From Candidatus Woesearchaeota archaeon (GTDB lineage Archaea > Nanobdellota > Nanobdellia > SCGC-AAA011-G17 > PNOQ01), in NCBI GenBank assembly GCA_964448715.1, contig CAYUWX010000003.1:1-33542 (forward strand): DNA of 33,542 nt. The letters run 5' to 3'. The position numbers and the translations under genes were made by a program. Under the pieces are notes generated by a model. That model was not told where the DNA came from and did not search any database. It saw only the letters and a program-made list of their open reading frames with translations. Shown one piece after another: positions 1 to 33,542 of this stretch. Positions within the stretch are counted from its first letter, which is position 1, and each line of letters begins with the position of its first letter.

Positions 1-496
1 TAAATAACTTTCTTTGCTTTTTAAAGTTTATCTAAAGGATTTTTAACATTTATTAATAAAAATATTTATATACTTAATAATTAAAACTAATAATATGAAA
101 AAAGATAAATGGGTTATAAATTACTTATTAATTATGATTTTATATTAATGATTCTTTCAAAATTTATTAATTTACCTTTCACAAAAATAATTCAACCTAT
201 ATTTTTTATCCTCATAATTATCCATATAGTTCAACATTGGAAAATGATTTTTTATTCATTTAAAAGATTAAAATAAAATGATATGAATGATAAAATATGA
301 AAATAAATTTAAAACCAAAAAGTTATTTAGGTAAATGGTCAATTCACTTATTTTAGATTCAATTGCTCCCTTAGCTTCATGATATTTTAAATTACCCATG
401 GAAAAAAAGAATTATAATCAATTTATAAATGTTAATACTATTTAATTAATATAATCACCAATTACTTTTTATACATACTAACAAACCCAATTATTA

Positions 497-1126
497 ATGA
501 AAAAAACAAATAACAAAAATATTAACTATTTCTTAGATTATGTTCAACAAGACACCAAAGAAAATGGAGTTAAATTATATTTACCTAATCATACCTATTT
601 ATGGGCCGATGGAGTAAAAGTAAATGGATATTTTTCAGAAGAAGATATGGTTTTAGCAACAGCAATGAAAAAAAAGAGAAAAAGATGGTTAGAAACATTA
701 GTACATGAGTACTCTCATTTTGATCAATGGAGAGAACAATCTAATATTTGGTTAAATTCAGGATATAAGGGTGAAGATGCAGAGGATATAGTTTATCGTT
801 GGGTATTAGGGGAAGAATTTCCACAAAAATTTCTTAAAAAATGTTTTGAATTAACTAAAAAATTAGAATTAGATTGTGAAAGAAGATCTGTTAAAAAAAT
901 AAAAAAATTTAATTTACCTTTAAATCCAAAAGAGTATGCTCAACAAGCAAGTGCATATATTCATTATTACAATTATATGGAACTAAGAAGAGATAATTAT
1001 GTTCCAGGAAGAGAGCCATATTACAATAAAAAGATAGTTTCTGTAATGCCTACAAATTTAAGAGGAAAATATTCGGAAATTCCAAAAGATGCATTACCTC
1101 TCTTTGATAAATTATTATTAAAATAA
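497..1126 (+). CDS. hypothetical protein with HExxH motif (possible zinc metallopeptidase-like)
   Basis: 209-aa ORF with ATG start and TAA stop. LVHEYSHFDQW contains HExxH. A tttttata box lies about 27 nt upstream of the ATG. No family recognised. Confidence 0.45.
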   Translation: MKKTNNKNINYFLDYVQQDTKENGVKLYLPNHTYLWADGVKVNGYFSEEDMVLATAMKKKRKRWLETLVHEYSHFDQWREQSNIWLNSGYKGEDAEDIVYRWVLGEEFPQKFLKKCFELTKKLELDCERRSVKKIKKFNLPLNPKEYAQQASAYIHYYNYMELRRDNYVPGREPYYNKKIVSVMPTNLRGKYSEIPKDALPLFDKLLLK

Positions 1127-1174
1127 GGAGTTTTCTTACACAAACATTAAAAAAGAGTTTCAAATAACTTCAAT

Positions 1175-2959
1175 ATGTGCGGAATAATGGGATATATTGG
1201 TGAAAAAGAGGCATCTCCAATTCTAATTGAAGGACTTAAAAAATTAGAATACAGGGGATATGACTCTGCAGGTCTAACAGTTCTAAATAATTCTCTAACA
1301 ACTATAAAAAAAGAAGGAAAATTAAAAGAATTAGAAAAAGAAAATCTTCCAAAAGGAAATTTAGGAATTGCACATACCAGGTGGGCAACACACGGAGAAC
1401 CCAATGAAATAAATGCTCATCCCCATTTAAATAAAACTAATGAAATATCTATAGTCCATAACGGAATCATAGAAAATCATAACACATTAAAAGAATTACT
1501 AGAAAAAGAAGGATATCAGTTAAAATCCGAAACAGATTCAGAAATATTGGTACATTTAATTGAAAAATTCTATAATGGTGATTTAGAACAAGCAACAATA
1601 AAAGCCTTAGAATTAGTAGAAGGAACTTACGGTTTAGCAGTTATACATAAAAATCATAAAGAAATAATTACAGCAAGAAAAGGTTCACCATTAATTATAG
1701 GAATAGGGGAAAATGAAAATTTCATAGCTTCAGACGTCCCCGCAATACTAAATCACACAAAAAAAGTAATTTATCTAAATGACAATGAAATAGCAAAAAT
1801 TACAAAAGATAATCATGAAGTAAAACATATTAATGGAAAACATATAGATAAGGAAATTCATGAAATCAAATGGTCTTTAGATAAAATTGAAAAAAAAGGT
1901 TTCAAACATTTTATGTTAAAAGAAATTTTCGAACAACCAACTTCATTAGAGAACACAATAAGGGGAAGAATAATCGATAAAATAAAATTAACATTAAACT
2001 TCGATATTAAAAAAACAAATAAAATAATTATTTTAGCATGTGGAACAAGTTGGCATTCTGCCTTAATAGGAAAATATCTTCTAGAAGACCTAACAAATAT
2101 TCCAGTAGAGGTAGATTATGCTTCAGAATTCAGATATAGAAAACCAATAATCAATGAAAATGATTTAGTAATTGCAATTTCCCAATCTGGAGAAACAGCA
2201 GACACACTAGCAGCATTAAGAGAAGCAAAAACTAATAAAATAAATACAATAGGAATCATAAATACAGTAGGATCAACAATTTCAAGAGAAGTAGATTCAG
2301 GAATATACATTCATGCAGGTCCAGAAATAGGAGTGGCATCTACAAAAGCATTCACAGGACAAGTATTATCTTTAGCATTATTGTCCTTATACATAAGACA
2401 AGAAAAAGGATTGTCTTCAAAACAAGAATTAATAGAAGAAATAAAAATTTTACCAGATAAGATACAAGAATTCTTAAAAGATGGAAATAAAATTAAAAAA
2501 ATTGCAAAAGAATTCAAGGATTCTAAAAATTTTTTATACTTAGGGAGAGGAATCAATTTTCCTGTAGCCCTGGAAGGTGCATTAAAGCTTAAAGAAATAT
2601 CATATATTCATGCAGAGGGATATCCTGCAGCAGAAATGAAACATGGTCCAATCGCATTAATTGATGAGAATATGCCTGTTGTTTTTTTGGCAACAAAATC
2701 AGATTTATCTCCAAAAATAATAAGCAATATGCAAGAAGTTAAATCCAGAAAAGGAAAAATAATAGCAATAAAAAACGATAATGATTATGAAATAAAAAAA
2801 TTAGCAGATTATACTATAAAAGTTCCAAATACTCTAAAAGAATTATCTCCTATAATGAATGTTTTACCATTACAATTATTAGCATATCATATAGCCGATT
2901 TAAAAGGCATTGATGTAGATAAACCAAGGAATCTAGCTAAGTCTGTGACAGTTGAATAG
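1175..2959 (+). CDS. glmS: glutamine--fructose-6-phosphate aminotransferase (isomerising)
   Basis: 594 aa. N-terminal MCGIMGYIG (Cys2 Ntn glutaminase), HTRWATHG, two SIS-type regions (GTSWHS, SQSGETADT), C-terminal KSVTVE typical of GlmS. Confidence 0.97.
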   Translation: MCGIMGYIGEKEASPILIEGLKKLEYRGYDSAGLTVLNNSLTTIKKEGKLKELEKENLPKGNLGIAHTRWATHGEPNEINAHPHLNKTNEISIVHNGIIENHNTLKELLEKEGYQLKSETDSEILVHLIEKFYNGDLEQATIKALELVEGTYGLAVIHKNHKEIITARKGSPLIIGIGENENFIASDVPAILNHTKKVIYLNDNEIAKITKDNHEVKHINGKHIDKEIHEIKWSLDKIEKKGFKHFMLKEIFEQPTSLENTIRGRIIDKIKLTLNFDIKKTNKIIILACGTSWHSALIGKYLLEDLTNIPVEVDYASEFRYRKPIINENDLVIAISQSGETADTLAALREAKTNKINTIGIINTVGSTISREVDSGIYIHAGPEIGVASTKAFTGQVLSLALLSLYIRQEKGLSSKQELIEEIKILPDKIQEFLKDGNKIKKIAKEFKDSKNFLYLGRGINFPVALEGALKLKEISYIHAEGYPAAEMKHGPIALIDENMPVVFLATKSDLSPKIISNMQEVKSRKGKIIAIKNDNDYEIKKLADYTIKVPNTLKELSPIMNVLPLQLLAYHIADLKGIDVDKPRNLAKSVTVE

Positions 2960-2996
2960 TTAACTTTATAAATCTCCCATTTTAACAAAATTTATC

Positions 2997-3212
2997 ATGG
3001 TAAAGAAAATTCATACAAGGGCAAAAAGAAAAACTGGCCTAGGTACACATAAACCACATAGAGCAAGATTAAGAAATATGCCTAGAAAAGTTGGTCCTAA
3101 AACTTTCAAAACAGAAGAATCGGCAAATAAATATGCTGAAGAGAAAGGAATTAAAAAATTCGAACTTAAAAAAGTAAAAAAGAATAAAAAATTCCAAATA
3201 GTTGAATCATAA
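2997..3212 (+). CDS. small highly basic hypothetical protein (Lys/Arg-rich, possible nucleic-acid binding)
   Basis: 71-aa ORF. tttataaa box at 2965-2972, about 29 nt upstream of the ATG. The 3' end overlaps the convergent deacetylase gene by 6 nt. No family recognised. Confidence 0.5.
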   Translation: MVKKIHTRAKRKTGLGTHKPHRARLRNMPRKVGPKTFKTEESANKYAEEKGIKKFELKKVKKNKKFQIVES

Positions 3213-3851
3213 CGTTTTAAAATTATATTTTTTCTTAGATATTAAATGAGGTATTATATATTTTGAAGTAATATCTAAATCATGACATAATATTATTTCA
3301 TTATCTTTTACTTTATCTACTTCATCAAGAATTGCATCTAATGATTTTCTTCCCCTATAATACTTCCAATCTTCAGAATCAATATTCCAAAAATAAGTTT
3401 TATAGCCCAAATCTTCAAGAAATTTAGATATTTCTTTTTTATTTTCTTTAGATCCTCTATCTCCATAAGGAAATCTAAATAATTTTGGATTTTCAATTGA
3501 AACATCCTTATATACTTCATCAATAAGATTATGTGTTTTTTCAATCTCTTCCTTGACCATACCCATACTTAAGTTTGAAAATTTATAATGACTATATGTA
3601 TGATTTCCAATTAAATGTCCTTTTTCTAATGCATTTTTAGCAATTTCTTTATTTTTTTCCAAATTTCTACCTATCATAAAAAATGTTGAAGAATTATCGC
3701 CTAATGAAGAAAGAATATCTTTCATTGAGTCTCTTGGACCATCATCAATAGTTAAATAAATATCAGTTTTTGATTTAGAATAAATATTATCTGGAATAAA
3801 AGTACTTGCAACACCTATCGATAAATATTTAATAAAATTTCTTCTATCCAT
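3207..3851 (-). CDS. polysaccharide deacetylase (NodB/CE4 homology domain) with twin-arginine-type signal peptide
   Basis: TIDDGP...HLIGNHTYSH motifs of the CE4 family. N-terminus MDRRNFIKYLSIGVAS matches the RRxF(L/I)K Tat consensus. TGA stop. Start overlaps the upstream gene by 8 nt. Confidence 0.85.
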   Translation of the reverse strand: MDRRNFIKYLSIGVASTFIPDNIYSKSKTDIYLTIDDGPRDSMKDILSSLGDNSSTFFMIGRNLEKNKEIAKNALEKGHLIGNHTYSHYKFSNLSMGMVKEEIEKTHNLIDEVYKDVSIENPKLFRFPYGDRGSKENKKEISKFLEDLGYKTYFWNIDSEDWKYYRGRKSLDAILDEVDKVKDNEIILCHDLDITSKYIIPHLISKKKYNFKTL

Positions 3852-5190
3852 TTTTATTAATTATTCCTTCTGCAGCTAAAATTCCAGTTAAACCTGCACC
3901 AATAATGCCCCTACTTTTTCCAACTCCATCTCCTGCAACAAATAAATTTTCTAAATTTGTTTCTAAATTTTTAGTAGTGGGATAATCTGTATCATAAAAT
4001 TTTATTTCGGGGATATATAATAAATTTTCAGAGGCCATAAAACCTGGAAAGATATTATCCATAACTCCTAAAAATTCTCTAATATTATCTATAACTCTAG
4101 CACGATAAACATGTGTAATATCTCCAGGATAAGCACGCTTAGGAACCCTTAGAGTAGGTTTTAATCTAGAATATATTCCGTCATTAAAGGTATCAACTTT
4201 TGATCTTCCTCCACGTTTAAAATCACCTACCCTTTGAACAATTGGAATTCCTCCTCCTGCTTTTAAAGTTTCAATAGCAATACTTCTTCCAAGTTCAGTT
4301 GTATCTACACTAGGATCTGTTAAATTAACAGTACAAAGAATTGCCATGTTTGTATTATTTGTTTTACTATCCTTTAAACCATCTCCATTTACTAATGTAA
4401 TTTCTTCTAAACCATCTTCTTTTTTATTTTTTTCAGTTCTTATTCTTCCGCCCTTATTTGTACAAAAAGTTCTAACTTCATCGCCATGACAATTAGTAAT
4501 GTATCTAAATTTAGGATCATAAATTACATCAGTAATGGAATCATATATTTCATTAGGCATTTCAATTCTTAAACCCACATCAATTGGTCCAAAATCATTT
4601 TCAACCCTGAGACTATTTGCTTGATCTCTAAACCAATAAGCTCCCTTTCTACCGGGTGCAGCAATTAAATATTTTGATGTAAATTCCCCATTTGAACTTT
4701 CCATATAAAAATTAGAATTTTGAGTTTGGATATTATAAATATCAGATATATTTGTATTTAAATAGAAATCAACACCCAAATTAATTAAATGATTTCTAAA
4801 TTCCCCAATTACTCCCTTAGATTTATCTGTACCTATATGTCTTTGTCGTGCAGGAATTAATTTAACATTATATTTTTTAGCCTTTTTTTCCCAATAATTT
4901 ATTTTTTCCTTATCGGTTCCATAAACTTTTTTATCTGCCCCAAATCTAACCAACATATCGTCCACATATGAAATATATGACATAGCTTCATCTTTTGTTA
5001 ATTTTAGTTTATCTATATCCATTCCAATTTCAGTACTAAGATTTAATTTTCCATCATTAAATAATCCACCTGAACAATAAGATTCCTTTTCAATTATTGC
5101 CGTTTTATATCCTTCTTTAGATAGTTTATCTGCGGCAAATAAACCTGCGGGACCAGAACCAATAATGCACACATCATAACTATTTTCCAT
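3844..5190 (-). CDS. FAD-dependent oxidoreductase (COG2509-like uncharacterised dehydrogenase)
   Basis: N-terminal YDVCIIGSGPAGLFAA dinucleotide-binding GxGxxG. C-terminal LFVAGDGVGKSRGI FAD motif. 448 aa. Confidence 0.8.
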   Translation of the reverse strand: MENSYDVCIIGSGPAGLFAADKLSKEGYKTAIIEKESYCSGGLFNDGKLNLSTEIGMDIDKLKLTKDEAMSYISYVDDMLVRFGADKKVYGTDKEKINYWEKKAKKYNVKLIPARQRHIGTDKSKGVIGEFRNHLINLGVDFYLNTNISDIYNIQTQNSNFYMESSNGEFTSKYLIAAPGRKGAYWFRDQANSLRVENDFGPIDVGLRIEMPNEIYDSITDVIYDPKFRYITNCHGDEVRTFCTNKGGRIRTEKNKKEDGLEEITLVNGDGLKDSKTNNTNMAILCTVNLTDPSVDTTELGRSIAIETLKAGGGIPIVQRVGDFKRGGRSKVDTFNDGIYSRLKPTLRVPKRAYPGDITHVYRARVIDNIREFLGVMDNIFPGFMASENLLYIPEIKFYDTDYPTTKNLETNLENLFVAGDGVGKSRGIIGAGLTGILAAEGIINKNG

Positions 5191-5229
5191 AAAAAAAACA
5201 ATTATATTTCATTAATAAAGATTTATATT

Positions 5230-5883
5230 TTAAAATTCACCTAATTTTTTTTGTTTTTTTTCCTTTTCTAATTTTTTAAAAGTACTCCAACTTCTTCTAA
5301 ATATTTCAGGATGTTTCTCAAAATTTTTTTTAATAAAATCTTGTGTTTTTTCATCAGCAGGATAACCCGAACCAATAATTCCATATTTTTTTTCTAGTTC
5401 AACAATACTATTATCTCTAGTAACTTTTGCTAAAATTGATGCAGCACCTGCAACAGGATAATTTAAATCTGCCTTATGTTCAACAATTAATTCAATATCT
5501 TTATTTTTTAAAAAAGTTCTAATATACTCCTTGTATGATTCAACATTAGGACTTGGACAATCTAAAATTGCCTTATCGGGTTGTAATTTATTAATTATCA
5601 TGGCAGATTTTATTGCTTCAAGTTTATTTAAATTTAAATCTTGAGAAAAAAGAACATCATCAATTTCTTCAGGAGAAACGACAATTATATCATAATTTAG
5701 TACAGAATCAACAATTTTTTTATACATTGGTTCACGATTTTTTTTGCTAACTAATTTAGAATCCTTAACACCAAAAGAAATTAATTTTTCTTCATCTTCT
5801 TCTTCAATCATAACCCCTGAAATAACTAAATCTCCAATTATCGGACCACGACCCGCTTCATCAATTCCTAGAACTTTCACCAT
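5230..5883 (-). CDS. rnhB: ribonuclease HII
   Basis: VLGIDEAGRGPIIGDLV catalytic DEAGRG motif and SGYPAD motif. 217 aa. Confidence 0.93.
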   Translation of the reverse strand: MVKVLGIDEAGRGPIIGDLVISGVMIEEEDEEKLISFGVKDSKLVSKKNREPMYKKIVDSVLNYDIIVVSPEEIDDVLFSQDLNLNKLEAIKSAMIINKLQPDKAILDCPSPNVESYKEYIRTFLKNKDIELIVEHKADLNYPVAGAASILAKVTRDNSIVELEKKYGIIGSGYPADEKTQDFIKKNFEKHPEIFRRSWSTFKKLEKEKKQKKLGEF

Positions 5884-5900
5884 TTTTTAAAATTCAAAAT

Positions 5901-5974
5901 AGCGAAGGAAGGATTTGAACCTCCGACCTCAGGGTTATGAGCCCTGCGAACACTCCTAACTGTTCTACTTCGCT
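5901..5974 (-). tRNA. tRNA-Met (anticodon CAU), initiator-like
   Basis: Reverse complement AGCGAAGTAGAACAGTTAGGAGTGTTCGCAGGGCTCATAACCCTGAGGTCGGAGGTTCAAATCCTTCCTTCGCT folds as a cloverleaf. It has a 7-bp acceptor stem with A1:U72, anticodon stem CAGGG/CCCTG (three G:C pairs next to loop CTCATAA) and a GGTTCAAATCC T arm. No encoded CCA. Confidence 0.9.
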
Positions 5975-5995
5975 AATAAAAACAAACAAAACTCT

Positions 5996-6004
5996 ATTTT
6001 TAAA
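5996..6004 (-). promoter_or_regulatory. TATA-like box for tRNA-Met
   Basis: atttttaaa centred about 26 nt upstream of the tRNA 5' end (5974). Confidence 0.5.
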
Positions 6005-6047
6005 CCTTATGGTTATCTTTATAAATTCAAAATTTCAAAATTTAAAT

Positions 6048-7004
6048 ATGTTAGAATATTTATTGTTAGTAGTTAGTTTATTTTTATTAGTAAAAGGTGC
6101 AGATTATTTAGTCGAAGGATCATCGAATTTAGGAAAACTTATGAAAATAAAACCTCTAATCCTAGGTTTAACAGTTATAGCATTAGGAACATCATTACCT
6201 GAATTAGTAGTTAATATATTTTCTTCAATAAAGGGGACCACTGACATATCTTTAGGTAATATAATTGGAAGTAATATTGCAAATATTCTATTAATATTAG
6301 GAATTACTGCATTAATAATTAAAGTTAAGGTAAGAAAAAATATAGTTAAAAAGGGAATACCTTTCACTTTATTCACAATTTTATTTTTATTTTTAATATT
6401 AAATGATTCATTTTTTAATGGTGTAAGTGTTTTATCTAGAATAGATGGAATAATACTTATATTACTTTTAGGAGTTTTTTTAGCATTTTTATTTAAACAT
6501 AGTAAGGAAGACAAAGAATTAATTCCAGAAGAGTTAGAGCCAGTTAAACATTCTATGCCCATAATAATAACTATGATTCTTGGTGGGTTAATTGGATTAA
6601 CAATAGGCGGTAAATTTGTTATAGATTCTGCAATAGAAATAGCAAAACAGTTAGGAGCTTCAGAATTTTTAATTTCTGCAACAGTTTTGGCATTTGGTAC
6701 ATCTTTACCAGAATTAATAGTATGTGTAATAGCCGCAATAAAAAAAGAAGTAGATTTTGTTGTAGGGAATATAGTGGGCTCAAATATTTTTAATATATTA
6801 TTAGTTTTAGGTGCATCTTCCATAATAAATCCAATACCATTTAATACCATATTTAATTTTGATATATTATTTTTAGCTATGATAACAATTTGGTTGTTAG
6901 CATTTATGTATTTAGGTAAAAAACATCAATTAGAAAGATGGAATTCAATTTTATTTCTAGTTTTATATGTATTTTATATGACTTTTATAATTAGTAGAGG
7001 TTAA
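6048..7004 (+). CDS. Ca2+/cation antiporter (CaCA family, YrbG/NCX-like)
   Basis: Two alpha-repeat signatures, GTSLPELVVN and GTSLPELIVC, in a multi-TM protein. Start moved to the internal ATG at 6048 because the track ORF (5937) overlaps the tRNA. tttataaa at 6018-6025 lies about 26 nt upstream of 6048. Confidence 0.85.
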   Translation: MLEYLLLVVSLFLLVKGADYLVEGSSNLGKLMKIKPLILGLTVIALGTSLPELVVNIFSSIKGTTDISLGNIIGSNIANILLILGITALIIKVKVRKNIVKKGIPFTLFTILFLFLILNDSFFNGVSVLSRIDGIILILLLGVFLAFLFKHSKEDKELIPEELEPVKHSMPIIITMILGGLIGLTIGGKFVIDSAIEIAKQLGASEFLISATVLAFGTSLPELIVCVIAAIKKEVDFVVGNIVGSNIFNILLVLGASSIINPIPFNTIFNFDILFLAMITIWLLAFMYLGKKHQLERWNSILFLVLYVFYMTFIISRG

Positions 7005-8906
7005 TCATCTAATTCTAACAATCTCTAAATTTTTAGGGACTTGTGTTTCAATTCTCAAAGCTTTGTGTATAGAACTAGCTAAATCTAAACATTTTCTTCT
7101 TTCACCATGGATAACTAAAGTTTTTTTAGGCCTTGGATTTAATCTATGCATGAAATTCATTAATTGGTTTCTATCTGAATGTCCAGAAAAACCTTGAATA
7201 GAATAAATATCTAATTTAACATAAACAGGAACTTGTTTTCTTCCTTCTTGAAACATTATTTCTTTTTCTCCTTGTTGTAATCTTCTACCTAATGAACCTT
7301 CTCCTTGGTAGGATGTAAGAACTAATGAATTATTAGGATTATCTGCTAATTCTTTAAAATATTGCACAGATGCTCCACCAGTCATCATGCCAGAAGTAGC
7401 CATAATTATACATGGTCCTCCTTCTTCAGTAATTTGCTTCATTTCTTTTTGACTTCCAACTTTTTTAAAAATATCTGCCAAAAAAGGATTTTGATTTTTA
7501 TGAAAAATTTGTTGTTTTATTTTTCTATTAAAAAAATCAGGATAAGTAGTATGGATCGCAGTAATATCCCAAACCATACCTTGAATATAAATTGGAACTT
7601 TAGGAATTTTCCCAGTTTGCATAGCTTCTTCTAATATTAACATGATTTCTTGTGACCTTCCAACCCCAAGAACTGGCATAAGAACTTTACCTTTTTTCTC
7701 TAAAGTTGTTTTTATGATATTTTTTAAATAATCTTCAGATTCTTTTCTTGTAGCAACAACATCATCTTTACTACCATATGTTCCTTCGATAACTAATGTT
7801 TCCAATCTAGGAAATTTAGTAATTGCAGAAGATAGCAAATTAGAAGTTTCAAAATTAAAATCACCTGTAAACATAAGATTATGTAATCCATTAGCAATAT
7901 GTAAATGGGCCATAGCACTTCCTAGTGTATGTCCGGCATTATAGAAAGTTAATCTAACATCGGGAGTAATATCTGTAACTTCTTCATAATTTAAAGTAAT
8001 AGTATGTTTTACAACTTCTTTTACTTCAGAAGTTTCATATAATGGTTTTCTATTTTCCATTTGTCCAACATTAATAAAATCTAAAGATAACAAGGCTGCA
8101 ACATCTCTTGTAGGAGGAGTACAATAAACTGGGCCCCTATATCCATATTTATATAATAAAGGAATTAAACCAGAATGATCTACATGGGCATGTGTAAGAA
8201 TAATTGCATCTAATTGATCAATTTTTAATTCAGGTGCCTGAAGATAAGGATAGGCATATTCTTCTGGGGCAGAAACATCTACACCACAATCAATTAAAAT
8301 ATTGGATTCCTCAGTTTGTAATAAATAACAAGTTCTTCCAACTTGACTTGCTCCACCTAAAAAAGAAATTCTTATCCAGTCTGTTTTTCCATTTTTTCTT
8401 TTAGGCCCATAAATTCTTTCACCAACTTTATTTAAAAATTTTCTTCTATAATCATCATTTCGATATAAAACTTGTCTAATGTTATCAATAATTTTTGAAT
8501 TCAAAGAAGGGATTCTATGAACTAAAGGTACCCAAAATGTTTTTTTCTTAATTTCTTTTAAATTTTCACCAGATTTCCCAATAGCTAAACCAGGTTTTTC
8601 AGCTTCAATAACAACTTGACTTCTTTGGGGATCAAAAATAATATTGATTTTTCCCGCATCTTTTGGTATTAATTTTTTGATTTGCCCCTCTGCTTTTTCT
8701 AATTTCATACATAAACTAGGATCCGGCCTAAGCTCAACTCTTTTTTTAATTTCATTAACAATATCTTTAATAGTTTCATTACTATCTAGAAAAAACTCTT
8801 TATTATTTGTATAAATAACAATATTAGCTCCTTCAAAAACTATACTACTTACATCCGCATTAGCAGGAAGTAATTTTTTTATATTTTCTACTATTTCAAT
8901 TACCAT
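7005..8906 (-). CDS. fttA: aCPSF1/FttA: KH-domain + metallo-beta-lactamase beta-CASP ribonuclease (archaeal transcription termination/RNA 3'-end factor)
   Basis: 633 aa. N-terminal KH-like region (GLAIGKSGENLKEIKKK), HAHVDHSG MBL motif and beta-CASP C-terminal half. This length and architecture are typical of archaeal CPSF73 homologues. Confidence 0.92.
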   Translation of the reverse strand: MVIEIVENIKKLLPANADVSSIVFEGANIVIYTNNKEFFLDSNETIKDIVNEIKKRVELRPDPSLCMKLEKAEGQIKKLIPKDAGKINIIFDPQRSQVVIEAEKPGLAIGKSGENLKEIKKKTFWVPLVHRIPSLNSKIIDNIRQVLYRNDDYRRKFLNKVGERIYGPKRKNGKTDWIRISFLGGASQVGRTCYLLQTEESNILIDCGVDVSAPEEYAYPYLQAPELKIDQLDAIILTHAHVDHSGLIPLLYKYGYRGPVYCTPPTRDVAALLSLDFINVGQMENRKPLYETSEVKEVVKHTITLNYEEVTDITPDVRLTFYNAGHTLGSAMAHLHIANGLHNLMFTGDFNFETSNLLSSAITKFPRLETLVIEGTYGSKDDVVATRKESEDYLKNIIKTTLEKKGKVLMPVLGVGRSQEIMLILEEAMQTGKIPKVPIYIQGMVWDITAIHTTYPDFFNRKIKQQIFHKNQNPFLADIFKKVGSQKEMKQITEEGGPCIIMATSGMMTGGASVQYFKELADNPNNSLVLTSYQGEGSLGRRLQQGEKEIMFQEGRKQVPVYVKLDIYSIQGFSGHSDRNQLMNFMHRLNPRPKKTLVIHGERRKCLDLASSIHKALRIETQVPKNLEIVRIR

Positions 8907-8928
8907 TCTTTTTGTTTAAGATAAAGAA

Positions 8929-9570
8929 TTATTTTAATTCTGAAACAAGTTTCTTTTTGATAACTTTTTTTGCCCCTTCACTAGTTATGGTTACAACATC
9001 AATACCTTCACCAGTAGCCATATCTCTTTGCATTGCAGCACTAACGGCCTTCATACCAAGTTCGATTCCTTCTTTCACACTTAAATCTTTTTGAAATAAT
9101 GTTTCTAAAACACCATAAGCTAAGCTAGATCCTGATCCAGTAGATACAAATTTATCAACATCTGAAAGAGAACCATCGACACCTAATTCATATAAATAAA
9201 AACCGCGTTTATCTTTTCCACCAAGTAAAAAACTTACTATTCCTGGAATTGTTGAAAATTTTCTAATATTTTGATATAATATTCCTCCAACCATATTTGC
9301 TGCTTCCTTAACAGTTGGATTTTTTTGAGTTCTTATTTTTTTTAATCTTAATTCTGCTTTTGCTAATTTTGTAATTAACTGTGCATCAGAAACCAAACCC
9401 GCCATTGTAACTGCCATATTTGGTGTTATTTTATGAATTTTATCTACATTTTTATTTGCTATTAAATAGCCTGCACTGGCCCGTTTATCTGCAACTAATA
9501 CTATACCATCTTTACAGTTTATACCTACTGTTGTAGTTCCTTTTTGAACTTTTTCACTTATTTGTTCCAT
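8929..9570 (-). CDS. psmB: proteasome subunit beta
   Basis: Short propeptide MEQISEKVQKG followed by TTTVGINCKDGIVLVADKRAS (Thr1, Asp17, Lys33 context) and a GSGS motif. GAGG Shine-Dalgarno-like sequence about 10 nt upstream. Confidence 0.93.
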   Translation of the reverse strand: MEQISEKVQKGTTTVGINCKDGIVLVADKRASAGYLIANKNVDKIHKITPNMAVTMAGLVSDAQLITKLAKAELRLKKIRTQKNPTVKEAANMVGGILYQNIRKFSTIPGIVSFLLGGKDKRGFYLYELGVDGSLSDVDKFVSTGSGSSLAYGVLETLFQKDLSVKEGIELGMKAVSAAMQRDMATGEGIDVVTITSEGAKKVIKKKLVSELK

Positions 9571-9645
9571 ATTTTATTTAACCTCTTTAGAATGAGTTAG
9601 TTTTAATACTAATTTTTTATTTATAAATTTTTTGGTAATTTAATA

Positions 9646-10353
9646 TCAATAATATTTTTTAATAATTTCATTAATTTGTTGATTTTTATATATTTTCAAA
9701 TTTTTTCTTAAACTATTACCATAATATTTTATTGAATCTTTTGTTATTATTGCAAAATCAACTATATCTGATCCACTAAACATATCTCTATTTGCTAAAC
9801 TAATACTTTCTTGTGCCAATTTAACAGCCTTTCTTAAATCTATTTTTGGTCCATCTAGTGATTTAAATTCATATTCTCTTTCTAACATTTCTTCAATATA
9901 TTCTGTACCACTACCTAAACAAATATAGTTTGAATTACTTTCTTCAACTTGGCCAAGAGGATAAACTTTGTATAGTCCAACTTTTCCACTATATCTTGTA
10001 GCAAACATAAATGCAGTTTGTTGTTGTGTTTGAAATTCAATATCTGAATCACACTGAATTTGATTTAATAATCTAATTTCTTCAAAAAATCCATCTTCTA
10101 ATCTTTTTTTAACATCAATATAATTTTCTTCGTCCTTTGATTTTTTTGATTTTAAATTCTTCCATAATTCTGGCAATAAATCCAAATCTATATTCCCCGA
10201 AATAGTAAATGCAAAATTATTAGTATGATATATTTTTTTCATATCTCCTACTTCCATATCATTGTTAGGGTATATCATAGTTTTTGTAAAATCTGAAGCA
10301 AGAACAATAGCATCCAATCCAGTAGTAGTTTTTAAACCAACAATAGTAGTCAT
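9646..10353 (-). CDS. divergent proteasome beta-type (Ntn hydrolase) paralogue without propeptide
   Basis: Begins MTTIVGLKTTTGLDAIVLASD, so Thr directly follows Met. Retains a DMKKIY Lys context and the LGSGTEY GSG motif. Lacks the alpha-subunit N-terminal YSPEGR-type extension. 235 aa with a charged insertion. Confidence 0.6.
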   Translation of the reverse strand: MTTIVGLKTTTGLDAIVLASDFTKTMIYPNNDMEVGDMKKIYHTNNFAFTISGNIDLDLLPELWKNLKSKKSKDEENYIDVKKRLEDGFFEEIRLLNQIQCDSDIEFQTQQQTAFMFATRYSGKVGLYKVYPLGQVEESNSNYICLGSGTEYIEEMLEREYEFKSLDGPKIDLRKAVKLAQESISLANRDMFSGSDIVDFAIITKDSIKYYGNSLRKNLKIYKNQQINEIIKKYY

Positions 10354-10403
10354 AATAAAAAGAGAATAAAATTAAACTTTTAAGGATTTCTAATCTAGAA
10401 TGG

Positions 10404-11720
10404 TTATTTTTTTCTTTTTTTATAATAAATTAAAAAAATTATTGCTACAAATAAAACAATTATACCCATACTTATTTCCCTATTCAAACTAACTATTTCT
10501 TGTAATTCTAGATTTTTAGATTCAGAAGAAACATCATCTTTTTGAGTTCCAAATAATATATCATAAATTCCAGTTTCACTAATTGTTTCTTCAATAAATT
10601 CTTCTCCATTAGATGCATTATAAATTATACAACATAAATAATTTGAATCAGTATAGTAGTCACACTCTTGATCAAGATAAGGTGTTTCTGCATGATAATA
10701 ATTATTTTCACAAGAACTTAAACAAGAACCCCCATAATACTCGCAATCATTAATTTCATCATTAGAATAAGGATAACAACATTTAAATTCAGAATTTTCA
10801 GCCTTACAATCATCATTTAATTGAGTATAGTCTGATTCATTAATTTCATAATGATTTTCATCACAAGAATCACTACAAATTCCACCATAATATTCGCAAT
10901 AGTTTTCAATTATTGGACTTTCTTGAATTAAACAATCATCTCCAATACATTCTTCTGTTTCATTAATAAATTCTACAATTTCTTCACAAAAACCAGTTTC
11001 TGTACAATTATAATTCTCAGGACAAGGGCAAACTCCCGATTTTCCAGCACAAGAACCTCTTAAAATTGCAGTCTCATTTTCTATTTGACAATATCCTCCA
11101 AATAATTCATTAGAACACTCTCCGGGTTGAGTTCCATCTCCGCAAATATATTGTTCATCAAAAACACATTCGCCATTATTACAAATATTATAATTTTCAC
11201 AATTTGCCCGGATACCTTCACAATCAGCAGAATTATTTTCACAAGTTTCAGAATATTCCTCATGTCCATCTAAACCAGAATAAGCACAAATTCCATCTTC
11301 ATCTTCTGATTTTTCACAATTACCATTTAAACAAACCTTACTACTTCCACAATCATCATTTGTTTTACAATCTTCAGTTGAACCACCACCTCCATTACTG
11401 GGAGTAGTACACTGCCCACCCCCTTGACACTCTTTTCCAGAAGGACAACCACATTCTTGACAATCAATTTGAAGATAACAAACATCTTCTCCAACAACAG
11501 GATCATATTCGGAATAACAATAATAAGGTTGACCATGACTTTCACTAACCGAACAATCTCCAGGTTCAGTACCATCGCCACAAGGGCAAGGACCACTAAG
11601 ACCAAGACCAGCCATGCCAGTAATATTAGAATTGTCCCCAACATAATAATTAATTAGAAAGATTATTCCTAAAATAATTAATACAACAATTAAAATTTTT
11701 GTTATATCCTCTTTTCTCAT
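10404..11720 (-). CDS. cysteine-rich surface protein with N- and C-terminal hydrophobic anchors
   Basis: 438 aa and many Cys. N-terminal TM ILIVVLIILGIIFLINYY. C-terminal TM MGIIVLFVAIIFLIYY followed by KKRKK. Contains a CPCGDGTEPGDC...CQECGCPSGKEC module and two tandem CEYYGG.C modules. Confidence 0.75.
   Translation of the reverse strand: MRKEDITKILIVVLIILGIIFLINYYVGDNSNITGMAGLGLSGPCPCGDGTEPGDCSVSESHGQPYYCYSEYDPVVGEDVCYLQIDCQECGCPSGKECQGGGQCTTPSNGGGGSTEDCKTNDDCGSSKVCLNGNCEKSEDEDGICAYSGLDGHEEYSETCENNSADCEGIRANCENYNICNNGECVFDEQYICGDGTQPGECSNELFGGYCQIENETAILRGSCAGKSGVCPCPENYNCTETGFCEEIVEFINETEECIGDDCLIQESPIIENYCEYYGGICSDSCDENHYEINESDYTQLNDDCKAENSEFKCCYPYSNDEINDCEYYGGSCLSSCENNYYHAETPYLDQECDYYTDSNYLCCIIYNASNGEEFIEETISETGIYDILFGTQKDDVSSESKNLELQEIVSLNREISMGIIVLFVAIIFLIYYKKRKK
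10620..10898 (-). repeat. tandem duplication of a ~42-aa Cys-rich module inside the CDS
   Basis: CEYYGGICSDSCDENHYEINESDYTQLNDDCKAENSEFKCCYPY (10770-10898) versus CEYYGGSCLSSCENNYYHAETPYLDQECDYYTDSNYLCCIIY (10620-10745). The Cys spacing is conserved. Confidence 0.8.
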
Positions 11721-11742
11721 ATTTTAATATTAAAAGGAAGAG

Positions 11743-11752
11743 TATTTAAATA
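11743..11752. promoter_or_regulatory. single palindromic TATA-like box shared by divergent genes
   Basis: tatttaaata is a perfect 10-nt palindrome in a 51-nt spacer. Its centre is 27.5 nt from the minus-strand start (11720) and 24.5 nt from the plus-strand ATG (11772). Confidence 0.55.
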
Positions 11753-11771
11753 TTATTCTTTTACCAAATTA

Positions 11772-12272
11772 ATGGATCTCAAAAAGATTTATATTGTGGG
11801 TACGATGGGTTCTGGAAAAACCTATTTAGCAAAAAAATTATCCAAAGAATTAAATATCCCCCACTACGACTTAGATGATTTATACTGGAAAAGAAAATAC
11901 ACCTCAAAAAATTCAGAAGAAAATAAAAAAAGCAATTTAGAAATAATACTTAAAAATAAAGAGTGAATAATTGAAGGAGTTTATACAGATTGGGTAGATC
12001 AAGCAGTAAAACAAACAGATATGTTAATTTGGCTAGACATAAACAAAAATATATCATCTTGGAGAATTCTTAAAAGATATTTTAAAGGAAATAATGATAA
12101 TAAAAACTTTAAAGATGTTCTAAGATTAATAAAAATAGCAAGAAACCATAAGAAAGATGATCCTGAATCGGGATATTACCAACATAAAAGAATGATAGAA
12201 AAACATGATGTTAATTTAGTATATTTGACAAATAAAAAAGAAATAAATAAATTTTTAGGAGATTTATTTTAA
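11772..12272 (+). pseudogene. P-loop NTPase (topology-modulation/adenylate-kinase-like family) interrupted by one in-frame TGA
   Basis: Track ORFs 11772-11966 and 12021-12272 are in the same frame. The Walker A motif is GTMGSGKT. The reading frame continues through the TGA at 11964-11966 as KNKE*IIEGVY. As I recall, family members have WIIDGNY here, so TGA replaces a conserved Trp (TGG). Confidence 0.65.
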
Positions 12273-12709
12273 TTCCAATCAAAGTCTAAAACTTTTTTTA
12301 CACTATCAGTCACAGGAAATTCAAATAAATTTTCTTTTTCAACCCATGCAAAATTATCGTGTTCAGTTAATTTAATTTCTACAGGTTCTTTTATACTAAT
12401 TAAAAAATTAAATTGTCTTGTTCTTTTTCCACTTTTTGACATATACTCAAAATTTCCTAAGTATTCTTTTATGTCTTTTATTTTACAGTTTGTTTCTTCT
12501 TCAATTTCTCGGTGCAAGGCAATATGTAAATCTTCTCCAGATTCAACTTTTCCACTAGGTAGTTCGTATATTCCACCCATAAAATCATCTTTAGGTCTTT
12601 CTAAAATCAACACCTTAGAATCATTTAAGATTATTCCCGCTACTACAAATCTATCTACGCCTACATTTTTTGCTTCTTCAGCAAGTTCTTTGAAATTTAT
12701 ATTATTCAT
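12269..12709 (-). CDS. NUDIX hydrolase
   Basis: Nudix box GKVESGEDLHIALHREIEEETN (Gx5Ex7REUxEExGU). 146 aa. Confidence 0.88.
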   Translation of the reverse strand: MNNINFKELAEEAKNVGVDRFVVAGIILNDSKVLILERPKDDFMGGIYELPSGKVESGEDLHIALHREIEEETNCKIKDIKEYLGNFEYMSKSGKRTRQFNFLISIKEPVEIKLTEHDNFAWVEKENLFEFPVTDSVKKVLDFDWN

Positions 12710-12711
12710 TT

Positions 12712-13038
12712 TTATAAAATCTCCTTATAATTATATACAACTTTCTTAATAGCTTTAATATATAAATCTACTAGTTTTTCATCTTCTTTTTTATGCCAAA
12801 CTGGAAGTTTTAATGAATTTTTATGAAATTTTTCTGCATTTGGAAAATCTCCTTCACTATATTTAAAAGAGTATTCTGAAAATAGATCTTGAGGATTTTG
12901 AAATAATTCATGTAAATTTAATGGCCTAGTTGAACCAGGCATATCAAGTTCCTTACATCCTTCTGCAACCACTGCATCATAAAATTTTTCTACAGGTAAT
13001 CCTTCAAGTTCTTCAGATTTATATAATATCTCGTGGAG
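12712..13038 (-). pseudogene. 5'-truncated remnant of a DegT/DnrJ/EryC1/StrS-type sugar aminotransferase (C-terminal ~108 codons only)
   Basis: The frame reads LHEILYKSEELEGLPVEKFYDAVVAEGCKELDMPGSTRPLNLHELF...FPNAEKFHKNSLKLPVW...YIKAIKKV, resembling the C-terminal domain of this family. Upstream of about 13038 the frame becomes low-complexity nonsense. The track start is a GTG. Confidence 0.5.
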
Positions 13039-13291
13039 AAAAAATTGAAAAAGGAGATAGAAAAGTATTTAACAAAAGAGGAAATATTTATCAAAAACTT
13101 TTAAATGAAAATCCAATTAGAATGATAAAATATGAAAATATTAAATCATTAAATGAATCAACTGAAGAATTATCAACAATCATTAAAAAATTTCTTTAAA
13201 CATAAACCCTTAAAAATCTTATCATCTACTAATTTTCTATGTGTGAGATAATAGGAATTTTTCAGAAAACACAATAATTTTTTTCATATTT

Positions 13292-15052
13292 TTATCTTTC
13301 TGAAAGTGGAACATTAAAAAAAGATGGATAAATAATTAATTTATTTAAACAAATTCCGTTCTCACACCCATAATTACAGATAGAATCTTGATGAACAATA
13401 TCATTCGCATCACAAGAATATTGTCTCAAAATTGTTCTTCCAATACACTGATCTTCCTCATTACCAAAAACCCCATCATAATTTGAAATAAATCCTTTTA
13501 CTTTTTCATCATTTTCAACATCACTATCTGTGCATCCAGTGGATTGATAATTAATTTCAACATAATTTGATGAATCTGTAATTCCACCAAATCTATCATT
13601 AGCCCGGACTTTGAACAAATAATTTCCCCAATTTAAAATTTCATTATGCGTGACATCATATTCTTCATCAAAACTATTAAATAATCCATCAACAGCAAAA
13701 CCACTGACCCAATTTCCATCATCTAATTTATATTCAACATTTGCAATTTTATTTATAGAAACATCAGAGTAATATGAGTTGGGAGAGAGATAAACTTGAG
13801 AATTAGAATCTCCAAGTATTGAAAAATAATTATTTACTTCTCCAGCAAAAAAACTACTTACGGAAGGTTCGAAATCGACAATATCCAATATGCCATTTGC
13901 ATCAGAATCAACTAACCCAATTTGTCCTCTAGCATACATATCAATTTCATTGTTTACAAAGGGAGAAATTCCCCCGCGCATAATTGATCCCTCATTTATT
14001 GCACAACTATTAACGCAATTTTGATTTTCATAATTCAAATAACCAACATCTGTGGTGCAAGAACAAGAACCATATTGATCTGCAGCTCCAAAAATATGTC
14101 CAGTTTCATGGGCAGTGACTGCATCCATATTATTTATGCCATACAATTCATTATCATAGGTCATAACCATATATGGTCCGCCACCATCACCGCCATAAAT
14201 TGTAAAAGCAAATTTCCCATCAGAAAATTTCCCATCAACATCATTACTTGAATCAACAACAAAAATTGTAAATCCCCAATCAGTATCCTTCAAATCTCTC
14301 TGAACATTTACAAAATCATACATTGCCCCTGTAATCCCGGGAGTCCCATCGCCATAACCAAGATTAAATAATATTTCAGAACCCCAATAATGCCTATAGA
14401 TTGAACCAACTTCAATAGGTTCATAAGAAGTGCTCGCACCATCATTAAAATCATAAACAAAAGTCAAATCAGCATCAGGATTATTAACTGCCCACCAATC
14501 AAGACCATTCATAATTTCAGAATGAACATTAGAAATTTCAGTAGAAGTCCAATCTTCAGAACCGCCATCACTTTCAGGCAAAATAACAGAAACAGAAACA
14601 TCACCAATCATATACAAACTAGTATCGGTAGGTAAAGCGCCATAAGGAGTAGATTTAACAAAATTAGCATTATATTCATCTTTAGAAAATCCTTTAGAAA
14701 AAAGATCATCTTCAAATAAAATAACATCATTTAAAATTGGTTTCAAAGATTCATCGATAACATGATCAACAGATTTCCATTTCAAATTTCTTTTCCAAAC
14801 ATAAAAAAGATCATTAGAAACACTATCTCCAACATAATAAACAGAATAATTTTTAGATTTCAAATCGGAAGGAATTTTGCCAATTAAAACACCTTCATTA
14901 AAAAAAATGTGATTTATATCTCCGCCAAGAGATTCGATTTCAGAACGAGCAAAAGAAATATTTTTAGCAACAATAAAACCATCAACTAACTCTTCAGAAG
15001 CATAACATGGCATAGCCATTACCAAAACCAATAATAAAATTATTTTTTTCAT
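13292..15052 (-). CDS. secreted zinc metalloprotease (metzincin-like, HExxHxxGxxD) with Cys-rich C-terminal tail
   Basis: Signal peptide MKKIILLLVLVMAMPCYA. VTAHETGHIFGAADQY matches the snapalysin-type HExxHxxGxxD pattern as I recall it. C-terminal CIGRT...SCDAND...SICNYGCENGIC. Confidence 0.72.
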   Translation of the reverse strand: MKKIILLLVLVMAMPCYASEELVDGFIVAKNISFARSEIESLGGDINHIFFNEGVLIGKIPSDLKSKNYSVYYVGDSVSNDLFYVWKRNLKWKSVDHVIDESLKPILNDVILFEDDLFSKGFSKDEYNANFVKSTPYGALPTDTSLYMIGDVSVSVILPESDGGSEDWTSTEISNVHSEIMNGLDWWAVNNPDADLTFVYDFNDGASTSYEPIEVGSIYRHYWGSEILFNLGYGDGTPGITGAMYDFVNVQRDLKDTDWGFTIFVVDSSNDVDGKFSDGKFAFTIYGGDGGGPYMVMTYDNELYGINNMDAVTAHETGHIFGAADQYGSCSCTTDVGYLNYENQNCVNSCAINEGSIMRGGISPFVNNEIDMYARGQIGLVDSDANGILDIVDFEPSVSSFFAGEVNNYFSILGDSNSQVYLSPNSYYSDVSINKIANVEYKLDDGNWVSGFAVDGLFNSFDEEYDVTHNEILNWGNYLFKVRANDRFGGITDSSNYVEINYQSTGCTDSDVENDEKVKGFISNYDGVFGNEEDQCIGRTILRQYSCDANDIVHQDSICNYGCENGICLNKLIIYPSFFNVPLSER

Positions 15053-15102
15053 TAAAATGAGATATTATTTCAATATATAAATTTTATGTAAAATGGGTTC
15101 GA

Positions 15103-15110
15103 TTTATAAA
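15103..15110 (+). promoter_or_regulatory. TATA-like box for the 15134 gene
   Basis: tttataaa centred about 27 nt upstream of the ATG. Confidence 0.5.
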
Positions 15111-15133
15111 GAATAATTTCAACCTTTGAAACT

Positions 15134-16555
15134 ATGAAAACTGTAGAAAATTTATTGAAAAAATCAATAAGTAAAATACCTAAACAGAAAGTAGCATTAT
15201 TATTTTCTGGAGGAATAGATTCACTAGCTTTAGCTTTATATTTAAAAAAATTAAATTATGATTTCACATGCTACACTGTTGGAACAAAATATTCAAAAGA
15301 TATTGAATCATCAAGAAAAGTTGCTGAAGAATTAGATCTAAAACACGAAATAAAAATAGTAGATGAAAAACAAATAGAAAAAAATTTAAAAAAAATTGTT
15401 TCAATCCTTAGAAGTACATCCCCTATAGATGTAACAGTAGGATTAACGACATATTTAGCATCCAAATTCGCAAAAGAAGATATAGTTATTTCAGGATTAG
15501 GTTCAGATGAAATTTTCGGAGGTTACTTCAGACACAAAACTTCAGAAGATCTAAATAAAGATTTAAAAGAAGGATTGGACCGAGTTTACAATGGAGATTT
15601 AATTCGCGATACTACACTTGCTAATTCATTAGGAAAAGAAATATTCGCACCATTCTTAAACAAAGAATTAGTTGAATATTCATTAACAATACCAAAAGAA
15701 AAGAAGATAAAAGGAGATATGAACAAATTAATACTTAGAGAATTACTAATTTCAAACGGAGTTTCACAAGAATCTGCATTACGTTTAAAAAAGGCAGCCC
15801 AATACGGAACAGAATTTGATAAAGTACTTAGAAAATTATCAAAAAAATCAAAAGAAAAATACTTAAGAGGTTTTTTTAAAGTTGCCTCACTTTATTCCTC
15901 AGGAAAAGATTCCACTTACTCATTACAATTAATTAAAGAACAAGGTTATGATGTAAATTGCTTAGTTACAATAAAATCCTCGAATCAAGATTCATATATG
16001 TATCACACTCCGAATATAGATTTGGTTTCTTTGCAAGCAGAAGCATTAGAATTGCCTTTACTAATTGAAAAAACATCAGGATTAAAAGAAGATGAATTAA
16101 AAGATTTGGAAATAGCATTAAAAAAAGCAAAAGCAAAATTTGGAATTTTAGGTGTTGTAACTGGAGCTTTATTTTCTGAATATCAAGCATCTCGCATTGC
16201 CAAAATATGTGATTCATTAAATTTGGAATGTTTTAATCCGCTTTGGCATAAGGATCAAGCTTCTTATATGAAAGAAATAGTTTCAAAAAATTATGATATA
16301 TTATTTTCCTCGATAGCCGCAGATGGACTTTCTAAAGATTGGTTAGGTAGAAGAATAACAAAAGAAGATGTTTCAAATTTAATTAAATTACATTCAAAAA
16401 ATGGTTTGAATGTTGCTGGAGAAGGAGGAGAGTTTGAGTCTTTAGTATTAGATTGCCCACTATTTAAGAAAAAAATTAAAATTTTAGAATCAGAAGTTAA
16501 AATGGAAAATAAATGCACTGGAAGATTTATAATTAAAAAAGCTAAATTAGAATGA
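15134..16555 (+). CDS. fusion protein: asparagine-synthetase-like (AsnB C-terminal) PP-loop domain + diphthine--ammonia ligase (Dph6/MJ0570-type) PP-loop domain
   Basis: N-terminal half has ALLFSGGIDS, GLGSDEIFGGY and FAPFLNKELVEY (AsnB synthetase-domain signatures). C-terminal half has SLYSSGKDS, DSYMYHT, GALFSEYQ and GEGGEFESLVLDCPLF (Dph6 N-terminal-domain signatures). TGA stop overlaps the next ATG (ATGA). Confidence 0.8.
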   Translation: MKTVENLLKKSISKIPKQKVALLFSGGIDSLALALYLKKLNYDFTCYTVGTKYSKDIESSRKVAEELDLKHEIKIVDEKQIEKNLKKIVSILRSTSPIDVTVGLTTYLASKFAKEDIVISGLGSDEIFGGYFRHKTSEDLNKDLKEGLDRVYNGDLIRDTTLANSLGKEIFAPFLNKELVEYSLTIPKEKKIKGDMNKLILRELLISNGVSQESALRLKKAAQYGTEFDKVLRKLSKKSKEKYLRGFFKVASLYSSGKDSTYSLQLIKEQGYDVNCLVTIKSSNQDSYMYHTPNIDLVSLQAEALELPLLIEKTSGLKEDELKDLEIALKKAKAKFGILGVVTGALFSEYQASRIAKICDSLNLECFNPLWHKDQASYMKEIVSKNYDILFSSIAADGLSKDWLGRRITKEDVSNLIKLHSKNGLNVAGEGGEFESLVLDCPLFKKKIKILESEVKMENKCTGRFIIKKAKLE

Positions 16556-17091
16556 TAATAACAATAACAGGCCCAAGATCAGTAGGAAAAACAACCATAT
16601 CAAAACTTTTAGCAAAAAAATTAAAATTAAAACATATCTCTTCAGATGAAATTGGAGAAAAAGCAATGAAAAATTTTGGAGGATTAGATAAAGCAATTAA
16701 ATCTGGGAAAATAGATGAATTCATAAAAAACGGTGCTTATTCGTTAATAAGGGCAGAATATGAAAAAAATAATTTTATTTTTGATCTCTCTGGAGGATCA
16801 GTAACTTCAACAAAATTTGAAAAGGAGAGTGAACAAGTAAAAAAAATTGCAAAAGAAAAATCAAAAATAATAGGATTATTACCTTCTAAAAATATTGAAG
16901 AATCAATAAATTTTCTATTTGAAAGAGAAAAAGAAAGAATCCATTTTAAAGATATGGATAAAGAAGAATTATTTAAAAAAGTAAAAATTAATTATAAAAA
17001 ATTCCCAAAAATATTTGGGACTCTTTGCGATAAAATAATATATGTAAAAAATAAATCCAAAAAAGAGATTATAGACGAAATTTTAAGTTAA
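16552..17091 (+). CDS. P-loop kinase-like protein (shikimate/adenylate-kinase-like fold)
   Basis: MIITITGPRSVGKTTISKLLAKKL Walker A at the N-terminus. 179 aa. Substrate not inferable. Confidence 0.55.
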   Translation: MIITITGPRSVGKTTISKLLAKKLKLKHISSDEIGEKAMKNFGGLDKAIKSGKIDEFIKNGAYSLIRAEYEKNNFIFDLSGGSVTSTKFEKESEQVKKIAKEKSKIIGLLPSKNIEESINFLFEREKERIHFKDMDKEELFKKVKINYKKFPKIFGTLCDKIIYVKNKSKKEIIDEILS

Positions 17092-17140
17092 ATTATATGC
17101 TTAATTTCAATATTACTAAAAAGTAGTAAAAATAGTAACA

Positions 17141-17148
17141 TTTATAAA
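17141..17148 (+). promoter_or_regulatory. archaeal-style TATA-like box upstream of the sigma-factor gene
   Basis: tttataaa centred about 28 nt upstream of the ATG at 17173. Same box type and spacing as the neighbouring archaeal genes. Confidence 0.5.
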
Positions 17149-17172
17149 CAAATCTGAAATTTATCTAATAAA

Positions 17173-18129
17173 ATGAATGAAGATAATATAATGGCTATTT
17201 ATTCCAAGGAAATTAAGGAGCATGGAAAAATATTAAATAGTGAAGAACAAAAAAAACTTGCAAAATCTATATATGGTAATAAAATAATTTCAAAAATTTA
17301 TTCAAAATCTCTAATGGATAAAAATATATCTAAAGAAACTAAATATAGGTTAAAATCTCAATACGAGGAAATAGAATCACAAATAAATAAAGAAAAAGAA
17401 GTATTAACAACAACAAATTTACCATTAGTAATTTTTAAAGCAAAAAAATATGTAAAAAAAGGAGTAGAATTTTCAGATTTAATTCAAGAAGGAAGTATAG
17501 CTCTTTTTAATCAAGGAATAAATAACTATGATCCTTACCATTCTTCAAATTCAAAATTTACTTCTTATGCAGGATTATGGATAGATCAGGCAATGGGAAG
17601 GGTAGTATATAATCACTCTAAAACCATAAGATTACCTGTACATGTAAATGAATTAGAAACAAAAATTCAAAGATTTACTGATAGTTTTATTTTAGAAAAT
17701 TTAAGAGAACCTAGTTCCAAAGAAATTTCTAAAGGAATTGAAATAAAATTAAAAAAAATTAATGAGACCCTAAGAGATCAACAATCTAGAAAAGGGCCAT
17801 TAAGTTTAGACTATTCTAATCCGGATAATGGAAGTTCATTATTGGACACCATTTCATATAATCCTGAAAAAGAATTAGAAGGGCCAATCGAATTTAATCA
17901 TAAAAATATAATCGAGGAGTTATTTTTAACTGCTAGACTTACCGAGAGAGAAGAAATAGTAATGAAAGGAAGATTTGGTTTAGATACACAAAATTCCATA
18001 ACATTAAGAGAACTAGGAGAAGAATTAGGAGTTACTAGAGAAAGAATTCGTCAAATTGAAATAATGTCTATTAATAAATTAAGAAATGCTGCAAAAAATT
18101 TAAATTTAAATTTTGAAGATTTAATTTAA
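17173..18129 (+). CDS. bacterial-type RNA polymerase sigma-70 family factor (regions 2, 3 and 4 present)
   Basis: FSDLIQEGSIALFNQGINNYDPYHSSNSKFTSYAGLWIDQAMGR (regions 2.1-2.4). TIRLPVHVNELETKI (region 3.0). REEIVMKGRFGLDTQNSITLRELGEELGVTRERIRQIEIMSINKLR (region 4 HTH). Collinear with E. coli RpoD motifs DLIQEGNIGLMKAV, TIRIPVH and VTRERIRQIE. Confidence 0.9.
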   Translation: MNEDNIMAIYSKEIKEHGKILNSEEQKKLAKSIYGNKIISKIYSKSLMDKNISKETKYRLKSQYEEIESQINKEKEVLTTTNLPLVIFKAKKYVKKGVEFSDLIQEGSIALFNQGINNYDPYHSSNSKFTSYAGLWIDQAMGRVVYNHSKTIRLPVHVNELETKIQRFTDSFILENLREPSSKEISKGIEIKLKKINETLRDQQSRKGPLSLDYSNPDNGSSLLDTISYNPEKELEGPIEFNHKNIIEELFLTARLTEREEIVMKGRFGLDTQNSITLRELGEELGVTRERIRQIEIMSINKLRNAAKNLNLNFEDLI

Positions 18130-19319
18130 ATTAGTTTAATATTTTTAACTTTTTCTTTTATCCATTTTTCTTTAATTAAACTTCTAGAAAATTCCATTGG
18201 TGTCCTATATTTTCTTTCTAAAATAACATAAGTTTTTCCCTTAGAAATTTTGACATTCTTCCATTTTTTCATAAAAGCCAAACTATTTTTTTCATCCTTA
18301 ACTTTTGGACCTTGATGAATCTTTTTTTTAGGAAGCTTATCGGCTTTAAACCAAAAATGAACTTTATCTTCAAATTTCCAACCATAATTTTTTATTTTAA
18401 AATCTTTGTCTTCAAATTCTTTCTTCATTCTCTCCAACAAACTTAATAATTTAGATCCAATGATATCCCTTTTACCTTCAAAAGGAGTAATTTCAAAAAT
18501 AACATGATCTTTCTTTAATTTATGAATTAATACTTCTTTTTTAATAAAAAAAGTTTTATTGCCATCATATGCTTTACAAAGTGAAATAAATTTATTATAA
18601 TTTTTTTTACTAATGGCTGCTGCGGCATTTCTATCTTCTTGAACTGGGTCAATAATAATTAGTGGAGAAACTTTTTTGGATTTATTTAATTCTCTTAATG
18701 CCTTTTCTTTATTTCTTCCAAAATAAATAACTTCTTCGTCCTTCCAAGTTTTAACATTTTTTATTAATTTATCAAATGAACCATATTTAATAATTAACAA
18801 TTCTAAAACATATCCGGAAAATCCACGAATATAAGATTCAGCACCATACAAATCATTTGCCCTACAAAAATATTTTAAGATTTTAATTTCATTTTGTTTT
18901 TTTCTATTTGTTTTTTTCTTAACAAATTTTACATGTAATGGGGAAAAATCCATAATATTTTGAGAATTAGAAGATTTTTTTATATCTAAAACGGGAACTA
19001 TTTCAAATTTAAGATTATTTTCCAAAATATGGAAATAATCTCTAGATCCATGAACTATTTTAACCTTACGTCTAAATTCAGATTTTAAAAATTTCTTTAA
19101 TTCTTTAGAAATATTTTTATCATGATATTTTTTGTAATTAAATTTTGCAAATATGTCTATATCTAAATTATCTTTCAAAAAAGTATTTTTTGCATAACTT
19201 CCACCAACATAAAATTTTATATCTTTATTTTTAAGTTTTTTTAAAAATTCTTTGACTTTTTTATCTAGTTGTTTCTTTTCTACTTTATTTTGATTTATTT
19301 GTTCTAAAATGGATTTCAT
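18126..19319 (-). CDS. cca: CCA-adding tRNA nucleotidyltransferase, archaeal class I
   Basis: FYVGGSYAKNTFLKDNLDIDIF (GS...DxD nucleotidyltransferase motif of archaeal CCA enzymes), RGFSGY motif, 397 aa. All three tRNAs in the window lack encoded CCA. Confidence 0.85.
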   Translation of the reverse strand: MKSILEQINQNKVEKKQLDKKVKEFLKKLKNKDIKFYVGGSYAKNTFLKDNLDIDIFAKFNYKKYHDKNISKELKKFLKSEFRRKVKIVHGSRDYFHILENNLKFEIVPVLDIKKSSNSQNIMDFSPLHVKFVKKKTNRKKQNEIKILKYFCRANDLYGAESYIRGFSGYVLELLIIKYGSFDKLIKNVKTWKDEEVIYFGRNKEKALRELNKSKKVSPLIIIDPVQEDRNAAAAISKKNYNKFISLCKAYDGNKTFFIKKEVLIHKLKKDHVIFEITPFEGKRDIIGSKLLSLLERMKKEFEDKDFKIKNYGWKFEDKVHFWFKADKLPKKKIHQGPKVKDEKNSLAFMKKWKNVKISKGKTYVILERKYRTPMEFSRSLIKEKWIKEKVKNIKLI

Positions 19320-20156
19320 CTAAAAATTTAAAGATATTATTGGTTTATTATCTTCACTTACTCCTAATAATAATTCGAATTCTTTCTTTCTTTCTCCAGG
19401 ACTCAAACTAACTCCTTCATGTAATTTTTCAAATCCTGCAATTTTAATAATTTTTTCTCCTTTTGATGGACTTTTTTGAATATCTTCAATTGTTTTATTT
19501 AAAATCATAACATCCGGTTTTTCAGGTAATTCTTTAATTAAAATAGGTTTAATAAATTTAATAATCCCCATTTCACTTTTTTTAAAGTTAAAAACTTTCT
19601 TTATTATTTCTAAACTATATTCAGGTTTTTCTTTTATTTTAACATCCATATCCTGAATATTTATTTTTTCTAAACCTTCGAAACTTTTAGAAGGTAATGC
19701 AACACATTTTCCAGTTTCTCCACATAATTTATTAGAATCACAACCACATCTACTACAATCTTCAATTAATCCATTATTTGTACAATAATATGGCTCATTA
19801 GAAGAACATTGATTCATAGGAGTATTATCTGAACATTTTTCTACATTTAGGCAATAGCCCTCGGGATAACAAGATTCTTCCTCTAAACATCCACACTCTT
19901 GACAATTTTGTTCATAAAAACATTCATCACCTTCTTGCCTACATAAATAAGGAGTATTATCTAAATCACAATCTCCTGATTGAATTTCATCACCATCGAT
20001 TAAAGAGATACATGGGCAACTTCCACTAATATCTGGAGGAATAGTTACAAATCCTGTTAGATGAAAACCTTCGCTAGAATTATAATCTAATGAATTAACA
20101 CTAGTTAGTAAAATACCGAATACTAAAAATAAATATAATAAATCTAACTTTTTCAT
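19320..20156 (-). CDS. secreted cysteine-rich protein, paralogous module to 10404-11720
   Basis: Signal peptide MKKLDLLYLFLVFGILLTSVNS. SGSCPC...GDC...PYLC...CFYEQNCQECGC...C module plus a second CS..EPYYC...CSRCGC...C module. The stop codon abuts the cca start codon. Confidence 0.7.
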   Translation of the reverse strand: MKKLDLLYLFLVFGILLTSVNSLDYNSSEGFHLTGFVTIPPDISGSCPCISLIDGDEIQSGDCDLDNTPYLCRQEGDECFYEQNCQECGCLEEESCYPEGYCLNVEKCSDNTPMNQCSSNEPYYCTNNGLIEDCSRCGCDSNKLCGETGKCVALPSKSFEGLEKINIQDMDVKIKEKPEYSLEIIKKVFNFKKSEMGIIKFIKPILIKELPEKPDVMILNKTIEDIQKSPSKGEKIIKIAGFEKLHEGVSLSPGERKKEFELLLGVSEDNKPIISLNF

Positions 20157-20232
20157 ATAAATTCCTAAGAAAAACTATTTTATAAAACTTGCCATAGAAA
20201 CACTTAAATAAATTATAATTAAAGATTTAATT

Positions 20233-20997
20233 ATGATTAAAATAGGGTCTTCTGGAATTGGCGGAGTAAAAGAAGCAAAAAGAAATTTACAACATTTCAA
20301 AGATAATAATTTAGATGCCGCAGAAGTTGCATTTACTTATTCAAATTATATAAAAAAAGAAGATGCTATAGAAATAGGAAAATTTGCAAAAAAAATAAAA
20401 ATTGACTTAAGCATTCATTCCTCCTATTTCATAAATCTAAACTCTACAGATAAAACTAAATTAATTCAATCTAAAAAAAGACTTCTTGGAGCGTGTGAAA
20501 TAGGAGAATACTTGCAAGCAAAATATATTGTATTTCATCCAGGATATTTTGGGAAAAGATCAAAAGAAGAAACTTATGAAAATATAAAAAAAGAAGTTCT
20601 AGAAGTTCAAAAAGAAATTAAAAAAAATAAATGGAAAGTTAAATTAGCTCCAGAAACAACAGGGAAGATAAATGTTTTTGGTTCACTAGATGAAATTCTT
20701 AAATTAGCAAGAGAAACAAAAACTGCAATGTGCATAGATTTTGCACATCTTAAAGCAAGAAATTTAGGAAAAATAGATTATAAGGAAGTAATAAAAAAAC
20801 TTCCAAAAAAACATATTCATTGCCATTTTGCAGGTATTGCTTATGGTGAAAAAGGAGAAAGACATCATAAATTAGTAGATTTCAAAGAATACCAAAAACT
20901 AATAAATGAATTAAAAAAACAAAAAGTAGATTGTACACTAATTTGCGAATCACCGGATCCGTTTGGTGATGCAAAAAAAATGAAAAAGAAACTATGA
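20233..20997 (+). CDS. nfo: endonuclease IV-like / xylose-isomerase-like TIM-barrel protein
   Basis: Ordered metal-ligand-like motifs SIHSSYFINL, IVFHPGY, LAPETTG, CIDFAHL, HCHFAG and ICESP resemble Nfo family spacing. 254 aa. Confidence 0.6.
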   Translation: MIKIGSSGIGGVKEAKRNLQHFKDNNLDAAEVAFTYSNYIKKEDAIEIGKFAKKIKIDLSIHSSYFINLNSTDKTKLIQSKKRLLGACEIGEYLQAKYIVFHPGYFGKRSKEETYENIKKEVLEVQKEIKKNKWKVKLAPETTGKINVFGSLDEILKLARETKTAMCIDFAHLKARNLGKIDYKEVIKKLPKKHIHCHFAGIAYGEKGERHHKLVDFKEYQKLINELKKQKVDCTLICESPDPFGDAKKMKKKL

Positions 20998-21317
20998 AAA
21001 TTATAAAAGCAAAATATGATTCAAAAAAAGAATGGAAATTAGATCCAAAAGGATATTTCTTAATTAGAATTAATAAAAATTTATTAGAAGTTGCTCATGT
21101 TAAAAATGATAATTCTAATCATCCAAAAACTAATTCTGAAAAAGCTACTGTGATTCAAGGGAAAACCGCAGAAGAAATCTACAACACAATAATAAGAGAA
21201 AAATTAATTTCACTTAAAGAACATGCAGCATATTTGGGATCAGAGTTACAAAAGGCAGAAATTGCAATGAAAAATAAACTCAAATATATTCAAGACGACC
21301 CACTTAAACTTTCTTAA
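20994..21317 (+). CDS. small conserved protein, DUF4346-like
   Basis: LDPKGYFLIRI and EHAAYLGSELQKAEIAM resemble, from memory, the DUF4346 domain. Start overlaps the upstream stop (ATGA). Confidence 0.4.
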   Translation: MKIIKAKYDSKKEWKLDPKGYFLIRINKNLLEVAHVKNDNSNHPKTNSEKATVIQGKTAEEIYNTIIREKLISLKEHAAYLGSELQKAEIAMKNKLKYIQDDPLKLS

Positions 21318-22215
21318 TCTTAGCTACAAAAAATCCATCAGTATCATTATCCTGTGGCCAAATTCTTAAACATTTTTTAACTTCCTGATTAAATTTTTTT
21401 CCCTCAAATTCTAAAACCGGTTTTGAACTTTTTAAATTAGGAATACTTATTTTTTCTAATTTAGCATTATCAAATTCTTCTAATAACCATGAAATAACTC
21501 CTTCATCTTCTTCTGGTTCTAATGTACAAGTTGAATAAACTAAAATTCCTCCTTTTTTTAAAATATTAAATGCATTTTTTATTAATTTTCTTTGAATTCC
21601 GACTAATCTTCTAATCTGGTTAGGATTCCATTCTAAAATAGTATTTGGAGATTTTTTTATTGTTCCTGTACCAGAACAAGGTGCATCTAATAATACTTTA
21701 TCAAAATCCCCCCTGATAAATCTTCCATCTTCTAGAGTAATTATAGTATTTGTTAATCCGCTTCTTTGTATATTCATATTTAAAGCCCTCAATCTCATAT
21801 AACTATTATCATTAGAAACAATTAACCCATTATTTTTCATCATAACTGCTATTTGAGTAGTTTTGCTTCCAGGGGCACCAGCCATATCCAATATAATTTC
21901 TCCAGGTTTAGGATTTAAAACTAAAGAAGGTATCATAGAGCTGGCTTCTTGAACATAAAAATAACCCATAGAATGACCAAATAAATTTCCTAGGCCATGA
22001 GCTTCAGAATTAATAAAAAATCCTTCTTTACACCAGGGAATTTGTTCTAAATCATATTCAAAATTTTTCTTAAATTCATTAATAGAAGTTTTCAAAGTAT
22101 TTATTCTAATAGATTTTCTTTGTTCTTTAGTAGAATACTCTTTAAATTTTTCAAAATCAGTAAGTTTAGAATATCTTTCAATAAACTTTTCTTTAAATTC
22201 TGGATATTTTTTCAT
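21304..22215 (-). CDS. NOL1/NOP2/Sun-family RNA cytosine-C5 methyltransferase
   Basis: ILDMAGAPGSKTTQIA (SAM motif I), VLLDAPCSGTGTI (motif IV Cys) and GGILVYSTCTLEPEEDEGV (motif VI Cys). Confidence 0.88.
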   Translation of the reverse strand: MKKYPEFKEKFIERYSKLTDFEKFKEYSTKEQRKSIRINTLKTSINEFKKNFEYDLEQIPWCKEGFFINSEAHGLGNLFGHSMGYFYVQEASSMIPSLVLNPKPGEIILDMAGAPGSKTTQIAVMMKNNGLIVSNDNSYMRLRALNMNIQRSGLTNTIITLEDGRFIRGDFDKVLLDAPCSGTGTIKKSPNTILEWNPNQIRRLVGIQRKLIKNAFNILKKGGILVYSTCTLEPEEDEGVISWLLEEFDNAKLEKISIPNLKSSKPVLEFEGKKFNQEVKKCLRIWPQDNDTDGFFVAKIKKV

Positions 22216-22252
22216 ATTTTTAAAATAAAAAGATTATTTAAAAGAATTGTGA

Positions 22253-22729
22253 TTAACAAGAAGGAATAGTTTCGATTTCAAGTTCTACCGGGTTACAATT
22301 ATCTTCAACAGTTTTATCCTCAAATTCAAATTCTATTTTTTTAGTATATATTATATCTGATAGATTAGCAATATTAAATCCAATATTTGGTTCATATTTT
22401 AAAAATCCAAATTTTCCAATATAAGAGGGTATATTTCTAACATTTACAGTTCCATTATTGTGCATAAACATAAATGTTACATTTTTTATACCATACGATC
22501 CCTCATTATTTATTTCCATAGATAAGTTAGAGGGATTTTTACACATTTCAGAAATAACTAATTTAGTGGGAGAACCACATAACTGATTTAATTGAGTATT
22601 ATACTCTATAGTTTGAGTTTGATCTTCTGAAAAATTTTTAAAAAATAATGCCAAAAAAGTTCCTACTACTATAACTATTCCCACTAATAAGATAGTTGCA
22701 ATTAATGGACTCATACCTCTTTTTTTCAT
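22253..22729 (-). CDS. archaeal type IV pilin-like protein (class III signal peptide)
   Basis: MKKRGMSPLIATILLVGIVIVVGTFLALF has a basic leader, a predicted prepilin-peptidase site after RG, and a hydrophobic helix. atttaaat lies 24.5 nt upstream of the start. Confidence 0.75.
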   Translation of the reverse strand: MKKRGMSPLIATILLVGIVIVVGTFLALFFKNFSEDQTQTIEYNTQLNQLCGSPTKLVISEMCKNPSNLSMEINNEGSYGIKNVTFMFMHNNGTVNVRNIPSYIGKFGFLKYEPNIGFNIANLSDIIYTKKIEFEFEDKTVEDNCNPVELEIETIPSC

Positions 22730-22808
22730 ACCCTTTTTTAGAATATATGATTTAAATAAGTTTTGGTAATATCAAAAGAATAATAAAGAACAAATTATCA
22801 AAAAAAAT

Positions 22809-23549
22809 ATGAAAGAAAATTTAGATCAACATTTTTTAATAAATAAAGAAGTATTAAAACAGATAATTAAAGAATCAAAATTAAAAAAGAAAGACATAAT
22901 ACTAGAAATAGGTCCAGGAAAAGGAGTTTTAACAAAAGAATTAACAAAAAAATCAAAAGTGGTTGCTATTGAAATAGATAAAGATCTAAAATTAGAATTA
23001 AATAATTTAGAATTGATTTATGGAAATGCATTAGAAATAATGGATAATTTAGAATTTAATAAAATAATTTCAAACATTCCTTACTCAATTTCAGAACCAT
23101 TATTTAAAAAAATGTTAAAATTAAATTTCGATTTAGCAATCTTGATGGTCGGAAAAAATTTTTATGAAGTATTAGTAGACGAAAAAAGTAAATGGAATAT
23201 AATAAGTAATATATTTTTTGATATAGAAAAAATTTCAGATGTTTCCAGAGATTCATTTAAACCAAAACCAAAAACAGATTCAGTAATTTTAAAATTTAAA
23301 AATAGAAAAACAAAATTAAATGAATTTGAAAAAATTATAAAAGAAATAGTATTACAAGATGATAAAAAATTAAAAAATGCCATAATGTATGCCTTAGTAA
23401 GAATTAAAGGATTAACAAAAAAACAAGCAAAAGAAATAATTTTTGATTATAAATTACCACCAAATATATTTGAAAAAAATGTAGATTACTTATCAAATAA
23501 ACAATTCTATAAATTAACTAAAGAGATAAATGCGGATGCTGGGGATTGA
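22809..23549 (+). CDS. rsmA: 16S/18S rRNA (adenine-N6,N6)-dimethyltransferase KsgA/Dim1
   Basis: LDQHFLINKEVL, ILEIGPGKGVLT and NIPYSISEPL motifs. The last 19 nt, including the TGA stop, are antisense to tRNA-Gly. Confidence 0.88.
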   Translation: MKENLDQHFLINKEVLKQIIKESKLKKKDIILEIGPGKGVLTKELTKKSKVVAIEIDKDLKLELNNLELIYGNALEIMDNLEFNKIISNIPYSISEPLFKKMLKLNFDLAILMVGKNFYEVLVDEKSKWNIISNIFFDIEKISDVSRDSFKPKPKTDSVILKFKNRKTKLNEFEKIIKEIVLQDDKKLKNAIMYALVRIKGLTKKQAKEIIFDYKLPPNIFEKNVDYLSNKQFYKLTKEINADAGD

Positions 23550-23602
23550 ACCCAGGTCCCGACGTTGGCAACGTCGTATACTAACCACTATACTACATCC
23601 GC
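23531..23602 (-). tRNA. tRNA-Gly (anticodon GCC)
   Basis: Reverse complement GCGGATGTAGTATAGTGGTTAGTATACGACGTTGCCAACGTCGGGACCTGGGTTCAATCCCCAGCATCCGCA. Acceptor GCGGATG/CATCCGC, anticodon stem CGACG/CGTCG with loop TTGCCAA, T arm CTGGG-TTCAATC-CCCAG. No encoded CCA. Confidence 0.92.
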
Positions 23603-23625
23603 ATAGAAAATTAAAACATCATCTT

Positions 23626-23633
23626 ATTTTTAT
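23626..23633 (-). promoter_or_regulatory. TATA-like box for tRNA-Gly
   Basis: tttttata (plus strand) centred about 27 nt upstream of the tRNA 5' end (23602). It overlaps the dcd stop codon. Confidence 0.45.
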
Positions 23634-24127
23634 AACTTTTGATTATTAAATTTACCAGAATATTTTGCATCACCATCTGTTCTATCTAATATTAATTGAG
23701 CTATTCTTAAACCAGATTTTAAAACTAATGGAACATTAGAGTGATTAGAAATTTCAAAAACTTGCTTATTATTAACTCCAGGATGTACAAATGAAGCAGT
23801 AGAATGAATGCTTATACCGAATCTTGCAAATCTACTTCTCCCATATAACCATCCGCATATATTTTTAGGTAAATTAATTTTCTCTTTACTTATTCCCAAA
23901 ATAAATTGACCAGGCATAACTGTTATTTTATCTTTTCTAACTAACTTTGAATATTTTTTATAATCTGAATTTTCATTTAATGTAACTTTTTTACTTTCAA
24001 AAGTTCTAAATTGATTATCTAACGTTAAATCAATAGAAGCAGTACCAATATTTTTTTTATTAAATGGAAAAATTCTAATATTTTTTTTCTTTATTTCACT
24101 AAGTATAACATCTTTTGTTAATATCAT
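23630..24127 (-). CDS. dcd: dCTP deaminase (Dcd/dUTPase superfamily)
   Basis: GTASIDLTL, GWLYGRSRFARFGISIH and VFEISNHSNVPLVL match Dcd family motifs. 165 aa. Confidence 0.86.
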   Translation of the reverse strand: MILTKDVILSEIKKKNIRIFPFNKKNIGTASIDLTLDNQFRTFESKKVTLNENSDYKKYSKLVRKDKITVMPGQFILGISKEKINLPKNICGWLYGRSRFARFGISIHSTASFVHPGVNNKQVFEISNHSNVPLVLKSGLRIAQLILDRTDGDAKYSGKFNNQKL

Positions 24128-24147
24128 AATCTTTAAAATAAAAAGTC

Positions 24148-24155
24148 ATTTAAAT
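24148..24155. promoter_or_regulatory. single palindromic TATA-like box shared by divergent dcd and methyltransferase genes
   Basis: atttaaat in a 48-nt spacer. Its centre is exactly 24.5 nt from both start codons (24127 and 24176). Confidence 0.55.
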
Positions 24156-24175
24156 ACTTTACTCTCACAAAAAAT

Positions 24176-24634
24176 ATGAATTATTACGATCAAATAGCAC
24201 AAGGATATAATGAACTTCATAAAGAAGAGCAACTTAAAAAAATAAATATTATCATCAAAGAGCTAAAAATAACAAATGACAAAGTTCTAGATGTTGGTTG
24301 CGGAACAGCATTTTATTCAAATTTATTTAAAGACTATACTGGACTAGATCCAAGTCAAGGAATGTTAGATCAATCAAGTGCAAATGTAATAAAGGGAGAA
24401 GCAGAAAATTTACCATTTAAAGATAATTCATTTGATACAATAATCTCTATAACTGCAATTCAAAATTTTAAAGATCCTATAAAAGCAATAAATGAAATGA
24501 AAAGAGTTGCTAAAAAGAAAATCGGAATTACTATTCTAAAACAAGCAAAAAATTTTAAATTAGTAGAAAAAGAATTAAAAAATTTTAATAGAATTGATCA
24601 AGATAAGGATATAATATTTACCATTTATTTTTAG
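24176..24634 (+). CDS. class I SAM-dependent methyltransferase
   Basis: VLDVGCGTAFYS motif I and a FDTIISITAIQNF post-I/II pattern. 152 aa. Confidence 0.8.
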   Translation: MNYYDQIAQGYNELHKEEQLKKINIIIKELKITNDKVLDVGCGTAFYSNLFKDYTGLDPSQGMLDQSSANVIKGEAENLPFKDNSFDTIISITAIQNFKDPIKAINEMKRVAKKKIGITILKQAKNFKLVEKELKNFNRIDQDKDIIFTIYF

Positions 24635-26276
24635 TCAAGGGTTTATCAAAAGACATTCTTTTAGGTTTTGGTTCTTCTTTTTTAGGTTCTTGAGGTATTG
24701 GAAAAAAAGGTTTAACTGCAAAAGGTTCTTTTTTCTCTTCTTTTTTAACTTCAGATTTTTCTATATCTTTTAATATTCTTGCTTTAAAATCTTCAATTTC
24801 TTTTTTTTCTTGATTATCTTCTTCTTTAACAGGTTTAGTAACTCTACTTTTAAATTTTTGAACTTTTTTCTTTCTTTTAAATTTTGGAAATTCCTTTTTA
24901 TTAAAGAAAAATGCAGATAATATTATTAAGGAAATTATAATTAATCCAAATACATAACTTATAGAATCATTATCTCCACTACCCGGTAATCTAATTGCTT
25001 GACCAGTAATGGATTTCAAAAAATCACTTGTTTTAGAACCAAATGACCTTTCATCTTTTATTTTTACTTGGAAAGTTTGATTCAATACATTTATTTCATA
25101 ATCAAGATCTTTTAATTCCTTATATAAATCAATTGAAATAATTTCTCCAGGTTTTATATTTGTCCTTATATTCAATGTTTTATTATGATCCTCACTAATT
25201 GCTAAAATTTCCAAAGGTTCAGTATACCTAACATTTCCAGAATTTTGAATATTCAAAGTTTGTGCAACTAATTCAATGTCCAAGGTTTCAACAATAGGTA
25301 TTTCAATAAATTTTTCACTTTCTAATTTAACAGACTCTACTCTAATTTTCCATTGGCCAGGTAAAGAATCTTCAGTTAATAAATATCTTATTTCAGAACC
25401 ACTAGAAAAGCTTTCTTCAAATATTTTTTTTCCTTTAGTATCATATATTTGTACATTTATATCTTCTACAATTTCTTCACTTGCTTGATCATAAATAGAA
25501 ACTAAAAATATTAATTCTTCATTTGGTAAAAATGTTTTTTTATCTAATCCTATTTCTAATGAATTTTGTTGAGGGATAATATACATTTTTAATTCAGTTT
25601 CACCAGAATTCCCATAAGTATCTTCAACCCTTATTTTTACATCATGATAATTTGATTTAATATTTGTATCTAATAATAATTCATAATCTAGGTTACCATT
25701 ACTTATTTCAGTAGTATATTCAATACCATCTAAAGTTAGAGTAACATCTCCTAAAGGGATATTATTTCTATCTAAATTTCTTTGAATAGTTCCTAAAACT
25801 TTTAATTTATCTCCAGGAATTAATTGATCTTTATCAAAATTAACATCTAAGATTAATTTATCATCAATAACTAAATCTCTTAAATTTTCAAAATATTCCA
25901 AAGTATTTCCATTAAAATCCTTTAGTTCAACAGAAATATCATATGTTCCACGAGGTAAATTTTTTAATTTAGGTGATAATGTATATGTTCCATCAAAAAC
26001 AGATAAATAAATTTCATTTTGATAAATTTCTGAAGTAAAATAAAATATCATATTTATTTGATCTTCAACCAAATTATTATTTTCAAAAACCTTTCCACCA
26101 ATTGTTATAACATCTCCAAGTTGTATTCTAGTTTTATCAATATTCATTTCAATACTATAACTAGAGTTATCAGGAATTTGTGTACTTTCATTAGTTTCAG
26201 TTTCATTATCTTCCGCACTAATAAATGGGAGACATAACAAAAACATTAGCACCAATAAATAAACTCTTTTTTTCAT
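24618..26276 (-). CDS. large exported surface protein with C-terminal TM anchor and Lys/Glu-rich tail
   Basis: Signal peptide MKKRVYLLVLMFLLCLPFISA. Long beta-rich-looking ectodomain. TM YVFGLIIISLIILSAFFF, then about 95 residues rich in K/E/P. Converges on and overlaps the methyltransferase gene by 17 nt. Confidence 0.7.
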   Translation of the reverse strand: MKKRVYLLVLMFLLCLPFISAEDNETETNESTQIPDNSSYSIEMNIDKTRIQLGDVITIGGKVFENNNLVEDQINMIFYFTSEIYQNEIYLSVFDGTYTLSPKLKNLPRGTYDISVELKDFNGNTLEYFENLRDLVIDDKLILDVNFDKDQLIPGDKLKVLGTIQRNLDRNNIPLGDVTLTLDGIEYTTEISNGNLDYELLLDTNIKSNYHDVKIRVEDTYGNSGETELKMYIIPQQNSLEIGLDKKTFLPNEELIFLVSIYDQASEEIVEDINVQIYDTKGKKIFEESFSSGSEIRYLLTEDSLPGQWKIRVESVKLESEKFIEIPIVETLDIELVAQTLNIQNSGNVRYTEPLEILAISEDHNKTLNIRTNIKPGEIISIDLYKELKDLDYEINVLNQTFQVKIKDERSFGSKTSDFLKSITGQAIRLPGSGDNDSISYVFGLIIISLIILSAFFFNKKEFPKFKRKKKVQKFKSRVTKPVKEEDNQEKKEIEDFKARILKDIEKSEVKKEEKKEPFAVKPFFPIPQEPKKEEPKPKRMSFDKPLTKNKW

Positions 26277-26298
26277 ATTATCTTTATCTTCATACTTA

Positions 26299-26306
26299 TT
26301 TATAAA
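26299..26306 (-). promoter_or_regulatory. TATA-like box for the 24618-26276 gene
   Basis: tttataaa centred 26.5 nt from the minus-strand start at 26276. Confidence 0.5.
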
Positions 26307-26327
26307 GTTTTTCTAAGAAAAGATAAA

Positions 26328-26335
26328 ATTTAAAT
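26328..26335 (+). promoter_or_regulatory. TATA-like box for thrS
   Basis: atttaaat centred 26.5 nt upstream of the ATG at 26358. Confidence 0.5.
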
Positions 26336-26357
26336 ACTAATGTGTAAAGTTTAGATT

Positions 26358-28061
26358 ATGAAAAAAGATTTAGATACACTAAGACATTCTGCGTCTCACG
26401 TTTTAGCACAAGCAGTTAAGGAATTATTCCCTAAAGTTAAATTGGGGATGGGGCCATCAATAGAGAATGGATTCTATTATGATTTTGATAAAAAACAAGG
26501 TTTTTCACCTGAAGATTTAGATAAAATAGAAAAAAGGGCAAATGAAATAATAAAAAGAGATATTAAAATAGAAAAAATAGAAGTTTCAAAACAAAAAGCA
26601 AAAGAAATGCTAAAGGGCGAGTCATACAAATTAGAATTATTAGAAGATTTAAAAGGAAAAGTTACTTTTTATCAACAAGGCGATTTTATTGATTTATGTG
26701 CAGGCCCACATCTTAAAACAACTAAAGAAATAAAAGCTTTCAAAATATTAAAAACTGCAGGAGCATACTGGAAAGGAGACTCTAAAAATAAAATGCTTCA
26801 AAGAATTTATGGTACTGCATTTTATGATAGAAAAGAATTAAGAAAATATCTAAATATGTTAGAAGAGGCGAAAAAAAGAGATCATAAAAAATTAGGAGAA
26901 CAATTAGATTTATTTTCATTTCATGAAGAAGGTCCAGGATTTCCGTTTTTTCATCCAAAAGGAGTAAGATTATATAATGAATTAGTTAATTTCTGGAAAA
27001 ATATTCATAAAAAAAATAATTATGAAGAAATTAAAACTCCAATTATGCTAAATAAAAATTTATGGTTACAATCTGGACACTGGGAAAATTATAAGGAAAA
27101 TATGTATTTGACTAAAATTGATAATAAAGATTATGCAATTAAACCAATGAATTGTCCGGGAGGAATTTTAGTTTACAAAAGTTCATTACACTCTTATAAA
27201 GAATTTCCACTTAGGATGGGGGAATTAGGTTTAGTGCATAGGCACGAATTATCCGGAGTATTAAATGGGCTATTTAGGGTAAGATCATTTACACAAGACG
27301 ATGCACATATTTATTGTACTGAAAAACAATTAGAAGAAGAAATAATTAATGTAATAAAATTATCTCATGAAATTTATGAAACATTTTGTTTAACTCATGA
27401 ATTAGAGTTATCTACAAGGCCAGAAAAATCAATTGGAACTACAAAAATGTGGGATAATGCAGAAGAATCTCTAAAAAAAGCACTTAAAAAATTAAAGTTA
27501 AATTACACATTAAACTCAGGAGACGGGGCATTTTATGGTCCAAAAATAGACTTTCATATTAAAGATTCATTAGGAAGAACTTGGCAATGTGGAACAATTC
27601 AGGTAGATTTTTCAATGCCAGATAAATTTGATCTAGAATATACTAACAAAGATGGAAAAAGACATAGGCCAGTTATGATTCATAGAGCAATTCTTGGAAG
27701 TTTAGAAAGGTTCTTAGGAATTTTAATAGAACACTATGCAGGAAAATTTCCACTATGGTTATCTCCTGTTCAAGTTAAAATACTAACAGTTACAGATAGA
27801 TCAAATAAATTTGCAAAAGAATTAGAAGAAAAATTCAAAGAAAATAACATAAGAACAGAAATAGATAATAGAAATGAATCTATATCTAAAAAAGTTAGAG
27901 ATGCTCAAAATCAAAAAGTTAATTATATGATAACAATTGGAGACAAAGAAATCAAATCTAAAAAATTAGCAATTAGAACAAGAGATGGAAAAGTTTCTTT
28001 TGATGTTTCTACAGATAAGTTTATTAAAGATTTACAAAAAGAGATTAAAGATAAAAAATGA
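26358..28061 (+). CDS. thrS: threonine--tRNA ligase, bacterial-type editing domain, no TGS domain
   Basis: Starts directly in the editing (second additional) domain: RHSASHVLAQAV (HxxxH) and DLCAGPH (CxxxH). Class II core motifs FRVRSFTQDDAH and GTIQVDF, then an anticodon-binding domain. 567 aa. Confidence 0.95.
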   Translation: MKKDLDTLRHSASHVLAQAVKELFPKVKLGMGPSIENGFYYDFDKKQGFSPEDLDKIEKRANEIIKRDIKIEKIEVSKQKAKEMLKGESYKLELLEDLKGKVTFYQQGDFIDLCAGPHLKTTKEIKAFKILKTAGAYWKGDSKNKMLQRIYGTAFYDRKELRKYLNMLEEAKKRDHKKLGEQLDLFSFHEEGPGFPFFHPKGVRLYNELVNFWKNIHKKNNYEEIKTPIMLNKNLWLQSGHWENYKENMYLTKIDNKDYAIKPMNCPGGILVYKSSLHSYKEFPLRMGELGLVHRHELSGVLNGLFRVRSFTQDDAHIYCTEKQLEEEIINVIKLSHEIYETFCLTHELELSTRPEKSIGTTKMWDNAEESLKKALKKLKLNYTLNSGDGAFYGPKIDFHIKDSLGRTWQCGTIQVDFSMPDKFDLEYTNKDGKRHRPVMIHRAILGSLERFLGILIEHYAGKFPLWLSPVQVKILTVTDRSNKFAKELEEKFKENNIRTEIDNRNESISKKVRDAQNQKVNYMITIGDKEIKSKKLAIRTRDGKVSFDVSTDKFIKDLQKEIKDKK

Positions 28062-28525
28062 ATTTACAAGAAGAATATTCTAATATATTAGAGTCAGAAG
28101 AATATAAAGAATTTAAACAAAATAATCCAGAATCATATTTATCAAGTGTTTTTTTAGATAATTCTGGTTGGCAATTTAATTTTTATTATGATAATAAATT
28201 AATAACTTTTTATTTAGAAGATTCAATAATTAAAACAGAAGAATCAGAAATTTATGAAAAAAAAGAAATAAAAGAATTAAAATTAAATGATATTAAAGTT
28301 TCAAAGCAAGAAGCAGAAGAAATAATAAATCAAGTAATGGATAAACACGGAAATGAAGAAATTAATAAAAAGATTATAATTTTGCAACAAAAAGAAGTTC
28401 CATTTTGGAATATTACTTATATAACAACAACACTAAATGTTCTTAATGTAAAAATAAATGCCATTTCCAAAGAGATTCTAGAGCAAAAGTTTGAAAATAT
28501 AATGAAATTTAAAGGAACTCAATAG
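28058..28525 (+). CDS. hypothetical protein (possible PepSY-like C-terminal region)
   Basis: 155-aa ORF translationally coupled to thrS (ATGA overlap). No confident family. Confidence 0.45.
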   Translation: MNLQEEYSNILESEEYKEFKQNNPESYLSSVFLDNSGWQFNFYYDNKLITFYLEDSIIKTEESEIYEKKEIKELKLNDIKVSKQEAEEIINQVMDKHGNEEINKKIIILQQKEVPFWNITYITTTLNVLNVKINAISKEILEQKFENIMKFKGTQ

Positions 28526-28715
28526 TTTTTCTTTTTGATTTTAAACCAGATTTAATTTTAGTTCTTTTTTTAAAATATTTAGATAAAAATTTTTCAATTT
28601 CCAAATTAGCTTTTCCATTTTCTGGTTTAGATTTTATAGAAACACGATAAAGATTTAATTCTTCATCAAAATTTATAGAATTATTTTTTGCATTTGCTTT
28701 AACAATAATTTTCAT
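28509..28715 (-). CDS. DUF167/YggU-family protein
   Basis: KIIVKANAKNNSI...VSIKSKPENGKANLEIEKFLSKYF...IKSGLKSKRKTIEF follows the DUF167 pattern (GKAN motif and C-terminal G..S..K.I). Confidence 0.7.
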   Translation of the reverse strand: MKIIVKANAKNNSINFDEELNLYRVSIKSKPENGKANLEIEKFLSKYFKKRTKIKSGLKSKRKTIEFL

Positions 28716-28735
28716 AAAAATAAAAAGAAAAAAGA

Positions 28736-28951
28736 TTATTTATATTTTTCTAAATCAGATATTCCATATGGTCCACTTTTTTCAATTAAGTCTACCATAT
28801 AACCTTGTCTTTCATCCATAAATTGTTCATAATTCAAAGAAATTTCAGATTCTGAATTTTTTATTTTCTTTTCTAATTTTTCACAATTTTTTTTGATTTT
28901 TTCTTTTTCAACTAAAATTTTCAATGCTTGTTTAAATTTTTTTGTTGCCAT
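28736..28951 (-). CDS. small hypothetical protein (coiled-coil-like)
   Basis: 71-aa ORF. GGAG about 10 nt upstream of the ATG. No family recognised. Confidence 0.4.
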   Translation of the reverse strand: MATKKFKQALKILVEKEKIKKNCEKLEKKIKNSESEISLNYEQFMDERQGYMVDLIEKSGPYGISDLEKYK

Positions 28952-29013
28952 TTTTTTGATTCTCCATTAAAATTATAATATTTTTAAAAATAAGATACTT
29001 ATAAATCTTTCTA

Positions 29014-29039
29014 TTTGTAACTACTTAAAAGAAATAACA
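29014..29039. repeat. 26-nt intergenic element, copy 1
   Basis: tttgtaactacttaaaagaaataaca matches 30495-30520 at 25 of 26 positions. It lies 7 nt upstream (in the minus-strand sense) of a ttataaat box at 28999-29006. Confidence 0.8.
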
Positions 29040-29774
29040 TTATTTAAATCTATTAATAGCTTCTTCTTCAATAAAATGTAAGTCCTTAGCAGGTATAATC
29101 AAACTTTGAGGATAAAATTCAAATTTTTCTTTAGTCAATTCTTTCAAAGTTCTAGTTTTTATTTCTGCAGCACGAGATCCCAAATGACTACATCCTATAG
29201 CTAAAGTATCTTCAGAAACACTATGGCCAATTAAATATTTTGCAGCTTCACCAATATTCAAAAATTTATTTTCTTGTGGATCTAAATCTAATAAAAATAA
29301 TGTATGCATGCCATTTTCATAATTTTTCTCAAAAACATCAATTGGTGCACGAACATGCTTATTTCCAAAAGGAATGCTTGTTGTTTTCCCATATTTATAT
29401 AATTCTAATCCTATAGCTCCTACAACTGTCAATACTGAAGCATTAAATGCATAATGAACTTTTATTCCCATTTTTTGAGCCCTAAGAACTAAATCCATAT
29501 GGGTTGTAGCTCCAAAAATATCTCCCTTTACTAAAAATGCAACATCTTTATCTTTTGCTTTTTCTAAAATTTCATTATCTTCTTTTTCAACTATATCTCG
29601 GTTTGCAATAATAATTTTTTTTCCATATAATTCTTCTAAATCTTCTAATGAAGAATCAATTAAAGAAGTATAAATTTCTAAATAAACTGAATCACACCTT
29701 TTTACAGCTTCTAAACCTTTAAGTGTAATATCTTTTTCATCATGCATTCCTAATCCAATCATGTATAAAGCCAT
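29040..29774 (-). CDS. dph5: diphthine synthase (Dph5)
   Basis: MALYMIGLGMHDEKDITLKGLEAVKRCDSVYLEIYTS N-terminus and tetrapyrrole-methylase fold motifs typical of Dph5. 244 aa. Confidence 0.93.
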   Translation of the reverse strand: MALYMIGLGMHDEKDITLKGLEAVKRCDSVYLEIYTSLIDSSLEDLEELYGKKIIIANRDIVEKEDNEILEKAKDKDVAFLVKGDIFGATTHMDLVLRAQKMGIKVHYAFNASVLTVVGAIGLELYKYGKTTSIPFGNKHVRAPIDVFEKNYENGMHTLFLLDLDPQENKFLNIGEAAKYLIGHSVSEDTLAIGCSHLGSRAAEIKTRTLKELTKEKFEFYPQSLIIPAKDLHFIEEEAINRFK

Positions 29775-29797
29775 AAAAACAAAGAAAAATTATTCCT

Positions 29798-30319
29798 TTA
29801 TAAAGTTATTTTTTTTGTAAATTCTGCAAAAATCGCACCAGAAACAAAAGCAAAAATAACATTTTCTACTCCTGTAATTGAAGTTTTAAAATAAATTAAT
29901 ACGAAAGGTATTGCAAATGTAACAAATGAAACAACTATCCTTTTTTGAACATTCTTTAATTTAGTGAACTTGTTATTGATTAAAGCACCCCTAATAATTC
30001 CTACTAAAAATATCAAAACTGCGACAATATAAAAATAATTACTTTTCTCCCAAAAAGATAAAACAAAAAGTATTCCCAAATAAAAATATATTTGACTAAT
30101 TCCTAAATAAACTACTATACCTGCTAAAAAAGCCAATAACATATGAGAAATTTGTGCATACCAAGCAAAAAATAAACTAAGTATCAAAAGAGTAAAAATT
30201 AATAATTTATAACTTAAAACAAAATAAGATTTTCCTTCATTAACCTCATCTTTAGTATAATTAGCTATAATAACGCCTAAGATCAATCCTAAAAATGTAA
30301 GTATTGCTAAATTAAACAT
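29798..30319 (-). CDS. hypothetical integral membrane protein
   Basis: 173 aa with about 5-6 hydrophobic segments. atttaaat is centred 24.5 nt upstream of the start. It lies 23 nt upstream of dph5 and is probably co-transcribed with it. Confidence 0.6.
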   Translation of the reverse strand: MFNLAILTFLGLILGVIIANYTKDEVNEGKSYFVLSYKLLIFTLLILSLFFAWYAQISHMLLAFLAGIVVYLGISQIYFYLGILFVLSFWEKSNYFYIVAVLIFLVGIIRGALINNKFTKLKNVQKRIVVSFVTFAIPFVLIYFKTSITGVENVIFAFVSGAIFAEFTKKITL

Positions 30320-30365
30320 AAGTTTTTGAATTATTTATTATTTAAATAGATTATTGTAATAAAAA

Positions 30366-30447
30366 CGCCGGGACTGGGATTTGAACCCAGATGCCCATAG
30401 GGCCTAGCTTAGCAGGCTAGTGCAATACCAGATTATGCGATCCCGGC
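30366..30447 (-). tRNA. tRNA-Ser (anticodon GCU)
   Basis: Reverse complement GCCGGGATCGCATAATCTGGTATTGCACTAGCCTGCTAAGCTAGGCCCTATGGGCATCTGGGTTCAAATCCCAGTCCCGGCG. Acceptor GCCGGGA/TCCCGGC, anticodon stem CTAGC/GCTAG with loop CTGCTAA, long variable arm GCCC-TAT-GGGC, T arm CTGGG/CCCAG. Followed by TTTTT and no CCA. Confidence 0.9.
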
Positions 30448-30471
30448 ATAACAAAGTTTAGCTTTAATTTA

Positions 30472-30481
30472 CTTTTAAAAG
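30472..30481 (-). promoter_or_regulatory. TATA-like box for tRNA-Ser
   Basis: cttttaaaag palindrome centred about 29 nt upstream of the tRNA 5' end (30447). Confidence 0.45.
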
Positions 30482-30494
30482 TTTCTAATTAGTT

Positions 30495-30520
30495 TTTGTA
30501 ACTACTTTAAAGAAATAACA
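30495..30520. repeat. 26-nt intergenic element, copy 2
   Basis: tttgtaactactttaaagaaataaca. It lies 13 nt upstream (minus-strand sense) of the tRNA-Ser TATA-like box. Confidence 0.8.
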
Positions 30521-30567
30521 AAACAAAAGGTTTATAAATAGAAAAATAAAAAATAATTCTATGAAAA

Positions 30568-31038
30568 ATGAAAAAAATAATTATTTTACAAATATTAATT
30601 TTACTAGCACTTTTTGCTAATTTAGCATATAGTTTTGATTTAAGACATCCTGTAACTTTCACCTCCAATGAACTTATTTCGCCACAGGATAGGATCAAAG
30701 ATTCGCAAATCCATATTTATAAAAATAAAATAATTTTAGATATAGAAAATGCTAATTATGCAAGATATGCAGATACAAATTCTATGGATCCAATTTTAGA
30801 TAAGGGTGCAACTGGAATAGAAATAATTCCAAATACTGAAAATGATATTCATGTTGGAGATATAATCACATATCAACCAGAATGGACAAATAACCTAGTA
30901 GTTCACAGAGTTATTTTCATAGGAGAAGATGAAAAAGGATGGTATTGTTATACAAAAGGAGATAATACAAATTCAATAGATCCTGGAAGAATAAGATTTA
31001 ATCAAATTAAATATTTACTAATAGGTGTATTATATTAA
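30568..31038 (+). CDS. type I signal peptidase, archaeal/Sec11-like (S26 family)
   Basis: N-terminal TM IIILQILILLALFANLAYS. Ordered boxes TNSMDP (SMxP Ser), VGDII, VVHRV (His) and TKGDNTNSIDPG (GDN..D). tttataaa lies about 30 nt upstream of the ATG. Confidence 0.7.
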   Translation: MKKIIILQILILLALFANLAYSFDLRHPVTFTSNELISPQDRIKDSQIHIYKNKIILDIENANYARYADTNSMDPILDKGATGIEIIPNTENDIHVGDIITYQPEWTNNLVVHRVIFIGEDEKGWYCYTKGDNTNSIDPGRIRFNQIKYLLIGVLY

Positions 31039-31039
31039 A

Positions 31040-31372
31040 ATGGCAATAGGATTTAATAATGAAAAAAATAAAGAAAATAGTACAACATTCAATTCTCTTT
31101 TAGGAGAATATGTAAGGATCACAACCCATCAAGGACCTTATTTTGGAAAATTAGATTATACGGATAGTGATACAACAATTACAAACCCAAGTCTAATTGA
31201 ATTACCTTTTTCATATGAAAAACAAGATAAAGATATTATAATTTCAATAATGCCAATTCCAAAAACAGCATTAGAAGAAATTATTGGAAATACTGAAATA
31301 AGTAATGAAAATAAAGGATTATTAAAAAATATTACAAATAAAATATATGGATTAATAAATAAAATTACTTAA
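31040..31372 (+). CDS. hypothetical small protein
   Basis: The track ORF starts at a GTG (31025). The in-frame ATG at 31040 lies 1 nt after the upstream stop and is preferred. No family recognised; the GEYVRITTHQGPYFGKL stretch is only vaguely Sm-like. Confidence 0.4.
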   Translation: MAIGFNNEKNKENSTTFNSLLGEYVRITTHQGPYFGKLDYTDSDTTITNPSLIELPFSYEKQDKDIIISIMPIPKTALEEIIGNTEISNENKGLLKNITNKIYGLINKIT

Positions 31373-31373
31373 A

Positions 31374-32321
31374 ATGAGTTTAGAAAATAAATTAAATGGG
31401 GCTAGAGAATTAATAGAAAATTTTCAAACACATAATTATAGATTAAATGTTTTACCATCTAAGTGGGATATTTTAAAAAAATCTAGCGATTCAATAAATT
31501 GTATAGGTTCAATAGGTGCAGCTAAATTTGATTTTGATAAATTATATGAAAAATATAAACAAAATAATTATGATTCCAATGCAGAAATTGAAAGAGATTT
31601 TAATAGATTAAAAAATTATGCAAGAAGTTATTTTGGAGGATTTTGGAGTTTAGTTGCAAATACCTTAGAAGTTCTAGCACTTACACAATTTCCAGAAGAA
31701 AAGTTATTTAAAAAACACAAAGATGGAAGAAAAACACTTAAGGGGAAAAAATTTAAAAAATTATTAGAAAAAAACAATAAAGAACTTTATGATATTTTAT
31801 ATCAAGAATCTGATTTTAAAAGAAATTTAAGACATCCTTTATCTCACTGGTCTGAAAAAGATATTATAAAAGATAATGGGGAAAAACCAAAAAAAGAAAG
31901 TAAATTTAATATTTCATCTGAAAATTATTTAAAGAACAGAACTAATATTTTTGAATATGATATGGATTTTTTTAATAAAAAGAGTTTATCTCACTGGTCT
32001 GAAAAAGATATTATAAAAGATAGGGGTGGGAAACCGGAAAGCAAGTATAATATTTCTGAAAAGAATTATTTGGCAGATAAAAAGAATTTTTTTGATTATA
32101 AAATTGATTTTTTTGATGAAAAGAATTATTTAAAAATGTTACCAAAAAATATAAAAGACTCCTATGCCTTATTTTTAAAAACAGATGATTTCAGAGGATT
32201 TAGAATAATGATAGTTGAAGATTTAAATGGTAATAAATATAATATGCAAGATATAATGTCCAGCAATGGATTAAATTCAATAGAAAAGATAATTAAAGTT
32301 TATCAGGAGTTAAATAAATAA
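31374..32321 (+). CDS. hypothetical protein with internal tandem duplication
   Basis: 315 aa. The start lies 1 nt after the previous stop. Two consecutive modules of 49 and 47 aa begin with LSHWSEKDIIKD. No family recognised. Confidence 0.55.
   Translation: MSLENKLNGARELIENFQTHNYRLNVLPSKWDILKKSSDSINCIGSIGAAKFDFDKLYEKYKQNNYDSNAEIERDFNRLKNYARSYFGGFWSLVANTLEVLALTQFPEEKLFKKHKDGRKTLKGKKFKKLLEKNNKELYDILYQESDFKRNLRHPLSHWSEKDIIKDNGEKPKKESKFNISSENYLKNRTNIFEYDMDFFNKKSLSHWSEKDIIKDRGGKPESKYNISEKNYLADKKNFFDYKIDFFDEKNYLKMLPKNIKDSYALFLKTDDFRGFRIMIVEDLNGNKYNMQDIMSSNGLNSIEKIIKVYQELNK
31839..32126 (+). repeat. in-frame tandem duplication (147-nt unit + 141-nt unit)
   Basis: 31838-31875 is identical to 31985-32022 (38 nt). 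The remainder of each unit has diverged and carries a 6-nt indel. Confidence 0.9.
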
Positions 32322-32322
32322 A

Positions 32323-33108
32323 ATGAAATATGCAATATTTGGAGACATTCATGGAAATGAATTAAAAGAATTAGAACATTCACTTAGATTTGAAAACCCA
32401 GATACATTAATTTGTACGGGGGATTTCGATCAAGTTAGATCTATAAGAAATTACATGAAATTAGAACAAGATTATCTTAATCAAGGAAAACAAGTTATAA
32501 CGGTTCCAGGAAATCATGACCATTCAATATTAAATAATTTACCTCTATTTTCCGGAACAATATACAAACAAGGAAAAGATCATAATATTCTTCATGAAGA
32601 ATTAAAGGAAGACCAAGTATCTTTCAATTATTTAGACAAATTAATCAATAATCTGGATATTAGAAAGAATAACTATAGAAAAGTTATAAATTTAGGAAAT
32701 AATTCAGATTATAGAACAATTGTAATTCATGGCGGATTGGAAGGAAATTTAGATTATGGCCCCAGAGGAGTAAAAAATCAACGTGAAAAAGATTTATGGT
32801 CTAGAATTATAATGTATCACGATAAAAAAGACAAATATATTAACTCTATCTACCAGAGAAGTAATTTTAATAATATGGGTAGAAAAGCATTAAATGTAAT
32901 GATTAGAGGTCACGATCATATTCAAGATTACACATATAATGGTCAAAAAAAAGGAATAGTTAGTTATGGAAAAGAAGATTCAAATTCATTTCGTTTATTC
33001 CCCAACAGACAACACACAATAACACACGGAGCATTATTTGATGGACATTTTGCTACAATAGATACAGATTTAGAAAAACAACCCATCTTAGAATTTCATC
33101 AATTATAG
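32323..33108 (+). CDS. calcineurin-like metallophosphoesterase
   Basis: Ordered MPE motifs GDIHGN, GDFD, GNHDH, IHGG and RGHDH. 261 aa. AGGAG lies upstream of the ATG. Confidence 0.85.
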   Translation: MKYAIFGDIHGNELKELEHSLRFENPDTLICTGDFDQVRSIRNYMKLEQDYLNQGKQVITVPGNHDHSILNNLPLFSGTIYKQGKDHNILHEELKEDQVSFNYLDKLINNLDIRKNNYRKVINLGNNSDYRTIVIHGGLEGNLDYGPRGVKNQREKDLWSRIIMYHDKKDKYINSIYQRSNFNNMGRKALNVMIRGHDHIQDYTYNGQKKGIVSYGKEDSNSFRLFPNRQHTITHGALFDGHFATIDTDLEKQPILEFHQL

Positions 33109-33118
33109 GAGACATAAA

Positions 33119-33463
33119 ATGGCAAATATATTTAATAAAGGGATGGATCCCAATAAAAAATCGGATCTAGAAAATTTAGTTAAAAAAGAAAATTCAAAAA
33201 TAAATGATGTTCCTATATGCGAGGTAGACATATATGTAAAATGTCCTTATACTGAGCAACCCTGTGAATATTCTCCGGGTAAAGATATGAAAAAAAGAGG
33301 TAATGAAATATTAGATTTAATGAAAAATCGACCTAAATTTTATAAAGATATAAATGGCGTTCAAAGAAGAATAAGATTACCAAAATATAGTGATCTTTGT
33401 GAGACATGTAAACATTCAAATAAACCGGGAAAATCAACAAAAAGTTATTTTAGTAAAATTTAA
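33119..33463 (+). CDS. hypothetical Cys-containing protein (possible zinc-binding)
   Basis: 114 aa. Cys pattern C-x7-C-x6-C ... C-x2-C (CEVDIYVKC, CEY, CETC). AGGAG lies 8 nt upstream of the ATG. Confidence 0.45.
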   Translation: MANIFNKGMDPNKKSDLENLVKKENSKINDVPICEVDIYVKCPYTEQPCEYSPGKDMKKRGNEILDLMKNRPKFYKDINGVQRRIRLPKYSDLCETCKHSNKPGKSTKSYFSKI

Positions 33464-33494
33464 AATAATAAACTTAAAAAATAACCAATAAAAC

Positions 33495-33540
33495 ATCCTG
33501 CAGATAAATAAGGCATTGCAGGATAAAATTTATTTTTTTT
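33495..33540 (+). terminator. hairpin plus T-run downstream of the last operon gene
   Basis: atcctgca (33495-33502) pairs with tgcaggat (33517-33524) across a 14-nt loop, followed by tttttttt at 33533-33540. It could instead lie inside a minus-strand CDS entering from the window edge. Confidence 0.4.
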
Positions 33541-33542
33541 AC

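What the first reader, a model, noticed from the sequence alone, without database searches (positions are those of the whole stretch)
17173..18129. Complete bacterial-type sigma-70 factor embedded in an archaeal chromosome with an archaeal-style promoter
Seen in the sequence: a 318-aa ORF with collinear sigma-70 regions 2, 3.0 and 4. The motifs are DLIQEGSIAL, FTSYAGLWIDQAMGR, TIRLPVHV and GVTRERIRQIEIMSINKLR. Its neighbours are unambiguously archaeal. Its 3' end overlaps the archaeal class I CCA-adding enzyme gene by 4 nt, and upstream lies the Dph6-like gene. It shares the local AT-rich composition. It also has the same tttataaa box about 28 nt upstream of the ATG as neighbouring genes, so it looks like a long-resident, expressed gene rather than an assembly chimera. 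Established knowledge: archaeal RNAP initiates with TBP/TFB/TFE and has no known use for sigma factors. From my memory of E. coli RpoD, the region 4.2 recognition helix (TRERIRQIE) and the region 2.2 core-binding segment are well conserved. The region 2.3/2.4 WWIRQAITR melting/-10 segment reads LWIDQAMGR, which suggests altered or lost -10 function. Inference: it could act as a stand-alone HTH regulator, contact the archaeal RNAP clamp, or target a bacterial partner's polymerase. I cannot judge from memory how often this has been catalogued in DPANN genomes.
Basis: partly seen in the sequence, partly recalled or inferred. Interest (0 to 1): 0.8.

Follow-up and report, generated by a model that had tools for sequence, protein, structure and literature searches.

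The report
Bacterial-type sigma factor in Woesearchaeota
A DPANN (Woesearchaeota) archaeal chromosome really does carry an intact bacterial-type sigma-70 gene with its own archaeal promoter, but such genes have been reported in these archaea since 2013 and their function is still unknown, so this is a new, divergent member of a known oddity.

Summary
ORF 17173-18129 (+) encodes a 318-aa sigma-70-family protein with regions 1.2-like, 2, 3 and 4, but no region 1.1. It lies among archaeal genes: Dph6, class I CCA enzyme, FttA/aCPSF1 and proteasome subunits. Seven near-identical independent assemblies, typical codon usage and a position-locked TATA box rule out a chimera.

It is not a new phenomenon. 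Archaeal sigma factors were described by Rinke et al. (2013), and Castelle et al. (2021) catalogued them as prevalent in Woesearchaeota.

New here:
- The protein belongs to a Woesearchaeota-specific sigma clade, marked by shared indels and 88% bootstrap support.
- That clade's usual locus is FtsJ-CorA-Zip-sigma-EndoIII, next to oxidative-stress genes.
- In this organism the gene lies elsewhere, in a variable Dph6-[slot]-CCA position that holds other genes in the nearest relatives.
- It keeps its upstream region: a 30-nt block including the TATA box is identical to that of a relative only 55% identical in protein.
- The -35 recognition helix and region 3.0 are bacterial-like, while region 2.3-2.4 is the most diverged (W433L, R436D, T440G).

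The function is untested. The most likely role is an accessory promoter-DNA-binding regulator. I score interest as moderate and file it as a new member of a known kind.

The parts
17173..18129 (+). Sigma-70-family gene, 318 aa (regions 1.2-like, 2, 3, 4; no region 1.1)
   Evidence: ORF. Pfam r2/r3/r4. NCBIfam TIGR02937 passed, with RpoD/RpoS-type best hits. PDB sequence hits to SigA/RpoD at E~1e-36. AF2 model and Foldseek.
17119..17148 (+). Conserved promoter block AAAAGTAGTAAAAATAGTAACATTTATAAA. It contains a TAGTAA-N3-TAGTAA direct repeat abutting the TATA box.
   Evidence: 30/30 nt identical to the upstream region of the sigma gene in L029/L030, where the protein is only 55% and the CDS DNA 67% identical. 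The motif occurs once in the window (0.05 expected). Among the fetched loci it is found only in the window-population contigs and L029/L030.
17141..17148 (+). TATA box TTTATAAA, first base 32 nt upstream of the ATG (leaderless or very short leader)
   Evidence: TTTAWAWA starts at -27 to -32 in 11 of 34 window genes, P~1e-6 against the intergenic motif density.
17182..17283 (+). Region 1.2-like N-terminal helices (aa 4-37)
   Evidence: Aligns with E. coli sigma70 residues 94-127. Only 2 of 7 bacterial near-invariant residues are kept. AF2 helices H3-17 and H23-47; block-mean pLDDT 67-71 over aa 1-20 and >=92 from aa 21. No Pfam PF00140 hit.
17410..17595 (+). Region 2 (Pfam Sigma70_r2, aa 80-141). 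Includes region 2.2 DLIQEGSIAL (17476-17505) and the start of region 2.3.
   Evidence: D403, Q406 and E407 are kept; R385P, L402S, N409S and M413F are changed (E. coli numbering). 16 of 24 near-invariant residues are kept.
17557..17601 (+). Region 2.3/2.4, FTSYAGLWIDQAMGR: the most diverged module
   Evidence: F427, Y430, W434, Q437 and R441 are kept; W433L, R436D, T432G and T440G are changed. 7 of 20 near-invariant residues are kept, against 11-12 in three relatives. T432G and R436D are shared with the 55% relative, which keeps W433.
17623..17646 (+). Region 3.0, TIRLPVHV (extended -10 contact region in bacteria)
   Evidence: R451 and H455 lie within the motif; E458 (aa 160, nt 17650-17652) lies just downstream. 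All three are kept. 7 of 7 near-invariant residues are kept.
17662..17850 (+). Region 3 (Pfam Sigma70_r3, aa 164-226)
   Evidence: 23.3 bits, just below the 25.3-bit cut-off. AF2 helices H156-176, H182-189 and H193-206.
17794..17880 (+). Region 3.2-like linker (aa 208-236), predicted disordered
   Evidence: pLDDT <50 for residues 208-231 and 233-236. 5 of 8 near-invariant residues are kept.
17932..18087 (+). Region 4 (Pfam Sigma70_r4, aa 254-305), with the recognition helix TRERIRQIE at 18034-18060
   Evidence: 41.3 bits. Identical to E. coli residues 583-591, including R584, E585, R588 and Q589. Region 4.1 keeps 6 of 7 and region 4.2 keeps 16 of 22 near-invariant residues.
18126..18129 (.). 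4-nt convergent overlap of the sigma and CCA-enzyme stop codons
16552..17091 (+). P-loop kinase-like ORF (179 aa) sharing the variable Dph6-CCA slot with the sigma gene; overlaps Dph6 by 4 nt
   Evidence: Weak Pfam hits to Cytidylate_kin2 and SKI. Absent from the syntenic slot of relatives L009 and L011.
15134..16555 (+). Left flank of the slot: Asn-synthase-like + Dph6 (diphthine-ammonia ligase) fusion gene, an archaeal marker
   Evidence: TIGR03679 Dph6_archaeal 270.8 bits (cut-off 197.3). Orthologues are 57-59% identical in L009 and L011.
18126..19319 (-). Right flank of the slot: archaeal class I CCA-adding enzyme
   Evidence: TIGR03671 cca_archaeal 248.5 bits (cut-off 281.3), plus Pfam tRNA_NucTransf2 and CAA_C. 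Orthologues are 64-71% identical in L009 and L011.

Best explanation
**What it is (shown).** The gene is a domesticated, bacterial-derived sigma-70 homologue. It is RpoD/RpoS-like, with the architecture 1.2-2-3-4 and no autoinhibitory region 1.1. It belongs to a clade of sigma genes maintained in Woesearchaeota (DPANN archaea).

**Where it sits (shown).** In this organism the gene has ended up together with its own highly conserved archaeal promoter in a variable slot between Dph6 and the CCA-adding enzyme. The clade's usual locus is FtsJ-CorA-Zip-sigma-EndoIII.

**How it most likely works (inferred).**
- The archaeal RNA polymerase transcribes it from a TATA/BRE-type promoter as a leaderless or short-leader mRNA.
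- The protein acts as an accessory, non-essential transcription regulator. It binds promoter-like duplex DNA through its fully conserved region 4.2 helix-turn-helix (a -35-type reading head) and region 3.0.
- It may be tethered to the polymerase clamp through region 2.2.
- Its bacterial -10 melting module is partly degenerate.
- It is not a general initiation factor. Archaeal TBP/TFB/TFE fill that role.
For: **Identity.**

**Archaeal host and no chimera.**

**Clade membership.**
- The best non-self hits among 1.84 billion cluster representatives are short full-length proteins: P0241 (181 bits), P0246/P0509 and P0375.
- P0509 is annotated by NCBI as from 'Candidatus Woesearchaeota archaeon'.
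- They share a 2-3-aa insertion between regions 2.2 and 2.3 and the C-terminal tail LNLxxEDxI.
- In an NJ tree the clade WIN+P0509+P0241 has 88/100 bootstrap support.
- A 55%-identical relative was found in L029/L030.

**Conserved ancestral locus.** It appears in three sub-lineages.

**Relocation with its promoter.** 30/30 nt are identical upstream, against 67% identity in the CDS DNA.

**Promoter type.**

**Selection for an intact product.**
- The 318-codon ORF is open in a genome of about 25% GC.
- Regions 3.0 (7/7), 3.1 (5/5), 4.1 (6/7) and 4.2 (16/22) keep most bacterial near-invariant residues. TRERIRQIE is identical in three of the five clade members (WIN, P0509, P0375); P0241 has TRERVRQIE. 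The L029/L030 protein also has TRERIRQIE.

**Accessory rather than essential.**
- It is absent from the syntenic slot of the nearest relatives.
- A nonsense allele that removes region 4 occurs on three independent contigs of a related lineage.

**No region 1.1.** There is no PF03979 hit and the N-terminus aligns from E. coli residue ~94. It is established for E. coli sigma70 that region 1.1 inhibits DNA binding by the free protein.
Against: - No experiment or expression data bear on this gene.
- Sigma-70-type promoter-like sites are not enriched in the window: 102 found against 98 +/- 10 in shuffles.
- TTGACA is not enriched in 12 kb of Woesearchaeota intergenic DNA: 2 hits, rank 99 of 180 composition-matched hexamers. 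No target sites were therefore identified.
- The melting aromatics F427, Y430 and W434, plus Q437, are conserved across the clade. This is hard to explain for a purely duplex-binding regulator and points toward a polymerase-associated role.
- The core-binding motif varies within the clade: E407 becomes V in P0509 and L in P0375.
- The rest of the genome could not be inspected for bacterial rpoB/rpoC.
Confidence: 0.5

Rival explanations
1. It is a genuine sigma-like specificity factor for the archaeal RNA polymerase. Region 2.2 docks on the Rpo1 clamp coiled-coil and region 4 on the Rpo2 flap or wall. The protein then directs, and helps open, a dedicated promoter class, for example a stress regulon.
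For: - The clade conserves residues that in bacteria matter only in the holoenzyme context: the melting and -10 residues F427, Y430, W434 and Q437; region 2.2 D403/Q406/E407 in WIN, P0241 and L030; and region 4.1.
- The ancestral locus lies beside EndoIII and oxidative-stress genes (SOD, peroxiredoxin, rubrerythrin, desulfoferrodoxin, FUR) in several lineages.
- Relatives carry a second, FliA/WhiG-like sigma in tandem, which suggests a small sigma 'system'.
Against: - No sigma-70-type promoter enrichment was found.
- W433L, R436D and T440G in this copy weaken the melting module.
- E407 is not conserved across the clade.
- No precedent exists for sigma binding to an archaeal RNAP.
- The interaction could not be modelled with the tools available.
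Confidence: 0.15
2. It is functionally decaying or neutral cargo: a remnant of an old bacterial transfer that is carried along and is being lost piecemeal in Woesearchaeota.
For: - The closest relatives have no sigma in the syntenic slot, which turns over its gene content.
- Region 2.3-2.4 keeps only 7 of 20 near-invariant residues.
- A nonsense allele occurs in a related lineage.
- Clade members are only 32-55% identical to this protein, which indicates fast evolution.
Against: - The 318-codon ORF is intact in AT-rich DNA, where stop codons arise easily.
- The protein is near-identical (a single K187E difference) across 7 assemblies.
- The region 4.2 and 3.0 motifs are perfectly conserved.
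- A 30-nt promoter block is conserved at 100% while the CDS has diverged to 67%. This argues for selection on regulated expression.
Confidence: 0.18
3. It is cargo of a mobile element, virus or defence island, such as a phage-type takeover sigma or an MzaA-like defence sigma, inserted into a chromosomal hotspot.
For: - It matches phrog_351 (phage RNA polymerase sigma factor, E=6e-45) and MzaA (PADLOC E=2e-25; NCBIfam 160 bits).
- The slot is variable.
- rpoS-like genes are reported on putative DPANN viruses (PMC12647753).
Against: - These hits cover only the generic sigma domains. The MzaA score is 160 bits against an 800-bit cut-off.
- There are no Mza partners, integrase, capsid or terminase genes, or flanking repeats.
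- IMG/VR holds only 22-29%-identical relatives.
- Relatives sit in a stable chromosomal locus among housekeeping genes.
Confidence: 0.07
4. It is an artefact: the contig is bacterial (for example CPR), or it is a bacterial/archaeal assembly chimera.
For: Every homologue outside the Woesearchaeota clade is bacterial RpoD/SigA-like, at 33-42% identity.
Against: - Seven independent assemblies from JGI and ENA samples share the same junctions at >=99.84% identity.
- Archaeal marker genes lie on both sides.
- GC3 and codon usage are typical of the window.
- The promoter is of the archaeal type.
- The closest homologues are themselves on Woesearchaeota contigs.
Confidence: 0.02

Closest known systems
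Sigma-70 genes of DPANN archaea (protein family fam00359 in Castelle et al. 2021, PMC8204110; archaeal sigma factors first described by Rinke et al. 2013)
   Same: - A complete sigma-70-type protein encoded on a Woesearchaeota chromosome among archaeal genes.
- No anti-sigma factor nearby.
- Function unknown.
- The nearest homologues are Woesearchaeota proteins such as MBT7238269.1.
   Different: - This copy is divergent: at most 55% identical to any relative found.
- It sits in a different locus from its clade relatives.
- It carries W433L.
- I could not check whether this exact lineage was in the published data sets.
Bacterial group 1/2 sigma factors (RpoD/SigA, RpoS)
   Same: - Collinear regions 1.2, 2, 3.0, 3.1, 3.2, 4.1 and 4.2.
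- The region 4.2 recognition helix is identical to E. coli 583-591, and H455/E458 are conserved.
- The predicted structure matches SigA in initiation complexes.
- The size and the lack of region 1.1 resemble group 2.
   Different: - Scores are far below every equivalog cut-off, e.g. 169.5 vs 354 and 148 vs 378.7 bits.
- Region 2.3-2.4 is diverged.
- It has clade-specific insertions and a distinctive C-terminal tail.
- The host has archaeal transcription signals, and no bacterial core polymerase was seen in the sequence examined.
MzaA (MZA anti-phage system sigma) and phage-encoded sigma factors (phrog_351)
   Same: Generic sigma regions 2-4 match.
   Different: - MzaA is about 726 aa with an N-terminal extension and partner genes, and none of these are present here.
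- The score is 160 bits against an 800-bit cut-off.
- There is no phage or mobile-element context.
Archaeal TFB/TFE (functional analogues)
   Same: These are the factors that, in archaea, recognise promoter DNA next to the TATA box and assist opening, which is the job sigma does in bacteria (PMC7289017).
   Different: No sequence relationship was detected here. The protein is unambiguously of the bacterial sigma-70 family.

Membership tests
Sigma-70 superfamily | Region 2 and region 4 domains detected above curated thresholds | tested here: met
   Pfam r2 28.9 bits (cut-off 24) and r4 41.3 bits (cut-off 24.1). TIGR02937 68.2 bits (cut-off 42.9).
Sigma-70 superfamily | Region 3 domain present (groups 1-3) | tested here: inconclusive
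   Pfam r3 scores 23.3 bits, just below the 25.3-bit cut-off. However, 7 of 7 region 3.0 and 5 of 5 region 3.1 near-invariant residues are kept, and the AF2 model and Foldseek align it to SigA region 3.
Group 1 primary sigma (RpoD/SigA equivalogs) | Score above the equivalog cut-off; region 1.1 and canonical region 1.2 present | tested here: not met
   RpoD_Cterm 169.5 bits (cut-off 354) and PRK05658 163 bits (cut-off 555). No PF03979 or PF00140 hit. The N-terminus aligns only from E. coli residue ~94.
Group 2 / RpoS-like sigma | Score above the rpoS equivalog cut-off | tested here: not met
   TIGR02394 scores 148 bits against a 378.7-bit cut-off. The architecture (1.2-2-3-4, ~320 aa) resembles group 2, but membership is not established.
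Functional bacterial sigma (holoenzyme subunit) | Cognate bacterial core RNA polymerase (rpoB/rpoC) in the same genome | tested here: inconclusive
   None was found in the 33.5-kb window or in the 10 kb further upstream. The rest of the genome is not available.
Functional bacterial sigma (holoenzyme subunit) | Binding to core RNAP and promoter opening | not testable with these tools
   Only residue conservation could be scored. Region 2.2 keeps D403/Q406/E407. W433L, R436D and T440G are changed.
Functional bacterial sigma (holoenzyme subunit) | Sigma-70-type -35/-10 promoters in the host genome | tested here: not met
   102 promoter-like sites against 98.2 +/- 10 in shuffles. TTGACA is not enriched in 12 kb of intergenic DNA. 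The sample is small.
Woesearchaeota sigma clade | Shared indels, tree support and archaeal genomic context of members | tested here: met
   A 2-3-aa insertion between regions 2.2 and 2.3 and the C-terminal LNLxxEDxI tail. NJ bootstrap 88/100 with P0509 and P0241. Members lie on Woesearchaeota contigs. The upstream block is identical to that of L029/L030.
Woesearchaeota sigma clade | Residence in the conserved FtsJ-CorA-Zip-sigma-EndoIII locus | tested here: not met
   The window copy lies between a kinase/Dph6 and the CCA enzyme. No homologue of FtsJ, CorA, Zip or EndoIII is nearby.
MZA defence system (MzaA) | MzaA-length protein above the cut-off, with MzaB-E partner genes | tested here: not met
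   160.2 bits against an 800-bit cut-off, and the match covers only the C-terminal sigma domains. The neighbours gave no Mza hits.

The most novel reading that the evidence does not exclude
A bacterial-type sigma factor has been recruited to work with an archaeal RNA polymerase as a promoter-specificity subunit. Together with the FliA-like second sigma seen in relatives, it would add a sigma-style regulatory layer, possibly stress-responsive, on top of TBP/TFB/TFE in Woesearchaeota.
Probability: 0.12. Interest if true: 0.85.

Novelty: new member of a known kind. Interest (0 to 1): 0.4.

Why it matters
Sigma factors and TBP/TFB/TFE are textbook markers of the bacterial and archaeal ways of starting transcription. 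A sigma gene kept intact in archaea for a long time, under its own conserved archaeal promoter, implies a function that current models do not include.

The existence of such genes is already published, so this locus adds detail rather than a new phenomenon. It contributes three things:
- a defined Woesearchaeota sigma clade with a conserved home locus next to DNA-repair and oxidative-stress genes;
- a case where the gene lies in a different locus but keeps the same upstream region;
- a map of which bacterial functional residues are kept and which are lost.

These give concrete constructs and hypotheses for the first biochemical test of an archaeal sigma factor.

Tried and rejected
1. **Word-indexed homologue searches** with the protein and with a clade alignment. 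Both were saturated by bacterial RpoD and did not reveal the archaeal relatives. The exhaustive HMMER search, a cluster look-up and a pattern scan of metagenomes with the clade alignment did.
2. **GTDB genome scan and first metagenome scan** with the single protein. They found no close relatives.
3. **Selection test from population variants.** The seven assemblies are >=99.84% identical, with only one nonsynonymous (K187E) and one synonymous difference in the gene. This is uninformative.
4. **Mobile-element signs.** Repeats around the slot are only low-complexity AT-rich matches. There are no integrase or phage genes, and the viral contigs hold only distant sigmas. Rejected.
5. **Defence-system reading (MzaA).** Rejected on score and on missing partners.
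6. **Conserved sigma-CCA linkage.** Rejected. The convergent gene downstream of the sigma in relatives is endonuclease III.
7. **Search for sigma-70-type target promoters**. No enrichment was found.
8. **Rinke et al. 2013.** The paper is not held in the library, so its claim is cited through PMC6126073 and from memory.
9. **Castelle et al. 2021 supplements.** The held files do not contain fam00359.
Full report
**1.

The ORF at 17173-18129 (+) encodes 318 aa.

Profile and structure matches:
- Pfam detects Sigma70_r4 (41.3 bits) and Sigma70_r2 (28.9 bits) above threshold, and Sigma70_r3 just below it (23.3 vs 25.3 bits).
- NCBIfam places the protein in the sigma-70 superfamily (TIGR02937, 68.2 vs 42.9 bits). 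The best full-length similarity is to RpoD/RpoS-type models (E about 1e-50 to 1e-43), but far below every equivalog cut-off.
- Sequence comparison with PDB chains gives bacterial SigA/RpoD at E about 1e-36, from region 1.2 to the end of region 4.2.
- An AlphaFold2 model has mean pLDDT 82.8 and is disordered only at residues 208-236, the region 3.2 linker. Its Foldseek hits are exclusively bacterial primary sigma factors in initiation complexes.

The 4-nt convergent stop-codon overlap with the CCA-enzyme gene is real.

One detail needs correcting. The gene immediately upstream is a 179-aa P-loop kinase-like ORF (16552-17091), not Dph6. It overlaps Dph6 by 4 nt.

**2. The chromosome is archaeal and the junctions are real**

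The window encodes these archaeal markers:
- Dph6_archaeal (270.8 bits, above its cut-off) and an archaeal class I CCA enzyme;
- the archaeal termination factor FttA/aCPSF1 and two 20S proteasome subunits;
- an archaeal pilin N-terminus and a diphthine-synthase-like methylase.

FttA's closest named relatives are 'Candidatus Woesearchaeota archaeon' at 82% identity.

The protein (a single K187E difference from the window copy), in the same Dph6-kinase-sigma-CCA order, occurs on at least six independently assembled contigs from JGI and ENA samples. These are >=99.84% identical to the window.

The gene's GC (0.251), GC3 (0.116 against a window mean of 0.122 +/- 0.021) and codon usage (rank 20 of 34) are typical of the window.

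No bacterial RNA polymerase or anti-sigma gene is present in the window or in the 10 kb further upstream. The rest of the genome could not be examined.

**3. The promoter is archaeal and specifically conserved**

TTTAWAWA begins 27-32 nt upstream of the start codon in 11 of 34 window genes. P is about 1e-6 even against the motif's density in intergenic DNA. The sigma gene's TTTATAAA at 17141-17148 starts at -32 and fits this pattern, which implies a leaderless or very short-leader mRNA.

By contrast, sigma-70-type promoter-like sites are no more frequent than in shuffled sequence (102 vs 98 +/- 10).

**4. What the protein is related to**

An exhaustive HMMER search of 1.84 billion cluster representatives found 61,102 sigma homologues. 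The window protein is isolated among them. The best non-self hit reaches only 181 bits at 37% identity. The remaining top hits are RpoD-like at 32-42% identity, about 133-152 bits.

The best hits are short proteins that align end to end (P0241, P0246, P0375). They share clade-specific features with the window protein:
- a 2-3-residue insertion between regions 2.2 and 2.3 (DPYHSSNSKF);
- a C-terminal LNLxxEDxI tail.

P0246's cluster contains the full-length MBT7238269.1, which NCBI annotates as 'sigma-70 family RNA polymerase sigma factor [Candidatus Woesearchaeota archaeon]'.

In a neighbour-joining tree of 70 sigma proteins, the window protein groups with P0509 and P0241 at 88/100 bootstrap. 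Adding P0375 lowers this to 47/100.

A pattern scan of metagenome contigs with the clade alignment then found a closer relative, 55% identical over the full length (L029/L030).

**5. Genomic history**

The relatives sit in one conserved locus, seen in P0509 (L020-L022), P0375 (L013-L015) and the 55% relative (L029/L030):

XPD helicase - FtsJ - CorA - (PQ-loop) - Zip - (LamG-domain protein) - sigma - convergent endonuclease III

Oxidative-stress genes follow: rubrerythrin, peroxiredoxin, SOD and FUR in L020, and desulfoferrodoxin in L030.

In the P0509 and P0241 lineages a second, FliA/WhiG-like sigma gene (278 aa in L020; truncated on the 2.1-kb L012 contig) follows in tandem, with a 4-nt overlap.

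The window gene lies elsewhere. Its nearest organismal relatives (FttA 82% and 77% identical) conserve the order FttA - proteasome - x - x - Dph6 - [slot] - CCA - x - AP endonuclease - PterinBD. Their slot holds different genes:
- APH kinase, a radical-SAM gene and a small ORF in L009;
- two small ORFs in L011.

Neither relative has any sigma or kinase homologue within the fetched 10-kb flanks. No other window gene has a homologue around the L029/L030 sigma.

The upstream region nevertheless goes with the gene. Positions 17119-17148 (AAAAGTAGTAAAAATAGTAACATTTATAAA) are 30/30 identical to the sequence upstream of the L030 sigma, and a ~44-nt block is 91% identical. The coding DNA is only 67% identical and the protein 55%. 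The block occurs once in the window (0.05 expected). Among all fetched loci it is found only in this population and in L029/L030.

I infer that the gene and its promoter moved as a unit into a gene-turnover hotspot, and that the promoter is under strong constraint. The constrained part includes a TAGTAA-N3-TAGTAA repeat abutting the TATA box, which may be a regulator binding site. 'Long-resident' therefore holds for the Woesearchaeota lineage but not for this locus.

**6. Functional anatomy**

Residue numbers are those of E. coli sigma70.

| Module | Bacterial near-invariant residues kept | Notes |
|---|---|---|
| Region 4.2 | 16/22 | T583-E591 identical, including R584, E585, R588, Q589 |
| Region 4.1 | 6/7 | |
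| Region 3.0 | 7/7 | includes R451, H455, E458 |
| Region 3.1 | 5/5 | |
| Region 2.1-2.2 | 16/24 | D403, Q406, E407 kept; R385P, L402S, N409S, M413F changed |
| Region 2.3-2.4 | 7/20 | most diverged; W433L, R436D, T432G, T440G changed; F427, Y430, W434, Q437, R441 kept |

- Three relatives keep 11-12 of 20 residues in region 2.3-2.4.
- T432G and R436D are shared with the 55% relative, which still has W433.
- Region 1.1 is absent.

From established bacterial work, these patterns mean an intact -35-type reading head and extended -10 contact. The melting module is weakened but not erased. There is no N-terminal autoinhibition of DNA binding.

**7. Mechanism**

*Shown:*
- The identity of the protein.
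- The archaeal host and archaeal-type promoter.
- Clade membership and the relocation.
- The differential conservation of modules.

*Inferred:*
- The protein is expressed.
- It acts as an accessory transcription regulator that binds duplex promoter-like DNA through regions 4.2 and 3.0, perhaps docked to the polymerase clamp.

*Why accessory rather than essential:*
- The gene is absent from the syntenic slot of close relatives.
- A GAA-to-TAA nonsense allele removes region 4 on three independent contigs of the P0509 lineage.

*The main rival* is a true hybrid holoenzyme role, favoured by the conservation of the melting aromatics. The other rivals are functional decay, mobile-element or defence cargo, and artefact. 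The last is effectively excluded.

I found no target sites. TTGACA is not enriched in 12 kb of Woesearchaeota intergenic DNA.

The recurrent neighbourhood of oxidative-stress and base-excision-repair genes suggests a stress-related role. This is guilt by association only, and the association is lost in the window.

**8. Comparison with what is known, and novelty**

- Castelle et al. 2021 report sigma-70 genes (fam00359) in DPANN, 'particularly prevalent in Woesearchaeota'. They excluded mis-binning, found no anti-sigma factors and left the mechanism unclear (PMC8204110).
- Rinke et al. 2013 'first described archaeal sigma factors', as stated in PMC6126073. This matches my recollection of that paper's abstract. 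The paper itself is not held in the library.
- rpoS-like genes have also been reported on putative DPANN viruses (PMC12647753).

The phenomenon is therefore known and this gene is a new, divergent member. As far as I could see in the searchable literature, these points are new:
- the clade's conserved home locus;
- the tandem FliA-like partner;
- the relocation with a conserved promoter;
- the residue-level map.

**9. Verdict**

I classify the gene as a new member of a known kind and score interest as moderate (0.4). The phenomenon is published and no function could be established here. The underlying question of what a sigma factor does in an archaeon remains open and testable.

Noticed in passing
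L020:10951-11787 (also L021:1283-2119; partial in L012:1633-2099): Woesearchaeota relatives carry a second sigma gene in tandem with the RpoD-like one, overlapping it by 4 nt. It is 278 aa and FliA/WhiG-like (TIGR02479, 121.6 bits against a 189.6-bit cut-off). These archaea therefore have two different bacterial-type sigma classes side by side.
   Followed up: partly
L016:427-1119, L017:327-1019, L018:318-1010: A GAA-to-TAA nonsense allele at codon 231 of the P0509-type sigma, which would remove region 4, appears on three contigs from three different samples. These contigs differ from the intact allele in L020-L022 by this single base.
   Followed up: partly
L020:9945-10000, L012:630-685, L013:7813-7868: The ~55 nt upstream of the sigma gene in the FtsJ-CorA-Zip-sigma-EndoIII locus (…TTCTAAAACCGAATGATTTATAAA…CTTTGTTACCGTTCAGTGATTAAAA-ATG) is more conserved than the coding sequence. 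Over 120 nt upstream, L020 and L012 are 82% identical, and nearly identical in the last 55 nt, against 67% in the CDS. The block differs from the conserved block upstream of the window and L030 genes.
   Followed up: partly
L020:11780-14785; L030:6955-7998: The conserved sigma locus of the relatives is followed by endonuclease III and a cluster of oxidative-stress genes: rubrerythrin, peroxiredoxin, Fe-SOD and FUR in L020, and desulfoferrodoxin in L030. This suggests, by neighbourhood only, a stress-related role.
   Followed up: no
window 10404-11720 (-): This 438-aa ORF has no Pfam hit. It carries two dense patches of SNPs (10624-10791 and 11259-11303, many nonsynonymous) among assemblies that are otherwise ~99.9% identical. 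It looks like a hypervariable, possibly surface-exposed, protein.
   Followed up: no
window 11772-12272 (+): An AAA_18-type kinase gene is intact (166 aa) on contigs L001 and L004. It is interrupted by a stop codon in the window and split into two ORFs on L002 and L003. This is a polymorphic pseudogene within one population.
   Followed up: no
L011:13059-13400: A relative that lacks the sigma gene in the Dph6-CCA slot encodes a 113-aa STAS-domain protein (the fold of bacterial anti-anti-sigma factors) between the Na/Ca exchanger and RNase HII. The window has only tRNA-Met at that position.
   Followed up: no
window 15134-16555 (+): The Dph6 gene is a fusion. An N-terminal asparagine-synthase-like/DUF7411 PP-loop domain (aa 16-137) precedes the diphthamide synthase domain (aa 249-471). 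The same architecture is seen in relatives L009 and L011.
   Followed up: no
L034:6001-6744 and 10970-11638: A metagenome contig with higher GC (0.42) carries two sigma-family matches about 4 kb apart, 29-31% identical to the window protein. Its taxonomic origin was not determined.
   Followed up: no
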